Below are positions 1-64,000 of a stretch of 64,000 nt of DNA, in pieces. The notes under the pieces are model-generated. The model searched no databases. It had not been told where the DNA came from and was given only the letters and a program-made list of their open reading frames with translations. The translations under genes and the position numbers were made by a program. This stretch comes from an uncultured virus (IMG/VR IMGVR_UViG_3300024324_000019) (taxonomy: Duplodnaviria > Heunggongvirae > Uroviricota > Caudoviricetes). The stretch lies in the IMG/VR virus record IMGVR_UViG_3300024324_000019; one strand, given 5' to 3'. The stretch's first letter is position 1. Each line of letters begins with the position of its first letter.

Positions 1-157
1 GGACAGAATAGGGAGAGTGAAATGACCATCCAACAAATGTTTAAAAGTCTGTATAATGCGGGCCTTGTTATGAGCCACGATCGCAATGATGAAAAACGAA
101 TTCTTCATCGGTGGACATTGAGCCAGACTGTGAAACAACTGTCCGTCAAGGACGTTC

Positions 158-760
158 TTGGTTATAGCAAAGGTGATGACAATGGCGAATGACTGCCTGA
201 TTTTTGATTTTGAAACAATGTCAACGAATCCATATGATGGTGTTGTTGTCTCTCTTGGCATGTTAGCCTATGATGAAAAAGCCGTCTATGAATATGAAGA
301 CTTGGTTGCGAAAGCCGTGTTCATCAAGTTTGATGTTGGCGAACAGGTTCAGAAATATGGTCGTAAGGTCATGCAGTCTACCGTCGATTGGTGGGCTACA
401 CAAAATGCAGAAGCGAAGAAAATGATTCGCCCTATGGACACCGATGTTTCTATCGACACTCTGTACGATAGCGTGGTCGCCTACTGTGCGAACCCAAAGA
501 AGGTTTACACCCGAGGAAATACCTTTGACCCTATGTTTATGGAAAGCCTCTGTCTTGCTACGGGCAACCCGGAACCCTACAAATTCTACAATATCCGTGA
601 CACCCGCACCATGATTGAAGGACTCTCTTGGGGTTCAGGTGTTAGCAACAAATACATTCCCGATGGATTAGAAGACAAATTTATCGCCCACGATCCACGG
701 CACGATATTGCCATGGACGTAATGCGAATCCAGACAATCATTCAGGCTCTTGAGGAGTAG
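158..760 (+). CDS. dexA: DexA-like 3'-5' exonuclease (DEDDh); true start probably 182
   Basis: Motifs LIFDFET, RGNTFD, IRDTRT, HDPRHDIAMD typical of T4 DexA-family exonucleases. Confidence 0.75.
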   Translation: MVIAKVMTMANDCLIFDFETMSTNPYDGVVVSLGMLAYDEKAVYEYEDLVAKAVFIKFDVGEQVQKYGRKVMQSTVDWWATQNAEAKKMIRPMDTDVSIDTLYDSVVAYCANPKKVYTRGNTFDPMFMESLCLATGNPEPYKFYNIRDTRTMIEGLSWGSGVSNKYIPDGLEDKFIAHDPRHDIAMDVMRIQTIIQALEE

Positions 761-763
761 AAA

Positions 764-1078
764 ATGCCTAATCGTTATATCTGCGACGTTCTGCAAGAAA
801 TGCGTACAGCGCACGAAGGCCACAATTATTCATATATGAAGGGCATGATTGAAGAAGCCCAGGTTCTTGCTAACCGCATGGAAGCCTCTTTGTATGACAA
901 ACGAGATTTGTTTAAAGCCCATGACGAATTGAAAGAGGTTAAAAAGCAAATCAAAGACAGGACAGCCGAACTGGATGAAATGAAAATGGATCCCAAGTTT
1001 GCAGAGTATCGGGAATATCTGATCGCCAAGAATGCTGGGCTTGGTATTAATGGTGCCCGTGATGGTGGTGCGAAATGA
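764..1078 (+). CDS. Hypothetical coiled-coil protein
   Basis: ORF tightly packed between neighbours, ATGA overlap with next ORF. Confidence 0.65.
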   Translation: MPNRYICDVLQEMRTAHEGHNYSYMKGMIEEAQVLANRMEASLYDKRDLFKAHDELKEVKKQIKDRTAELDEMKMDPKFAEYREYLIAKNAGLGINGARDGGAK

Positions 1079-1281
1079 CTGAACCAGAAGTGCAACTCTT
1101 TAACGCTTTGCTACTTACGGCTGCAAAGGAATATAAACGGGTGTGGGAAGCCACCGATGAAGATTACCCCACAGACGAACCATGCGACTGGGTGAAATAT
1201 CCCGATGGTGGTGACAGGTGGAGCCATGATATGGATGCCGCAAGGGAAACTTTTTTCAAAATAATTGAAGAATTGTCTTGA
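1075..1281 (+). CDS. Hypothetical protein
   Basis: ATGA coupling with upstream ORF. Confidence 0.6.
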   Translation: MTEPEVQLFNALLLTAAKEYKRVWEATDEDYPTDEPCDWVKYPDGGDRWSHDMDAARETFFKIIEELS

Positions 1282-1317
1282 CATTTGCTTAGTTTTCCTC
1301 TATGAACAAATAGTAAG
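1278..1317 (+). promoter_or_regulatory. Degenerate copy of the repeated early promoter cassette
   Basis: TTGACAtttg-(17 bp spacer)-TATGAAcaaatagtaag; shares both ends with the cassette consensus. Confidence 0.6.
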
Positions 1318-1336
1318 TTGAATATAGGAACTGAAA

Positions 1337-1963
1337 ATGTTGAAAAATCCTTTGAAGATTTCCCGGTCGGTGGCTGAAAAAACTATAAAATCTATGAATA
1401 ATGATATATGGAAAAAATCACCATATCAAAAATTGGGTCATATGTCTACAGACGAACGTGGTCGCAATGGTGAAGAATTTTGTGTTGCATTGTTAGAATC
1501 TATTGGCTTCGGTGTTTTTTGGGAAGGCGATTCTAATATTTCATCCAAAGACGCCGATACTTATGATTTTGTCATAACTGAAATGCCTGATGGCAAAGCC
1601 ACCCAAAAGAAAGTCGAAGTTAAATCTTCTATGGAAGGCCGCAACCTCGATTCGTGGCAGCATGACAGTATTAAGGAAGACGGCTGGGATTATCTGATGT
1701 TCTATGATAGGTGTGTTGGTGAAGATGGGAATTTTTATATAACCATCCACAAACATTCCGAATTTCCGAAAAGGGGCGAAAAACATTCGATTTTACAACG
1801 TGTTAAAACTCCTTGTAAAGACGGCTTCAAATTTGATATGATGAAAACTAAAGATGTAAGAAAGGGATACACAAGAATGGTAGGTGAAAAAATGGCTATT
1901 TATGTAGACAAAAACACCACTCATAAAAACATATCATCATTTATCAATGATAGGTTATCTTGA
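1337..1963 (+). CDS. Putative PD-(D/E)xK restriction-type endonuclease
   Basis: GEE...TYDF...VEVKSS arrangement; coupled to a DNA methyltransferase; AT-rich. Confidence 0.55.
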   Translation: MLKNPLKISRSVAEKTIKSMNNDIWKKSPYQKLGHMSTDERGRNGEEFCVALLESIGFGVFWEGDSNISSKDADTYDFVITEMPDGKATQKKVEVKSSMEGRNLDSWQHDSIKEDGWDYLMFYDRCVGEDGNFYITIHKHSEFPKRGEKHSILQRVKTPCKDGFKFDMMKTKDVRKGYTRMVGEKMAIYVDKNTTHKNISSFINDRLS

Positions 1964-2997
1964 TGAATAAAACATTGGTTTTATTTGAAGAATTGTTGTC
2001 GTCGCATTCGATTGAAGAAATTTCAGAACATATGGGTGTTGGTGTTGACGCCATCGGTCGATGGAATGAGAAGAAAAGGGTGCCCTCTCAATATTATCTT
2101 GATTTGTGTAAATTAAGTGCCGGGGAAACAAATTTAGATGATTTGAGTTTCGGCGAAAAAGATCAATTTTACACAAATATATCAACGGCAAAAAGCTGTA
2201 TTTCAAAAACATATGAAATCCTCAAGAGCCTTGGTGTTGATATTGAAAAATATAATTTCATAGAACCTTCTGCGGGTGCTGGTGCTTTTTACAATCTGTT
2301 ACCCGAAGAAAAGAGAATTGGTGTGGATATCGAACCCAAGATTGATGATATTCTGAAGTCTGATTTTCTTTCATGGTTTCCTAGTACGGAAAATAATATA
2401 TGTATAGGTAATCCACCATTTGGTTTCAGGGGACACATGGCATTAAAATTCATTAATCACGCCAGTAAATTTAGTGATTTTGTTTGTTTTATTTTACCAC
2501 AGACATTTGATAGTAACGGCCGAGGCAGTTGTAAAAAAAGAGTTAAAGGATTGAATCTAATTCATTCTGAAAGAATCGATAGTTCTTTCTTTTATCCAGA
2601 CGGCAAATCGGTTGTTGTGAATGTTGTGTTTCAGGTCTGGGGAAACATTATTGTTGAAGCATCTAATGAAATTGATATTGACGTTAGTGATCATGTAACC
2701 ATCTATTCTCTTTCGGATGGTGGTTCACCTGGTTCAACAAGGAATAAAAAACATATAAATTCGTGTGATGTTTATATACCATCTACATGTTTTGGTGAAA
2801 GCGCAATGAAAGCATATTCCAATTTTGAGGAATTGCCCCAGCGGCGTGGGTTTGGCTTAAAAATTGTATCAGATGAAGATTTATATGAAAAAATCAGAAC
2901 CGCTGATTGGGCGGGCAATGCTTTTAGGTCAACAAATGGTGCTTTTAACATAAGGACTGAAATAATAGAAAAAATAATTTTTGATATTATTCGATAA
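1960..2997 (+). CDS. Amino (N6-adenine-type) DNA methyltransferase with N-terminal HTH
   Basis: Motif I IEPSAGAGAF precedes motif IV GNPPF; N-terminal SIEEISEHMGVGVDAIGRW HTH-like segment. Confidence 0.85.
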   Translation: MMNKTLVLFEELLSSHSIEEISEHMGVGVDAIGRWNEKKRVPSQYYLDLCKLSAGETNLDDLSFGEKDQFYTNISTAKSCISKTYEILKSLGVDIEKYNFIEPSAGAGAFYNLLPEEKRIGVDIEPKIDDILKSDFLSWFPSTENNICIGNPPFGFRGHMALKFINHASKFSDFVCFILPQTFDSNGRGSCKKRVKGLNLIHSERIDSSFFYPDGKSVVVNVVFQVWGNIIVEASNEIDIDVSDHVTIYSLSDGGSPGSTRNKKHINSCDVYIPSTCFGESAMKAYSNFEELPQRRGFGLKIVSDEDLYEKIRTADWAGNAFRSTNGAFNIRTEIIEKIIFDIIR

Positions 2998-3003
2998 AAA
3001 CAC

Positions 3004-3047
3004 TTGACATTTGGTTGGAAATGGTGCATGATCAGATAGTAAGATCA
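3004..3047 (+). promoter_or_regulatory. Repeated early promoter cassette
   Basis: TTGACAtttggttggaaatggtgCATGATcagatagtaagatca. Confidence 0.85.
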
Positions 3048-3063
3048 GCAACCGGAGAGAACC

Positions 3064-3741
3064 ATGACCAAAGCGAAGAATATTCGTATCAACTTCAATT
3101 TCATCTTTCGCCATATTCAAGCGGAGATTGACTTGAACGGGTTTGTATCTAAGACCCAAGCCATGGCCACAGGCGAAACGCCTACTTCGGTCGTTGCCCT
3201 CGCGGCATATCAAAATTCCACTATAGATCCACGAACCAATACCCTGACCATGCTTGGTATGTCGATGGTGAACTGGGCTAATGCTCATACCGACAACCGC
3301 AACGATTTCCTTAATAGCGGAATCCATGTTCTTCGCAATGGTTCTCGTACAGGCGATATCAAGTCGAATGAAGTGGCTATCTTGGCGGCTATGTTTGACG
3401 TTTACAAAAAAGAAATGGCTCGTATAGAAGACCAAGCCAAGTTCAAGGAAGCGCACAAAGGTAGCGAGTTCATGGGCACCCTGAAGAAGCGCGGTGAATT
3501 CTTTGTGAAACTCATTGAAGTGGTTCCTGTTTCAAATCGTGGCTTCAAAGTCAATAAGGTCGTTGACCGCACTGGTAACATGGGTGTTATCATTTGCGAT
3601 ATCAATGCCTCTATTGCAGAGAAGGGCGAATGCTTCCTGTTCAAAGGGACGCCTGTCGGTCAAGAGATCAGCACCTACACTGGGGTCAAAGAGACTCGTT
3701 TCAATCGAATCAAAGTTCTGAATAACGTAGGAGCCGCGTGA
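3064..3741 (+). CDS. Hypothetical protein with C-terminal beta-rich (OB-fold-like) domain
   Basis: Follows promoter and GGAGAG RBS; C-terminal domain resembles the 3738 and 4437 ORFs. Confidence 0.7.
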   Translation: MTKAKNIRINFNFIFRHIQAEIDLNGFVSKTQAMATGETPTSVVALAAYQNSTIDPRTNTLTMLGMSMVNWANAHTDNRNDFLNSGIHVLRNGSRTGDIKSNEVAILAAMFDVYKKEMARIEDQAKFKEAHKGSEFMGTLKKRGEFFVKLIEVVPVSNRGFKVNKVVDRTGNMGVIICDINASIAEKGECFLFKGTPVGQEISTYTGVKETRFNRIKVLNNVGAA

Positions 3742-4010
3742 TGGAAAATAACCAAGTGTTTCTGAAAGTTTGTGCTTTGACAGAAGACCTCAACAACGGG
3801 CAATACGGCATGGCGGCTGTTGACAGAATTGGTCAGGATTATATGTTTAGGTTGCAGGGCTGGGAAGTTCAGGGCAACTACATTCATGTAAACGATTGCA
3901 TTCTGGTTGAATATGGTAATATCGTTTATAATGCCAAAGAACCTGGCATGGCTGCCTCTGTTCGCAAGTTAGAAGAAGTGAAAGTTCTTGGCAACAAAGG
4001 TACACCATGA
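3738..4010 (+). CDS. Hypothetical protein, paralogue of 3064 C-terminal domain
   Basis: VFLKV...VDRIG...DCILVEY...KVLGNKG. Confidence 0.65.
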   Translation: MMENNQVFLKVCALTEDLNNGQYGMAAVDRIGQDYMFRLQGWEVQGNYIHVNDCILVEYGNIVYNAKEPGMAASVRKLEEVKVLGNKGTP

Positions 4011-4435
4011 AAAATCTTATCGCAATAGGCGCTATCGCTTTGTCCTTGACAGCCTGTATGGGCAGTAACAATGGCTCGACACTAGGGGGACTGGGTGGTT
4101 CTGCAATAGGAACCAAAGTTGGCTATGGGCTTGGTGGTGCTGCGACTGGTGCGCTCGTAGGCATGAACGTGTTCAACATGTTCAAGACAAAACGCAACCA
4201 TACTGACCTTGCATTTCAACAAGCGGCCGAACATGGTCAGCGCGGAGAGACTAGAAGTTGGTACGACCCATCTACATTCAACAGCGGGTCGTTCACGGTT
4301 GATAGCACGATCCAACGGGCTGATGGAAAGTATTGCCGTCAGTTATTTGAGACAGTGAAAATCCACAACAAAATTTATAGTAACATCATTTCCGCTTGTC
4401 GGAATAACAAGACCGCTCGCTGGGAGATAAATTGA
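4007..4435 (+). CDS. Glycine-zipper lipoprotein, 17-kDa surface antigen-like
   Basis: Lipobox LTAC, Gly-zipper, W.DP...SG, YCR...ACR...W. Confidence 0.75.
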   Translation: MKNLIAIGAIALSLTACMGSNNGSTLGGLGGSAIGTKVGYGLGGAATGALVGMNVFNMFKTKRNHTDLAFQQAAEHGQRGETRSWYDPSTFNSGSFTVDSTIQRADGKYCRQLFETVKIHNKIYSNIISACRNNKTARWEIN

Positions 4436-4436
4436 T

Positions 4437-4805
4437 ATGGCGTTTGATGCTGAAGCCTATAACGAGTCTGTGCGGAGAGGTCATGCCAAGCCTATACCCA
4501 ACCCCTCAATGGGCAGTGCGCGTACCGGAGGGAAACGTGTACCCGTATTTTTACGAGTCGATACCATAGACGACGAACATTATAATCAGGGCAAATCTGT
4601 GTACCTTAATATGGAATTAAGTTCTCGGTCTGGTGAAAAATTCCTTGGGCGAGGAGCATGGGCGGATTTACGATTGGTCGACGCTGGCGATTGTTGTCTT
4701 TTTGAATATGAAAAGGTCGAGACCGTTGAGGATTTCATGCTGTGGGGTAAGAAAACTATTTTCTATGGCATGATGGTAGTGCAAAATGTCGGTAAGAAGG
4801 CATGA
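4437..4805 (+). CDS. Hypothetical protein, paralogue of 3064 C-terminal domain
   Basis: VFLRV...SRSG...GDCCLFEY...VVQNVGK. Confidence 0.6.
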   Translation: MAFDAEAYNESVRRGHAKPIPNPSMGSARTGGKRVPVFLRVDTIDDEHYNQGKSVYLNMELSSRSGEKFLGRGAWADLRLVDAGDCCLFEYEKVETVEDFMLWGKKTIFYGMMVVQNVGKKA

Positions 4806-4830
4806 TAAATAGACCGAAGGAGAATTCATA

Positions 4831-5190
4831 ATGAGTAATTTAGACAGACTGTTCGGCACAATGGGCGAACAAGAGCAAACACAAAGCACCCAAATTCCCG
4901 TTGATGACGGCAGACCAGCCATTGTCTTGAATGACCAGAAGAAGCCCACGGTGGAAATCTTCGGTACAGACTTATGTTCATGGTGTGATAAAGCAGAAGC
5001 CCTTTCAAAGAGCCGTGGCTTGCCCGTGAAGAAAATGGTTATCGGCGTTGATGTTGATATGAAGACGTTTCAAATGATGACGAACGGTGCGACGACTGTA
5101 CCACAATGCGTTATCAATGGTGAATTGATTGGTGGTTATGAGCAATTGATGAAATATTTTGAATTGGTCGACGGTGGCCAAGACTACTGA
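4831..5190 (+). CDS. Glutaredoxin
   Basis: CSWC active site, TVPQ and IGGY motifs. Confidence 0.9.
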   Translation: MSNLDRLFGTMGEQEQTQSTQIPVDDGRPAIVLNDQKKPTVEIFGTDLCSWCDKAEALSKSRGLPVKKMVIGVDVDMKTFQMMTNGATTVPQCVINGELIGGYEQLMKYFELVDGGQDY

Positions 5191-5209
5191 CCCTTACAGG
5201 AGATAGATT

Positions 5210-5560
5210 ATGTTGCGTGTGATTGGAAATGATATTTTGTTCGGCAGCGAAGTTGTCGGTAAACTGAACTCCGATAATCGAGCGACCCTACGTGAAGCCA
5301 TTATTCATGCTATGGATTTCGGTCCGGGTGATTATGACGAGGCTTTTAACCGTGGTCATGCCGAAGGTGAAGGTGACGCCGATGAAGAAGTCCGACAATC
5401 GTATGAAGATGGTCGGGATGTAGGCTATGACGAAGGTTTCCTAGATGGTGGAGCCGAAGAAAGACGATTGCACGATGACGAGGATTTCGGTGTGGGTTGG
5501 GACGAAGGTTATGAAGAAGGATTTGCCGATGGTTTTGACCTCGGCTGTGGTGGTGAATAA
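5210..5560 (+). CDS. Acidic protein with (G)Y(D/E)EG repeats
   Basis: Repeats YEDG, YDEG, WDEG, YEEG, FADG; AGGAG RBS. Confidence 0.7.
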   Translation: MLRVIGNDILFGSEVVGKLNSDNRATLREAIIHAMDFGPGDYDEAFNRGHAEGEGDADEEVRQSYEDGRDVGYDEGFLDGGAEERRLHDDEDFGVGWDEGYEEGFADGFDLGCGGE

Positions 5561-5569
5561 GGAAATATA

Positions 5570-6547
5570 ATGGCACTAAAGATAACTGGGCTGCAACAAC
5601 AGCCCGGTGTGTTTTCGTTTGATGGAACAAACGATCCCACGCCAACCGATAACGCTATGGGCGGAACGGAATTACAACGCAAGTGGCTCTATGAAAATGT
5701 AGATAACGACTTGCTTGATAAGTTTCAAATTATCTCGTCGCGGGTTCGTGACCTCGATGATAAGCCAAAGTTTCTTTGGTGCCATGATTTGGCGAGAGAC
5801 CCGGAAGCGGAGCATCTAAAAGATAAGGAAAGCCGCGACAGATTCGAGAAATTGATTTTCGTATCAAATTGGCAACGTCAGGAATATGAATATTTCTTGG
5901 GTGTTCCACCGAGCCAATCGGTCGTGTTGAAGAATGCCATCTATCCTATCATAGACGTACCGAAGCCCCAAGGCACAATCAACATCATTTATCATACGAC
6001 GCCACACCGCGGGTTGAATATTCTAGTGCCCGTGTTTTTGTCTTTGGCTGAACAGTTTGATATTCACCTTGATGTTTACTCAAGTTTCAATGTATATGGC
6101 TGGGGCGAACGGGATGCGGAATATGAGCCGTTGTTCCAACAATGCCGCGACCACCCGAAAATCACATATCATGGCGCACAACCAAATTCAGTGATCCGCA
6201 AGGCTCTAACCAAATCGCATATCTTTGCGTACCCAAGCATCTGGCAGGAGACTTCATGCATTGCGGCGATGGAAGCAATGACAGCCAAGAATATTATCGT
6301 ATGCCCGAATCTGGCTGCACTACCAGAAACCACTGCAAACTTCGCGTGGGGTTATCAATGGGATGAAAATATCAACAGACACGCCCAGACGTTTGCGAAC
6401 ACTCTTGCGGGAGCTATCGTGAATTGTCGGGCAGATGGAATTGAAAATTTCTTGAATATACAGAAAACATATACCGACCAATTCTATTCGTGGGATATAC
6501 GAAAGAATGAATGGGAAATGATTTTGAAGGCGGCTGACAATGGGTGA
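5570..6547 (+). CDS. GT-B (family 4-like) glycosyltransferase
   Basis: MGGTE, WCHD, TTPHRGL, YPSIWQETSCIAAMEA, AALPET motifs. Confidence 0.85.
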   Translation: MALKITGLQQQPGVFSFDGTNDPTPTDNAMGGTELQRKWLYENVDNDLLDKFQIISSRVRDLDDKPKFLWCHDLARDPEAEHLKDKESRDRFEKLIFVSNWQRQEYEYFLGVPPSQSVVLKNAIYPIIDVPKPQGTINIIYHTTPHRGLNILVPVFLSLAEQFDIHLDVYSSFNVYGWGERDAEYEPLFQQCRDHPKITYHGAQPNSVIRKALTKSHIFAYPSIWQETSCIAAMEAMTAKNIIVCPNLAALPETTANFAWGYQWDENINRHAQTFANTLAGAIVNCRADGIENFLNIQKTYTDQFYSWDIRKNEWEMILKAADNG

Positions 6548-6645
6548 CCTAGAACAGATGGTAGCCGAGGATATGTGGGATATGAACCTCAGCCCGAAAA
6601 ACAAAAAAGACATAAAAGAATACTGGAAAACTAAAGGAATCGACA

Positions 6646-6933
6646 ATGACAACCAAGACAAGTGAAACACCCGAACTACAATTGCAAGACGGCGAAACCG
6701 CAATAGACGTATCCATGGCTGACATGGCGACAATGGTCGCCAGACTGCGCTTCGACGTTATGGCCGACTTCTTTGATGAAATGGAGAAGGCTCTTATGTG
6801 GCAATATAATACCGAAATGGCAGCCTGGGACGAGAAAGAAGCCCAGGAATATCTATTGGTGATTGCACCACTGATGCAAACGGCTGATGCAGCCCGGAAA
6901 ATGCATAAAAAGTTTGGTAAAAATCACGATTAG
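6646..6933 (+). CDS. Hypothetical protein
   Basis: AAGGA RBS; stop abuts promoter cassette. Confidence 0.6.
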   Translation: MTTKTSETPELQLQDGETAIDVSMADMATMVARLRFDVMADFFDEMEKALMWQYNTEMAAWDEKEAQEYLLVIAPLMQTADAARKMHKKFGKNHD

Positions 6934-6936
6934 GGG

Positions 6937-6980
6937 TTGACATTTGGTCAGAAATAGTGCATGATCAAATAGTAAGATCA
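6937..6980 (+). promoter_or_regulatory. Repeated early promoter cassette
   Basis: TTGACAtttggtcagaaatagtgCATGATcaaatagtaagatca. Confidence 0.85.
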
Positions 6981-7002
6981 ACTAACAGAGAAAAGAGAGA
7001 TT

Positions 7003-7239
7003 ATGTTAGAAAATATGTTTGCACTGGGTTCTAAGATTCGCGCCTATGATTTTCAACCCCGCGAGGAAATTGGTGAATTATACGTTGAAGGTATAATCAC
7101 TGACCTGTCTGGTGGCACCTATACAATCACGGTAACAGAAGATACTTGTTATCCTGAAAACCCGCGTGAAAGCGTTTATGTTCCCCTTCATGTTTATTTC
7201 GGTGAATGGGCTGGTCGAGTGACGGAGGTCGCAGAATGA
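7003..7239 (+). CDS. Hypothetical early protein
   Basis: First ORF after promoter cassette, GAGAG leader. Confidence 0.7.
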   Translation: MLENMFALGSKIRAYDFQPREEIGELYVEGIITDLSGGTYTITVTEDTCYPENPRESVYVPLHVYFGEWAGRVTEVAE

Positions 7240-7583
7240 GATTTTGGAATGTGCGAGTAACTTGGCAAGCTGGTATGGAGCGATGTAACAACAGCGTTGG
7301 CATTGTTTCCCAAGCTGTGAACGTGGTTGCTGATAATGCTCGCCAAGCTGTAATGGCTGCCCTGGATGTTTCGGGCGTTCAAACTGCCTGTCACCCTGTT
7401 GAAACTGATGAAGTAGGAATGGGTCTATGAGTAAAGTTAGCGATTGGCAAATGGGCATTGACGAATATGTTGAGGGCCTTATAGATCAAGGTTACGTCTG
7501 GTCCCTGATTCTACATCAAGTGCGAAAGATTTATGGCATTCATGCTGTCGATTATGTGGCTGCAAAACTGAAAGCAATGTAAC

Positions 7584-8309
7584 GTGAAAATCCAATATTT
7601 AAGTGATCTACATATCGAGTTTACGAACTACACCAGACCAGTGCCGCCTGTCGAAGGTGACGTTCTAGTGCTTGCTGGCGACATTACTATGGGTGATGAA
7701 GTCACCTGGATCAACCAACTGCCACATGAACATATCGTTTATGTTCTGGGCAACCATGAGTTTTATGGTGGTGATATCGGATTCACTGAAACAATGATTC
7801 GCAATTCACTGGACCCAAGAGTCCACGTTCTGAATCGTGAGTCGGTGGAAATCGAAGGCGTGACTTTTCATGGCGCGACCATGTGGACCGACTACAACGG
7901 TGGCAACCCTCTGGAAATGAACGAAGCCAACAATGTGATGAACGACCATCGAATGATTACAGATGGTGACAACCGTTTCATGGCTGAAGACGCCATGCGG
8001 ATTTGGAATGTTTCTAAGATTTGGCTGGATGCTTTTGTAAAGCCCGGTGATGTTGTCGTAACGCACCACGCACCTTGCTACGGTTCGATCTCGGAGCAAT
8101 TCAGCAAGTCTGGTCTGAACGGTGCTTTCTATTCTGACCTGACCGATATCATGCTGGACCATAATCCTGCTCTGTGGATTCATGGGCACGTTCATAATTC
8201 GTTCGACTATATGATTGGTGATACCCGAGTCGTTTGTAACCCCGCTGGATATCCTGGCGAACATACCAATGACCGTGAATTCCGCGATTATACAACTGTG
8301 GAGATTTGA
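7584..8309 (+). CDS. Calcineurin-like metallophosphoesterase
   Basis: SDLH, LAGD, GNHE, THHAP, HGHVH, NPAGY. Confidence 0.92.
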   Translation: MKIQYLSDLHIEFTNYTRPVPPVEGDVLVLAGDITMGDEVTWINQLPHEHIVYVLGNHEFYGGDIGFTETMIRNSLDPRVHVLNRESVEIEGVTFHGATMWTDYNGGNPLEMNEANNVMNDHRMITDGDNRFMAEDAMRIWNVSKIWLDAFVKPGDVVVTHHAPCYGSISEQFSKSGLNGAFYSDLTDIMLDHNPALWIHGHVHNSFDYMIGDTRVVCNPAGYPGEHTNDREFRDYTTVEI

Positions 8310-8478
8310 AATGAGTAGAATTGAAGGTGTTATTTTCTCTGCGATGGTGGCTTTCATGGCGGTGGTGTTGTGGGTATCGGTTGTAAGAATAAACGACCTT
8401 GAAGCCCAAGTTGTAATTATGCAGAATTCTATCGACCAGGTTGTGCAATTTAATTTCGAAAATTGTTGCGATTAGGGG

Positions 8479-8522
8479 TTGACATTTGGTCAGAAATAGT
8501 GCATGATCAGATAGTAAGATCA
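8479..8522 (+). promoter_or_regulatory. Repeated early promoter cassette
   Basis: TTGACAtttggtcagaaatagtgCATGATcagatagtaagatca. Confidence 0.85.
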
Positions 8523-8544
8523 ATTGTAACAAAAGAGAGAACAA

Positions 8545-8808
8545 ATGACTAAAGAATACACGATGTTGGTTTCTGGCTGTGCCGCTGGCGATGTTTGTAA
8601 TTATGAACTGGGTGAACTGGTTCAAAACACGTTCGGCGATAATGTTGAAACGGATTGTGAATCAAGTTGCTTTTATGCCTATGTCACGGCTGAAATGGCC
8701 GATGAAGTTTGGGCGTTCGTTAAAGTTCATGGCGGTGAGGGCGAAATGTTTAGCACTTATGGCGCTGGAGATTTTATGTCGGAATTCAATCTGACAGCAA
8801 CTCTTTAG
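8545..8808 (+). CDS. Hypothetical acidic early protein
   Basis: First ORF after promoter cassette. Confidence 0.7.
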   Translation: MTKEYTMLVSGCAAGDVCNYELGELVQNTFGDNVETDCESSCFYAYVTAEMADEVWAFVKVHGGEGEMFSTYGAGDFMSEFNLTATL

Positions 8809-8818
8809 GAGAGAGATT

Positions 8819-9964
8819 ATGGCATTACCCAAAAAAGCGAAAAAGAAGGCAGTATTCCGTGGGACCAAGGCGTCTGATATCGGAAACTACAAAGCACCTG
8901 ATTGGTCAGAATTGACCTTAGACAATCCCAAGTATGCCAACGCATATCATTGGGCATTGAACTATGCAGGCGTGATTCTCGACAAAGCTGTTTTGAAAAA
9001 GGAGGTCATAAAATATCTTGACCCCAACAAAACAGATACAGCGGCTTTGAAAGTTTTACCCGATTGGGAATTTTTTGCTATCGGTAAGCAATGCTGGATC
9101 GCCAACAACGGCGCTGAACTTGATGCCCATAGCATGACTCGTATTTCAAACCTTTCTGCGAAGTTGGTTGAAAAGGGTAAAATCGCTGTGAAGACCAAAA
9201 AGAAGGTCGAGAAAAAAGAGGCGAAGGTTTACAAGCCCAACATTCAAGAGCGTATCCGCGAACAAGTTTCAGAATTGATTGCTGGCCTCGAGGTTGAAGT
9301 TGACGCTTTTGTGGAAAACGATTACAAGTCTGAATTCAAGGCTTATGATTACCTCCAAAAGAATCAAGTCAAAGCTATGCAAGCTGGCAAGATAGCCGCT
9401 TTCTATGAGCCGTTGCTTGTCGAATTGGTTGAAGTCAAAGGCAAAAAAGACGACGACTTGAACGAGGCTTTCAGTTTTATCAAGCCGCGAGAATTGACGC
9501 GGTATATTAAGTTCATTCAGGATCTTGTTGACGACGCCAACATGATGGTGAAATCTGCAAAAGTCGCTCGTAAACCCAAGAAGGCCAAAGTGAAGACCAC
9601 TGGCTCTCTTGTCAAAGATCTGAAGTATCAGGTTGAGGATAAGAACTACAAGTTGGTTTCTGTCAATCCTGAAAAAATCATCGGTGCTTCCGAACTTTGG
9701 ATTTTCAACACCAAGTACAAGTCGATTTCAAAGTTTGTCGCACTTGACCGTGGTGGACTGACCGTCAAAGGTTCAACACTGAAAAACTGGGATGAAAAGC
9801 AAAGCGAACACAAAGCTGTTCGTAAGCCGGATGAAGTCCTGCCTAAAGCCCTTACGGGTGGCAAGATTGTCCGGCGCAAGTTGATTCCTGATTTGACGAC
9901 CAAACCTGGTAAGCCTAACGGGCGTATCAACAAGGATACCATTATCTTGAGGGTTGAAAAATGA
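8819..9964 (+). CDS. Lys-rich hypothetical protein of T4-like phages
   Basis: 381-aa ORF with AGGAG RBS; C-terminal NGRINKDTIILR. Confidence 0.75.
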   Translation: MALPKKAKKKAVFRGTKASDIGNYKAPDWSELTLDNPKYANAYHWALNYAGVILDKAVLKKEVIKYLDPNKTDTAALKVLPDWEFFAIGKQCWIANNGAELDAHSMTRISNLSAKLVEKGKIAVKTKKKVEKKEAKVYKPNIQERIREQVSELIAGLEVEVDAFVENDYKSEFKAYDYLQKNQVKAMQAGKIAAFYEPLLVELVEVKGKKDDDLNEAFSFIKPRELTRYIKFIQDLVDDANMMVKSAKVARKPKKAKVKTTGSLVKDLKYQVEDKNYKLVSVNPEKIIGASELWIFNTKYKSISKFVALDRGGLTVKGSTLKNWDEKQSEHKAVRKPDEVLPKALTGGKIVRRKLIPDLTTKPGKPNGRINKDTIILRVEK

Positions 9965-10255
9965 TTGAAAAAGAAATTATGGACGACCGTCTAACATGCA
10001 TGACTTGCTGGGACGTTACTGTATTGGATGAAAATTATCAATGCCCATCCTGTGCCCGTACCACCCCATTTTGGGAATTTGTCAAGCGATGGATTAATGT
10101 GAAGAAAAGAAAATGATGAATACACTTGGATTCAAATTAACGGTGGCGGCTGTTGTATTCACCACTCTTATTATTGTTCCGATTTGGGCGGCGTCGAAGA
10201 TGCCAAAAGAATATACCACAGCCCCACAAAATGTCGAGAAATGTAAGGAAGGAAA

Positions 10256-10630
10256 ATGAAATATTCTGTTGTAGCTTATGAGCAAGCCCGCGTCAATCAT
10301 TGGGGTGGATACCCTGGTGCTTTTTCTTTTGATGCATACCACATAGGTACAAAAGTACCAAAGTATGTGGCTGATATTGATCTCAAAGAAGTCGAAAGCA
10401 TGACGTTTGCCGAGGCGACTAAGGATACCGATGTATTCACCGAGCAAGAAAGAGTCACAGAAAGACAGAGAGTCTGGCTGTGGTTCAAGGCTGATGTAAC
10501 GGTGACACCACACAAAAAGACTTATGAGGAAATGGATATCGTCGTTGCGGTTGTTCATTTCAAGTCTGGCGAAAGTCTGACATTATGGTTAGACCCAGGT
10601 GATGCACAACAATTGAAGGAGCAATGGTGA
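10256..10630 (+). CDS. Hypothetical protein
   Basis: AGGAAGG RBS, operon context. Confidence 0.6.
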   Translation: MKYSVVAYEQARVNHWGGYPGAFSFDAYHIGTKVPKYVADIDLKEVESMTFAEATKDTDVFTEQERVTERQRVWLWFKADVTVTPHKKTYEEMDIVVAVVHFKSGESLTLWLDPGDAQQLKEQW

Positions 10631-11015
10631 TGGACAAACGTGAAAAGCGAGAACTAGCCGCTTGTGTCGAGGTGTTATCTGGCGGAGCCAGGCACTTCAA
10701 TACCATCGTTGATGCTGTACGAAATACAGTGCCAGGGGTAACCACAGAGTGGAAACATTCGCGTGATGCGGTAATCACCGCCCGCGACAAGTTGCTGAAA
10801 GCCATTTCGGAGATTCCTGATGAATGATGTTCTGAAAGACCAACGGCAGTATATGTCGGTTATGTCATGGGCATTTGACCAATACCATAAAGAACTGCGG
10901 AAGGAAATCGAGTTTCTTCGGTGGCGACGTGACGACCTCCTGAGGGCTGGTAATGAACTGGTCGAGGAAAAACGTGCCTGGAAACAGGCTTATCAAGAAT
11001 TGTACCGCGGGGACA

Positions 11016-11023
11016 TATAAATA
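11016..11023 (+). promoter_or_regulatory. T4-type late promoter
   Basis: Intergenic TATAAATA. Confidence 0.6.
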
Positions 11024-11031
11024 CAAGCACA

Positions 11032-11439
11032 ATGAAAGGTGTTTGTATGACTGACAATGTGGTACAGTTTCCGATACACGCCATCAAGAGTATTGAGAAC
11101 GCGCTATCGGAACCTGATAAGCAAGACCTACAAATGAATAAGCAACGCTATCTGGACGCTTCGGTGGACCAGATTGGCGGGGCTTTGATGAACAGTTTTG
11201 CTATGATTGGTATCAATGTCTTCGACCAGAAATGCGGCGAGGACTTTTCAATTGTGATGGAAATGATAAGGTGCGCGATGTATCGCAATGTCGATATAGA
11301 CCACCCGCTTCACAGCCTCATGGATGATATGTACGAAAACCAAGCCGGATACTTTGGTGATGAAGAATTGCCAGACTATTTTGATGAGGAATTCGAAGAA
11401 TATTTACAAAATGAAGAAGAAGACCCAGATTTTACTTGA
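11032..11439 (+). CDS. Hypothetical protein with acidic tail
   Basis: N-terminal DNVVQFP motif, acidic C-terminus. Confidence 0.7.
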   Translation: MKGVCMTDNVVQFPIHAIKSIENALSEPDKQDLQMNKQRYLDASVDQIGGALMNSFAMIGINVFDQKCGEDFSIVMEMIRCAMYRNVDIDHPLHSLMDDMYENQAGYFGDEELPDYFDEEFEEYLQNEEEDPDFT

Positions 11440-11464
11440 CATAATGAAATAATTGGTGTATGAT
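11436..11464 (+). promoter_or_regulatory. sigma70-type promoter
   Basis: TTGACA-17-TATGAT. Confidence 0.7.
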
Positions 11465-11761
11465 CGTAATATGATGAAACGCAGAAATTTTTTAACAGGG
11501 TTGTTTGCGACTATCGCGGCTGTACCTGTGTTGATGACGTTACCCGCGAAGGCCTCTAAATTTTGGGGAAGCAAGAGTCATTTGACCCAAGACTTTGCAG
11601 AATGGGGATTCGGTACTGAACCCTTTTCTTTGTCTGTGTGGTTCGACGGTAAAAAATACCAGTCCGATCCCGATTATGTTCCGTCAGGTGATGGCACGAT
11701 TAAGTTTTATGGACCAATCCCAAAGGATGGCCAATTTATTATTACTAGGACTGAAAAATGA
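11453..11761 (+). CDS. Small protein with twin-arginine (Tat) signal; true start about 11472
   Basis: MKRRNFLTGLFATIAAVPVLMTLPAKA. Confidence 0.65.
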   Translation: MVYDRNMMKRRNFLTGLFATIAAVPVLMTLPAKASKFWGSKSHLTQDFAEWGFGTEPFSLSVWFDGKKYQSDPDYVPSGDGTIKFYGPIPKDGQFIITRTEK

Positions 11762-12624
11762 TTCTCGTTGATATAAACCAAGTGATGATTTCGAATATTT
11801 TTATGCAAATGCGTTTTGGTGGGAGTGACAACGCCCTTGATGAAGGCATGATACGCCATATGGTGTTGAATGGGCTTCGCTCGTACAAACGCAAGTTCGG
11901 CGACAAATACGGTGAAATGATTATCTGTGCCGACGATCGCCATTACTGGCGCAAGGAAATGTTCCCCTATTACAAGGCTGGTCGTAAAGGTACCCAAGAC
12001 AAAGATACCATTGATTGGCAGGAACTGTTCCGCATTCTCAATAAGGTGCGTGATGAAGTTCGCAACCACTTCCCCTGGAAAATGATTCAAGTTGAACATG
12101 CCGAGGCTGACGACTGCATTGGTACTCTATGCTATGAATTCGGAATTGAATTCGGCGGCGGAGAGCCCATTCTGATCTTGAGTTCTGACAAGGATTTCGT
12201 ACAACTTCAGAAATTTTCCAACGTGGATCAATACTCCCCTATTCAAAAGAAATGGGTTAAAGAGAAAAACCCGGAACGCTATCTTAGGGAGCATATCATG
12301 GCAGGCGATAAGGGCGATGGCATACCCAACTTCCTTTCCGACGATAACTGCCTTGTTGAAGATAGTGGCGTTAAGAAAACTCTAGGCAAAGTCAAGATTG
12401 GCAAATGGATTAATCAGGCGCCAGAAGATTTTTGTGACGAGAAAATGCTACGTGGTTGGAAGCGAAACGAGGCTCTTATTGACCTTGCGCTTGTACCCGA
12501 CAACGTGAAACACCAAGTGATGAAGCAATATAATACCGAACATAAGCCTACGGGTGACCTGTTCAGTTATTTCATCACCAACAAATTGAAACATTTAATG
12601 AAGGACATAAGGGACTTCCAATGA
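11758..12624 (+). CDS. rnh: T4-type RNase H (5'-3' exonuclease/flap endonuclease)
   Basis: MILVD, YWRK..FPYYKA.R, EADD, SSDKDF.QL, GDKGDGIPN. Confidence 0.95.
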   Translation: MILVDINQVMISNIFMQMRFGGSDNALDEGMIRHMVLNGLRSYKRKFGDKYGEMIICADDRHYWRKEMFPYYKAGRKGTQDKDTIDWQELFRILNKVRDEVRNHFPWKMIQVEHAEADDCIGTLCYEFGIEFGGGEPILILSSDKDFVQLQKFSNVDQYSPIQKKWVKEKNPERYLREHIMAGDKGDGIPNFLSDDNCLVEDSGVKKTLGKVKIGKWINQAPEDFCDEKMLRGWKRNEALIDLALVPDNVKHQVMKQYNTEHKPTGDLFSYFITNKLKHLMKDIRDFQ

Positions 12625-13031
12625 AACCATTACTAGCAGAAATTGCGGCTGACTTAAAGAAGTGCCGCAGCAATACCAAGAAGATTGAGATTCTACGCAA
12701 GAACGACAACCCGACATTTCGGGAGTTCTGTGCCTATTGGGTTAACCCAAACATCAAGTGGTTGCTTCCAGATGGTGAGCCACCTTATGTGGTGAACGAG
12801 CCACATGACGCCGAAGAAAATCTATGGGGTCAAGTTCGAAAACTCTATGTGTTTGTCGAGGGCGGTGCACCAAATCTAGCGCCGAATCGTCGTGAGAAAT
12901 TGTGGGTGGATACGCTTGAAATGCTTCATCCTGATGATGCCAAAATGATGATTGCGATGGCAAACGGTAAACTCAAGGGCCTGAACGAGGCTACTGTGAG
13001 GGAGGCCTTCCCCGGCCTACTGACCTACTAA
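12621..13031 (+). CDS. Conserved hypothetical protein following rnh
   Basis: W.LP.G.PPY, RREKLW...LE.LHP.DA, EAFPGLL. Confidence 0.75.
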   Translation: MKPLLAEIAADLKKCRSNTKKIEILRKNDNPTFREFCAYWVNPNIKWLLPDGEPPYVVNEPHDAEENLWGQVRKLYVFVEGGAPNLAPNRREKLWVDTLEMLHPDDAKMMIAMANGKLKGLNEATVREAFPGLLTY

Positions 13032-13157
13032 TGTCAAAAGTACAGCGAAAAGAATACGACGACGAGTGGGGTAGCAACAAGCTACCCCGCGAAACCGGCA
13101 CCCGGAAAAGGTTCTCTAAAAAGGAACTGTTTGATTATGTCGAGGAATTAGAAGAAA

Positions 13158-13736
13158 ATGACGACAGCATTTATAGTGGGCAACGGGCGGAGTCGTGAAG
13201 GCTTTGACCTCCGCTTCCTGAAACCATACGGCACAGTATACGGATGCAATCTGTTATTCACGGAATACCCAAACTTTGAGATACCAGACTTCACCGTTTC
13301 GATTGAAGACTATCGCAAGGAAATGATTCGTGAAGCTGGTTTTCCTGAAGACCGCTGTATCTTTCCGCCCGAACATGAACAATATGAATTAGAGGGCTAT
13401 AATGGTCCGTCTAGCATCAGGTCCAATGCCGGCATGAATGCTATGGCCGAAGCCATCAAGGCTGGAAACACCAGGCTGTATTTACTCGGCTTCGATTTCA
13501 TGTATAACAGTATTCAGAGCATTTCCAACATGTTCGACGGCGATAAAAAAGTTCGCACGACCATGACGGATTCTCAAAAACGCTGCCATTATTTTGATTG
13601 GTATGCCCGAGATAATCCCAACATACATTTCAGATTTGTGTTTGATGAATTGCATGAGGGCTTTCACCAATTGAGTGCCACGAATGCCGACGGAATTTTC
13701 TACAATACGTTGATGAAAGAATTAGAGAATGACTAG
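13158..13736 (+). CDS. Putative sugar-transferase-like protein (GNGxS motif)
   Basis: FIVGNGRSR, YGCN, YLLGFD, as in sialyltransferase/Maf-like folds. Confidence 0.55.
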   Translation: MTTAFIVGNGRSREGFDLRFLKPYGTVYGCNLLFTEYPNFEIPDFTVSIEDYRKEMIREAGFPEDRCIFPPEHEQYELEGYNGPSSIRSNAGMNAMAEAIKAGNTRLYLLGFDFMYNSIQSISNMFDGDKKVRTTMTDSQKRCHYFDWYARDNPNIHFRFVFDELHEGFHQLSATNADGIFYNTLMKELEND

Positions 13737-14475
13737 ATTTTTTGATGATATAGAAGAAGCCCCGTTTTGTGATGACGCGGTGTTTATTGGGTACGACCCA
13801 CTTGAGGACAAAGCCGCAAAGATGTTGGCTCATTCTATTCGTAGTCGAACCAATATGAAACTTGGTATTTTTCCTATCATACGGGACCAGTTGCTTGCTT
13901 ATGATATTTGTGACCGTCCTATTGACCCAATGGGCAGCACCCAGTTTTCTATCACCCGATTCCTTGTGCCACATTTGATGGGCTATCAGGGCGTTGGTGT
14001 GTTCATGGATTGTGATATGCTTATCACCCGGAATATTTTGGAAGTGTTTGACGCTTTCGATCCGTCTAAGGCTATTCAATGCCCACAGCATGATTATACA
14101 CCGAAGTTCGATGACAAGATGGGTGGTATACCACAGACGGTTTACCCACGGAAACAATGGTCCGCTTTCACGATTTATAATTGCGATCACCCTGTGACAA
14201 AACAACTCACCAACACGGTTGTTGAGACTGCCTCTCCTAAATACTTACACAGATTCGAATGGTGCCCCGATGAATATATCGGTGACTTGCCTCTTGATTT
14301 CAACTTTCTAGTTGGCGAACAGGACAAGCCAGAGAAGATGCCGATGGTAGTACATCATACGCTTGGGGCTCCTTTATTCGCCGAATGCCAAGATGTAGAT
14401 TATGCAGACTACTGGAAAGAGGAATTCAAGGCTACATTTGGTCGACCGTTTTCCCATGAGGATATTATCAACTGA
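13729..14475 (+). CDS. GT-A glycosyltransferase (family 8-like)
   Basis: VFIGYD, STQFSITRFLVP, FMDCDML (DxD), YPRKQWS, HHTLGAP. Confidence 0.85.
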   Translation: MTRFFDDIEEAPFCDDAVFIGYDPLEDKAAKMLAHSIRSRTNMKLGIFPIIRDQLLAYDICDRPIDPMGSTQFSITRFLVPHLMGYQGVGVFMDCDMLITRNILEVFDAFDPSKAIQCPQHDYTPKFDDKMGGIPQTVYPRKQWSAFTIYNCDHPVTKQLTNTVVETASPKYLHRFEWCPDEYIGDLPLDFNFLVGEQDKPEKMPMVVHHTLGAPLFAECQDVDYADYWKEEFKATFGRPFSHEDIIN

Positions 14476-14664
14476 GTGATTTTGGTCGACCAGTAATTTT
14501 TGCTCGGTGTTCGTCTGTCTGTTTATAACCAACACCCCATTTATTACCCATTGCCGATTTACTCATTTTCGCTTTTGTCTCGGCTGACCATTTGACGCAT
14601 AACGGGCGCCATAGTATTTTTGACCAGTCGTTTTGGAAGTAACTAAATATGTGTATGGAATCAT
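14468..14664 (-). pseudogene. Internally deleted, frameshifted GIY-YIG/NUMOD3 homing endonuclease remnant
   Basis: MIPYTYLVTSKTTGQKYYGARY... then in another frame KWSAETKAKMSKSAMGNKWGVGYKQTDEHRAKI; AGGAG RBS and TATAAATA upstream. Confidence 0.75.
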
Positions 14665-14726
14665 TTGCTGATATCTCCTATGAGAGAATTAGATGTGGTG
14701 GGAACTACGAATTCCGCGACTACAAC

Positions 14727-14734
14727 TATTTATA
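14727..14734 (-). promoter_or_regulatory. T4-type late promoter for the endonuclease remnant
   Basis: TATAAATA on minus strand. Confidence 0.6.
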
Positions 14735-14752
14735 ACAACAAGGAAATAGATA

Positions 14753-15688
14753 ATGGGTAAGATTACCGACCGGATTGATAACATAACAGGGATGAAAGAA
14801 AAACATTTTTCTCTCAAGCCACCCACACCCGAAAGTGTGAAAATTGAACTGACAGGAAAATGTAATTTTCGATGCGGATTTTGTGCCCATAATGATCGTT
14901 TACGACAAACAGGCGCAATGGATTGGGACCTCTTCAAAAGAGTGGTAAAAGAAATGCGTGAGGCTGGAGTCGAGGAACTTGGAATGTTTTATTTGGGTGA
15001 ATCATTTTTAGACCCAAGGTTGCCTGAAGCCATTCGGTATGCCAAAGAAGACTGCGGTTATCCGTATGTGTTTTTGACAACCAACGGTTCTCTGTCTACA
15101 CCCGAGAAGGTGAAAGAATGCATGGAGGCTGGACTCGATAGCCTCAAGTTCTCATTGAACTATGCCGACGAGGAGCAATTCAAGGAAATCGCACGGGTCA
15201 AGGGTGAACTGTTTTACACCATTGCCGAGAACGTCAAGGGTGCTTACAAGGTCCGTGAAGAAGGTGGCTATAACTGCACCCTCTCTGCTTCCTTTATCGA
15301 ATACACAGGCGACCAAGCTGACAAGATCGAGGAATACCTGGCTGACTTGAGCCCACACCTTGATGAAATGTATGCGCTGCCTTTATACAACCAGGCTGCT
15401 TTGGTCGAAAATGAAGATTGGACTTTCGTTCAAGGAAACCGTGGTCGGCTTGACGCGCTACGCGACCCACTCCCATGTTGGAGTATTTTCACCGAGGGGC
15501 ACATTTCCTTTGATGGTCGCCTAAGCGCCTGTTGCTTCGACCACGACTCTAGGTTTGATATGGGTGACCTTAATACAACTTCATTCATGGACGCATGGCA
15601 TTCTGAAAAGTTTCAGGAGTTACGGGCCAAGCATATTGAAAAAGATGTGACCGGAACTATTTGCGAACAATGCGTAATTTATGATTGA
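14753..15688 (+). CDS. Radical SAM protein with SPASM/twitch domain
   Basis: CNFRCGFC (CxxxCxxC), TTNG, C-terminal CWS...CCFD...G...CEQC. Confidence 0.93.
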   Translation: MGKITDRIDNITGMKEKHFSLKPPTPESVKIELTGKCNFRCGFCAHNDRLRQTGAMDWDLFKRVVKEMREAGVEELGMFYLGESFLDPRLPEAIRYAKEDCGYPYVFLTTNGSLSTPEKVKECMEAGLDSLKFSLNYADEEQFKEIARVKGELFYTIAENVKGAYKVREEGGYNCTLSASFIEYTGDQADKIEEYLADLSPHLDEMYALPLYNQAALVENEDWTFVQGNRGRLDALRDPLPCWSIFTEGHISFDGRLSACCFDHDSRFDMGDLNTTSFMDAWHSEKFQELRAKHIEKDVTGTICEQCVIYD

Positions 15689-15713
15689 CAAACGCCTGGC
15701 TTTATGCTAGGAT
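15685..15713 (+). promoter_or_regulatory. sigma70-type promoter
   Basis: TTGACA-17-TAGGAT with extended TG. Confidence 0.65.
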
Positions 15714-15718
15714 CAAGA

Positions 15719-15962
15719 ATAGTCGAATGTGACTATCGGTTACTGGTACCGTGAGGAGAAAAGAAGGAGCGATATATAAATCTTTCGATAGAAGGCTGCC
15801 CAGAAACACCGGCAGCCCAAGACCGAGAGTGTGTCGTGCTGAATTCTGGAATCTCTGCCCACAGGGGGATAAGACCCCATATATGAGATATAGATGTATA
15901 AGACGTAAGACTATGAATAAGAGAAATGCCCCGGGGAATGGCCACTCTGGGGCATTTTTTTT
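15719..15962 (+). ncRNA. Candidate structured non-coding RNA
   Basis: Bounded by its own promoter and terminator, several hairpins, no credible ORF. Confidence 0.45.
15924..15962 (+). terminator. Rho-independent terminator
   Basis: AAATGCCCC...GGGGCATTT stem followed by a T-run. Confidence 0.85.
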
Positions 15963-15993
15963 GCTTTTTTCTCACCTTTTTTGTCGATTTCGC

Positions 15994-16037
15994 TTGACAT
16001 TTGGTCAAATATAGTGCATGATCAGATAGTAAGATCA
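15994..16037 (+). promoter_or_regulatory. Repeated early promoter cassette
   Basis: TTGACAtttggtcaaatatagtgCATGATcagatagtaagatca. Confidence 0.85.
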
Positions 16038-16057
16038 AGAACCAAGAGAGAAAACAA

Positions 16058-16387
16058 ATGACTACTTTCACCATGAAAAAAGAGACCCAGACCAGTTTCA
16101 GAATTACCACTGGTCGCGCCACACTCGGTTGGATTCGTCCTACTGAAGACGGAAATTTTCGTGCTACTGCGAAATATCAGGGCAAAACTGGTGTTGCTGT
16201 TGCTGCGACTGTCAAAGATGCTTTTACCGCTGTCTTGAACGAAGTTACTACGCTTGAAACTGCGGAAAGTCGCGCTGCTGCCCGTGCTGCAAAAAATGCT
16301 GCAAACGCTAAATTAAACGCAGAATTCGCCGGGTTGCTTAATGCTTCCGGTTTTACCCCTGAAATGATGCAAACTTTATTGAAATAA
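16058..16387 (+). CDS. Hypothetical early protein
   Basis: Single gene between two promoter cassettes. Confidence 0.75.
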   Translation: MTTFTMKKETQTSFRITTGRATLGWIRPTEDGNFRATAKYQGKTGVAVAATVKDAFTAVLNEVTTLETAESRAAARAAKNAANAKLNAEFAGLLNASGFTPEMMQTLLK

Positions 16388-16401
16388 AGTGCAATAAACG
16401 C

Positions 16402-16445
16402 TTGACATTTGGTCAGAAATAGTGCATGATCAAATAGTAAGATCA
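16402..16445 (+). promoter_or_regulatory. Repeated early promoter cassette
   Basis: TTGACAtttggtcagaaatagtgCATGATcaaatagtaagatca. Confidence 0.85.
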
Positions 16446-16472
16446 ATTAGAAACAAAGAGAGAGAATTGAAA

Positions 16473-16610
16473 ATGACTAAACAAGAAATGCGTGAAATGA
16501 TTGAAGCCAAAACCGCTGAATATCTCGCTGGTGGTGGTTCCGTGAAACAAGTTGCTGCAAAGTCAATGAGTAAAGAACTTGCTTATAACAAAGGAGTTTC
16601 TGCGAAATGA
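16473..16610 (+). CDS. Small hypothetical protein
   Basis: MTKQEMREMIEAKTAEYLAGGGSVKQ after GAGAG leader. Confidence 0.65.
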   Translation: MTKQEMREMIEAKTAEYLAGGGSVKQVAAKSMSKELAYNKGVSAK

Positions 16611-16918
16611 ATACCGAAATAGCCACTCTGCTTGAGAATCTGAAAGCTGATTACAGACGCTGGTCCGGCCTTGTAAATTCGCCCAACGAAGCGATGATCG
16701 AGCGTTTCGAAAACGGCCTTGAAGTCGTTGAAGGAAACAAATATACCAAAATCATCCAGAACAATTGCGTCTGGGGTTTTGTTGTTGCTGTTGATAACGA
16801 CAAAAAGTTTCGTAAGGGCGATATCCTGAAGCCTGCTGGCTGGGCTGGTCCTGCGCGTAACTTTGCCCGTGGAAACATTCTGGATGGTGGTTACACCGTT
16901 CGTTGGGCGGGGCTGTAA
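16607..16918 (+). CDS. Conserved phage hypothetical protein
   Basis: G.KY.KI...VWGFV...GDILKPAGW.GPA.N.ARGNI. Confidence 0.75.
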   Translation: MNTEIATLLENLKADYRRWSGLVNSPNEAMIERFENGLEVVEGNKYTKIIQNNCVWGFVVAVDNDKKFRKGDILKPAGWAGPARNFARGNILDGGYTVRWAGL

Positions 16919-17292
16919 AATGAAAATTTGGTATTTACATGAGGGCTGTGGCGATTTGGATGGTTTTTTCGATTCATTAGATAAAGCCAGGGATGCACTT
17001 GTCGAACGCAATAATTACATGCTCGACTCGGACGATGAAAGTTTTGTTCATGCCTATGAATCATGGCTCGAATCAGCCCTTGATATAGAAATTGTGGAAG
17101 TGGAGGTTCAGTAAATGATTACCATCACCTTGAATACCGATAATGATGCGTTTGCAGGATACGGCGAAAAACAAGTCGCCCGTATCTTGCGCGATCTCGC
17201 CGATAGTGTTGAAGTCGGAATCCCCGCTGATTATCTTTATGATATCAACGGCAACCGTTGTGGCACCTGTGAAAACCTGGAGGAAATGTATA

Positions 17293-17532
17293 ATGATTGA
17301 AACACTTTCAAGCGGGTGGGAAAGCGAAGCCGCATGGGGCAAATCTACTGCGAGTCAGTATGAATTGCCCGATCTAACCAGCAAAATGGACTTGCCCTGC
17401 GAGGGCTGTGACCTGGAGGCTGTCTGCGAAGCCGATGGTAACGAATGCTCTGCATTCCGTAACTGGTGCCTGCGTGGCAAATACGAAGATGAAAAAATCG
17501 GCAAACTCTTACGAGTAGGAAAAACTCTATGA
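17293..17532 (+). CDS. Small Cys-rich (putative metal-binding) protein
   Basis: PCEGC...C...ECSAF. Confidence 0.55.
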   Translation: MIETLSSGWESEAAWGKSTASQYELPDLTSKMDLPCEGCDLEAVCEADGNECSAFRNWCLRGKYEDEKIGKLLRVGKTL

Positions 17533-17746
17533 TAACGCATATTGGAGCCACGCCCAAAGGCGTGTTGGTTATGGTCACCAAAGACGGCGAAGATTTCTGG
17601 CCGACAGACCATGTTGAAGTGGCGAGAATTATTGTTCGGGTTGGTCTAAGTGGCGAAGCCACAGTGAATATTCCCGACGAGCAGGTTGAATTGAAACTGA
17701 TGTTGGCCCAAGGTTTGGACCTCTCAAGGCAAGAAGGAATTCGATA

Positions 17747-18004
17747 ATGAAATATCTTGATATCGGTGGTCCCAAAGGCAATGCTTTTGTCTTGCTTGGG
17801 ATTGCCCAGAATTGGCTACGAGATTCGGTAGACACCGAAGAAGAAGTCACCGAGATCATAAATCGAATGAAGACTGGCGACTACAACAACCTCTTGTATC
17901 ATTTCAACCTGTTGTTCGATTCGTTTGTCACGCTGACGGCTGACCGAGAGCTGGCTGGTGTAAACGAGGAAAACTATATCATCAAGGAAAGCGAGTGGAT
18001 TTAG
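17747..18004 (+). CDS. Conserved phage hypothetical protein
   Basis: GPKGNAF.LLG.A...M..GDY..LL. Confidence 0.7.
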   Translation: MKYLDIGGPKGNAFVLLGIAQNWLRDSVDTEEEVTEIINRMKTGDYNNLLYHFNLLFDSFVTLTADRELAGVNEENYIIKESEWI

Positions 18005-18488
18005 TTCACACTAAATAACCCTGAAAGGAACTGAAATATGTTCGGAATTATGGTGCCCGATTGGGTACTTTTAGCCTCTCTTGGTGTTTGCGCGTTTGTT
18101 TCGTATAAAGCGGGATTAGCCGATACCATGAGGGCTGTCAGAGAAGTCGTACCACCCCTTATGGTGGTGGGTGAAATTATTGATATGATGTTGCACAAAC
18201 TGGAAGACTCCGGCAAAATTGTGTTGGTAAAAGATGGTCAACGTGTGATTGATGTAAAACGGTACGATTGGGTACCAGAAAAGGAAAATGAAAATGGGTG
18301 AACGTACAGGACAATTGGGTTTTATCGGTGAAAGTTATTACGCAATATGCATAGATGAGGACGGAAAAATCGTAAGAGAGGTCCGGGCCAAGTCGAAACA
18401 GGACGCATATGAACGCATTGAATACTGGTGCACGGCGGGAATGATTGAAGAAAATTGGTAAAAAGGTGAAGTTTTTTGATAAAAGGGG

Positions 18489-18527
18489 TTGACATTTACC
18501 CCGAAATGGTGCATGATCTAGATAGTG
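18489..18527 (+). promoter_or_regulatory. Divergent copy of the early promoter cassette
   Basis: TTGACAtttaccccgaaatggtgCATGATctagatagt. Confidence 0.75.
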
Positions 18528-19096
18528 ATTGTTTACCTTTTGAGGAGAAAATCATGTGTGAAATTCGGAATGCAATTTTAGAAGCCCTGGTCGAAATGGA
18601 TATGAACCATAACCAAGCTGTTATTCATGCCATAGAAATTACCGGTTGTGAGGATGTTGAGGCCGAAGAAGCCTACGACGAAGTTTTTGAAACTCTGACT
18701 TACGGAATGTGATTATGGATATTGTTGAAGAATTACGCCACAAGGCAAACAATAAACTCCGGCGTGTTGTTGAAGATATGTCTTTACAAAATCGCCAGTT
18801 GCTGGCCGCATTACAAGCGGTTCCACAATATTTTGAGGTGAAAAAGGATAACCCTTTGTGATGTTGAAAATTGTACTGATCGTGACCAGCCTTGTATCTG
18901 GAAATGAATTGACCAGGGTTCCTTATGACGACTGGAAAACCTGCCGGACTGAGTCTATCAAAGTTATCAACCAAATGTCTACCGACGTTGATGTTGTCTG
19001 TGTCCCTATGAAAGTCAAAGACCCCGCTGTGGCGAAAGCCGAGACTGCCAAAATGTTTGGGATGATTAGCGCATTCATCAAAGCGATGGAAGACCA

Positions 19097-19531
19097 GTGA
19101 AAACATCATTGACCGTCGGCGCTCTTATGCTGCTTTCAACAGCCGCAAGCGCCACGACTCCATGCTATATTGATAGACAGACAAAAGAGGTCTATCATGG
19201 TAGGCTGGATTATATCAAAAGCGTATCGTCAACGACGGTGCCTTTTTTGACTGGGCGCAAATGCGTCGTACAGGTTGTTGGGTTGGTTGGTACATCCGAG
19301 GTATCGGGTACTTCATCATTTTTCTTTAGACCCAGCGAGACAGAGAAATGGGCGTGTGAACAGGCTCTTATTGAAGCCAAGACGAAAATCCTTGAACAGA
19401 CTTCGCACACGTTAAGTATGGTGAAAAAAGAGGTCTGTAAAACGGGTATGAAAATGCAGGGAAACAATCGGATCATTGATACGGCTCGATTTGGATTGCC
19501 CTGGGTTAAACCCAAATTTATTGGAAATTGA
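19097..19531 (+). CDS. Secreted Cys-containing protein
   Basis: Sec-type signal (LMLLSTAASA), 4 Cys. Confidence 0.65.
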   Translation: MKTSLTVGALMLLSTAASATTPCYIDRQTKEVYHGRLDYIKSVSSTTVPFLTGRKCVVQVVGLVGTSEVSGTSSFFFRPSETEKWACEQALIEAKTKILEQTSHTLSMVKKEVCKTGMKMQGNNRIIDTARFGLPWVKPKFIGN

Positions 19532-20175
19532 TTATGAAAAAGTTACTCGCTACCGTTAGCATGTTGGCCCTTTTGGGTGCTTGTTCACAAACCATTGATA
19601 TTGACCCTCAGGCAGAAACTACCCACTCCAAAGCCTACCTCGAGAAAAAGTCAACCGTGACAGAAGAAACGGTTAGTTCTATTCCCGATTGGTTTTTGGA
19701 CACACCTGCGAAAGAGGACTCGGTGTTCTCTGCGGGCACGGCTACCTCTCAAGACCTTCAGTTGTCGGTTGACTTGGCCGTTCTAGCGGCTAAACGAGTC
19801 TTGGCGGATCGTATCCGTGGTCAAATGAGTTCTAAACTCAAGGAATATACTTCCAGGGTTGGACAGGCTGCTTCTGGACATATCGTATCTGAGGTCGAGC
19901 GTGTCACAGCCAACTTGATTGCCAACGCCCAAGCCAGTGGTTATCATGTAAACGAAACCAAAGTGGTTCCTCATGGCAACCTCTATCGTACCTATGCGCT
20001 GTTGGAGTTTCCTATCAACGGAACCAACGAGATCGCGTTAGCCCAACTGGTTAAGGTTTTGAATACCGAAAGCCTGGGTCGTGCGGCTGCAGCCCATAAG
20101 GAACTGGAAAAAGAAACCAATGTGCCCGTCGCAACTATGCCTGCCTTGCCCGTTCCTAAAGTGACGACCGAGTAA
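19528..20175 (+). CDS. Lipoprotein, LPP20-like
   Basis: Lipobox LGAC; PDWF...GTATS.DLQ...D.A...AK..LAD. Confidence 0.7.
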   Translation: MIMKKLLATVSMLALLGACSQTIDIDPQAETTHSKAYLEKKSTVTEETVSSIPDWFLDTPAKEDSVFSAGTATSQDLQLSVDLAVLAAKRVLADRIRGQMSSKLKEYTSRVGQAASGHIVSEVERVTANLIANAQASGYHVNETKVVPHGNLYRTYALLEFPINGTNEIALAQLVKVLNTESLGRAAAAHKELEKETNVPVATMPALPVPKVTTE

Positions 20176-20390
20176 TGACACCTGAAATTTTTATCGTTTT
20201 AGGTCTGGCTGCCTTTGTGATATGGAAGGCTGGGCTTGGTAATTTTGTATTATCAGGCCTAGTCACTATTTGTTTATTGGGTATTACACCACCCGAACTT
20301 TTTGATACAGTCTTTCAATGGGCTGATATCACCGTGAAACAACTTACAGAATTAGGACAATACATTGCCGATTTATTCAATAAGAAATAA
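20175..20390 (+). CDS. Small membrane protein
   Basis: Two hydrophobic segments, TAATG coupling. Confidence 0.6.
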   Translation: MTPEIFIVLGLAAFVIWKAGLGNFVLSGLVTICLLGITPPELFDTVFQWADITVKQLTELGQYIADLFNKK

Positions 20391-20622
20391 GAAGACCAAA
20401 AAGGAATGGGAGGAGTATTGTACCTGGGACGAACTACAATCCCATCTATCAGCCCACCCAAACTGGGAAACCTTTATCGCCCAAGCACCATTATTTTTGG
20501 GTGACAACATGAGGAGCGTTTCAGGTTTGAAGCATACTCCCGAATTCCGTGAAACCTTACAGCGGGTGAAAGAACACCACCCTAAGAGTACCATTGATGT
20601 TGGCAACAAAACAGACATTTGA
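20365..20622 (+). CDS. Small conserved protein (FmdB-like N-terminus)
   Basis: MPIYSIRNKKTKKEWE...F.E.L..VK..HP. Confidence 0.6.
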   Translation: MPIYSIRNKKTKKEWEEYCTWDELQSHLSAHPNWETFIAQAPLFLGDNMRSVSGLKHTPEFRETLQRVKEHHPKSTIDVGNKTDI

Positions 20623-21298
20623 TTTCATAGGTGATATGAAGGAGATTTATAAGGGCGGTCGTCGCTTTTATCTAACTCCCGAAGGTCGCCACTATCCTTC
20701 GGTTACCACCGTCCTTGCGTCGGATGACGAAAAGAACGAGGGTCTGGCTAAATGGCGTGAAGCCGTTGGTGATGAAGAAGCCGACAGAGTGAGTCGAGTT
20801 GGACGTTTGCGTGGTTCAGCCTTGCATGATATGATCGAAAAGTATCTGTTGGGCAATGAAAACTACGACGCCAATATTATGCCTGGCGTGGACTCCATGT
20901 TCTCGTCTATCAAACCTATCCTTGACGGCACTATCACCGATATTGCACACCAAGAAGTTGCGATGTATTCTGACTACCTTGAAACTGGTGGTCGCTGTGA
21001 TATGATCGCTAAATATAAGGGAAAGTTGGCTATTGTTGATTTCAAAAACTCGCGGAAATTCCGCAAGAAAGAATTCATCAAGTCTTATTTCATGCAATGC
21101 GCGGTCTATGCCGTGATGTATGAGGAACTTACGGGCACCCCTATCAATGATATAATCATTATTATGGCTGTCGAAAACAGACCTGAAGGTGTGGTCTACC
21201 ATGAGAAACGCGACGACCACATCGGGGATTATATCGAATTGAGGAAAGAGTATGAAAAGACCCTTAATCCTAATTACATTAGCCGGTTTGCTGCTTAG
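20594..21298 (+). CDS. PD-(D/E)xK exonuclease
   Basis: YPSVTTVL, RGSALH, GRCD, IVDFKNS, YFMQCAVYA. Confidence 0.88.
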   Translation: MMLATKQTFDFIGDMKEIYKGGRRFYLTPEGRHYPSVTTVLASDDEKNEGLAKWREAVGDEEADRVSRVGRLRGSALHDMIEKYLLGNENYDANIMPGVDSMFSSIKPILDGTITDIAHQEVAMYSDYLETGGRCDMIAKYKGKLAIVDFKNSRKFRKKEFIKSYFMQCAVYAVMYEELTGTPINDIIIIMAVENRPEGVVYHEKRDDHIGDYIELRKEYEKTLNPNYISRFAA

Positions 21299-21698
21299 TG
21301 GCTGTATCTCTGTCGAGATAAAACACGTCGGTGAGGTAGTGAAACCTGCGGTGAAAGTCGCGAAGGCGGTCGTGAAACCTCCTGTTGTTGCGAAAGCAAA
21401 GCCACGACCAAAGCCTGTACCACGAAAAACTGGTCAGGCATTCCAACGGGCGAAGCCAGTAATTTGCAATGAAACCAAGTATGTTATGGCAAACATCGAA
21501 CACTCAAAACAAATTTCTATTGAGATAGGTGTTGCGAATAACGACAAAGTGGTCATTGTGACTTATGTTGATCCAAAGACAAGAAATTTTACCGTTGTCG
21601 AACACTACACCAATAAAATGTCCTGCTATATTTTTATCGGCAAACAATTGCATATTGATTTGAAAATGAAAAAACCCGATCAAAGGGCAGAAGGCTGA
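21252..21698 (+). CDS. Lipoprotein with Pro/Lys-rich linker
   Basis: Lipobox LSGC then VVKPAVKVAKAVVKPPVVAKAKPRPKPVPRK. Confidence 0.7.
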   Translation: MKRPLILITLAGLLLSGCISVEIKHVGEVVKPAVKVAKAVVKPPVVAKAKPRPKPVPRKTGQAFQRAKPVICNETKYVMANIEHSKQISIEIGVANNDKVVIVTYVDPKTRNFTVVEHYTNKMSCYIFIGKQLHIDLKMKKPDQRAEG

Positions 21699-22186
21699 TG
21701 AAAAAATTCTTTATGCGATGGTACTTGTTTGCGGCTGTGATGATTTCTTTGGTCGCTGTAATGACAATGTTTGACATTCACCACCTATTCATTGACAATG
21801 ACCAGACGTTCATAAGTACAGGCATTTTCGGCGTCTTTGTTCTATCGTCCTTGGTCCTAGGATTGAAGACGTACCGAGTAGCCTTCAATGATGTTTGGTC
21901 AGATAGCAAATATCTCTGGTACATTCCAGAGTTCATGGTGACCGCAGGGCTCGTCGGCACTATCATCGGCTTTATTATTGCGACCAGCGGGACGTTTGGG
22001 TTGCTTGATGTTTCTGATACGTCTAGCGTTAAGGAAGCTCTGGTATCGGTGGCTGCTGGATTGGGTACTGCGCTATACACAACCCTTATGGGCTATGTCT
22101 GTGGTGTGTTGGTCAGCCTACAGATAATGAACATGGAAATGGCGATTGGTGCCTACGGTGAAACAAGCGATGAATATTTCGGTTAA
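21698..22186 (+). CDS. MotA/TolQ/ExbB-family proton-channel membrane protein
   Basis: Four hydrophobic helices; GLVGTIIGFI and GLGTALYTTLMG signature helices. Confidence 0.85.
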   Translation: MKKFFMRWYLFAAVMISLVAVMTMFDIHHLFIDNDQTFISTGIFGVFVLSSLVLGLKTYRVAFNDVWSDSKYLWYIPEFMVTAGLVGTIIGFIIATSGTFGLLDVSDTSSVKEALVSVAAGLGTALYTTLMGYVCGVLVSLQIMNMEMAIGAYGETSDEYFG

Positions 22187-22823
22187 GACGGTCACCAAGA
22201 CCGCATTCATAGACGTTCTATTTCTGACGGCTCTGACCTTTGTGTCTCTGTTTATTCTGACTGCGATCCTTATCAATCCACCCACGAAGAAGCAAGACGT
22301 TAAGAAGAAGGCCGATTACATCATTGTCCTTGACTGGGATGCCAATGTGGCTGATGACGTTGATATGTGGGTGCAGACACCAGCGGGGCAACCTGTCGGA
22401 TTCAAAAACACCCAAAACGGTTCTCTATACCTTGAGCGCGACGACCTCGGCGTTCATAACGATAAATCGGTGGACGGTGCAGGCAACGAAGTGATAGCCC
22501 GAATCAATCGTGAGGTCATTACTGTGAGGGTGCCAACGGCTGGCGAATATGTGGTCAACGTCCATATGTATACCAAACGCGGCCCTGAACCAGTGACTGG
22601 TACTGTGGAACTTATCCAGATAAACCCATACAAAGTCCACAGAATCGCGGGCTTCATATTACAGAGGAACCGTGAGGAATTACACATGTTCAGATTCACA
22701 TTGAAGCCAAATGGCAAAGCCCGTGATGTAGGACCGAGGAGCGCATTTTTTATCAACAAGATGTTGCAAGCCTCTATGCACCCAGGCGAAGTTGGATATA
22801 GACCTAATGGAGTTGGCCGATGA
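22170..22823 (+). CDS. ExbD/TolR/MotB-like partner with periplasmic beta domain
   Basis: TAFIDVLF (membrane Asp) plus single TM; W...DDVDMWV.TP...DDLG...E......GEYVVNVHMY resembles YfaP-type domains. Confidence 0.7.
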   Translation: MNISVKTVTKTAFIDVLFLTALTFVSLFILTAILINPPTKKQDVKKKADYIIVLDWDANVADDVDMWVQTPAGQPVGFKNTQNGSLYLERDDLGVHNDKSVDGAGNEVIARINREVITVRVPTAGEYVVNVHMYTKRGPEPVTGTVELIQINPYKVHRIAGFILQRNREELHMFRFTLKPNGKARDVGPRSAFFINKMLQASMHPGEVGYRPNGVGR

Positions 22824-23287
22824 GCGCGTTCCTTTTATTTCTAGCCCTATTCATGTATATTGCGGTGACGTTCTGGCTCATTATCTTGATGAGAGGGAAT
22901 ACCTGGCGCATGGTATTGATGATACCAATCACAATGGCTCTCGCCGTCAATGGGTATGCTGTCTATCAGGATTTATTGGGAGATCCTACAACCAGCGAAT
23001 ACCTCGGGGAATACCGATTGGTCGATAGTTTGGTTGACGAGCCTACAGCGATTTTCCTATGGGTTCTACCGAATGATGCTGTTGCCCTCAAACCCAAGAA
23101 CCTAGAGTTGCCTTACACCAAAGAAATGCACAAGAAACTGGATGAAGCAAAACGAGCGAAAGCCAAAGGGATAAAGACCGATATTAAATTGAAGCGTGGC
23201 AAAGGCAATCAACGCAAGGTTTTTATGGAACTATTGAAACAGCCCGAACAACCATTGCCAAGAAAGCAAGTAGACCAAACAGACTAA
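22820..23287 (+). CDS. Two-TM membrane protein, last gene of the ExbB/D-like operon
   Basis: Two N-terminal hydrophobic helices, ATGA coupling. Confidence 0.7.
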   Translation: MSAFLLFLALFMYIAVTFWLIILMRGNTWRMVLMIPITMALAVNGYAVYQDLLGDPTTSEYLGEYRLVDSLVDEPTAIFLWVLPNDAVALKPKNLELPYTKEMHKKLDEAKRAKAKGIKTDIKLKRGKGNQRKVFMELLKQPEQPLPRKQVDQTD

Positions 23288-23479
23288 CAATCCACCAACC
23301 ACGGTAGCCAAGAAATCGGCTACCTCTGGGGTGTGTTTATCCTGATGCTGATAGTCGTAAATTTCCTTACCAAGTCCAACCACTGTGGTCGCAATCATGG
23401 CTGCGAATACACTTCCGGTTGCAATTAGCGTTACTAATGCTAGGGCGATGCCTGCTATTAAATGATATATTTTATCCAT
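23231..23479 (-). CDS. Small hydrophobic membrane protein
   Basis: MDKIYH...GKEIYD...ADFLATVVG, a DK..H/KE..D membrane family pattern. Confidence 0.65.
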   Translation of the reverse strand: MDKIYHLIAGIALALVTLIATGSVFAAMIATTVVGLGKEIYDYQHQDKHTPEVADFLATVVGGLLVCLVYLLSWQWLFGLFQ

Positions 23480-23516
23480 AATCGTATATATAATGCATAA
23501 AAATGTCATTTAGGGG

Positions 23517-23560
23517 TTGACATTTGGTCAAAAATAGTGCATGATCAGATAGTAAGATCA
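23517..23560 (+). promoter_or_regulatory. Repeated early promoter cassette
   Basis: TTGACAtttggtcaaaaatagtgCATGATcagatagtaagatca. Confidence 0.85.
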
Positions 23561-23581
23561 GAAACCAAGAGAGAGAAAATT

Positions 23582-23827
23582 ATGAATTACGATACAGAAT
23601 TTAAGCCCGGTACCAAAGTCGTTGGCAATTGGGGTGCAATGCATCCTATGAGTTACGGTGAAGTCACCGACGTTTGGACCACATATGGTGGTGTTCGTCG
23701 TGGCAAAGTCACTGAAGCGAATATCCGCTGGGAAGATGGTACATGGGGCGTCCATGAAATCAAAGCGTCTAAGGGCGTTAACGGTGGAAACATCGGTGTT
23801 TGGGTCAATGAAGGAGAGACAGTATGA
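23582..23827 (+). CDS. Hypothetical early protein
   Basis: ATG after cassette and GAGAG leader. Confidence 0.65.
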   Translation: MNYDTEFKPGTKVVGNWGAMHPMSYGEVTDVWTTYGGVRRGKVTEANIRWEDGTWGVHEIKASKGVNGGNIGVWVNEGETV

Positions 23828-23995
23828 ATTATTTACTGGGTGGCGCTGTTTTCATGGTCGCTTTGATGGCGGCTGGCTGGGCTGACGCAGGCATTATGAT
23901 TGTCGAAAACGTCAAGATATATGTGCCCTGATGGAAAGACATATAACATCGGCTTCATAGCCGGATTTATTATGGGTGGAATGATTGTTTATGTC

Positions 23996-24026
23996 TTGAC
24001 CCCATATCACCGAGTATGTATAAATA
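23996..24026 (+). promoter_or_regulatory. Overlapping sigma70-like and late promoters for tmRNA
   Basis: TTGACC-17-TATAAA, with TATAAATA at 24019-24026. Confidence 0.6.
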
Positions 24027-24029
24027 AAG

Positions 24030-24350
24030 TTGCTATTGATGAAGCGAATTGAAAAGTATATCGGATACCGGGGGGCGGTACCCCGCACCTCCACCATAAG
24101 AACATTGTTTAAATAGGAATGAAAGTTCTGGGCATAGCCAACGAAATCACCTAGGTGGTTGACAGTGTTTTTTTGCTGGGGGTGAAATTAGGATCGACCG
24201 ATGCTGAATAGGTGAGTGGAGATAGTCGTATGAGCAGGCGTTCTGGCTCAATTAAGTAACCGCAAACGATAACCGTTTTGCATTTGAGGCTTTCGCTATC
24301 GCAGCGTGATCTCATTGGGTTCGGGGGAACCTAGAAACAGAATCCCCCAA
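24030..24350 (+). ncRNA. ssrA: Permuted two-piece tmRNA, alphaproteobacterial type; tag ANDNRFAFEAFAIAA
   Basis: Acceptor piece ending CACCTCC-A-CCA (24086-24096) precedes GGGGGTG...GGATCGAC (from 24178); the two pair fully with G3.U70; tag ORF 24262-24309. Confidence 0.93.
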
Positions 24351-24388
24351 TTTATTTCATTTTTTTTGACTTTTTATGCACTTTTCAC

Positions 24389-24432
24389 TTGACATTTGGT
24401 CTAAAATGGTGCATGATCAAATAGTAAGATCA
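24389..24432 (+). promoter_or_regulatory. Repeated early promoter cassette
   Basis: TTGACAtttggtctaaaatggtgCATGATcaaatagtaagatca. Confidence 0.85.
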
Positions 24433-24456
24433 ATTAGAGAGAAAAGCGAGAGAAAA

Positions 24457-24696
24457 ATGTCTGTTTATGTTGTTTTAGGTCGCACACCGTACGAAGGCGA
24501 TATGTTGATTGCCGTTTATGCTTCACTTGTTGAAGCCGAAGCCGCTGTTGATGTTTTTGAAGTTCGTGGCGTTCCTTACGATGGTTCTGCCGAGGGTTAC
24601 TTGAATGACCCCGAAGAACCAGAATATGAATTTCACGAATATGTGATTACAGAACGCCAGATGGGCGTTATCCCCGAACAATGGCACTACGAATAG
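24457..24696 (+). CDS. Small acidic early protein
   Basis: MSVYVV...YEG...AVYAS...AE; a similar short ORF follows at about 24707-24860. Confidence 0.65.
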   Translation: MSVYVVLGRTPYEGDMLIAVYASLVEAEAAVDVFEVRGVPYDGSAEGYLNDPEEPEYEFHEYVITERQMGVIPEQWHYE

Positions 24697-25544
24697 GAGA
24701 GAGAAAATGGAAGTTTGGATAGTTGAAAGAGGCGTGAAATACGAAGAATCGTGGGTCGATGGTGTTTTTGATTCAGAAGAAAAGGCTCTGAAATACATGG
24801 ACGAAATGGAATTGCACCCAGGCGAATACGGTGAACTGGATTCATACGAGGTAAAATAAAATGTCAAAAGACGCACAAACGGCTGAAGCATTGCGTTTGT
24901 TGAAAATTGCGAGGCCAGATCCCGACGATCGGATGGAATTCTTAACAAAGATTTCAGAATATCTTGAACAAGTGCTTACTGAAGCGGAGGCTAAGAATAT
25001 TAAAGACAAGGGGATGTTGAACTAATGTCAAGAACAAATCGCAAGGCTGTTACAAAGTGGGATACTGGATATAAAGACGGTCAGTCCGGCTTTCTTACCA
25101 ACGGTTCCCCCACAGGCTACAAAGATATGGCCCGATGCCAAGACAACCGAAAGCTGGTGAATGTTCGTCGCCGTGCTTGGGACAAGAAAGTTATCAACGA
25201 AAACATTTGATGAGAGAGAAAATGACACCAGAATTTGAAGCGTTCAAAGAGAATCAGACGGCTGTTGTTGAAACGCCAGAGGTTGATGAAGAAAAGTTGT
25301 TTGTAAATCATGCGGGAGCGAGAGGTCGTTTTGGGTCAGTGGTAAAACAAATGACTTGAGCAACGCTGGCTGTCCCAACCTGAGTCTGGAACATGATGGC
25401 TATGTTGTCGAATTAAAAGAAATCGGCGGTGGTGATTATATCGACATTGAATTTTGTCTCGACTGCGGAACTTTGGTCGGAGATTTTCCGTTCAGCGACG
25501 AGAGAGTCCTAGAAGCATTCAACAACGTGTAGGAGAAAGACACC

Positions 25545-26207
25545 ATGAAATCCATAACATTTACGGCTGCGTTTGTGGCTGTTGGTTGGTATGCGAGTAC
25601 AATGGGTGACTTGGCTGGAAAAGCCGAATTTGAAAAACCAGAACCTGTGAAAGTGAGTGTTAGTTATGATCGACAATTTCGACTCGGATATCCGGCAGAT
25701 AAAACGGAATCTAAAACGAGCCAGATACCTGATATCGCAAAGGAAAGACAATATGCCACTCTTGCGCCACAATTGGGAACTCTTGAGCGTATCCAACGCC
25801 TGGATTTATCCGCAAAAGCCTTTGAGTGCGCCGCATTGGCGGTATACCATGAGGCGAAGAATCAGAGCGATACTGGGCAAAGAGCCGTCTACCACGTTGT
25901 TGCGAATCGGGTTCTTGACAGTGGCTTTCCTGGTCGCGTATGCGGCGTGGTCAAGCAATCAAAAACCTGGAAGGGTAATCCAATACGAAACAAATGTCAC
26001 TTCTCCTTTTATTGTGACGGAAAGAGCGACAAGCCACGAGATCTGACAGCCTGGGAAAAGGCTAAAGATGTTGTGACGGCTGCTAATGCGGAGCAAGACA
26101 TAACCCATGGGGCCCTTTGGTATCATGCGAATTATGTCAGCCCTTATTGGAGCAAGACTTTCAAAGAGGTCGCCACGATTGGCGACCACATTTTTTACAG
26201 GAAATAG
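25545..26207 (+). CDS. SleB/Hydrolase_2 cell-wall hydrolase
   Basis: C.ALAVYHEA, V..NRV....FP..VCGVV.Q, C.FS.YCDG.SD, GALWYHA.YV.P.W, IGDHIFY. Confidence 0.93.
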   Translation: MKSITFTAAFVAVGWYASTMGDLAGKAEFEKPEPVKVSVSYDRQFRLGYPADKTESKTSQIPDIAKERQYATLAPQLGTLERIQRLDLSAKAFECAALAVYHEAKNQSDTGQRAVYHVVANRVLDSGFPGRVCGVVKQSKTWKGNPIRNKCHFSFYCDGKSDKPRDLTAWEKAKDVVTAANAEQDITHGALWYHANYVSPYWSKTFKEVATIGDHIFYRK

Positions 26208-26208
26208 A

Positions 26209-26237
26209 TTGACAAATTGACGTAGGTGCTGTATAAT
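26209..26237 (+). promoter_or_regulatory. Consensus sigma70 promoter
   Basis: TTGACA-17-TATAAT. Confidence 0.8.
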
Positions 26238-26817
26238 GGTACCTATAGATGGAGAATATTATGAAAATGTTACACCGTGAAGCAGGCTGTAAGATTGGCG
26301 AAATGGATTTGCACCTTGTTATGGATGCGTTTGAGCATGACGACTTGAATTCCAAGACTGATCTTCAAATCAGAATGGGTTACGAAAACGGTAGCCACAT
26401 TGGAACCGATATCACCATTTCAATGGAAGAAGGTGATGCCCATAAACTTGGGCAGTGGCTGATTAAGCGGTGTCGAGCGTATCCCGATGAGAGTTGATAT
26501 TTTCACACCATCGGTAGCACCAAACATTTCGCCAAAGAGCATTGTGTTTGAGGTGGATGGTCTTGATGATATTCCGAATCTACGAAAAGTTGTTGAAGAC
26601 GCCCTAGGACATAGATGGTATTTTATGTCGTGGCCAAACCTTGAGGTAGAAGAATGAAATTTGAAACCAAAGATGATTTGACCGATTGGGCTCTTGACAA
26701 GTTCGACAAACATGGTATCAAACGACCAGAAGAATATTCAGAAAACGAATTGATTTATCTGAACCCAGAAATACCGGTTGATTTCATCAAAGAACATGTG
26801 AAAAATAGGAAACGTAA

Positions 26818-27171
26818 ATGAAATATGGTAAAGTATGGGGAACGACCGAACCCCTTATCGAAACTCCTCTTATTGAGTTTCACCGAATAACAATCAAACC
26901 GAATATGCAATGCAGCCTGCATAAGCATACCCAAAAGTGGAATGCGTTCTATGTGGTCAAAGGCGTGTTGCAAATTGTTGTATTCAAAAACGATTATGAC
27001 CTTGAAGACACAACCAACCTGGGACCCGGTGATTTCACGACTGTAAAACCTGGAGAATTTCATTTATTCAAATCGAATGAAATGCATGTTGAAGCATTTG
27101 AACTTTATTATCCGTCGGCTTTGTCAGAAGACATTATCCGCAAAACCGTAGGAGGCGCAATTGAAATCTGA
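26818..27171 (+). CDS. Cupin-domain protein
   Basis: KVWG, CSLHKH..K.N.FYV..G, PG.FH.F. Confidence 0.8.
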   Translation: MKYGKVWGTTEPLIETPLIEFHRITIKPNMQCSLHKHTQKWNAFYVVKGVLQIVVFKNDYDLEDTTNLGPGDFTTVKPGEFHLFKSNEMHVEAFELYYPSALSEDIIRKTVGGAIEI

Positions 27172-27403
27172 AGCAGAAGCGGCAATTAAAATCCTATCAA
27201 CCAAAGAATTCTCGTTGATAGTTGAAGCGAAGGTCAGCAAGACTGGTTGTACCTATATGGACGCCGTCGTTGACTACTGTGCAAAAGAAGGCGCCGAGGT
27301 CGAGACCATGGCTAAACTTATCAACACCAAAATCAAAGCCCTGATCCAGGTCGAAGCCGAAGACCTCAATTATTTACCGAAGACACAACGTCTACCGATA
27401 TAG
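27161..27403 (+). CDS. 33: Late transcription coactivator gp33
   Basis: FS..VE..V......YMDAVV.YC......E...KLI...IK..I..EAE.LNYL. Confidence 0.85.
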   Translation: MKSEAEAAIKILSTKEFSLIVEAKVSKTGCTYMDAVVDYCAKEGAEVETMAKLINTKIKALIQVEAEDLNYLPKTQRLPI

Positions 27404-27883
27404 GAGATTGACTAATGTGGGTACTATTATTGTTTTACACAACCATTTTCTACAATATGGACGTTGAGATTCACAGCCGATATATTTCCGAACAATCATG
27501 TAAAGAACAACAAGCCAAATCTGTCAACGCCACAAGCCATCTGATGAAATCCAAAGCCGTGAATTGGGAAATGATGTGTGTCAAAGTGTCCGAAGAAAAA
27601 TGGATGAACAAGGAAATTGATTGATGATTTTTACAGCAACAGAGATTCACACCGTCAACGTCGAACGTAAGTACGAAATCACCGAAGAAAATTTTAATCA
27701 ACATCAAGGGTGCGAATACTCCGAAACCTTTGAGGGCACTTGGGAGGAATTCCAGGCCCTTAGTGATGACGACCTCGGTGAAATCATTCGATATTCTGAT
27801 TGGTTTGAAGAAATTGATCACTACGAAGATTGGATTTCTGACCGCAAAGGTGGTTATGAAATCGTGTATGAAAAGGTAGAAGA

Positions 27884-28351
27884 ATGAATATCACCAGACG
27901 AGGTTTTGCTAAACTATTCGGCGCTACGGTTGCCGCTGCGCTACTCCCCGCTATGGACTCCCTTGCAGCCACAGAAGAAGGTAAAATATGGATTTCGTGG
28001 ATGCAAAAGGATGCCGACGGCCCCTGGGAACGCCAACAACATGTTATTGAAGGTTATTGGGATGATTCAGAAAATGTTTCTCTGAATGTCTGTAAGGGTC
28101 ATTTGTTGGTCGGGCATGATGCCGGGGTAACTGTTATCAACATACCCAAGATTTCTGAAAACATGATGATTTCCCATTTACAAGTATCGACACAAATTCC
28201 ACCAGATTTTGAATTGGCTTTGTATGATGCGGCGGCAGCCTGGCAATTACAAACGAGTACCGAGCCTGTGGGATACTTTGCAAATCAGTTTGATACAGAA
28301 CACCACAATATTATTTCTCGCGGCTATAATTCAGGATGGAAAACTCTATGA
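27884..28351 (+). CDS. Protein with twin-arginine (Tat) signal
   Basis: MNITRRGFAKLFGATVAAALLP. Confidence 0.6.
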   Translation: MNITRRGFAKLFGATVAAALLPAMDSLAATEEGKIWISWMQKDADGPWERQQHVIEGYWDDSENVSLNVCKGHLLVGHDAGVTVINIPKISENMMISHLQVSTQIPPDFELALYDAAAAWQLQTSTEPVGYFANQFDTEHHNIISRGYNSGWKTL

Positions 28352-28926
28352 GCCCAGAAGAAGCCCTGGTTACCTTTCAAGCGGTGAAACTTCATTTCAC
28401 AACAAGTTATGATTATTTCAAGTATCATGGCAAGACCAAGGCTGGTGACCTTGAGACGAAAAAGGACAAATGGAATTATGTCAAGTTATCTCGTAATCAT
28501 GGTGATCATCTTATTGATTACCTGGTAGCCAATTTTAGTTCTCGCCCTGGCATCAAGTGGTCTGGTGACCTCGTTGGTCCTGCGGCTGAAGAAGCCTATA
28601 CTCAATGGCAAAAACGAATTGAGTCGATGGGCTATTTGTTCAAGCAAGAGGTGACAGACCTTTTCGAATCGACTGGCGTTTATAGCGAGTTGTTTGAGGG
28701 TGCGGAGCCGCTTGCATTCAAAGCATATCAACAAGGTTCGCTATCACTTGAGACCCTTATTATTCTTGACCACTGTGCCTCGTTCATGACCCGTTGGGAT
28801 GAATCAATGGATGACTACGTTTGGCCCGATATCAAAAAGACCATCGAAAAGTACCGACCATTTCTATCGGTAGAGAAACCCAAGTATATGAAAATAATTC
28901 GTGAGATACTTGTAGAAAACAACTAA
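28336..28926 (+). CDS. 59: Helicase loader gp59 (start probably 28348)
   Basis: AVKLHFT..YDYFKY.GK, VANF, W.KRI.S..Y.F, SLETLIILD; sits before gene 32. Confidence 0.9.
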   Translation: MENSMSPEEALVTFQAVKLHFTTSYDYFKYHGKTKAGDLETKKDKWNYVKLSRNHGDHLIDYLVANFSSRPGIKWSGDLVGPAAEEAYTQWQKRIESMGYLFKQEVTDLFESTGVYSELFEGAEPLAFKAYQQGSLSLETLIILDHCASFMTRWDESMDDYVWPDIKKTIEKYRPFLSVEKPKYMKIIREILVENN

Positions 28927-28934
28927 ATAAAGTG

Positions 28935-28963
28935 TTGACATAACGAAGTATTCATGTTATGAT
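28935..28963 (+). promoter_or_regulatory. sigma70-type promoter of gene 32
   Basis: TTGACA-17-TATGAT. Confidence 0.75.
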
Positions 28964-29025
28964 CAATAATAGTAAAAGCGTACCAAAGCGAAATAAGCGT
29001 ATAAATCGAAAACAGCGAAAAGGAA

Positions 29026-29946
29026 ATGATAATGTCATTTGCAGCAATGAAGAAGAACCGTAAGAAATCTCTTGCGGATACTATCGAACAAGCCAAGAAG
29101 TTCGATTCAAAAGGCTCCTCAAATAAAGACGACCGTATGTGGCAACCAACTGTTGATAAAGCAGGTAATGGTGCCGCAGTGATTCGGTTCCTGCCTAAGT
29201 CTGAGGGCGAAGTAGCACCATGGGTACAATTGTTCTCTCACGGTTTCAAAGGACCAGGCGGTTGGTTCATTGATAATTGCCTTACAACCATCGGCAAAGA
29301 TTGCCCGGTTTGTGAAGCCAACGGTGTTCTATGGAACAGCGACATTCCCGCCAACAGGTCTATCGTAAGTGGTACCGAGGGTAGCCCCGGCCGTAAGCGT
29401 AAGATGAACTACATGAGTAACATTTATGTGGTCAAAGATCCTGGCAATCCCGATAACGAAGGCAAAGTCTTTCTTTACAAGTATGGTAAAAAGATTTTTG
29501 ACAAACTCAATGATATGATGTATCCAGAGTTTGACGACGAGGAAGCCATCGATCCATTTAACTTGTGGACTGGTGCTGACTTCAAAATGAAGATTCGTAA
29601 AGTTGAAGGTTGGAGAAATTTCGACAAGTCAACATTTGCCAAGGCTGCGGCTTTGAGTGAAGACGATGACGCATTGGAGGCTATCTACAACAGCCAACAT
29701 TCTCTCGCAGAATTTGTTGCGCCTGAAAACTACAAATCCTTTGATGAGCAAAAGACTCGCATGGATAAGGTTCTTGGTAATGTTGCTGGTGTTGCACCGG
29801 CTCCTGCACAAGAAGCCCAGGAGGAAGATCTCCCTTGGGCGAAAGAAGAAACGTCTGCGCCTACAGCCGAGGCAGACTCACTGGCAGAATCCAGTGCCGA
29901 TGATGATGATATGTCCTTTTTCAAGGGCTTGGCGGCTGACGATTGA
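29026..29946 (+). CDS. 32: Single-stranded DNA-binding protein gp32
   Basis: DKAGNG.AVIRFLP, H.F.GPGGW.I.NC.TT.G..CPVC, YGKKIFDK, acidic tail. Confidence 0.96.
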   Translation: MIMSFAAMKKNRKKSLADTIEQAKKFDSKGSSNKDDRMWQPTVDKAGNGAAVIRFLPKSEGEVAPWVQLFSHGFKGPGGWFIDNCLTTIGKDCPVCEANGVLWNSDIPANRSIVSGTEGSPGRKRKMNYMSNIYVVKDPGNPDNEGKVFLYKYGKKIFDKLNDMMYPEFDDEEAIDPFNLWTGADFKMKIRKVEGWRNFDKSTFAKAAALSEDDDALEAIYNSQHSLAEFVAPENYKSFDEQKTRMDKVLGNVAGVAPAPAQEAQEEDLPWAKEETSAPTAEADSLAESSADDDDMSFFKGLAADD

Positions 29947-29972
29947 TTGTTAGGGTTTTCAATCGAACTAAG

Positions 29973-29998
29973 GGGCACCCTTCGGGGTGCCCTTTTTT
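29973..29998 (+). terminator. Rho-independent terminator with C(UUCG)G loop
   Basis: GGGCACCC-TTCG-GGGTGCCC-TTTTTT between convergent genes. Confidence 0.92.
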
Positions 29999-29999
29999 A

Positions 30000-31958
30000 T
30001 TACCATTTGTGATGATTGACTCTACCGATTGATGATTCACCCGAATCAATAGTGGTGTTGGTCATTGTGTAATTCGATGTTTGAGCGGCCACGGTGCTAG
30101 ACTTGGAACTTACGGGTGCGGAGACAATCACATTGGCAGCGGCACTTGATGCGGCTGCACGATTATCATTAGAAGTCTGGTTGATCGTTTTCCCTTGAGC
30201 CGTGGCATTTGGTGCCATCTGGGCACTTGCCGTACTCATTTTGGGTAGAAGACTACCTTCTGGGGTTGATGAAGTTGCTGCTTCACTTTCAGCGATTTTG
30301 GCTGCTTTTACTGAAGCCCGTACCACACCTTTAGCTTTATCTTCTTTGGCACGCTTTGCGTCAATTCTCTGTCTGGCTACCTCGAATACCTTTTCGTCGT
30401 GTGCTTTGTCTTCCTTATTTTTACCAAAGAATTCTCTGGACTTCTTGGCTAGGAAACTGTCGCCCGTTATGAAATCAGATGGGTCGAAGGTCTTTATCAT
30501 TTCAACAATGCCAAAGATCATATCTTCCACAAAGCGGAAGAATCCGGTTACCATATCATCCATGAGGTCAGCGAAAGAGAAACTATCAAGGGATTTTTCG
30601 GCTTCTTCAAATCCCATTTTGCCAGCGATCCATGAAACAAGAGATTTCACCAGGTCAAGTGGTAAAGCAATAAGTCCCTGAAGGAGTTTGATGAGCCCTT
30701 GTTTGATGCCTTCAGACGCACCACCCTTTTCGTAACCGTCTATAAATCCAGTGACAGAATCCCATATGCCCATGACGATGGTCAATGGCCATGCAAGTTT
30801 ACCAAGAACAGCGCCGAAAGTTTTGAACCAAGCGGTGACTTTGGAAAATGTTTTTGCCCATGCGCCTACCTCTGTGGCGATGGTTTTACCCCACGCCATA
30901 GCGGTCTTGAATGGTTTGACTATCTTAGCAAGTATGCTTGTCAGACCCTTTGATTCTTCACCAACAGCAAAGAATGATTTCAGTGGTGCAAATAGTTTTT
31001 CAAGTGGCGCAGCAAGAGATTTGATATCAGTACCAATCTGGATGAAATATTTACCGATACCACTTTCAGCCAACGCAGTCTTCACAGCGGTGATGCCCGT
31101 TGTTATTGAGGTTTTCGCGCTTGTGATAAGTTCTGCAATGGCGGTCCCGAAAGCACTCTCTTTCATTCCTGTTGCAAATGCTTTTGCTGTGGTTGATATC
31201 GAGGTGAAAAATGTCTTGACGCTGGTTTTGATGGCTGTAAGAGATTCAGCAATAGCGATACCGAATTTACTTTCTTTCAGTCCGGCACCCCACAACTTGA
31301 CACTTTCTAAGACAGAGGTAAACGCCAACAGAACATTGGCTTTCATGCCTTTGAATATTGGTAACATCTTGGCCCATAGAACGTCAGCCTTGAAAAATGC
31401 TGCTATGCTATTGAGAATACTTTTTGTTGATCTGATAAATCCACCAATGAAGCCCTGAACAAATGCAAGGGCTGCGAGGGCTAATGCACCCAACATTGAT
31501 TTTGGATCTTTAAGGGATGGGCCAGGACCAGCTTTTTCAACACCACTCTTGGCTGCTCTTTGAGCCTCTAATTCTTTTTCACGGGCAGCTAATTTAGCCA
31601 TTCCTGTCTTAGCAGGTGAGCCACCGTCTTTCTTTTTTCCACCAAGGATATCGGCTATGTCTAACAGAACATCCTTGATCTCGGTAAAGATACCCTTCTT
31701 GGGGTCTGTCACATTTACATTTACTTGCTCGACATTTTCGGCCAATTCATCGACAGCCTCGGTCGTTCCTTCTGGTCCAGGCTTTCTACCACCTGTCAAT
31801 GCACCAATACCGGCGCCTATACCTTTGCCAGCGAGTCCAGCCGCGCCCATTGCAAGAGGAGACTTACCGCCTGTTGCTGCCATTGTGGCTGCTAATAGTC
31901 CAATAGATATACCAGACGACGCTTTATCGCCTGCTTCCTGAAGTGTAGGTAGTGCCAT
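30000..31958 (-). CDS. Tape-measure/baseplate hub protein (gp29-like)
   Basis: Long Ala/Gly/Lys-rich helical protein downstream of gp26/gp51. Confidence 0.7.
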   Translation of the reverse strand: MALPTLQEAGDKASSGISIGLLAATMAATGGKSPLAMGAAGLAGKGIGAGIGALTGGRKPGPEGTTEAVDELAENVEQVNVNVTDPKKGIFTEIKDVLLDIADILGGKKKDGGSPAKTGMAKLAAREKELEAQRAAKSGVEKAGPGPSLKDPKSMLGALALAALAFVQGFIGGFIRSTKSILNSIAAFFKADVLWAKMLPIFKGMKANVLLAFTSVLESVKLWGAGLKESKFGIAIAESLTAIKTSVKTFFTSISTTAKAFATGMKESAFGTAIAELITSAKTSITTGITAVKTALAESGIGKYFIQIGTDIKSLAAPLEKLFAPLKSFFAVGEESKGLTSILAKIVKPFKTAMAWGKTIATEVGAWAKTFSKVTAWFKTFGAVLGKLAWPLTIVMGIWDSVTGFIDGYEKGGASEGIKQGLIKLLQGLIALPLDLVKSLVSWIAGKMGFEEAEKSLDSFSFADLMDDMVTGFFRFVEDMIFGIVEMIKTFDPSDFITGDSFLAKKSREFFGKNKEDKAHDEKVFEVARQRIDAKRAKEDKAKGVVRASVKAAKIAESEAATSSTPEGSLLPKMSTASAQMAPNATAQGKTINQTSNDNRAAASSAAANVIVSAPVSSKSSTVAAQTSNYTMTNTTIDSGESSIGRVNHHKW

Positions 31959-31996
31959 TATTTCTTACCAGCCCATGTTGTGAAACTATTGATTTT

Positions 31997-32004
31997 TATA
32001 AATA
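31997..32004 (+). promoter_or_regulatory. T4-type late promoter
   Basis: TATAAATA upstream of endonuclease. Confidence 0.65.
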
Positions 32005-32033
32005 CTTGCATATATCAAGTCCAAGGGGTTTTC

Positions 32034-32612
32034 ATGTTACACTATATTTATAAGATAACCAACACAACAAATAATAAAGAATATATCGGCAGAAGATCAA
32101 CCGCGAATTCTTCATCACCTGTGAGTGATAATCGTTACATGGGGTCTGGTATAGCCATCAAACAAGCGATAAAAAAATACGGAAAAGAGAATTTCCTAAA
32201 AGAAATCATTTCAATTCATATTGATAGAAAAAGCCTTGTTGAAGAAGAACAGAGAATAGTTGACCAAGAATATGTGGATAACCCAAACACTTATAATATG
32301 AGACTAGGTGGCCCAGGAGCCCTTGCTGGAAAAGACAACCATTTCTATGGTAAGAAACATACACCAGAAAATATTGAAATAATGAGAAAGAAAAAGGAAA
32401 ATTATGTACCATGGAGTAAGGGTAAAAAACTAGGTCCTATGGACGCCGCTGGTAAAAAAACCAGGCAATTATCTTCACCCAAAAGTAAATCTATAACTAT
32501 TGATGGCATTGTTTACGTTAGTATGAATGCCGCATCGAAGTCAATAGGTAAAAAGGTAAAGAATTACACCATAGAAAAATTACGCAAAGAAGGTTTTATT
32601 ATTTCCCTTTAA
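32034..32612 (+). CDS. GIY-YIG (Seg-like) homing endonuclease with NUMOD3
   Basis: YIYKITN..N.K.YIG, YMGSG, KYGKENF, YN...GG, FYGKKHT.E; AT-rich, antisense to neighbours. Confidence 0.9.
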   Translation: MLHYIYKITNTTNNKEYIGRRSTANSSSPVSDNRYMGSGIAIKQAIKKYGKENFLKEIISIHIDRKSLVEEEQRIVDQEYVDNPNTYNMRLGGPGALAGKDNHFYGKKHTPENIEIMRKKKENYVPWSKGKKLGPMDAAGKKTRQLSSPKSKSITIDGIVYVSMNAASKSIGKKVKNYTIEKLRKEGFIISL

Positions 32613-32850
32613 CATGGGCATATACACTGGCTCCCATGTAAGCACCAATGACTGTAGCCATAGACATATAGAACCAAGTCACAACGTCACTCAATTTATC
32701 TAATCGTTCTATAGGGACAGCAAACATCATTAATCCAGTCACTATAAGAATGGAAATTAATGACACCCAGGCCATTCTTCTTTTATTTTTATTCTTTATC
32801 ACGGTAGATTTTTCATCATTATCTGTCGGTGTTTTTTCAGTGTCAGTCAT
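32599..32850 (-). CDS. Small two-TM membrane protein
   Basis: RRMAW, two hydrophobic helices, GAYMG. Confidence 0.7.
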   Translation of the reverse strand: MTDTEKTPTDNDEKSTVIKNKNKRRMAWVSLISILIVTGLMMFAVPIERLDKLSDVVTWFYMSMATVIGAYMGASVYAHVKGK

Positions 32851-32858
32851 ACAACTAT

Positions 32859-33041
32859 TTATGATTTTTTGTTGTGCCGTTCCGCTTCTTCTTCAAGAAA
32901 ATTCATAAGCATTTGCACATATATCTGCCTCTCAAACGGTATCATCCCTTCCAATTCCGTCAAAGAGTATTTGTGGTGCTGCATCATTGCGAAATTGGTC
33001 TGATAGTGGTTTATCAGATTGTCGTGCGAGAGGCTTATGTA
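32859..33041 (-). CDS. 51: Baseplate hub assembly protein gp51-like (not in ORF track; probably reached by -1 frameshift)
   Basis: YISLSHDNLINHYQTNFAMMQHHKYSLTELEGMIPFERQIY; first ATG at 32987 has no RBS. Confidence 0.8.
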   Translation of the reverse strand, partial: YISLSHDNLINHYQTNFAMMQHHKYSLTELEGMIPFERQIYVQMLMNFLEEEAERHNKKS

Positions 33042-33754
33042 AAAAACCCTGCAAGTCCTTCAAGGTCGATCTCTGTTTCCATTTTACATCCACCACATGA
33101 GTATTTGATGGTGTGCCGGACCTTGGGCATTGTTTCAAAGAATTTCTGAATCTTTTCGAATTGCATGTTGGACATAGTTTCTAACCAGTCAGACATTTCA
33201 GCCTCATCAAATTCGAATGGAGTTTCACCCTGGAACACACTTTCAACACATGCTGAAATAAGCGAAAAGAGTGAATCAACCTCTGACTTTTTCTTCTGGG
33301 CGTTTTCAACTTCTTTCATGGTCGGGTATTTCATGACCATGATGATATCACCACCCAAGTCAATCTTCTTGGTATGACCTTCTAGTGGTGTGCATAGGAT
33401 TTCGTTCACATTGACAACCACGTTTTGAACATGCTTGCATTCTATGCCCATATCATTCTTGCCATCGGTGTGTTGGTACTGAAGTTCTATCTCCTCGCCC
33501 ACGGATTTGCCACGGATATGAAGAAAGATGTATTCGATATCGAATGATGGTAGAGTCTCGGTATCTATTGGGGAAAGGACGCAATCACGAATGATGTTCT
33601 TAACAGCCCGGGTAATTTCACCCTCGTCTTCACCCTCTCTGGCGATAAGAAGGTTCTTTTCTTCTTTCACTAGGAACGGGCGGTATTCAATGGTGTTGCC
33701 TGTCGATGGTTGTGTCAATTCAAATGTTGGGGTAGTAAGTAATGGTAATGCCAT
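33035..33754 (-). CDS. 26: Baseplate hub assembly chaperone gp26
   Basis: MALP...P, YRPFLVKEEK.LL, FDIEYIFL.IR.KSVGE, MKYP, FF.TMP, LEGL..FF. Confidence 0.92.
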   Translation of the reverse strand: MALPLLTTPTFELTQPSTGNTIEYRPFLVKEEKNLLIAREGEDEGEITRAVKNIIRDCVLSPIDTETLPSFDIEYIFLHIRGKSVGEEIELQYQHTDGKNDMGIECKHVQNVVVNVNEILCTPLEGHTKKIDLGGDIIMVMKYPTMKEVENAQKKKSEVDSLFSLISACVESVFQGETPFEFDEAEMSDWLETMSNMQFEKIQKFFETMPKVRHTIKYSCGGCKMETEIDLEGLAGFFT

Positions 33755-33769
33755 AATAATTCCTTGTCA

Positions 33770-34501
33770 TTAACTAAAAATGTTTCGCCCTATGCTTGGT
33801 AGTTTGCCTGCTGCGCCAAGCCCTTGTACCAGTCTAGGAGGTAGTTTTGCAGATACAACGCCAGCAAGGGCGCCGAGAGTAGCCGAATTTCTGCGGAACC
33901 AGTTGCTGTGGTCAGCACCAGTTTTAAGTTGTGAGTCAGCCCAGTTCATAGAGGTCCACCAGCGATAGGTCATTGTGACGTTCAATCGGTGAATATCGTT
34001 ACTGCTTCGATCCAAAGCAATGGGTGCTACTGTGGTTGGGAATGCGTCGAACAGTCTAACACTGTAGGTTATTTTACCCGTTGTGTCGTATTGGTGAATA
34101 TCAACCGTAGTCGAATAGTCTTTGAAGTAGCCGACGTTATATGATGAGCCTGCGAATTGCTGACTACCAACTATTGACCGCGCCCAATCATCAAAGAATA
34201 CCTTCTCTCGCATATTGGATGAAACCAAAAACGAAAAGCTGGTATCTGTATACATGCCGGCATAGGCCATCTTTTGTAGTGGACCATAGATTTTCTGCTC
34301 GGCTGTTGCTATCTGAATACCAGGAAGTTCGGCTGTTTCACAGCGGAGTGATAAGTTTCGGGCAAAGCCTCTTGCATCGAATCTTTGAATACGTCTGGTG
34401 TTGGTGATATCTTGCAAGTTTATCTCAACATCAAAATGAGATTTCTTAGCCACACCACCTGTGTTGACTGAACCAACGAATTCGTTTATGTCGAAAGCCA
34501 T
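33770..34501 (-). CDS. Baseplate/tail-tube initiator (gp54-like)
   Basis: C..AELPG, FFD.W, Y..DY, L.DAFP, V...YR.W; start at 34501 by TAATG coupling. Confidence 0.75.
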   Translation of the reverse strand: MAFDINEFVGSVNTGGVAKKSHFDVEINLQDITNTRRIQRFDARGFARNLSLRCETAELPGIQIATAEQKIYGPLQKMAYAGMYTDTSFSFLVSSNMREKVFFDDWARSIVGSQQFAGSSYNVGYFKDYSTTVDIHQYDTTGKITYSVRLFDAFPTTVAPIALDRSSNDIHRLNVTMTYRWWTSMNWADSQLKTGADHSNWFRRNSATLGALAGVVSAKLPPRLVQGLGAAGKLPSIGRNIFS

Positions 34502-35088
34502 TATACCATTTTCCTTGAGTCTGACCATACTGTGCGCCTGTTGGCCCCACCGAAATTCTGCACATTGAGAAACAAAGCAATATCCCATTCAGACGGCGCG
34601 ATATACAAAAATCTGCTTCTTACGTGTGGTGTTAGGTAGTGATGAACCGTGGGGAGGAACCACTTGAATCTGGACGCACCATTCAATACATCATATGATA
34701 ATCTCAATTTTGTCGATTCATCATAACGGTCATTATTAGCCGTTTCGTAAAGGGCGTCCATAAGGATGGCTCTTTGACGATAGGGTAGATAATGTAGGTT
34801 CATTCCTAGAAATCCACCTGGGGCTTTAGCGAAAGGAAAGATCAATGGGAACCTATCAAAATATGGCAGGGTTTTCTTGTGTTTTGCGTCGTATTGGAAT
34901 AGGTACATATTGCCCATGGCAACCCGTGTGCGGAGTCTGTCTCTTGTTGCCTCACGCATAAGTTTGGTATCAGACACACCTGTGGTTTTTGCTTTGTTTC
35001 TGAACCAGTCCCGCGACTGTTGGTTACGTGCTGGCATCTTACCAGACCGAACACCCTTCAGCAAAATCTCGTCAAATATGTAGGCGAT
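34501..35088 (-). CDS. 2: DNA end protector gp2 (apparent ATC start)
   Basis: Y.F.YD.KHK..LPY.D.FPL, G.NLHYL, W..A; RBS points to ATC at 35088. Confidence 0.88.
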   Translation of the reverse strand: MAYIFDEILLKGVRSGKMPARNQQSRDWFRNKAKTTGVSDTKLMREATRDRLRTRVAMGNMYLFQYDAKHKKTLPYFDRFPLIFPFAKAPGGFLGMNLHYLPYRQRAILMDALYETANNDRYDESTKLRLSYDVLNGASRFKWFLPTVHHYLTPHVRSRFLYIAPSEWDIALFLNVQNFGGANRRTVWSDSRKMV

Positions 35089-35112
35089 AGTTTTATTCCT
35101 TTTCCTGTCTTC

Positions 35113-35120
35113 TATTTATA
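35113..35120 (-). promoter_or_regulatory. T4-type late promoter
   Basis: TATAAATA on minus strand upstream of gene 2. Confidence 0.75.
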
Positions 35121-35147
35121 CATATACTCATGGCGTGTGCTGTTCGA

Positions 35148-35222
35148 TTTATATGTACCATTATAAGGGTACATATAGCGATGATCTGCGTTTATATGTA
35201 CCATTATAAGGGTACATATAGC
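35148..35222. repeat. Two identical 32-bp palindromic units separated by 11 bp
   Basis: TTTATATGTACCATTATAAGGGTACATATAGC at 35148-35179 and 35191-35222. Confidence 0.95.
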
Positions 35223-35223
35223 A

Positions 35224-35673
35224 TCATATAAATCTGGTATTTCGTTCATGCATGATTACGAATTCCCAACCATGGTCTTCACAATATTCAACAGCGGCTT
35301 TCCATTTAGCCTCATTGACTGCGTAGGTTTTGACCTCGTTTAGGTACCTACTCGTCTTGCGCTTGCCCTTCTTAGGAGCCATCGTTTGATCGTACGGCTT
35401 TACCTCGACCATTATCATCTTGGTCGAACCATTTGCTTGTCTTGCTTTGATGATAAAATCGGGGAAGTATCTATGCACCTTCTTGTCAACAGGAGAAAAA
35501 TACCGTACGGCTAACTCCTCTGATGCCCATTGAAGTACATCGATCCTCTCGTCAAATTGTTTCATCACCTGGCGTTCCCAGCCCGATCTGAAAACGATAT
35601 TGTCGGGATTACCAACGTATTTGTTCGGGTTCTTGGGTCTAAATTTACCCTTGTGTGTTTTTCCATAAGCCAT
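35224..35673 (-). CDS. 4: Head completion nuclease gp4 (TnsA-like fold)
   Basis: P.NP.KY.G, RS.WE, W.SEE, HRYFPDF, EVKP, N.AKW.AA. Confidence 0.93.
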   Translation of the reverse strand: MAYGKTHKGKFRPKNPNKYVGNPDNIVFRSGWERQVMKQFDERIDVLQWASEELAVRYFSPVDKKVHRYFPDFIIKARQANGSTKMIMVEVKPYDQTMAPKKGKRKTSRYLNEVKTYAVNEAKWKAAVEYCEDHGWEFVIMHERNTRFI

Positions 35674-35682
35674 GCGTATATG

Positions 35683-35690
35683 TATAAATA
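35683..35690 (+). promoter_or_regulatory. T4-type late promoter
   Basis: TATAAATA at start of baseplate operon. Confidence 0.8.
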
Positions 35691-35717
35691 GTTATGAAAG
35701 AACCCTAAGGAATAAAA

Positions 35718-36704
35718 ATGTCTATATCACCTTCAGCCAATGCCAGTAACCCACTTGAAAAACTTGAAGCCGAAGCGGGTATTAAACCCAACGTCAAGTT
35801 TCCTCTCAATTCCGATGATTACGGTAATGACAATCATGGTCTAATATTTCGCGTCCTTAAATATGACAAGGCTAATAGAAAAGTTTCGTCAACAGCCCCT
35901 ACGGTAGCCACTATCAGATTGCCTGTTCCTGCAAACGTAACCGCTGCTTATAATGCAAGCCATGGTGATGTAGAATTGGGTACTATCGCTAACCATATGA
36001 TAGATGACCCAGCGATTGGTAATGCACTTGAGCAAGCCCTTGCTGGTGAGGGTGGTGGTGCATTAGAATCATTGGTCAAAACGGATATCGCAGGCGCACT
36101 GAAGGGTTCTATGCCCAGACTGGTATCGAATATCGTTCAATCATTGGGTGATGCTGTGGGTATCAAAGCCCATGAGGCTGCTTCTATTTCAAAGGGTATG
36201 GCTGTAAATCCACACCTTGCTTCACTATTCCAGGGTGTTGGCTTCAGAACGCATTCATTCTCTTATGATTTCATTGCCAAGACACCACAAGAGTCCAAAG
36301 CATTGAAGGATATCATCTACATTTGCAAGTACGCTATGCACCCAGGATTGGCTCATGGCGGAAATACATTCACATTCCCTTACCAATGGGGTCTGCAATT
36401 CTCTGACAACATTCGCCCATACCTATACGACTTCACCAATTGCGTGATGACAGGGTTCTCTGCTTCCTTTAATGGTCAGGGCATACCGACATTCTTTGAG
36501 AGAACAAACGCACCTGTGAACGTCAAGATTGAAATGTCATTCAAAGAGATCGAAATCATTACACGCGAGAAAATAATGAGTGAAAGCCAGGCTCAGGGGT
36601 TGGTCTATACTTCAGAGCAGGTGGAGGAAGCGTTTCAAAAAGATAACGCTAAATCTATTGGTCGCCAACTTGCTGTAAATGAAAGAACAAATACGAGGTT
36701 CTAA
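35718..36704 (+). CDS. 48: Baseplate tail-tube cap gp48-like
   Basis: I.LP.P, NP....LFQGV.FR.HSF...F......ES, M.F.E.E. Confidence 0.8.
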   Translation: MSISPSANASNPLEKLEAEAGIKPNVKFPLNSDDYGNDNHGLIFRVLKYDKANRKVSSTAPTVATIRLPVPANVTAAYNASHGDVELGTIANHMIDDPAIGNALEQALAGEGGGALESLVKTDIAGALKGSMPRLVSNIVQSLGDAVGIKAHEAASISKGMAVNPHLASLFQGVGFRTHSFSYDFIAKTPQESKALKDIIYICKYAMHPGLAHGGNTFTFPYQWGLQFSDNIRPYLYDFTNCVMTGFSASFNGQGIPTFFERTNAPVNVKIEMSFKEIEIITREKIMSESQAQGLVYTSEQVEEAFQKDNAKSIGRQLAVNERTNTRF

Positions 36705-37276
36705 TGTCAAATTATTTTTCAATCTTTCCTAAAGCGACCTATGATATCAGTGGCAACACCGTTACTAAAGAGGCGACCGATATCCTTCGTAGGTTCATTG
36801 TGCGACTCGTCGTTGACAAACGTGTAACGGAAATCTACCAGTACAACATCAAGGATGGTGATAGACCAGACATTATCGCCCATAAGTACTACGGTAGCTC
36901 TGACTATGATTGGGTGATCATGATGTTAAACAACATTTATGACGTAAATTATGACTGGCCACTGTCACAACAGAACTTTATCAAATTTTTGATATCAAAA
37001 TATGGTTCGATTGCTCTTGCTAAGTCAGGAGTACACCATTATGAACAGATTATCCAACAAGAAAGTTGGAACGCTCTAGGTACCCATATCCCCGAAATCG
37101 TGGTCACTGTGGACCTTGCGACCTACACCGCATTGATAGCAACAGACAGAAAATCAATTTCATCATACGACTATGAACTGGCCCTAAATGACAGCAAGCG
37201 CATTATCAACATCCTGGACGTAAAGTACCTTGATGAGATAGTTGATAAAGCCGCAGCGGTGTTCGCTGATGCCTGA
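36704..37276 (+). CDS. 53: Baseplate wedge protein gp53
   Basis: YFS.FP...Y, IKDGDRPD.IA.KYYG....DWVI...N, YE...ND.KR.I. Confidence 0.92.
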   Translation: MSNYFSIFPKATYDISGNTVTKEATDILRRFIVRLVVDKRVTEIYQYNIKDGDRPDIIAHKYYGSSDYDWVIMMLNNIYDVNYDWPLSQQNFIKFLISKYGSIALAKSGVHHYEQIIQQESWNALGTHIPEIVVTVDLATYTALIATDRKSISSYDYELALNDSKRIINILDVKYLDEIVDKAAAVFADA

Positions 37277-38567
37277 GAATGGACAGACGCAGCCAGGTTC
37301 GGTAAGTCTTAAAAAACTCACCATTGTCTCTGTTAAAGGAGAACGCATTCACCTTGACAACATCAAGGCGGAATTGAACATCATTGAAGACTTAGCCAAT
37401 CCATATGTACATGGCAACGTGGTCCTCGATGACGCAGAGAACCTGATCGCAGAACTACCTATCACGGGTCAGGAAGACCTTGAAGTGATGTACCATATGC
37501 CTGGGGAGCCTGATACCAAGATAGAAAAGACATTCCGAGTCTATAAAATCAGTGACCTCATGACGGGTGACACCAATAAATCTCGTAAGTACATTCTGCA
37601 CTTCACTGGTAAAGAAGCATTCAAGAGCCAACAGAAGTCTATTCAACAAGGATTCGTCGGTAGAACCATTAGCGATATCGTACAGATCATCTATGATAGC
37701 CACATCAAGGTCGATAAAGAGATTGAGATAGAAGCAACAGCGGGCGTTCAGAATCTGATTATCCCTAACCTATCTCCCGGTGAGACATTAGGATGGCTTG
37801 CCTCAAGAGCATATTCAGCCGAGCACCCATCAAGCAACTACATGTTTTGGGAAGACCACGACAAATTCAATTTCAAGACCATCGACAAGCATATTGCAGA
37901 GGGTAAGAAACAAACCTATAAGTACGCCCCGCAGAATGCCCAAGATGACAAAGAGAAAATTGATACAGGTAAAACGTACATTGTTGAGAAATTCAGAATA
38001 GAGAAATCTATTGACACACTCGGTAACATTAACGGTGGCATGTACCAGTCAGGCCTGCTAACCCATGATATCGTGCGGAAGACCTACAAGAAATACGAAT
38101 TCGATTACGAGAAAGATTTCGCCGATACGGTCAGACGGTCAAAGCACCTTATGCCAACACCTATGCACCAGACGCAAGACGAATTCATTACAGGTGCATC
38201 TACTGAATACCTGATACCTACGTCGTATCGTCGTGGTGAATTATCTGATTACGCTGCAACAGACGTATTCACCAAGTCGGCTATGATAGAAACATTCCTA
38301 CAGAAGCGCGACTCGACCTATGCGCGGTTCAATAACTTTGTCGCCTCAGTAGAGATACCTGGTGATTCAGAGAGAATGCCTGGGGATGTAATTGAGATAG
38401 AACTACCCGACCCATCTGGTGTTGCTGTAGAAGACCCTAAATACGCGACAGATAAATACTACACAGGCAAGTTCTTGGTAACTCAAGTACGACATAAAAT
38501 CACAGGTAATGTAATGACCACATCCATGCAGGTTATCAAAGAATCACTAAACGAGGAAATCAAATAA
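37269..38567 (+). CDS. Baseplate hub protein (gp27-like)
   Basis: LPI.G.E, Y.F.E....F.F, PGD....GD.I....P, GK.L.T...H; between gp53 and gp5. Confidence 0.7.
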   Translation: MPENGQTQPGSVSLKKLTIVSVKGERIHLDNIKAELNIIEDLANPYVHGNVVLDDAENLIAELPITGQEDLEVMYHMPGEPDTKIEKTFRVYKISDLMTGDTNKSRKYILHFTGKEAFKSQQKSIQQGFVGRTISDIVQIIYDSHIKVDKEIEIEATAGVQNLIIPNLSPGETLGWLASRAYSAEHPSSNYMFWEDHDKFNFKTIDKHIAEGKKQTYKYAPQNAQDDKEKIDTGKTYIVEKFRIEKSIDTLGNINGGMYQSGLLTHDIVRKTYKKYEFDYEKDFADTVRRSKHLMPTPMHQTQDEFITGASTEYLIPTSYRRGELSDYAATDVFTKSAMIETFLQKRDSTYARFNNFVASVEIPGDSERMPGDVIEIELPDPSGVAVEDPKYATDKYYTGKFLVTQVRHKITGNVMTTSMQVIKESLNEEIK

Positions 38568-39673
38568 TGTTATCTTTCTCTGAAAAACAACACCTTGAAA
38601 TCTTTGAGGAGCAACAGCACCTTGAGGAAAAACTAATCCTGTTCAACCAGGGTAAGAAAGATGGTCAGATTGTCTTCATGGCAGGAGGAGCGGGTTCTGG
38701 TAAGGGATTTGCCATCAAAAACTTCCTGGACAGCGACAAATTCAAGATCCGCGACGTTGATGCATGGAAGGTGGCTTTTATGCACCTTGACAAGATACGC
38801 AGAGCAGGCCCTAAACAAGCCCGTAACGTCGGTGGTAAATTCAGTTCAAGAGATAAACAGAGAGGTTTCTCCCAAGAAGCACAGGGAACCAATCTATCTA
38901 ACCTCGATCTCAAGAATGGTAAAGACGTTTTCAAGTTGCACCAAGCTATCAAGAAGATGGACATTGAAGACAAGACCCTGAACCTACTGATGAAAGACAT
39001 GCAACCAACACACAAGCCTAACATCCTGTTCGACATTACTGCCAAGAGCCGTGGTGATATCAAGGCCGTTGCAGAGCATATGATAGAAATGGGTTACGAA
39101 CCTAAGAACATCCATGTGGTCTGGGTACTAACCAACTATTCTGTTGCTGTAAACAACAACGCAGGTCGTGACCGTGTGGTGCCCGCCCATATCCTGTTGC
39201 AGACACATGAGGGTGCAATGCGCTCTATGTTGAACATTGTCACAGGTGGTAAACTACCAGGTGGTGCAGATGGTCGCTTTGATATCGTCTTGAACAACAG
39301 AGAAAACACCATCTTTCATACCAATGAAAAGGGTGAAGCACTTACTGGTTCTGATAAGATTGAAAAGACCGTGAAGAAATACGTTGGTACACCTAAGCAG
39401 GTTGCTGACTTACGCAAAGCATTAAGCCCTGTGGTCATCAAATCGTTTTCTTCTATTCAATTGAAGCGCGAGGGTAAGCCAATGGGTGACCTCAAGACCG
39501 CACTACAAGCCGGTCTGTTTAGTTGGATATCAGCCAACGTACCTAGTTCGGCTATGACGGGTGTTGGTATTGATGCAGACCAGGACCGTCGTAACAAAGG
39601 ACTTAGTAAAGAAGACTCTGTGGCTGCTAGTAAAGCAAGACGTTTCGACTTCAGTAAATTTAAGAAAGCCTAA
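38567..39673 (+). CDS. P-loop kinase (zeta-toxin/AAA_33-like)
   Basis: Walker A GGAGSGK, DVD, ILFDIT, N..R.R.VP. Confidence 0.75.
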   Translation: MLSFSEKQHLEIFEEQQHLEEKLILFNQGKKDGQIVFMAGGAGSGKGFAIKNFLDSDKFKIRDVDAWKVAFMHLDKIRRAGPKQARNVGGKFSSRDKQRGFSQEAQGTNLSNLDLKNGKDVFKLHQAIKKMDIEDKTLNLLMKDMQPTHKPNILFDITAKSRGDIKAVAEHMIEMGYEPKNIHVVWVLTNYSVAVNNNAGRDRVVPAHILLQTHEGAMRSMLNIVTGGKLPGGADGRFDIVLNNRENTIFHTNEKGEALTGSDKIEKTVKKYVGTPKQVADLRKALSPVVIKSFSSIQLKREGKPMGDLKTALQAGLFSWISANVPSSAMTGVGIDADQDRRNKGLSKEDSVAASKARRFDFSKFKKA

Positions 39674-39675
39674 TT

Positions 39676-40968
39676 ATGAACTTTATGGGAAAAGGGGCCT
39701 TCGTATGGTTTCAGGGTGTTGTGGAAGATCGCAACGACCCATTGAAGCTTGGTCGCTTACGTGTACGCTGTCTTGGTTGGCATACTGACGACAAGAGTTT
39801 GATTCCTACAGAAGCACTTCCTTGGGCACACCCCATGGCACCTATCACCTCGGCTAGTATAAGTGGAATAGGACAGACACCTCTTGGTCCTGTCGAGGGT
39901 ACATGGGTCATTGGATTCTTTCGTGATGGAGAGAACGCACAAGAACCCGTAATCATGGGTACTATCGGAGGTATTCCAGACGTACCAGAAGGTGGTAAAG
40001 GATTCTCTGATCCCGCTGGTGTATACCCAAAATTCTTTGACGTACCAGACACAAATGAACTCGCAAGAACAACAGAGGGTGAGGGTGCACCGTCACTCTT
40101 TCAAAAACGCCAGGACAAAATAGGTGATGTTCCGATTGCAAGAGCACCTAAGAACCTGCTTATGTCACCCGCGATTCCAGACGCAAAGACAGACAAAACG
40201 ACATGGAGTGAGCCTAACCCACGTTATGGTGGTCAAGAGGAAGGTGAATACGTCGCTACGGTTCAAAGTTCATACCCATATAATCATGTACGAATGAGTG
40301 AGGCTGGCATGGTTGAGGAATGGGATGATACACCTGGCGCCAATCGAACACATAGCTACCATCCTTCCGGTACGTTTGAGGAAATACAACACACAGGCGA
40401 TAAGATCACCAAAGTAACAGGTGATGATTTCGAACTATTCATCAAAGATAAGAGCGTTTATATTGGTGGTACGTGTAGCGTTACTATAAAAGGTGATAGC
40501 AAGTTGTACGTCCAAGGTGACCATTACTTAGAGGTTGATGGTAATTACTACGAAACTGTGCGAAAAGATAAGGTCATTACTATCGGTGGTTCAGAGGTCA
40601 CCGAGATTGTTGCTAACAGGGTGAGTAATGTCAACAAGGACCAGAAAGAACGTGTTGGCCAGAACAAAACTGAAACGACCATTGGTTCATTTTCTGAACA
40701 AGTAGGATTGACACACTTTGAAAAAATTATCGGGAACAATACCATCATTAATGTTCTTGCGTTTAAACAGACTAGCGGGCTAGATACGGTCTTTGCCGCA
40801 GCGAGTACAATGGACCTCGGCGCAGGAACAGATTTCTCTGCTGGCGGTGGCGCAACGGTATCGTTCAAGTCAATAACAGGTATGAATGTAACAGCCGGAA
40901 CAACAATGAACACAACATCCGGTGGCGTTATGGGAATAACCGGAAGTCAGGTAAGAATTAATGAGTAG
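39676..40968 (+). CDS. 5: Baseplate central spike gp5 (no lysozyme domain seen)
   Basis: WF.GVVEDR.DP..LGR.RVR..G.H, LPWA, YPYNHV..SE.G...E.DDTPG, V.G beta-helix repeats. Confidence 0.93.
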   Translation: MNFMGKGAFVWFQGVVEDRNDPLKLGRLRVRCLGWHTDDKSLIPTEALPWAHPMAPITSASISGIGQTPLGPVEGTWVIGFFRDGENAQEPVIMGTIGGIPDVPEGGKGFSDPAGVYPKFFDVPDTNELARTTEGEGAPSLFQKRQDKIGDVPIARAPKNLLMSPAIPDAKTDKTTWSEPNPRYGGQEEGEYVATVQSSYPYNHVRMSEAGMVEEWDDTPGANRTHSYHPSGTFEEIQHTGDKITKVTGDDFELFIKDKSVYIGGTCSVTIKGDSKLYVQGDHYLEVDGNYYETVRKDKVITIGGSEVTEIVANRVSNVNKDQKERVGQNKTETTIGSFSEQVGLTHFEKIIGNNTIINVLAFKQTSGLDTVFAAASTMDLGAGTDFSAGGGATVSFKSITGMNVTAGTTMNTTSGGVMGITGSQVRINE

Positions 40969-41875
40969 TGCATGCCCAACCGACCTTCTTGATGCCGCAA
41001 CGGACCTTATTGATGAGGGGATGACAGCCCTATCAGATCAATTAGGTACTCTGACCCAGGGCGCAGGAGGTATAACCGATTCGTTATCTACTCTGGCTGC
41101 GGATATGACCGCATCTATTAGCACGATAACCGATAGTCTTACAGCCCTGATACCCGAACTACCCGCTATACCAGAGATACCCGAGATTCCAACCAGTTAT
41201 CAGGATGAAATGGCTACCCTGCTGGGTCTTGTCACGTCGCCTGTTGCGTATGCAGCCAAGATGTTAGAAATGTCCGACACATTTGGTATTGACATATCTG
41301 AAATAACCAGTAGTATCACGGGTTTGTTAGCAGGTACTCTTGACATATGCAACGACATACCAGACATTGATGCATTCGCAGATGGCACACTTGAAGAAAA
41401 ATTCTCAGCCGCAGTAACGCCCCTTGAGGATGTGGCTGCTCTTGAGATACCAGTGATTCCGAAATCTCTATTTGAGATAACACCTATCTTACCTGATATC
41501 GCAGAGGTCAATCTAATTGATGCGGATATGATCTCGGCTTTCAATAAGCCACCTGTAATGCCTGTGTTTGCTGATCCCGTTGCGTCACCTTCATTGAAGA
41601 CCTTTAGTCCTATGTTTGCAAAGGATATCATATTCAGTAAAAAGGATATGGACGCAGCCGTAACTGATTACGTTCAATCCGGCTTCCTATCTGATAAAGC
41701 CGCAACAGATTCTTTCAATAAGAGTTTTGAATTCCGTAAGAAGGGCTTGCTGAATACCATGGATACCTTACAACAAAAGGGTGAGGATATTCAGGCAATG
41801 CAGGCTAAGTTGCTTGGATTAGAAGAAGGCTATGAGGTAGGACCAGCAGAGCCACCAGACGGCGCGGAGAGATAA
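40961..41875 (+). CDS. Acidic hypothetical protein between gp5 and PAAR
   Basis: ORF overlapping the gp5 stop, in operon. Confidence 0.65.
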   Translation: MSSACPTDLLDAATDLIDEGMTALSDQLGTLTQGAGGITDSLSTLAADMTASISTITDSLTALIPELPAIPEIPEIPTSYQDEMATLLGLVTSPVAYAAKMLEMSDTFGIDISEITSSITGLLAGTLDICNDIPDIDAFADGTLEEKFSAAVTPLEDVAALEIPVIPKSLFEITPILPDIAEVNLIDADMISAFNKPPVMPVFADPVASPSLKTFSPMFAKDIIFSKKDMDAAVTDYVQSGFLSDKAATDSFNKSFEFRKKGLLNTMDTLQQKGEDIQAMQAKLLGLEEGYEVGPAEPPDGAER

Positions 41876-41876
41876 C

Positions 41877-42143
41877 ATGACAGCAACCGGAGCAAGTAAA
41901 AACGACGATACCGCAGGTGGAGATATCATAGCCTCTGCAACTACAACGTATATCAATGGCGAACTGGCTGCACTAGATGGTGACGCTGTTGCTTCGCATG
42001 GTATAGGATTACATGCAGGACCAACAATGATAGCAGGATCGAATAATGTCTGGATAGAGGGAAAGAAGGCTGTCAATGCAGGTGACCTAGCTACATGTGG
42101 TCATGCAGCATCTGGATCAACCACTGTCTTTATTGGTAACTAA
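41877..42143 (+). CDS. PAAR spike-tip protein (gp5.4-like)
   Basis: ING..AA..GD...H....H, GS..V.I.G......GD..TCGH. Confidence 0.9.
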   Translation: MTATGASKNDDTAGGDIIASATTTYINGELAALDGDAVASHGIGLHAGPTMIAGSNNVWIEGKKAVNAGDLATCGHAASGSTTVFIGN

Positions 42144-42172
42144 ACTATGGTATTGAATAACCCTACATAGTG

Positions 42173-42201
42173 ATCATAACACTCTGTCAAGCACTTGTCA
42201 A
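42173..42201 (-). promoter_or_regulatory. Antisense sigma70-type promoter in the late module
   Basis: Minus strand TTGACA-agtgcttgacagagtgt(17)-TATGAT. Confidence 0.65.
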
Positions 42202-42223
42202 GTAAAAAACAAAAGAAAACTAT

Positions 42224-42231
42224 TATAAATA
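42224..42231 (+). promoter_or_regulatory. T4-type late promoter
   Basis: TATAAATA upstream of gp25. Confidence 0.8.
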
Positions 42232-42254
42232 CCAGTAGGAATTAAGGGAATAAG

Positions 42255-42650
42255 ATGCCGCTAACAACTGATATAGTCTTTTCGGACTTCACCACAGCCT
42301 TCACGGCTCACCCTACAAGTGGTGACCTCGTTCGACTGACGAATAACGACGCGGTTGTTAGATCCGTTAAGAATATCGTACTGACTCAATTCTATGAACG
42401 CCCTTTTCGGCCTAACCTTGGGTCGAATGTCACGCACTACCTATTTGAGAACTTTGACCAGGGAATCGCAGAAGACATATCGAACGCGATCAAAGAGGCT
42501 ATTGAGGACAACGAACCACGGGCCGAACTGCTAAACGTCCATGTATCCGAGGTTCCAGACGACAACAGACTTTCAGTGGCCATCATATTTCGCATAAAGA
42601 ACAACACAGCACCCACGACCGTCCAGGTCTTTTTGGAACGAGTAAGATGA
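42255..42650 (+). CDS. 25: Baseplate wedge protein gp25
   Basis: AV..SV.N...T...ERPF.P..GS.....LFE, EPR. Confidence 0.93.
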   Translation: MPLTTDIVFSDFTTAFTAHPTSGDLVRLTNNDAVVRSVKNIVLTQFYERPFRPNLGSNVTHYLFENFDQGIAEDISNAIKEAIEDNEPRAELLNVHVSEVPDDNRLSVAIIFRIKNNTAPTTVQVFLERVR

Positions 42651-43138
42651 TATATCATAACCACCATATTGTGCCACGCCATGCCGGCGGCACCGATGAA
42701 GCCAGTAATATAGTCGGGTGCGACATTATAGAACACGCCGAACACCATAAATACAGATATGATATGCTTGGAGAAGTCCAAGATTATATTGCATGGAAAG
42801 CCTTGACAGGTCAAATATCAGGCGCACAAGCAAATATAATGGCGACAAAGGCTGCTAACACTGGTAAGAAACAGAGTGCCCTAGCAAAACAACGACAAAT
42901 ATTAGCCCAAACAGGTCTACGTCGAACACAAAAACAACGAATCGCCTGTAGCGTAAGACAGGGTAAAGAATGGATAGTCACCACACCTGATGGTGAAGAA
43001 ACAACAGTAATAGACCTGAAGAAATATTGTATCGCCCATGGATTAGACCAAGGCAATATGATGAGAACTGTTTCGGGAAAATACAAACAGCACCAAGGCT
43101 TCACAGCCCGCAGAGGAACAAACAATGGCCACAGCTAA
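42647..43138 (+). CDS. HNH homing endonuclease
   Basis: HHIVPRHAGGTD...N......EHAEHH; inserted between gp25 and gp6. Confidence 0.85.
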   Translation: MIYHNHHIVPRHAGGTDEASNIVGCDIIEHAEHHKYRYDMLGEVQDYIAWKALTGQISGAQANIMATKAANTGKKQSALAKQRQILAQTGLRRTQKQRIACSVRQGKEWIVTTPDGEETTVIDLKKYCIAHGLDQGNMMRTVSGKYKQHQGFTARRGTNNGHS

Positions 43139-44915
43139 TTCAGCCCTACAAGTCACCGAACTGGATTTTGGTAATATTCGTGCGTCATTGAAGACCTTTA
43201 TGGCGGCACAATCGAATTTTGCTGACTATGATTTTGATGGTTCTAATATCAGTACCTTACTGGACATACTGGCTTACAATACACATTACAACGCTTATTA
43301 TACAAATATGGTCGCCAACGAGTCGTTCCTGAAGTCGGCCCAACTTCGTAACAACGTGATTGAAAGAGCGCAAGAATTAGGGTACACACCATCGTCAGCC
43401 GCCGGTGCTATTGCAGAAGTAACCATCACCATCGTACCTACTGATTCACCTGACAGTATCTCCATTCCTGTCAATACACAAATGACCACTGTGGTCGATG
43501 ACATAACACTGACCTTCACGACCTCATCAGGTACGTTGATAACTAAGAGTGGTGCAAACACCTATGTCGCAACGGGAGTGACGATAGCTGAAGGTTATCC
43601 ACTAACCCACACATATACCGTTGACACAGGTAGCCCTGTTGAATATGTCATACCGAATAAAAATGTCGATACGACTCGTATTGGCATAACAGTCAAGCCA
43701 TCTGCAGGTTCTTCTACAATCACAACATACACCCTTGCAGACGACATAACCCAACTTACAGGTGAGTCAACAGTCTATTTCCTTGAGGAGACAGACGACG
43801 AGCAATTCCGCATCTACTTCGGTGACGATATCCTCGGCGTATCTCTATCAGATGGTAATCAGGTCATCATTGACTACCACGTTTGTAACACCACACAGGG
43901 TAATGGAGCCTCCTCATTCACTAACCTCTCTGCCATTGCTGGTTATAGTGATGTGACGATTGCGACAACAACATCGGCTGCCGGTGGTCGAGAGTTAGAA
44001 ACTGTGGCTGCTGTTAAGTTTAATGCACCTCTGTACTACGAGAGACAGAACCGTGTGGTCACTCAAGGTGATTACGAGCGTGTTATCATGGCAGAGAACG
44101 CAGATTTCACCTCGGTCAACGTATGGGGTGGTGAAGATAATGACCCACCTATTTACGGCCGTGTGTATCTCGCAGTAAATCCCTCGGTAGGTACCATCAT
44201 TTCAGACACCCGTAAAGAAATCTTGGTAGCCTCACTGAAGACTCGCAATGTAATGAGTATTGACCCTATCGTGGTTGATGCTGAATTCCTCTATGTTATC
44301 CCGACTGTCGAGATAAGGTGGAACCCAGACTTGACAACAAAGAACGCAGGTACCATTGAGAGTGAAGTGGCTGCTTCGATTGCGACATATCAGACAGATA
44401 CCTTGGATGACTTCGGTAACAAGTTCAGGTTCTCTGCTTTCTCTACCGTCATTGATGCAACGGATAACTCTATTCGTGGTAACCTGTCTAGTGTGAAAAT
44501 GATGATGGAGATAACACCAACCGTGAGTGTGGCTACCTCATACACCATTCAGTTTAAGAACGCTATTCTACATACGGAAACTCATGATCCTCATACGGCT
44601 CATACTGGTGTTATTCAGTCTACGTCATTCACTTACCTTGGCTTCACCTCTTTTCTACAAGATGATGGTTCTGGTATTATTCAGATATACCGCTGGGATG
44701 GTGGTGATAAGGTCATTCTTGAGGCTGCTGCAGGTACTGTCAATTATGATACGGGTGCTGTATCTCTTGATGCTTTCAACCCTACGGCTGTAGGTAATTC
44801 AGGCATACTGGAAATTTCTATCACACCTACTGACAACGACATAACACCGACACTTGCTCAAATTATCAATATCAAAGACACAACCATAACCTCTGTTGAA
44901 GATCGTACCGTGTAA
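43125..44915 (+). CDS. 6: Baseplate wedge protein gp6
   Basis: ELDF..I...L, DYDF.GS..S.LLD.LAYNTHY, FGD...G, Q.R.VT..DY, WGGE...PP.YG.V. Confidence 0.95.
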   Translation: MATANSALQVTELDFGNIRASLKTFMAAQSNFADYDFDGSNISTLLDILAYNTHYNAYYTNMVANESFLKSAQLRNNVIERAQELGYTPSSAAGAIAEVTITIVPTDSPDSISIPVNTQMTTVVDDITLTFTTSSGTLITKSGANTYVATGVTIAEGYPLTHTYTVDTGSPVEYVIPNKNVDTTRIGITVKPSAGSSTITTYTLADDITQLTGESTVYFLEETDDEQFRIYFGDDILGVSLSDGNQVIIDYHVCNTTQGNGASSFTNLSAIAGYSDVTIATTTSAAGGRELETVAAVKFNAPLYYERQNRVVTQGDYERVIMAENADFTSVNVWGGEDNDPPIYGRVYLAVNPSVGTIISDTRKEILVASLKTRNVMSIDPIVVDAEFLYVIPTVEIRWNPDLTTKNAGTIESEVAASIATYQTDTLDDFGNKFRFSAFSTVIDATDNSIRGNLSSVKMMMEITPTVSVATSYTIQFKNAILHTETHDPHTAHTGVIQSTSFTYLGFTSFLQDDGSGIIQIYRWDGGDKVILEAAAGTVNYDTGAVSLDAFNPTAVGNSGILEISITPTDNDITPTLAQIINIKDTTITSVEDRTV

Positions 44916-44917
44916 CC

Positions 44918-46366
44918 ATGACGACTGTAAACAAGATATCAACGCTGGTTGAACAGCAATTTCCCGAATTCATTCGCACTGATGGTCCTATGTTCGTGGC
45001 TTTTATGGAAGCCTATTATGAATGGATGGAGCAAACGGGTAATGCTATTGACGCTAACCAGAACCTGTTGTCATACCACGACGTTGACAATACACTTGAT
45101 GCATATCTTGAATACTTTGAGGCTGACTTTCTACCCAACATACCTCGGTCGCACTTAGCCAACACACCTAACCTACTGAAGAATGTTTCATCTTTCTATC
45201 GTGCGAGGGGTTCTGAAAAATCTTTTGAACTTATGTTCCGCATTCTCTATGATGACAGCGTAGAATTCTATTACCCTGGTACTGACATACTCCGCGCTTC
45301 AGATGGTAAATGGACCATCAAGACCACACTGACCGCACTTGGTTACAATGGCTCTGATGAATTGTTCGCGGCTGAGGGTTTTCAGATAACAGGTGGTAGC
45401 TCAGGTGCTTCTGGTGTTGTTGAACAAGTATTGAAGACGTACAGCGCAGGTGCACCCACCTATACGTTCTATGTCTCGCCAAAACTTGGTACGTTCGTGG
45501 CCGAAGAAGTCGTTACATCTACCTCTGGACTGACCTTTGTTGTTGATGTTGTTAGTTCTTCTGATGGTTTGTTCGTGGGTACTGATGGCTTTCTATCATC
45601 TAACAAGTACCTACAGGATAACTACTATTACCAGGAATATTCATATGTTCTGAAAACGACACAGTATGTCGAACGCTACCGAGACATATTGCAGCGCATT
45701 GTCCACCCTTCAGGTACAGCGATGTTTGGGCAGATTGCCTTTATTGACGACCTTGACCTCTCGTCTACAACGACTCTGGAACTAACCAATAACCTTGAGC
45801 CAGAAATGGTTGCGATCTCAGACTTGATTGCGAACAACCTATTTGCTAACAGTGAAATTACAATCACGGTTGAAGCCGATACGTGGTCAACTCCTTATGA
45901 TGTACCTCAATATGGCGTAACAGAGACAACCAGCTCGTCAACGCTTACAGGAACCGTGACACCATCTGGTAACTCGACCATTGAATTCTATGAATCTGAC
46001 CTTATCTCATTGTACGCCAGTATTCCTATTAGTGAGATCGGTAACGGTTCGTCGTTCATCGGTACAGGTACTCTGTTCACAACAGAACTTGAAATCGGTG
46101 ACTTCATTATTGTTGTTGACCCAACAGAAACAAATCCAGACCAAGGCTTCCTTGTTGATGCTATCGGTGGCGATACCTTCATTGATGTAAACAACGTCTA
46201 TTCGGGTATTCTTGCGGCTGGTACAGTTCACAAACGCTCTGCTATATTGACCAATGAAAGCGCATTGGATTGGGGTTCTGTTGCTGTTGTGTCTACCCTG
46301 TCACTTGATTGGGGTTCACTGACACAAGCACCTATGGTCTACAATGATTATCGTGACTTATCGTGA
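44918..46366 (+). CDS. Baseplate wedge protein (gp7-like)
   Basis: QFPEF, F..F..AYY.W.E, FY...GSE.S....FR.LY, QD..YYQ.YSY, VHP.G...FG. Confidence 0.75.
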   Translation: MTTVNKISTLVEQQFPEFIRTDGPMFVAFMEAYYEWMEQTGNAIDANQNLLSYHDVDNTLDAYLEYFEADFLPNIPRSHLANTPNLLKNVSSFYRARGSEKSFELMFRILYDDSVEFYYPGTDILRASDGKWTIKTTLTALGYNGSDELFAAEGFQITGGSSGASGVVEQVLKTYSAGAPTYTFYVSPKLGTFVAEEVVTSTSGLTFVVDVVSSSDGLFVGTDGFLSSNKYLQDNYYYQEYSYVLKTTQYVERYRDILQRIVHPSGTAMFGQIAFIDDLDLSSTTTLELTNNLEPEMVAISDLIANNLFANSEITITVEADTWSTPYDVPQYGVTETTSSSTLTGTVTPSGNSTIEFYESDLISLYASIPISEIGNGSSFIGTGTLFTTELEIGDFIIVVDPTETNPDQGFLVDAIGGDTFIDVNNVYSGILAAGTVHKRSAILTNESALDWGSVAVVSTLSLDWGSLTQAPMVYNDYRDLS

Positions 46367-46488
46367 CTTACCTGGTGATACCCAGATTGATTGAAACTTG
46401 ATTACTCAGTCAATCACAGCGAACAGCGATTATGGCCTTATCGTTTCGGTTGTAACATCGAATTCATATTACGGTACAGTCTAAGACT

Positions 46489-46496
46489 TATAAATA
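46489..46496 (+). promoter_or_regulatory. T4-type late promoter
   Basis: TATAAATA; further copies at 46883, 48666, 49436 and 55818. Confidence 0.75.
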
Positions 46497-46524
46497 GAAG
46501 AAAGATATTCGGAGATAATATTCA

Positions 46525-46878
46525 ATGGCAACAGAGACAAAATTCAGACGCGGTACTACTGGACAGCATTCTACCTTTACAGGTGCATCTGGTGAAATTA
46601 CCGTTGATACAACGAAGATCACGGCTGTTGTTCATGACGGCGTGACCCTCGGTGGTGTGCCGTTACTCCGCGCTTCGGGTACTCAGAATATCGTGACGAC
46701 TGGTAATATCACAGGTGATATTGTTTTTGTCACCTCATATACAGTGGGTACAGTACCATCTGCGGCTGTTGCTGCGGGGTTGATATATGTCACCGACGAT
46801 GCCGGTGGTGCAACAATGGCTTTCTCTGATGGCACCAATTGGCGTCGGGTAAGTGATAGAACGATTGTAGCCGTATAA
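46525..46878 (+). CDS. Short fibre-like protein with Mtd N-terminal-like domain
   Basis: FRRGTT.QH..FTGA.GE.TVDT.....VHDG.T.GG. Confidence 0.75.
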   Translation: MATETKFRRGTTGQHSTFTGASGEITVDTTKITAVVHDGVTLGGVPLLRASGTQNIVTTGNITGDIVFVTSYTVGTVPSAAVAAGLIYVTDDAGGATMAFSDGTNWRRVSDRTIVAV

Positions 46879-46905
46879 CGCTTATAAATACAACGACCAA
46901 ACATT

Positions 46906-47109
46906 ATGAAAAGGAATCAATTGATGTTTACAGACGAACAACTAAAAAACACCGCAGTCTTTCTAGGTCGTGTTGACCTCAAGGGTGCAGAAGTACCAGC
47001 ATACGTTGACGTTTCCAACGCTATCAACAATGAATTGGCTAAGCGCGGGTCAACCGAAACACAGACAGAAGAAACAGGCACAGACAGTCCTGAATTGCTA
47101 AACGAATAA
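46906..47109 (+). CDS. Small hypothetical late protein
   Basis: FL.RVDLKG.EVPA; after late promoter. Confidence 0.6.
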   Translation: MKRNQLMFTDEQLKNTAVFLGRVDLKGAEVPAYVDVSNAINNELAKRGSTETQTEETGTDSPELLNE

Positions 47110-47120
47110 GGTAACAAACC

Positions 47121-48635
47121 ATGCCATCATTAGTCACCTCTAAATTTAGAGTCTATAACGCCGACCAGTTCAAGGAAGCCCTTGGCGAAGCGGCGCCTTC
47201 ATATCTCTATATGTTTATAGGGCGCACACGGTCATGGACTGACGACAACAACCCACCAACTCCTATCGACGCAACAGCAAACACCGAGTTTGAACACTGG
47301 CGCGATATGATGAGCGCCAAGCGAGTTCAATCTACTGACCTCTCTCTTGTAGCCCGTCGTGTTGATTGGACAACAGGTACCGTATATACCGAATACTCGC
47401 ATACGGCTGACTTGAATACGGCTGATTTCTTTGTTCTTACTGAAGATTTCAATGTCTATAAATGCCTGTTCAATGACAACGGTGCAACGTCAACCACAAA
47501 GCCAACTGGCACAAGCACAACAGCGATAACAACGGCTGATGGTTATATCTGGAAATTCATGTATACCCTGACGGCTGCTGATGCTGTGAAGTTTTTGACA
47601 GAGGATTATATACCTGTAAAGACTCTTTCAAGCGACGACGGTACGACCCAATGGGATGTGCAAGCGGCTGCTGTGAACGGTTCTATTGAGGTTGTTGAAG
47701 TTACAAACGGTGGAACACAATTCGATAATTACAATACTGGTACATTGGTCTCTGTTGCTAACACAACACAGATGGTCATTGATGCCGGAGCAAGCCCGGT
47801 CGATAATCTATACAACACCAATACCCTATATGTGACGGGCGGAACAGGTGTTGGTCAGCAACGAACAATTTCAGGCTATACAGGTTCATCAAAAACTGTG
47901 GTCGTGGGTACTGCTTTCACCACTCTATTGGATGGCACCTCAACTTATTCTATCGCACCTACTGTCGCTATATCTGGCGATGGTACATTAGCGACGGCTA
48001 TTGCTTCAATGAACGTGACCTCGAATACTGTCTATTCAATGACGGTTACTGCGGTTGGTTCTAGTTACACAACAGCAACTGTGGCTGTAACAGGCAACGG
48101 TGTATCTGGTGTGACTGGTTCTGCATATGTTGGACCACCAAGCGGTCACGGTGCTGATGCCGCTCAAGAATTGATGGGTTACAATGTTCTCTTGAACACC
48201 AAATTCGATAAGGGTGAATCAGGTACATTCACAACAGGTAATGACTTCCGAGTTATTGGTTTGTTGCGCGACCCACTACTGGCTAACGGTTCTTCTGCAA
48301 CAGCCTCATCATACGACCAATCAACTGCTTTGACTATTACTGGTATCTCCGGTACATTCACAAATGATGAAATCGTAACAGGTGGAACATCGACCACCAC
48401 AGGCTATGTGGTTCAAGCGAATACGACACTGGTCAATGCGACACAAACTGATGGGCTATTTACAGTAGCAGAGACCCTTACCGGTACAGACTCTGGTGCG
48501 ACAGCAACGGTTTCTGTTGCGAACAACGGACCTCTGTTAGATTTCTCAGGCGATATTATGTACGTTGAACATCGGTCACCTGTTAGTCGTGCGGCTGACC
48601 AGATCGAGGATGTGAAGCTCGTAATCCGTTTTTGA
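47121..48635 (+). CDS. 8: Baseplate wedge protein gp8
   Basis: Y.FIG....W.....PP.P, VYKC..N, DGY.WK.MY, SG...Y.E.R....R..DQ.E..K....F. Confidence 0.92.
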   Translation: MPSLVTSKFRVYNADQFKEALGEAAPSYLYMFIGRTRSWTDDNNPPTPIDATANTEFEHWRDMMSAKRVQSTDLSLVARRVDWTTGTVYTEYSHTADLNTADFFVLTEDFNVYKCLFNDNGATSTTKPTGTSTTAITTADGYIWKFMYTLTAADAVKFLTEDYIPVKTLSSDDGTTQWDVQAAAVNGSIEVVEVTNGGTQFDNYNTGTLVSVANTTQMVIDAGASPVDNLYNTNTLYVTGGTGVGQQRTISGYTGSSKTVVVGTAFTTLLDGTSTYSIAPTVAISGDGTLATAIASMNVTSNTVYSMTVTAVGSSYTTATVAVTGNGVSGVTGSAYVGPPSGHGADAAQELMGYNVLLNTKFDKGESGTFTTGNDFRVIGLLRDPLLANGSSATASSYDQSTALTITGISGTFTNDEIVTGGTSTTTGYVVQANTTLVNATQTDGLFTVAETLTGTDSGATATVSVANNGPLLDFSGDIMYVEHRSPVSRAADQIEDVKLVIRF

Positions 48636-48696
48636 TGTCAAAAGCGTTATACAATTCTAAATTCTTATAAATACATGATACAACAAAGGAATTATC

Positions 48697-49440
48697 ATGT
48701 ATCATATTTACAGAATAACGAACATTAAAAACGACAAGAACTATATCGGGCTTACTAAGAATACAATTGAGGGGCGCTTTGATGAACATAAGAAAAGTGG
48801 TTATGATTTACATGAGGCAATGATTTCTTTAGGGACCCATAATTTCTCCATAGAAGAAATTGATTCGGTAGAAACTATTGAAGAAGCGACCGCGCTGGAA
48901 AAGTTTTATGTTGAAAAATACGACAGTTTTGATAATGGCTATAACATGAATAAAGGTGGTTCTGGACTATTCATACATAGTGATGAAACAAAGAAGAAAA
49001 TGAGTGATAATAATCATTGGAGGGGTAAAGACCGTTCTGGTGATTTAAATCCAATGTTCGGTAGGAAACATAGTGCCGAAGCCATAGAGAAGATGAGGCG
49101 AAACCGTAGGGGTAAAACCGCTGGTATTAATCATCCACTATACGGTAAAAAACATAGTGATGAAACAAAGAAGAAAATGAGTGAAAAGGCTACAGGAAGA
49201 ACTGCGCCAAACAAAGGTGTTCCTATGTCAGCAATATCGAAGAAGAAATTAAGCGAAAGTAAAATGGGTATCGTGAGGAACACTAAAAAATGGTTACTCA
49301 CACACCCCGATGGTACAGAAGAAATAATAGAGAATATGTCGAAATATTGTAAAGAAAATAATCTACATGCTGGTAATATGTCCTCGGTTGCCAGTGGTAA
49401 ACTAAAACAATACAAAGGCTATTTTGTCCAAGTATTATAA
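48697..49440 (+). CDS. GIY-YIG homing endonuclease with NUMOD3 repeats
   Basis: IYRITN..N.K.YIG.T, GYN...GG, HSDETKKKMS twice, NPMFGRKHS. Confidence 0.92.
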   Translation: MYHIYRITNIKNDKNYIGLTKNTIEGRFDEHKKSGYDLHEAMISLGTHNFSIEEIDSVETIEEATALEKFYVEKYDSFDNGYNMNKGGSGLFIHSDETKKKMSDNNHWRGKDRSGDLNPMFGRKHSAEAIEKMRRNRRGKTAGINHPLYGKKHSDETKKKMSEKATGRTAPNKGVPMSAISKKKLSESKMGIVRNTKKWLLTHPDGTEEIIENMSKYCKENNLHAGNMSSVASGKLKQYKGYFVQVL

Positions 49441-49473
49441 ATATACATGAATGAAGACACGAAAGTATAGCGA

Positions 49474-52400
49474 ATGACTTTAACCACCGACTTAAATGTG
49501 GACCCGTACTACGACGATTTTGATGAAGACAACGATTTTCATCGAATTCTGTTCCGTCCAGGTTTCGCGGTACAAGCCCGTGAACTAACGCAGATTCAAT
49601 CCTATCTACAGGACCAGATTGCGAAGCATGGTACCCACGTTTTTAAAGAAGGCACGATTGTTGCTGGTTGTGAACTATCACTCGACCTCGAATACAACTA
49701 CGTTCATTTGCGCGATGATAACCACGGCGGCGGTACTGTTGATGCTTCTTTATTCGATGGTACGACAATCACTGGTAATACAAGTGGTGTAACCGCACAA
49801 GTTGTTGGTTATGCTGCAGGTACAGAAGTTGGTGCACCTGAATACAATACTCTGTTCGTCAAATATACCTCTTCTGGTTCTAACAATACCTCACAACTAT
49901 TTTCGGCTAATGAAGTATTGACCTCTAACTCAGGTCTAAACGCCAACGTCGTAAACACAACAACACAGGCTGGTCTTGGTTCGGCTGTTACTATTGACGC
50001 CGGTATCATCTATGCCAAAGGAAACTTCATTCGTGTTTCTAAGCAGACTGTTACCCTCGACAAATACACACCGACACCGTCATACAAAATCGGTTACACA
50101 ATTACGGAATCTACCGTAGATTCTACCTCAGACGCCACTCTGTTAGATCCTGCACAGGGTTCATTCAACTTTGCGGCCCCTGGTGCTGACCGTTTCAAGA
50201 TGGTAGCCACACTGGCTACGAAATCTTTGAACACAACCGACCTTACCGACTTCTATGAATTGATGCAGATTGATGCTGGTGTTGTGAAAGCCCGTGGTGA
50301 CCGTACTCAATATGCGGAACTACGCAAAGAATTCGCTCGTCGTACATTTGACGAGTCGGGCAACTACACCGTACAACCAATGCCAATTCGTGTTCGTGAA
50401 CACTTGAATGATGGCACAAACCTTGGTTATCTAACACTGGCTAACTCTGGTGACGTAAACAAATTAGCCATCGGTGTTGAAGCCGGTAAAGCATTCGTAC
50501 ACGGCTTTGAATACGAAACTCTGGTAACTACCTATCTTGAAACTGATAAGGGCACCGATGCTCTTGAGGTTGAAGCACAACCAATTCCAGCCAACTATGG
50601 TAACTATGTTCTTGTCAATGAAATGTCGGGTATCTGGAATACTGATGGTATCCCTTCCGTTTCCTTGAGAGACACAGCGGCAGATTCTGTTACATCTGGT
50701 ACATACGGTATTACAGCGGCTCCTGGCTCTGAAGTAGGTACTGCTTACATCCGGGCTGTAGTTTACGAATCAGGTGACCCTGGTGATGCGGCTTGTGTTT
50801 ATCGTTTATATCTCTTTGATATTCAGATGACTTCTGGCACATTTGGCGCCGTGAGAAGTATATATCTGGACAACTCCTCGGGTGCAGATGCTTTCGGTGA
50901 TCCCGTTTTGGAATCATCCTTGGCTGTCTTGAAAGAAACTGGTTTCAATACCAGCGTCTTTGCCATTCCACAAAGTTACACAAAACGCCTGCGTGACTCA
51001 ACTGGCTCGATCGATAACACCTTCCAATTCCTTAAAGACTTTGAAGTAACGATGGCGACAGACGGCACATTTGCTGTTGCAACTGGTGAAGCCGATGAGG
51101 TGTATGCCGCAACAGGCGCCTTGAACGCCACACAAAAACTAGATGGTTTCGTTGTGTCAATGAAAAGCAACGCAGAGACAACCGCTCTGACTGGTACAGC
51201 ATCATTGACAACAAGCACCGTGACTGGTATAGGCACTGCTTTCCAAACTGAATTTGATGTTGGTGACCAAATCAAGCTTGGTGGAAACGGTCCATATATC
51301 ATTGATGGTATCCCAACCCAAACTTCTTTGACTATTACAACAGCACCTGGTAACCTTTCTTCTAACACATATACAAAGTGGCTAGAATCTGGAACCATCC
51401 TTGATATGTCAGGCGTCACTACAGGTGGAACCCGAGGAATTGTCGGTTCGTCACCCAGTTCGGCGTTCACTGTACTACAAACTTTGACCGGAACATCTAC
51501 GGTATCTGTCCAAGCGAAACTTCAAAAGACTGACGGTCAAGAGATTGCTAAGACAAGCAACCAGGCTCGTTATGTCATGATCCGCACCGACACCCACAGC
51601 GAAACAACTGCTGGTCCTTGGGGTCTAGGCCTATCTGATGTTTACCAAATCACTGAAGTCCGTAAGAAAGCAACAGCCTTTACTGCGGTCGGTGAAGGTA
51701 CAGACGTTACTACGCATTTCGAATTAGACACGGGCCAAAAAGATAACTATTATGACCATGCCTTGCTTGAACAAAAAGCATCATCGACTCTGACAATCAC
51801 CTCCGGTGACTATATCCTTATCAAATTGGATCACTTCACCCATGATACCTCATCGGGTATCGGTTACCTTTCCGTTGACTCGTATCCTATCAATGATGCG
51901 AACACGGCTGACACGACCGCAATCACGACCAAAGAAATTCCTATCTTCACTTCACCAACAACTGGTGCTCAGTTTGATTTGAGGGATTCCATTGATATAC
52001 GACCGTTCCGCGCCAACACAGCCATAAGCACAACAACATTTGGCACTGTAACAACGAACCCAGCCAATTCATCCGTATTTCAGGTTACTTCTGCTGGTGT
52101 GCATATGTCAGCACCGAACGAGAACATGACATTTGACCTTGAGTATTATCTTGGTCGTAAAGACAAAGTTGTTCTTGACCTTGAGGGAACATTCAAAGTC
52201 CTTAAAGGCGCACCATCATTAACGCCTAAGACACCGGAAGATATTGACTCCGCTATGTCTCTGGCTGTTGTTACTATTCCACCTTATCCTTCACTGGCTC
52301 CTAACGTGGCCCGTGACATTGGTAGATCAGAACTATCGTCTACCATTCGTCAAATGGATAACAGACGTTTCACAATGAAAGATATTTCTGTTCTTGAACA

Positions 52401-55400
52401 GCGTATCAACAACCTTGAATATTACACCTCTCTATCACTACTGGAAAAAGATACTGGCGAACTTCAAATTCTTGATGGTTCTGGCGTAGACAGATTCAAG
52501 AATGGTATGTTCGTAGACCCATTTACTGGGCATGGTCAAGGTGATGTAACCAACACAGATTACAAAATCGCAATAGACGAGAAAGAACAATCTGCAAGAC
52601 CTCAGTTTTCTTTATACAACAACGAACTCGATTATGACTCAAGCAACTCGACCAATATCGTGCTTCAGCCTAATGATGCCCGTCTTGATGTAACACCTAT
52701 TGCGGGCACTTTCACCATACGTGAAGATGTTTATCAGGGTGCGAACCTCGGCGCAGCAACAGCCCAGGGTAAAATTGTTCACGACAACACTGACCGCTTA
52801 TATATTGAAATTACTTCCGGCACATGGGCAGTCTCGACTACAGCAACAGGCGATTCGTCTGGCGCAACAGCCACAGTGACAGCAATTCAATTGCCTACTG
52901 ATGGCGAACTATTGACCCTACCATACACCCACTCTGTTCAAGTTCACCAGCCGTTCGCGTCTAAGACACGCAACGCAGTTGGCGAACTATTGTTCCATTG
53001 GGTTGGTACAATGACTCTCAATCCTGACCAAGATAACTGGACCGATACTTCACAGAAGCCTGACGTTCAAGTAAACTTCGATGGCAACATGGACGCATGG
53101 GAAACTCTCTCAAACGCCTGGGGTACGCAATGGAACGATTGGCAAACTAACTGGACGGGTTCTTCTACTTCTTCTGAAACAGCCGACGTTGGTGTTAACC
53201 GTATTACATTCGCCGGTGGCGGTCAAGGATCTATCTTTGGTCGTACAGAAACAACAAGAACAACGACGACAACACAGCGCCAGTCTCGTACTGGTATTCA
53301 GTTAAACGTGCGTCCTGGTACTCAGACACAGAGTATCGGTCCTAAAGTTGTTGACGTTTCTGTTATTCCGTTTATGCGTTCTCGCGTCATTCAGGTAACA
53401 GCCGAAAGCCTAAAACCTAACACCCGTGTCTATGCCTTCTTTGATGATGAAGATGTAAGTGCCTACTGTGCTAGTGTTTCAGCCTTTACCGAAGCCTTAT
53501 TGACTGCACCGTCTTACGGTTCAAGTATGGTCACAGACGCCAACGGGCAACTGTTGATGGTGTTCCGTATTCCTAACGATAGCACACTTCAATTCCGCAC
53601 AGGTTTGAAATCTCTGAAACTTACAGACAGCCCGCTTAATGTGGACAGTGACGTTTCAACATCCGCCGTTGCGAACTATAACGCAACAGGTCTTCTTCAA
53701 ACAACCGAAGACACGATTATTTCTACAAGAACACCTGATGTTTCGATAGGCACGGTCGGCGATACTCGCAGAACGTCCGACGTTTCTGTTGTAACAACAT
53801 CGGGTGAACGCTTTGTGGGCAGAACGCCTGCGGCCACTGTTACTAACGTAACCAATGTTAGCAACGTAACCAATGTTACCCGAGCTACAACCAATGTTAC
53901 CGTTGTCAATGTAGAACAGCAGAACGCTATCAATAGATTTAATAGGGACGCCACAGGTTTTGACGGTCCCGGCAATGGTCCACCTGACCCACTCGCTCAA
54001 TCATTCTATGTTCGTCAACCCGGCGGTCTCTTTGTATCTAAGATTGATATCTATTTCCAGACCAAATCGACCACACTACCAATCACGATCGAAATTCGTG
54101 AAATGATAAACGGTCTCCCTGGTCCTAAGGTCGTACCATTCGGCTCTAAGACGTTGTACCCAGCCGCGATCAATATTTCAACTACCGCAGCGAAGGTTAC
54201 ACCGTTCCATTTTGACAGCCCTGTTTATCTCCGCAGCGAACAAGAATACGTGATGGTACTGAAGCCAGCTGGTAACTCACCCGACTATAATGTTTGGGTA
54301 TCAGAGCTTGGCGAATTCGATATCTTTGATACCACAATTCGTATCACAAAGCAACCAGCCGCGGGTGTACTGTTCACTTCGGCTAACGACAGAACATGGA
54401 CTCAGCACCAATCTGAAGATCTCAAGTTCACAATTCACCGTGCGGCGTTTGATGAAACTGCAACAGGCAGCGTAAGGCTTACAAACGAAGCATCCGAATT
54501 TTTCCAATTGTCAGCCGCTAATACGGTGAACGTCGGCGAAGTTATTCATGGTGAACCAAAAATTACCGTGACATATACTGCTGGCGTTGCTAACGTTGGT
54601 GATGTTGTGACTGGCGCTACCTCTGGCGCTAACGGTACAATCACTGCCGTATCAGGAGCCGGACCATACATAATTAGCGTCAAGGATGTACCAACCGGTA
54701 CCAAATTCAGTAGCACCGAAAACATTACAACCAGCCTCGGTGGTATATTTGACGTTTCAAGCCAATCAACACCACAGGGCGTTATCAAGTATTACGACCC
54801 GAACGATTCGGCTGATATCAAACTTCATCTTGGTTCAACACCTTCGGTTGCTGTATCGGGTGATTTCATTGTCGGTGAAAATCTCAGGGGTCAAACTTCA
54901 GGAAAGGATGTATTGATCACCGCGCTTGATAATATCGTTCTTGATACCATGAACCCACAGATTCAAGCATTGAAATTCAATGGCACAGAAACCACATGGA
55001 GTATCAAAACCACCAATACTTCAGACGTTATTGATGTAACTGGTACGGCTATTGAAGTCAATGAGAATTATGACTTGACGGCTGAAAAACGTATTCTTGG
55101 TCAAACGGCTGAAAGTGGCACAAAGTCATATCAATTGACGGGTACACTGACAACAACGACCAACGTTCTATCACCTGCAATTGATACCAAGCGTATCTCT
55201 AATATATCTGTTGAAAACAAAATCAACAACGTATCAACGGGTGAAACAGGAGCCGCTGGTTCCGCACTGGCTAAATATATCTCTCGTCAAATCACTCTTG
55301 ATGATGGGCAAGATGCAGAAGATATGAAAGTTTATCTGACAGCATATAATCCAGCCCTTGCGACCATTGAAGTGTATTACAAGATCCAGAACGGTGAAGA

Positions 55401-55677
55401 CGGTGGTGCTTTCAAAGACAAAGCATGGGTTGAAATGACTCAGGTCACCTCAACAACTACCGTATCTGATAGTGAATTGAAAAGTGATTGGAAAGAATTT
55501 GAATATGCCATTCCTACGGCTAACCTAACGGGTAGTAGTAGCGAAGTGCAATATGTAGCCGACTCTATCACATATACCGGTTACCTTACATTCGCAATCA
55601 AGGTCGTTCTGCTAAGTTCTGATACTTCACAAGTACCACGTATCAAAGATCTAAGAACGCTGGCTATACAGGTGTAA
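49474..55677 (+). CDS. Large virion structural protein (DUF4815/VrlC-like)
   Basis: PY.DDF, LF.PG..VQARELTQ.Q, APGADR, RTFDESG.Y, YYTSLSLLE, DPLAQSF, EDLKF. Confidence 0.85.
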   Translation: MTLTTDLNVDPYYDDFDEDNDFHRILFRPGFAVQARELTQIQSYLQDQIAKHGTHVFKEGTIVAGCELSLDLEYNYVHLRDDNHGGGTVDASLFDGTTITGNTSGVTAQVVGYAAGTEVGAPEYNTLFVKYTSSGSNNTSQLFSANEVLTSNSGLNANVVNTTTQAGLGSAVTIDAGIIYAKGNFIRVSKQTVTLDKYTPTPSYKIGYTITESTVDSTSDATLLDPAQGSFNFAAPGADRFKMVATLATKSLNTTDLTDFYELMQIDAGVVKARGDRTQYAELRKEFARRTFDESGNYTVQPMPIRVREHLNDGTNLGYLTLANSGDVNKLAIGVEAGKAFVHGFEYETLVTTYLETDKGTDALEVEAQPIPANYGNYVLVNEMSGIWNTDGIPSVSLRDTAADSVTSGTYGITAAPGSEVGTAYIRAVVYESGDPGDAACVYRLYLFDIQMTSGTFGAVRSIYLDNSSGADAFGDPVLESSLAVLKETGFNTSVFAIPQSYTKRLRDSTGSIDNTFQFLKDFEVTMATDGTFAVATGEADEVYAATGALNATQKLDGFVVSMKSNAETTALTGTASLTTSTVTGIGTAFQTEFDVGDQIKLGGNGPYIIDGIPTQTSLTITTAPGNLSSNTYTKWLESGTILDMSGVTTGGTRGIVGSSPSSAFTVLQTLTGTSTVSVQAKLQKTDGQEIAKTSNQARYVMIRTDTHSETTAGPWGLGLSDVYQITEVRKKATAFTAVGEGTDVTTHFELDTGQKDNYYDHALLEQKASSTLTITSGDYILIKLDHFTHDTSSGIGYLSVDSYPINDANTADTTAITTKEIPIFTSPTTGAQFDLRDSIDIRPFRANTAISTTTFGTVTTNPANSSVFQVTSAGVHMSAPNENMTFDLEYYLGRKDKVVLDLEGTFKVLKGAPSLTPKTPEDIDSAMSLAVVTIPPYPSLAPNVARDIGRSELSSTIRQMDNRRFTMKDISVLEQRINNLEYYTSLSLLEKDTGELQILDGSGVDRFKNGMFVDPFTGHGQGDVTNTDYKIAIDEKEQSARPQFSLYNNELDYDSSNSTNIVLQPNDARLDVTPIAGTFTIREDVYQGANLGAATAQGKIVHDNTDRLYIEITSGTWAVSTTATGDSSGATATVTAIQLPTDGELLTLPYTHSVQVHQPFASKTRNAVGELLFHWVGTMTLNPDQDNWTDTSQKPDVQVNFDGNMDAWETLSNAWGTQWNDWQTNWTGSSTSSETADVGVNRITFAGGGQGSIFGRTETTRTTTTTQRQSRTGIQLNVRPGTQTQSIGPKVVDVSVIPFMRSRVIQVTAESLKPNTRVYAFFDDEDVSAYCASVSAFTEALLTAPSYGSSMVTDANGQLLMVFRIPNDSTLQFRTGLKSLKLTDSPLNVDSDVSTSAVANYNATGLLQTTEDTIISTRTPDVSIGTVGDTRRTSDVSVVTTSGERFVGRTPAATVTNVTNVSNVTNVTRATTNVTVVNVEQQNAINRFNRDATGFDGPGNGPPDPLAQSFYVRQPGGLFVSKIDIYFQTKSTTLPITIEIREMINGLPGPKVVPFGSKTLYPAAINISTTAAKVTPFHFDSPVYLRSEQEYVMVLKPAGNSPDYNVWVSELGEFDIFDTTIRITKQPAAGVLFTSANDRTWTQHQSEDLKFTIHRAAFDETATGSVRLTNEASEFFQLSAANTVNVGEVIHGEPKITVTYTAGVANVGDVVTGATSGANGTITAVSGAGPYIISVKDVPTGTKFSSTENITTSLGGIFDVSSQSTPQGVIKYYDPNDSADIKLHLGSTPSVAVSGDFIVGENLRGQTSGKDVLITALDNIVLDTMNPQIQALKFNGTETTWSIKTTNTSDVIDVTGTAIEVNENYDLTAEKRILGQTAESGTKSYQLTGTLTTTTNVLSPAIDTKRISNISVENKINNVSTGETGAAGSALAKYISRQITLDDGQDAEDMKVYLTAYNPALATIEVYYKIQNGEDGGAFKDKAWVEMTQVTSTTTVSDSELKSDWKEFEYAIPTANLTGSSSEVQYVADSITYTGYLTFAIKVVLLSSDTSQVPRIKDLRTLAIQV

Positions 55678-55680
55678 CGT

Positions 55681-55893
55681 ATGAGAAATTTTGCACATGT
55701 AGAAGACACCAAATATAAAGTCCGTGATATGGATTCAGGAGCCATTCTTTCAACAGATTTGGCTTCACTTGAATCATATAAAGCTGGTCGTTTATCACGC
55801 CAACAGGCTGCCTCTGATATAAATACTCTAAAGACAGAAATGTCGGAAATAAAAGCAATGCTCCATATGTTGCTTGAGAAGGAAAGTAAGTAA
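55681..55893 (+). CDS. Small conserved protein after the DUF4815-like gene
   Basis: VRD..SGAI...D, LK.EM.EIK.ML. Confidence 0.7.
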   Translation: MRNFAHVEDTKYKVRDMDSGAILSTDLASLESYKAGRLSRQQAASDINTLKTEMSEIKAMLHMLLEKESK

Positions 55894-57440
55894 TGGCGCT
55901 TCTATCTAACGTATATGTGCAAAATACTTTCGCAGAGTGGGTTTCGAATTATAACCTCACTGCGACGAAGATCAATGACATTACCCAAGGTCAAGACAAC
56001 TACCTTCATGTTGCTGGCGCACACGTAAACACGTTTACCACAAACACTTCTAGTTCCAACAATCTGACCATTGCTGTTTCCGCCAGCTTTGATGGAAACA
56101 CTGATTTTGTTGCCACATCAAATGTGATAATCCAACAAGCGAACAACCTACATATCATGGGTGGTACCAGCGGGTACTATCTACAAACGAACGGTTCCGG
56201 TTTACTTGAATGGGCAGCGGGTTCGGCTGTAAACGATTTCAGCGACCTTACAGGCACAATCGCCAACAACCAATTTGACCATTCTCATTCAATCGCAGCC
56301 AACACAACATGGACTGGCGCAAACACGGTCTTTGAATCGGCTAATATAAACTTCGGTAGCGTTGCCAGCCTGCACATCGACGGCGGAACAGCCGGATATG
56401 CTCTGACAACAGATGGCGCTGGTACCTTATCATGGGCTGAAAGTTCAGCCGGTGGCGCTTCTCTCGATCACGACGAATTTACAGGCACTGGTGCTTGTAC
56501 CGAATTTACTGTAACAACAAGCCCTCCTAACACTTCATCCCTTATGGTATGGGTAGGCGGCGCGATTCAAACACCGGTGACAAATTATTCAGTCAACGGC
56601 AATACAGTAACCTTCACTTCCGCGCCTAGCAACCTCTCACAGATTTACACCATTAGTCTATCATCGGCTGATGTGACCGTCACAGCCGCAGACGATACCA
56701 TAGGAACATCAAAACTTCAGACTGGTTCTGTGACGTTTGAGAAAATAGCCGTGAATGCCAAACTATGGAAGTCTCATAGATGGACAGCAAACGGTACCGC
56801 TAACTCCTTTACGGTAACAACTTCACCCGCAAACTCAGACGGCGTATTTGTTATGGTTGGTGGTGTTGTTCAAGATTCAGAATTGAACTATACCGCTTCT
56901 GGTAACACAATCACCTTGAACGCTTCACCAGCGAACGGTGTACCTGTTGTTATTCGTAGTACCGGATTTACTTCTAATGTGGCTGTTGTCGCAGACCAAT
57001 CGGTGACCACGGCTAAACTATCTGCAAGCGCAGTTTCAACAGTCAAGATCGCAGACAGCGCAGTTTCAACAGTCAAGATTGCAAACAACGCAGTTTCGAC
57101 AATCAAGATTGCAAACGACGCCGTTACCTTCGCCAAGACCGATACAACATGGAACACAGCAACGTCAAACACAACGATGGTCGCCGGTGGTAGATACTTC
57201 GTTTCGACAACTGGTGGTGCCGTGACAATGACCTTGCCTGTAACACCAACACAAGGTGATTGGGTTCGTATTATCGACACGCAAGGAACCGCAGACACAA
57301 ATAACATTACTGTGGCGCGTGACGCTAACAGCATTTCTATTCAAGGATCAAATACCGATATGACAGTTTCCACAGAACGAGCCGCTTTCTCGCTAGTGTA
57401 TTTCAACACTACGCAGGGCTGGCTGTTGACGGAGGTTTAA
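55893..57440 (+). CDS. Tail fibre / baseplate-attached fibre protein
   Basis: L.T.G.G.L.W repeats, two ~70-aa repeats, AV.T.KIA repeats, gp9/gp10-like C-terminal TLP..P..GD...GW. Confidence 0.75.
   Translation: MALLSNVYVQNTFAEWVSNYNLTATKINDITQGQDNYLHVAGAHVNTFTTNTSSSNNLTIAVSASFDGNTDFVATSNVIIQQANNLHIMGGTSGYYLQTNGSGLLEWAAGSAVNDFSDLTGTIANNQFDHSHSIAANTTWTGANTVFESANINFGSVASLHIDGGTAGYALTTDGAGTLSWAESSAGGASLDHDEFTGTGACTEFTVTTSPPNTSSLMVWVGGAIQTPVTNYSVNGNTVTFTSAPSNLSQIYTISLSSADVTVTAADDTIGTSKLQTGSVTFEKIAVNAKLWKSHRWTANGTANSFTVTTSPANSDGVFVMVGGVVQDSELNYTASGNTITLNASPANGVPVVIRSTGFTSNVAVVADQSVTTAKLSASAVSTVKIADSAVSTVKIANNAVSTIKIANDAVTFAKTDTTWNTATSNTTMVAGGRYFVSTTGGAVTMTLPVTPTQGDWVRIIDTQGTADTNNITVARDANSISIQGSNTDMTVSTERAAFSLVYFNTTQGWLLTEV
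57029..57120 (+). repeat. 30-bp coding tandem repeat x3
   Basis: cgcagtttcaacagtcaagat.gca.ac.. encoding AVSTVKIA.N/S. Confidence 0.85.
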
Positions 57441-57443
57441 GAT

Positions 57444-58568
57444 ATGAGTACCTATAGCGATTTCAGAGCGACAGCAGGCGCTAGTGGTGGTAATCCTAAC
57501 ATGCTAATTAATGGTGGAATGGAAGTGGCTCAATTGGGTGACCAGACTTCTTTCGGCGCTACCAATAATGCTATTGGGGCCTGTGATCAATGGCAACAGC
57601 GAAGCGCAGGGACTATGACCGCGCGTGTTACTTCATCCCAGGAAGTTGACGGCGGTGTGGAAGCATTATATCCATGGCATAAATTACTTGTAACAACCGC
57701 AGACGCCTCGCCTGGTTCCACAGAAGGTTTCAAGATTGTCCAGAAAATTGAAACGCAAAATTGTCTGTCAGTAGTAAATAATACGACAGGTATCGAAGCA
57801 ACAACGCTATCAATGGATATAATTTTCCATGCCGATGGGGCAAGTTCTATCACGTTTCCCGCCACACTGGCATTGCAAGTGAGAACGCAAGTTGATGTTG
57901 GCAACCTATACAGTTATTGGGAAGAAGTAACGATCACTTCGGCCGATACATGGCAAAGAGTTTCGATATCTATTCCGGCAGATGCAAACCCAGGTTTTGA
58001 TAGAGAACTTTACGAAGATGCTTTGTGGGTAAGCGTTGGATTATACGGCGGAAGTACCCGGACTGATGCCGGCGGCTCATGGGGCACCACTGACCATTAC
58101 ACAACAACAGGCGCTGATAATTTGATGGATGCCACCAACAACTATATTGGTTTTACAAATGCTAAATTTGAAGCTGGCTCCTCGGCCACGGATTTTGTCC
58201 ATGAAACATATAACGAAAATTATTTGAAATGCCTTAGATATCAATATGTTCTTGTTCCGACCGGTGGTTTTAAATCCTTTGCTCATGGTATATCAGAAAC
58301 GGCGACTATCACAAGAATGACCGTCCGTTTCCCTGTTCCTATGAGAGCCGCGCCGACGCTCGGTGACTATACCGCCGCTCATTGGTATTCGGCCGATACG
58401 TTGACAGGGAGAGTAGGATCAGCCCTCAGTATTTCTTCGAACGCGGATACTGATATTGTGTATGGGGCTTTGGCTGTAACACATGCTAGTGGTACCACGC
58501 AATACCGCCCGGCAATACTTCAATCGACGGCAAGCGCGTCCGTAATGGTGATAAAGGCAGAAATGTAA
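57444..58568 (+). CDS. Tail fibre / receptor-binding module
   Basis: NPN..INGGM.V.Q ... K.E.GS.AT.F.HE ... KC.RY; paralogous to 62488. Confidence 0.7.
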   Translation: MSTYSDFRATAGASGGNPNMLINGGMEVAQLGDQTSFGATNNAIGACDQWQQRSAGTMTARVTSSQEVDGGVEALYPWHKLLVTTADASPGSTEGFKIVQKIETQNCLSVVNNTTGIEATTLSMDIIFHADGASSITFPATLALQVRTQVDVGNLYSYWEEVTITSADTWQRVSISIPADANPGFDRELYEDALWVSVGLYGGSTRTDAGGSWGTTDHYTTTGADNLMDATNNYIGFTNAKFEAGSSATDFVHETYNENYLKCLRYQYVLVPTGGFKSFAHGISETATITRMTVRFPVPMRAAPTLGDYTAAHWYSADTLTGRVGSALSISSNADTDIVYGALAVTHASGTTQYRPAILQSTASASVMVIKAEM

Positions 58569-58569
58569 A

Positions 58570-58872
58570 ATGAAAGAATATATTCACACGATTCATGGTA
58601 ATGTAGAATCTTTCTACGACGACGAATTGAAAACAACTTTCACAGATACAGCCACCAAATGGTATCTCTGCATGTTAGAAGAAGTAGAATCTGGTGACGC
58701 TGTAATTACAGTGGTTGATACAACACCCGAAGTCACCTATGCGGATAACCGGACTGCTGAATACGCTTCAATCACAGACCAACTAGATATGCAATACCAC
58801 GACTCTATCAACGGCACAACTACATGGGTCGACCATGTTGAAGCCGTGAAGACTAAATATCCCAAAGGGTAA
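58570..58872 (+). CDS. Fibre-associated chaperone-like protein
   Basis: Y...R..EY.SI.DQLDM.YHD...G..TW......VK.KYPK. Confidence 0.7.
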   Translation: MKEYIHTIHGNVESFYDDELKTTFTDTATKWYLCMLEEVESGDAVITVVDTTPEVTYADNRTAEYASITDQLDMQYHDSINGTTTWVDHVEAVKTKYPKG

Positions 58873-58879
58873 AAGATAA

Positions 58880-61315
58880 ATGGCAATTAACACAATTGAT
58901 ACCGACGTTCTTGAAAGCACCAAACTTCAGGACTTATCAGCGAACACAGCGGTTCCTATTAATCTAGGAGCCGTGACCGCTACCTCTGTGACTTCATCCG
59001 GTGCCGTATCAGGAACAACCGGAACATTTACAGGCGCTGTTGCAGGAACAACCGGAACATTTACAGGCGCTGTTGCAGGAACAACCGGAACATTTACAGG
59101 CGCTGTATCTGCTAATGGTGCCATGACTTCAGCCGCTTTCTCTGGTGTTGTTGAAACTGATGGTACATACGTTGACGCTGTTATTTTTGGTCCTGCGAGG
59201 GATGGTGTTCAATGGGATGAAAAACTCAATCTGTCTACTGTGAAGAAAATCATGGTAGCGACCATCAAGGACGCAGGCGCAGATACGACCGTTGAGATCT
59301 GGGATTACACAGATAGCACGATTGTCGGTGGTACTGCTATGGCGGCAATAACCATTACTGGTGCTGCAACACCGACTTCCATTGCAGCCAGCATGGGCTA
59401 TATCATTGTGGGTTCCGAGGATGGCATTCATATCATCCACCCACATTTTGGTTCTTGGGCCGAAGCCACAACAGGTTGGCCCCGATCATTAAACTCAACT
59501 GACACCCCTAATTTGAACAACAACGATGTGATTGGAGTTGCAGCAAATACGCTTTCCAGTGGTCCAACTGATAGTAATACAGGAGGGCAAATCCCAACCT
59601 TTGGTGTCAAGTATGGGACAGGGACATTCCAAGCCTCTGTTATTAAGAACGATGGAACAGTTAAAGATGTAATCCAGATAACAGCAACATCTTCTCCTGC
59701 TATCGCCATCGGCCAAGATATGCTGTTCGCTGCATATTCTACATCACAGTTCAGAGCAGCGGGACCGATTGATACAATTACTGCGGACCAAAGTGTCAAC
59801 CCACCATATAGTTATCTGTCATCTAACGGTGGGCTTGATAGTGTAGGTATCTCTGCTGATGCTTTTTCCATCGGAGAGAAGATTGGTGCGCTAGGCGGTA
59901 CTGGTGGCCTTGATTTTACTATTGGTCGCATGGGTCAAGGCTCATTGCAGAACCAGCTATTAGCCTCTGCGTCAATCACTAGGGCAACCAATTCTGGCTA
60001 CATGCTTCACACAACCAGAGGAGTTTGGCTTTGCAATTCAGCAACGGCTGATCTTAGTCCCTACGCGAATACGCTGACTAATAACGGTGCAGGTGTTACT
60101 GAGGTATCCGCTGACGGAGCTACTGGAGAACTTAAAGCCTATAATGGTTATAGCTCAACAATTAACCATACTCGCGCAAGTGATGAAGATTGGGATGTTT
60201 GTGGCACTGGCCCGTTTCATATGGCTATCTGGTTCAAGTCTTCCGGCAACTCTACTGGCGAAGTATTCTGCGGCTTTGGTAATGCTGCTCGGTCTGTGGA
60301 GAGTTATATCAGTTTCTTGACCAGTGGTGTTATTGATTGTCAAGTCAACGGCGCATCAGCGTCTGCAAGTGGACTTGCCACAACAGAGACATTTGATGAT
60401 GGTGCTTGGCACAAAGCTGACCTTGTAAACGTGTCATCCACAGAACGCTATTTGTACGTTGACGGCGTTTTAGAAGCCTCTGACACTACTAATACAGGCT
60501 CTATGTCTGACAGCGGTAATATGCCTTTTGCTATCGGATCACTGGCTAACGGGTCAACAAACCCCGCCACTTCTACCACATTAACAATGTGCCGCTTTGC
60601 CGGGGTTTCAAGCGTATCGCCATCTGCCGCCTTGATACGCAATATGTATTTGGCAGAGAAACCCATGTTTGATACAGCGGCCTTGGTTTTATTACAGTCC
60701 GGTACTACCGATGCGGTCCTTGACGTTGATGTTGATCCGGTTTCCGGTAAGGTCGCAGTAGTTCAGGCTGACGACAAAGGCATTTGGGACGGGCTTGTCT
60801 ATACAAATTCAGTAGAAGATGGCGCTTCAACCGCATTCGAACACCTAAAACTTTGGGGTGAGGGTCATTACGCAATTGGTGCTACCGATGCTTCAATCAA
60901 TATGCCAGCCGAGGATTTTAGAGAACTGGCTGAAACTGTCAGGGGTCTTGGTATTCAACATGAAGGTATTGATTTAAGTAAGGCGAAGGCTTGGCTTATT
61001 GGTGGACCAATTTCAACTAGCACAATCAACGGTTCATATGGGATAGAGAGTGTAACATGGGTATCTACTGGGCACATTGATGTAGTATTTGCCACACCTT
61101 TTAAGGAATCGGTTTCTGGTGCGGATAAAATCCCTTATGTGTGTCAGGTTACTATGCAACCAGATGCCGGGACGACAGATACTTGTTATTACTATGACGG
61201 CAGTGATGAAAGCACAAATACCTCATGTAGATTAGCCTTCTATAACGGCGCCGGTGCTGCCAGGAATGTTCAATCATATTCAGCCGTATGGTTTGGCGAA
61301 CTTGAAGGCGAGTAA
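58880..61315 (+). CDS. Fibre protein with LamG/concanavalin-like domain
   Basis: IWFK, DDG.WH, LYVDG, IG; N-terminal GTTGTFTGAV repeats. Confidence 0.75.
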   Translation: MAINTIDTDVLESTKLQDLSANTAVPINLGAVTATSVTSSGAVSGTTGTFTGAVAGTTGTFTGAVAGTTGTFTGAVSANGAMTSAAFSGVVETDGTYVDAVIFGPARDGVQWDEKLNLSTVKKIMVATIKDAGADTTVEIWDYTDSTIVGGTAMAAITITGAATPTSIAASMGYIIVGSEDGIHIIHPHFGSWAEATTGWPRSLNSTDTPNLNNNDVIGVAANTLSSGPTDSNTGGQIPTFGVKYGTGTFQASVIKNDGTVKDVIQITATSSPAIAIGQDMLFAAYSTSQFRAAGPIDTITADQSVNPPYSYLSSNGGLDSVGISADAFSIGEKIGALGGTGGLDFTIGRMGQGSLQNQLLASASITRATNSGYMLHTTRGVWLCNSATADLSPYANTLTNNGAGVTEVSADGATGELKAYNGYSSTINHTRASDEDWDVCGTGPFHMAIWFKSSGNSTGEVFCGFGNAARSVESYISFLTSGVIDCQVNGASASASGLATTETFDDGAWHKADLVNVSSTERYLYVDGVLEASDTTNTGSMSDSGNMPFAIGSLANGSTNPATSTTLTMCRFAGVSSVSPSAALIRNMYLAEKPMFDTAALVLLQSGTTDAVLDVDVDPVSGKVAVVQADDKGIWDGLVYTNSVEDGASTAFEHLKLWGEGHYAIGATDASINMPAEDFRELAETVRGLGIQHEGIDLSKAKAWLIGGPISTSTINGSYGIESVTWVSTGHIDVVFATPFKESVSGADKIPYVCQVTMQPDAGTTDTCYYYDGSDESTNTSCRLAFYNGAGAARNVQSYSAVWFGELEGE
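59011..59106 (+). repeat. 33-bp coding tandem repeat x3
   Basis: aggaacaaccggaacatttacaggcgctgt(tgc), units nearly identical. Confidence 0.92.
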
Positions 61316-61347
61316 ATGAATAAATACACTAAAGAGGAAACAAAGTA

Positions 61348-61806
61348 ATGAACGAGAAAATTGTAAACGCAGACGGCTCAGTAACCGTAGTTGGTGACGC
61401 TGGCTCTGTCTCTGGTATCCTGGCTAAGAAAGTCAAGGCTGCAACAATTCCTGCCACTTACGACCAAGAAGGCAACGAAACAGCCGCGGCTATCGTACCC
61501 GATGCTTCTACATTGGCTGTTGAGGTCACTGAAGAAGAATTGAAGACCCATGCTTGGCGTCTACCTAAGGTTCGTGAAGAAAAAATGGTACAATTGCGCC
61601 GGGTCCGTAACGCGAAACTGGAACAAATCGACAAAGAAATTATGGAAAAGGTTGTTGGTAAGCCTGGTGCTACCAGAACCAAAGCCAACTCCGCAGCGGA
61701 AAAGGTAGTCCTACGGGATATGCCTATCGCTGCGGAAGTAGCCCTTGACGCTATGGATAACACCGACGATATGGATGCCTTTACGCCTGCCGAACTGGCA
61801 GACTGA
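61348..61806 (+). CDS. Tail-fibre assembly chaperone-like protein
   Basis: LR..RN..L...D ... K..LRDMP. Confidence 0.65.
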   Translation: MNEKIVNADGSVTVVGDAGSVSGILAKKVKAATIPATYDQEGNETAAAIVPDASTLAVEVTEEELKTHAWRLPKVREEKMVQLRRVRNAKLEQIDKEIMEKVVGKPGATRTKANSAAEKVVLRDMPIAAEVALDAMDNTDDMDAFTPAELAD

Positions 61807-61820
61807 AGAAAGCAACAACT

Positions 61821-62150
61821 ATGGCTAACGATTACCTCGGCGAACGAATCGGTCACCTAGAAACCGAGCAAGCCAGATACGACGAAAGAATCAAGACGGC
61901 TTTTAACCGTATTGATGATATAAAAGAAGGTCAAGAAAAACATGAGGAGCGCGAACTTGCTTATCATCAAAAGACCGAAGACCATATTGATGCATTATCT
62001 GACAAGATGGACAAGCTAATTGATAACCAAAACTCGTTGATCGCTATGAAAAACAAATGGGCGGGTATCATCCTGGCTATTACTTTCATAGGTTCTGTCG
62101 GTTTCACCTTTTTTGATGCCATAAGCAATTTATTCAAGGGTGGCAGCTAA
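61821..62150 (+). CDS. Coiled-coil protein with C-terminal TM (holin/XhlA-like topology)
   Basis: Heptad pattern then a single hydrophobic helix. Confidence 0.5.
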   Translation: MANDYLGERIGHLETEQARYDERIKTAFNRIDDIKEGQEKHEERELAYHQKTEDHIDALSDKMDKLIDNQNSLIAMKNKWAGIILAITFIGSVGFTFFDAISNLFKGGS

Positions 62151-62158
62151 ATAGTAAT

Positions 62159-62488
62159 ATGAACATAATAGACGCATTAAAACATATCACAATTTCTCTC
62201 GGCGTAGTCTCTGCTATCGGTGGTGCTTATGCTGGTGCAGACGCAATGGGGCTTGATATTCCTAGGGTCGCATGGAATACCGAAGTTGAGGAAGTAAAAT
62301 TCCAACTGGTAGGTCTTGATGTTCGTACCCAAACACTTATTGTTGAACAGATTCAACGCCAAGTGTGGGCTATTGAAGACCGCATTGAAAAGCGTGGTAG
62401 CAACCAGTCGTCAAGAGACAGGTTGAGAAATTTAAAAGCGCAATTAGAAGAAGCCAATTCGCGCTTAAAGAAAATTAGAGGTTACTAA
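62159..62488 (+). CDS. N-terminal TM plus coiled-coil protein
   Basis: Hydrophobic N-terminus, helical C-terminus. Confidence 0.55.
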   Translation: MNIIDALKHITISLGVVSAIGGAYAGADAMGLDIPRVAWNTEVEEVKFQLVGLDVRTQTLIVEQIQRQVWAIEDRIEKRGSNQSSRDRLRNLKAQLEEANSRLKKIRGY

Positions 62489-63978
62489 TGGGATTAGGCA
62501 TTCAATCAATACCTAGCGCAATGTGGGAAAACTATCAGGGTGCTGTTCTCTATGAATTCACCGCGGCAGCGGCTCAAACTTCAGTATCTGGCGCAGACGA
62601 CAACGGCAATACTCTTGCATATACCGTGGGCGAAGGCAATTATCTTGTCTTACTCAACGGTGTTAAACTAAACGACGAAGATTATACAGCAACAACTGGT
62701 ACAAGTTTCACTGGTCTTGCGGCTATGACCGCCGGTTGGAAATTGGAAGTTCTTTCCTTTGGTGAAGTCACAAACCCTAATTCATATGCGAAAGCAGATA
62801 CCTATACCAAGACCGAAGTTGATGCAAAATATGCTCTTAATGGAGCCAATGCAGATATAACAAGTCTAACTGGTTTGACTACGCCATTGTCAGAGGCACA
62901 GGGCGGTACAGGTGCAACGAGTGCGCCAACGGGTAACAACCCTAACCTGATCATCAACGGCGGCATGACTGTCAGCCAGCGTGGGACTGTTACAGGTATA
63001 ACCTCTACAGAGTACACCGCAGCAGATCGTTGGCAGATATTTGTCGAAACTACAAACGCAATCGCTACTACAACTGTCGAGGCATCACCCGCTTTAATGG
63101 CCGCAGCGGGTTTTCCATCTGCATTAAAAGTGGACTGCACCACAGTCGAAAGTTCGTTGGCTGGTAGTGATTTCATGGGCATCCAATATAAGTTTGAAGG
63201 GCAGGATGTTCAGCATCTATTGCATGGCACATCTGGCTCTTTAGAAACTACGATCTCGTTTTGGTGGCAGTCGCCAAAGGCTGGTACACAGGTCGTTTTC
63301 ATGGTGGACAACGACAACAACTATGGCTGCCCTATGGAGTTCACAGTCACGGCGGCGAATACTGCCGAGTACTTCACTGTGACATTCCCCGCACAAACCT
63401 CTGGTAGCGCACTGCCTGATGATAATACCTATGCACTGAGCATCGGCTTCCCCCTGTTATCTAACGGTTATGAAAACACTGCCGATACTTGGACTTCTGG
63501 CGGTGGCTGGAGGTCAACGACAAACCAGCAGAACCTGATGGATAACACGGCGAACAACGTATACCTGACAGGCGTCAAACTGGAAGTTGCCAGCGCAGCC
63601 ACCAGCTTTGAGCATGAGAGTTATGGGGATACGCTGGCTAAGTGTCAGCGGTATTACGAACGGTTTGACAGTGAGGGTCTTTATAGGCTTTGGATAGATG
63701 GGTCTGCTCAACACAGTACATACCTAGAGGGGCAGTTAAACTTTGCTTGGAAACGTACCAATCCAACCGTTACATGTTCAGCTATAACAAACATGCGTGT
63801 TCTGCAACAAGGTGGTGGATATAATTGTACGTCCTTCAACTGTTGGTACATAACCCATGATAACTGTAATCCCCGATTTACAACATCAGGGTTAACGATA
63901 GGGAACGGGGCATTGGTGCAGACATTCCGGAACGCTGGTGCTGGTATCACTTATATTGAAATAGACGCGGAGCTATAG
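62488..63978 (+). CDS. Tail fibre / receptor-binding module
   Basis: GAN.DITSL.GL.TPLS..QGGTG, NPNLIINGGM.VSQRG, FEHE.YG..LAKCQRYY. Confidence 0.8.
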   Translation: MGLGIQSIPSAMWENYQGAVLYEFTAAAAQTSVSGADDNGNTLAYTVGEGNYLVLLNGVKLNDEDYTATTGTSFTGLAAMTAGWKLEVLSFGEVTNPNSYAKADTYTKTEVDAKYALNGANADITSLTGLTTPLSEAQGGTGATSAPTGNNPNLIINGGMTVSQRGTVTGITSTEYTAADRWQIFVETTNAIATTTVEASPALMAAAGFPSALKVDCTTVESSLAGSDFMGIQYKFEGQDVQHLLHGTSGSLETTISFWWQSPKAGTQVVFMVDNDNNYGCPMEFTVTAANTAEYFTVTFPAQTSGSALPDDNTYALSIGFPLLSNGYENTADTWTSGGGWRSTTNQQNLMDNTANNVYLTGVKLEVASAATSFEHESYGDTLAKCQRYYERFDSEGLYRLWIDGSAQHSTYLEGQLNFAWKRTNPTVTCSAITNMRVLQQGGGYNCTSFNCWYITHDNCNPRFTTSGLTIGNGALVQTFRNAGAGITYIEIDAEL

Positions 63979-64000
63979 GATGTACATAGAACACAAGATA

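Follow-up and report, generated by a model that had tools for sequence, protein, structure and literature searches.

The window, as the whole 64,000-nt stretch of viral DNA analysed here is called, contains four open reading frames on the + strand, encoding a predicted lipoprotein (gene 1) and three membrane proteins, designated A, B and C (Table 1). They overlap by 1, 17 and 4 nt, in agreement with the earlier note, which had described four overlapping genes at these positions. Its reading of them as a four-gene operon holds only in part: the genes overlap and A–B–C form a unit, but gene 1 lies outside that unit. Since they are the last members of an uninterrupted series of 12 ORFs from 18554 to 23287, in which all 11 junctions overlap and which gene C closes, the overlaps alone are insufficient to define a four-gene operon. 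Judged from the sequence, the transcription unit ending with gene C is likely to be of early or middle type, and TATAAATA is absent from the + strand between 11016 and 24019.

The presence of a T4-like exonuclease, an FmdB-type regulator and baseplate genes in the window confirms a phage origin, as was presumed when the module was called phage-encoded, and the source is a marine T4-like phage. The permuted alphaproteobacterial-type tmRNA suggests that the host is an alphaproteobacterium. This region is absent from the closest virus record (G001). In four seawater RNA runs, contigs cover all 30 bins of 17–30 kb, with one contig spanning 21324–22844; such flat cover is compatible with DNA.

Table 1. 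Positions of the trio, its neighbour and associated features in the window
Feature	Position	Strand	Remarks
Promoter cassette, sigma-70 type, TTGACA-17-CATGAT	18489..18518	+	Heads the 12-ORF chain; one of 8 repeat copies
Gene 1, predicted lipoprotein, 148 aa	21252..21698	+	Clade-specific neighbour; lipobox LSG-C18
Gene A, minimal MotA/TolQ/ExbB-family subunit, 162 aa	21698..22186	+	PF01618 match and profile matches
Pore Thr88 of A	21959..21961	+	
Pore Thr129 of A	22082..22084	+	
Gene B, 217 aa from ATG 22170	22170..22823	+	Frame open from TTG 22146
Transmembrane Asp15 of B	22212..22214	+	
Modelled head of B, approximately residues 46–200	22305..22769	+	All-beta sandwich
Gene C, third core subunit, 155 aa	22820..23287	+	Follows B in viral and bacterial loci
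tmRNA, permuted alphaproteobacterial type	23992..24351	+	RF01849, 89.1 bits (gathering 50); RF04321, 91.9 bits (gathering 47)

In gene A, the motifs GLVGTIIGFI (residues 84–93) and GLGTALYTTLMG (residues 121–132) had been taken for MotA/TolQ/ExbB helices, an assignment upheld by PF01618, by profile matches to MotA, PomA and TolQ and by the pore threonines. As a single sequence, A scores just below the PF01618 cut-off (E 9e-5, 22.7 bits against 22.9); 13 of 14 homologues carry this domain, the remaining one being the window's own cluster. A profile of 102 rows matches the solved structures of MotA, PomA and TolQ with E-values from 2e-6 to 2e-3 (MotA 8gqy, 2e-6; PomA 8bri, 7e-4; TolQ 9kpz/8odt, 1e-3) and matches ExbB weakly (E 0.5–0.6). 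The window's A as a lone query matched zero cultured phages and zero viral contigs, and its relatives surfaced only via profiles or a more central query sequence. Both pore threonines align with the G-T motifs of MotA and PomA. Thr129 is conserved in 102/102 rows and Thr88 in 94/102, with Lys replacing the latter in 8 rows, all from bacterial loci; a family-specific Asp35 is kept in 100/102. In ExbBD, the residues described as essential are Asp25, Thr148 and Thr181 (PMC12905483). Of the four transmembrane (TM) helices proposed in the earlier note, hydropathy gives three, while the fourth falls below the hydropathy cut and its assignment, and with it a MotA-like topology, is predicted from alignment to MotA/PomA. 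The loop between TM2 and TM3 has a median length of 31 aa in 39 viral A rows compared with 69.5 aa in 58 bacterial rows.

Gene B encodes a basic N-terminus, one TM helix (residues 10–35, single also by hydropathy), a linker of about 12 residues and an acidic beta-sandwich head. The sequence AFIDVLF (residues 12–18) contains Asp15, which is kept in 150/150 aligned family members, and the proposal of a membrane Asp in a single-TM partner is thus borne out. W56, D63, D65, D91, G94 and E115 are also found in 150/150, and D63, D65, D91, D92, E115 and R120 are kept across the viral, both bacterial and the cultured-phage groups. The structure model (pLDDT 89.9) matches TerD (2qz7) with Z 9.5 and rmsd 3.8 over 133 aligned residues, and 2kxt, an entry titled as calcium-binding, with Z 8.6 and rmsd 5.3 over 147; the next-best fold has Z 5.8. 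Foldseek matches to TerD have E-values of 3.6e-4 to 6.6e-4. As modelled, the head adopts a TerD-like fold, although the similarity is moderate (rmsd 3.8), and it is neither ExbD- nor OmpA-like, consistent with the earlier description of a periplasmic domain unlike those of ExbD and MotB. At E≤0.01, PF02342 matches none of 148 B members, DUF2135 matches 4/148 and PF02472 one (E 0.005); B has no match to the OmpA Pfam family. With the TerD domain and DUF2135/YfaP, B shares the sandwich fold and the acidic D-x-D and D-D-x-G motifs (Atlas feature score, 0.83–0.84). It differs in being anchored in the membrane via an Asp-bearing helix and in lying outside a ter operon; TerD itself was not found in the five module-bearing genomes in which it was sought.

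Gene C comprises a TM hairpin (residues 2–23 and 28–52) with a basic loop, followed by a small beta-sheet/helix domain (model pLDDT 88.7) that is probably periplasmic. Hydropathy agrees with the two TM helices previously assigned to it. Foldseek with C returned nothing at E≤1e-3, the best matches being weak ones to OB-fold metal chaperones (SilF, E 0.13); a wide fold search matched only the hairpin, and a PDB sequence search gave no match. Complex prediction of A3:B2:C1, with C as partner, scored 0.00 in both runs, in a setting where controls were not folded, so that the score counts neither for nor against such an assembly.

Gene 1 contains a Pro/Lys/Val-rich linker, with 7 Pro and 9 Lys in residues 22–60. 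The Pro/Lys-rich linker reported in the earlier note is therefore present in this protein, as is the lipobox that fits its description as a lipoprotein, but its homologues are without both. The lipobox is absent from 6/6 aligned homologues, indicating that it is a trait of this phage only, and their linkers are less basic or acidic, none being Lys-rich. The C-terminal two-Cys domain belongs to a secreted-protein family and is also found apart from the trio. Homologues occur in 11/80 viral and 0/80 bacterial loci, counts that speak against its belonging to the machine or serving as a TonB/TolA-like output. On this comparative evidence, gene 1 is a passenger and not a core part of the A–B–C machine. 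A secreted protein encoded after C in locus L035 was considered as a further homologue and rejected (probability 0.2%).

The three remaining genes are conserved together in both samples, each of 80 fetched loci, so that the co-conservation looked for in the earlier note applies to A–B–C but not to gene 1. C follows B in 80/80 viral loci and A precedes B in 76/80, the other four lying at contig ends with A cut off; in bacteria, C is present in 80/80 loci and A in 76/80, and the A–B–C order is also seen. Upstream of the viral trio, 24 different families are found, and the retention of gene order beside such varied neighbours supports A–B–C as a cassette. The order is kept in 4/4 cultured phages examined, including P10VF (P10VF_191-193) and 16-3 (p038/p040/p042), whose annotations give these genes as hypothetical or list bare ORF numbers; the 29 cultured-phage matches are all rhizobial. 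Cultured, non-pathogenic systems carrying the trio are P10VF (Rhizobium leguminosarum), the temperate phage 16-3, and Ideonella and Rubrivivax strains. There are 364 confirmed matches to viral contigs, and, when clustered at 50% identity, the B family (E≤1e-10) comprises 1,752 clusters. PHROG covers none of A, B and C, and a literature search found no paper on the trio and no experiment on any member. As far as sequence comparison indicates, the module is not a phage speciality and is common in Proteobacteria. In a quick unrooted tree, viral B proteins are deeply diverged and fall mostly outside the main bacterial clade, with the window's B on a long branch; the phage client may therefore differ.

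The trio resembles the ExbB–ExbD(–TonB) and TolQ–TolR(–TolA) systems in the last two helices of A, with both pore threonines, in the TM Asp of B, in the A–B gene order and in having a third membrane protein encoded next. In contrast to those systems, the cytoplasmic domain of A is all but missing and its TM helices number four, and the head of B is a TerD-like sandwich instead of an ExbD/TolR fold. The MotA–MotB and PomA–PomB stators share the four-TM topology of A and provide the best solved-structure matches to its profile. However, A lacks the torque-generating cytoplasmic domain (its TM2–TM3 loop is about 30 aa), B lacks the long plug and linker and the OmpA-like domain, no flagellar genes are nearby and there is an extra subunit, C. 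Motors combining a TolQ-like subunit with TPH-vWA proteins (PMC12204202) are similar in that the partner of such a subunit is a transpore helix carrying a head other than ExbD, and that head is proposed to act directly as a rotor (PMC12204202). They differ from the trio, which has a TerD-like head, a single B gene where they have a heterologous pair, and a conserved C; TerD, YfaP, DUF2135, PQQ and viral are all unmentioned in the main text of PMC12204202. From these comparisons, A–B–C is very probably an inner-membrane machine with three components, of the MotA/ExbB/TolQ type. By homology, A and B look like the ion-driven motor pair recognized in the earlier note: in the aligned sequences both pore threonines are retained in A and the TM Asp in B, and A, B and C move together as a cassette.

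In bacteria, the neighbourhood of the trio suggests a client. Within the main bacterial subfamily, delimited after the E-value gap was seen, a PQQ alcohol dehydrogenase is encoded in 25/26 module genomes against 77/374 in a first class sample and in 20/29 against 25/270 in a second, these being raw genome counts that ignore kinship. A PQQ-system gene lies within the fetched DNA of 47/80 bacterial loci, and 22/28 neighbouring dehydrogenases possess the extra Asp described as diagnostic of lanthanide enzymes (10.1101/2020.02.25.964783). The link is not obligate, because 9/29 module genomes of the second class lack the dehydrogenase; there, the trio is found among unrelated, mostly housekeeping genes. 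In the second bacterial subfamily, only 6/26 genomes have the dehydrogenase, which is the background rate, and PF01011 has zero matches in five large viral records, two of them complete. A MotA/TolQ/ExbB pair of Methylomicrobium 20Z, MEALZ_3990/3991, is reported to be repressed by La (PMC6277846); this pair is not assigned to the trio family.

The explanation preferred here, at a little less than an even chance, is that A–B–C constitutes an unnamed ion-driven A–B motor with a partner, C, acting on periplasmic clients near the inner membrane. By analogy with homologous motors, five A subunits would surround two B helices, and the flow of ions, probably protons, past Asp15 would turn the B dimer. 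More speculatively, the head of B would bind a cation of the Ca2+/lanthanide type, its short stalk would make it act close to the inner membrane and not at the outer membrane, and C, beside the ring, would hold a client against the moving head. The ATP-free periplasm would thereby be served by a loader or remodeller that draws its power from the proton-motive force (PMF), whose likely client in many bacteria would be the lanthanide/PQQ alcohol dehydrogenase system. The phage copy would be a streamlined form in which the cytoplasmic loop is short, and its expression probably falls in the early or middle phase. The likeliest of its conceivable jobs, possible but well short of probable, would be to keep periplasmic metal/quinoprotein handling of the alphaproteobacterial host running during infection.

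A rather unlikely alternative is that in phages the trio is a cell-wall motor, in which C, as an adaptor, positions a wall enzyme or itself contacts peptidoglycan, with A–B coupling this to the PMF, for local wall opening, lysis control or superinfection exclusion. In 13/80 viral loci (14/30 loci of the corresponding C subfamily), C is fused to a PF00959 lysozyme, which sits at the C-terminal, presumably periplasmic, end of C. The lysozyme triad, spaced E-x8-D-x5-T, is intact in 13/13 fusions, and the frame is kept over linkers of differing length at 55–79% identity; a SleB-type hydrolase gene also follows C in loci L017, L019 and L022. However, the fusions form one clade with unfused sister groups, the window's own C is unfused and its genes lie in an early-type unit, and a late motif is found upstream of A in only 7/75 loci compared with 37/1096 other genes. 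In addition, the lysozyme start retains ATG or GTG and a GGAG/GAGG site in 13/13 fusions, so that lysozyme can also be produced on its own; the fusion may have arisen by loss of a stop codon that was tolerated. No longer C fusions were found between 528 and 2000 aa, a search range that puts 300-aa fusions out of reach. A second C match in locus L046, a free lysozyme drawn in by the fused rows, is not counted. For envelope remodelling, as raised in the earlier note, the fusion is the one clue.

It is quite improbable that the main role of the phage copy is to leak ions or modulate the PMF, with A–B conducting without mechanical work and partial depolarization of the host blocking PMF-dependent entry of other phages or damping host defences. 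The much shorter loop of viral A is compatible with this, as is the linker of B, far shorter than the MotB plug and linker that gate ion flow (PMC12505986), but non-flagellar motors are described as generally lacking a defined plug (PMC12505986), and all groups examined retain C and the acidic head, which a leak does not need. That the trio is a cation channel, transporter or sensor on a MotA/ExbB scaffold rather than a rotary motor, or a passenger that benefits the phage little, is scarcely probable either. The acidic TerD-like head would suit the former, and the 29 cultured-phage matches do not include PhiM9, which is described as closely related to P10VF (PMC4621102), so that the trio may be dispensable; yet the arrangement of Asp and Thr ring is that of known 5:2 motors (PMC12204202), and phages retain an intact trio that has diversified deeply, which argues for selection. 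A phage Ton/Tol-like system or decoy, in which gene 1 or C as a TonB/TolA-like transducer energizes or jams outer-membrane import, is very unlikely. A does align with TolQ and weakly with ExbB, gene 1 has its Pro/Lys-rich stretch, and a TonB-dependent receptor family is near the trio in 6/80 bacterial loci. Against this, the head of B is not ExbD-like, and what gene 1 carries is a signal peptide or lipobox, not an uncleaved anchor; it is also missing from most viral and all bacterial loci. C has two TM helices in only 155 aa, the SHLS motif, as defined for the transducer TM helix (PMC12905483), occurs in full in 0/125 C rows (S-x3-H in 2), and in the model C folds straight after the hairpin. 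Neither gene 1 nor C matches TonB/TolA models in Pfam or NCBIfam. Without SHLS or a periplasm-spanning linker, C is not the equivalent of TonB/TolA, contrary to its suggested role as the output. Least credible of all is a Zorya-like sensor of competing phages. There is a weak resemblance between A and the channel portion of ZorA models (E 2.5e-7 to 0.046; 24 bits, where the cut-off is 500) and the setting is phage-related, but A has 162 aa compared with models of 413–692 positions and ends about 20 residues past its last helix, so that the long tail typical of ZorA is missing. PADLOC models match neither B nor C, ZorB and effectors gave no match, the trio has no recurrent effector neighbour in 80 viral loci, and it is phage-encoded and, in bacteria, beside metabolic genes, not in a defence context. 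Superinfection exclusion, Ton/Tol jamming and Zorya-like sensing, all offered in the earlier note, thus gain no positive evidence from this analysis.

The motor with partner C remains the preferred explanation. A broader proposal, which we consider unlikely as a whole, is that large phages of Alphaproteobacteria, lytic and temperate alike, equip the host inner membrane with a rotary ion motor of their own, with C as a swappable adaptor and the host PMF directly driving or restraining a periplasmic client; this client would be a covalently tethered muramidase in one marine clade, and the bacterial counterpart would be a PMF-powered lanthanide/PQQ loader. The 5:2 ion motors in the literature consulted (MotAB, PomAB, ExbBD, TolQR, AglRQS, GldLM, SiiAB and ZorAB) are cellular; here, an unnamed relative, with a different head and a third subunit, is carried by hundreds of viral contigs. 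If the mechanism outlined above is correct, phages tap the PMF of the host for mechanical work in the periplasm. A tethered muramidase, if real, would be a motor-controlled, PMF-sensing wall enzyme and a novel means of timing lysis or keeping competitors out, and bacteria may, on the same proviso, possess an energized step in the maturation of lanthanide/PQQ enzymes.

The four ORFs that the earlier note read as a phage ExbB/ExbD-like motor operon were all confirmed on the window sequence, with overlaps of 1, 17 and 4 nt and the quoted motifs in place. A motor-type module is real and widespread, but its core comprises three genes rather than four: A (a MotA/TolQ/ExbB-type subunit), B (its partner with a membrane Asp) and C (a two-helix membrane protein). 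Judged from sequence, A-B-C is a real and widespread variation on the 5:2 motor type that has apparently not been described.

In IMG/VR, 364 of 407 pattern matches encode a B relative. Among the best 80 of these 364 confirmed matches, C follows B in all 80 and A precedes B in 76, the other four loci starting at a contig end; one gene is inserted between A and B in L044. The flanks consist of large-myovirus genes. Directly upstream of A there are 24 different families, and the trio is therefore a mobile cassette. A ClpP-like protease gene directly precedes A in 12 viral loci. One clade (L029:10235-10447 plus 18 further viral loci) encodes ribosomal protein S21 (phrog_21469) at a distance of one to three genes past C. 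Among GTDB genomes, at least 570 were confirmed among the 600 matches listed; the best 80 of these, with a bacterial-type first sequence as query, have B and C in 80/80 and A in 76/80. The order A-B-C recurs in all 30 loci of a class-wide sample (C is cut off in one) and in 14/14 further bacterial loci.

In cultured phages, a central B sequence matches 29 of 50,697 records, all rhizobial. The four examined all carry A, B and C (P10VF_191-193; RHph_I1_18 EVB91_122-124; RHph_N3_19 EVB99_065-067; 16-3 p038/p040/p042), and the membrane Asp of B is kept in 4/4. In the temperate phage 16-3 (L233 5211-7072), two unrelated small genes are interleaved with the trio, which lies approximately 4 kb from the immX region, on its downstream side, and follows a trypsin-like protease gene; RHph_N3_19 also has a trypsin-like gene near its trio.

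The co-conservation proposed for four genes thus holds for A-B-C in viral and bacterial loci and fails for gene 1, the predicted lipoprotein gene. Homologues of gene 1 occur in 11/80 viral loci (in ten the gene separates the exonuclease from A, and in L003 it follows C), in 0/80 bacterial loci and in none of 22 cultured-phage genes tested. A lipobox is present in 0/6 aligned homologues, and the linker has 13 Lys/Arg and 2 acidic residues in the window vs 1-6 and 3-6, respectively, in homologues. The C-terminal domain was matched in 2/23 viral records, in one approximately 50 kb from the trio. It was also matched in 5/39 bacterial genomes that carry the module, where the fetched flanks contain none of A, B and C. 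Gene 1 is not a core part of the trio, and the idea of a lipoprotein machine part was not borne out; given its position after C in L003, an accessory role within one clade has a small probability.

Placement of A in the MotA/TolQ/ExbB family is upheld. Its PF01618 match (E 9e-5) is just below the cut-off, and ZorA models are matched weakly, in the channel part only. Against solved structures, a 102-row A profile matched MotA (E 2e-6), PomA (7e-4) and TolQ (1e-3), with ExbB at only E 0.5-0.6. T88 (94/102 rows) and T129 (102/102) align with known pore threonines. In the available text of PMC12905483, the pore threonines and ExbD Asp25 are essential in ExbBD. Three transmembrane helices of A are seen by hydropathy and the fourth by homology. 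The TM2-TM3 loop is 30 aa in the window, with a median of 31 in 39 viral rows vs 69.5 in 58 bacterial rows; from this short loop, the phage form is predicted to be a minimal ring in which the cytoplasmic torque domain is absent.

A 13-row B profile retrieved 2,289 clusters (50%-identity representatives) at E<=1e-3, the weak tail of which may include other families, and 1,752 at E<=1e-10. D15, W56, D63, D65, D91, G94 and E115 are invariant in the best 150 relatives, and the description of B as a single-helix protein with a membrane Asp and an unusual periplasmic domain stands. In the predicted structure (pLDDT 89.9), a single helix (10-35) is joined through a short linker to a head that is all beta. 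TerD-type chains fill four of the top five Foldseek rows (E 3.6e-4 to 6.6e-4); a wide structure search gave TerD twice, at Z 9.5 (rmsd 3.8, 133 aligned) and at 8.6 (2kxt, an entry titled calcium-binding), while the best other fold reached 5.8. Among named sequence families, DUF2135/YfaP comes closest, though weakly (4/148 members). The acidic head may bind metal.

The predicted C structure (pLDDT 88.7) is a transmembrane hairpin with a basic loop, followed by a small beta/helix domain; under the positive-inside rule, the loop suggests that this domain faces the periplasm. With an SHLS motif in 0/125 rows and no long linker, C is ruled out as the TonB/TolA-like output once proposed. In 13/80 viral loci (L004, L005, L029, L044, L053 and eight more), C is fused in frame to a PF00959 phage lysozyme (E 5e-42 to 6e-50), as it is in 14/30 of a targeted scan of that subfamily. 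The catalytic triad is intact in all 13, and all 13 keep an ATG/GTG start inside the gene, preceded by a Shine-Dalgarno-like site, even where Met is changed to Val (GTG); the fusion is possibly a dual-product gene for tethered and free lysozyme. The window's own C is unfused.

In a quick, unrooted B tree (94 of 211 rows left after dereplication, the window's B on a long branch), the fused forms make up one group with unfused sister groups, and 37 bacterial rows form another (support 99), apart from viral rows. Six viral rows fall together with one low-GC bacterial lineage (support 96). That lineage comprises L191 and L192, loci with short-A forms in alphaproteobacterial genomes (G296, G178) of 1.1-1.2 Mb and GC 0.27-0.28, and is a candidate phage-host exchange point. 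The genes next to the L192 trio resemble pqqB, PQQ-system ABC genes and beta-propeller genes.

Recurrent neighbours of the bacterial trio are a PQQ alcohol dehydrogenase (TIGR03075), cytochrome c550 PedF, a PQQ-system ABC transporter, pqqB-E and a SoxYZ-like carrier; the fetched DNA of 47/80 loci holds at least one of 11 PQQ-system-type families. Of 400 genomes sampled evenly across the class to which the alphaproteobacterium G002 belongs, 56 have B. The dehydrogenase is present in 25/26 with close B matches (E<=1e-59) vs 77/374 others (p 3e-15), in 6/26 with a second B subfamily (the background rate) and in 0/4 with weak matches; in the class of G003 (Ideonella), presumably Gammaproteobacteria in GTDB, it is present in 20/29 with B vs 25/270 (p 2e-12; one genome unscored, and four background positives are the unpublished G702, G712, G466 and G553); both p-values ignore phylogeny, and the subfamily split is post hoc. 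In the nine exceptions of the second class, the trio lies among unrelated, mostly housekeeping genes. An extra Asp stands two residues after the Asp taken, by mapping, as catalytic in 22/28 neighbouring dehydrogenases (six long ones were not parsed). This residue is described as diagnostic of lanthanide enzymes in 10.1101/2020.02.25.964783. No PF01011 match was found in five large trio-bearing viral records, two of them complete.

In 44/80 bacterial loci (e.g. L104:9100-9813), C is followed by a gene for a lipoprotein of approximately 235 aa (DUF3108-like in 18/35 members), tripled in L110 and L142. In the gammaproteobacterial L223, L224, L230 and L232, the trio abuts one large gene, whose product we take from its N-terminal sequence to be a thioredoxin-domain (DUF255-type) protein.

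An exonuclease (phrog_298), a regulator (phrog_385) and the baseplate genes mark the window as a T4-like myovirus; gene 1, A, B and C have no PHROG match. The tmRNA, matched by Rfam but not in an ARAGORN scan, is of an alphaproteobacterial type that points to an alphaproteobacterial host. Of 20 listed sequencing runs, 18 contain half or more of the words sampled from the region, every one a seawater/marine metagenome.

Features of the window
Feature	Position	Strand	Remarks
Gene 1	21252-21698	+	predicted lipoprotein
A	21698-22186	+
B	22170-22823	+
C	22820-23287	+
Sigma-70-type promoter cassette TTGACA-17-CATGAT, 8 copies	3004, 6937, 8479, 15994, 16402, 18489, 23517, 24389	+
Predicted lipoprotein, 142 aa	4007-4432	+	clusters with glycine-zipper 17-kDa surface antigens
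Three-gene cluster	13158-15688	+	192-aa protein, 248-aa protein, radical SAM/SPASM enzyme (PF04055, PF13186)
Predicted secreted Cys-containing protein, 144 aa	19097-19531	+
Predicted lipoprotein, 215 aa	19528-20175	+	weak LPP20 match, E 0.05
Permuted (two-piece) alphaproteobacterial-type tmRNA	23992-24351	+	Rfam match; 700 nt downstream of trio region
Signal-anchored SleB-type cell wall hydrolase	25545-26207	+	PF07486, E 1e-22
Cupin	26818-27171	+	PF07883

The cassette at 18489 precedes a chain of 12 overlapping ORFs, of which the trio is the end, and no TATAAATA motif, which we take to be the late motif, lies between 11016 and 24019. Together these point to early or middle expression of the trio, away from lysis, in the window phage. 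A TATAAATA late-type motif at 24019 lies inside the tmRNA span. In seven of the eight cassettes, CAGATAGTAAGATCA-like sequence and a leader rich in purines come next, and small-ORF clusters lie downstream of each cassette. T4-like phages have mobile early-promoter cassettes, which these eight resemble. The 144-aa and 215-aa proteins are encoded in the trio's overlap chain and have no homologues in the 80 viral trio loci. The family of the 192-aa protein is present in eight loci; the 248-aa protein, which has no Pfam match, is presumably a glycosyltransferase.

On the conserved channel residues, A and B most likely form a 5:2 ion motor in the inner membrane. A short stalk would hold the acidic head of B near that membrane, C would be a fixed partner presenting a periplasmic client, and the proton-motive force would pay for work that the ATP-free periplasm otherwise cannot. 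The lanthanide/PQQ dehydrogenase system is the probable client in many bacteria. Support of host periplasmic metal or quinoprotein handling is, tentatively, ranked first for the phage trio. Wall-directed work, ranked just below it and likewise tentative, would fit the lysozyme fusions of C with their intact triads, but the window's C lacks the fusion and early- or middle-type expression points away from lysis. An ion leak, a Ton/Tol decoy and a Zorya-like role are each less likely than these two. A-B would work in the manner of ExbBD, TolQR and MotAB and passes the superfamily sequence tests; the trio fails the defining tests of Ton/Tol, flagellar stators and Zorya.

The closest published concept, in PMC12204202, is a TolQ-like protein paired with a TPH-vWA protein, whose head differs from the TerD-like head of B. 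'TerD' was not found in the main text of PMC12505986 as available, nor ExbB, MotA, TolQ or phage in the accessible text of PMC11996626. No description of the trio was found in the open-access literature; members may appear in the tables of homologues that belong to PMC12204202 and PMC12505986. The putative function of the trio, predicted here from sequence, is directly testable in the cultured rhizobial phages.
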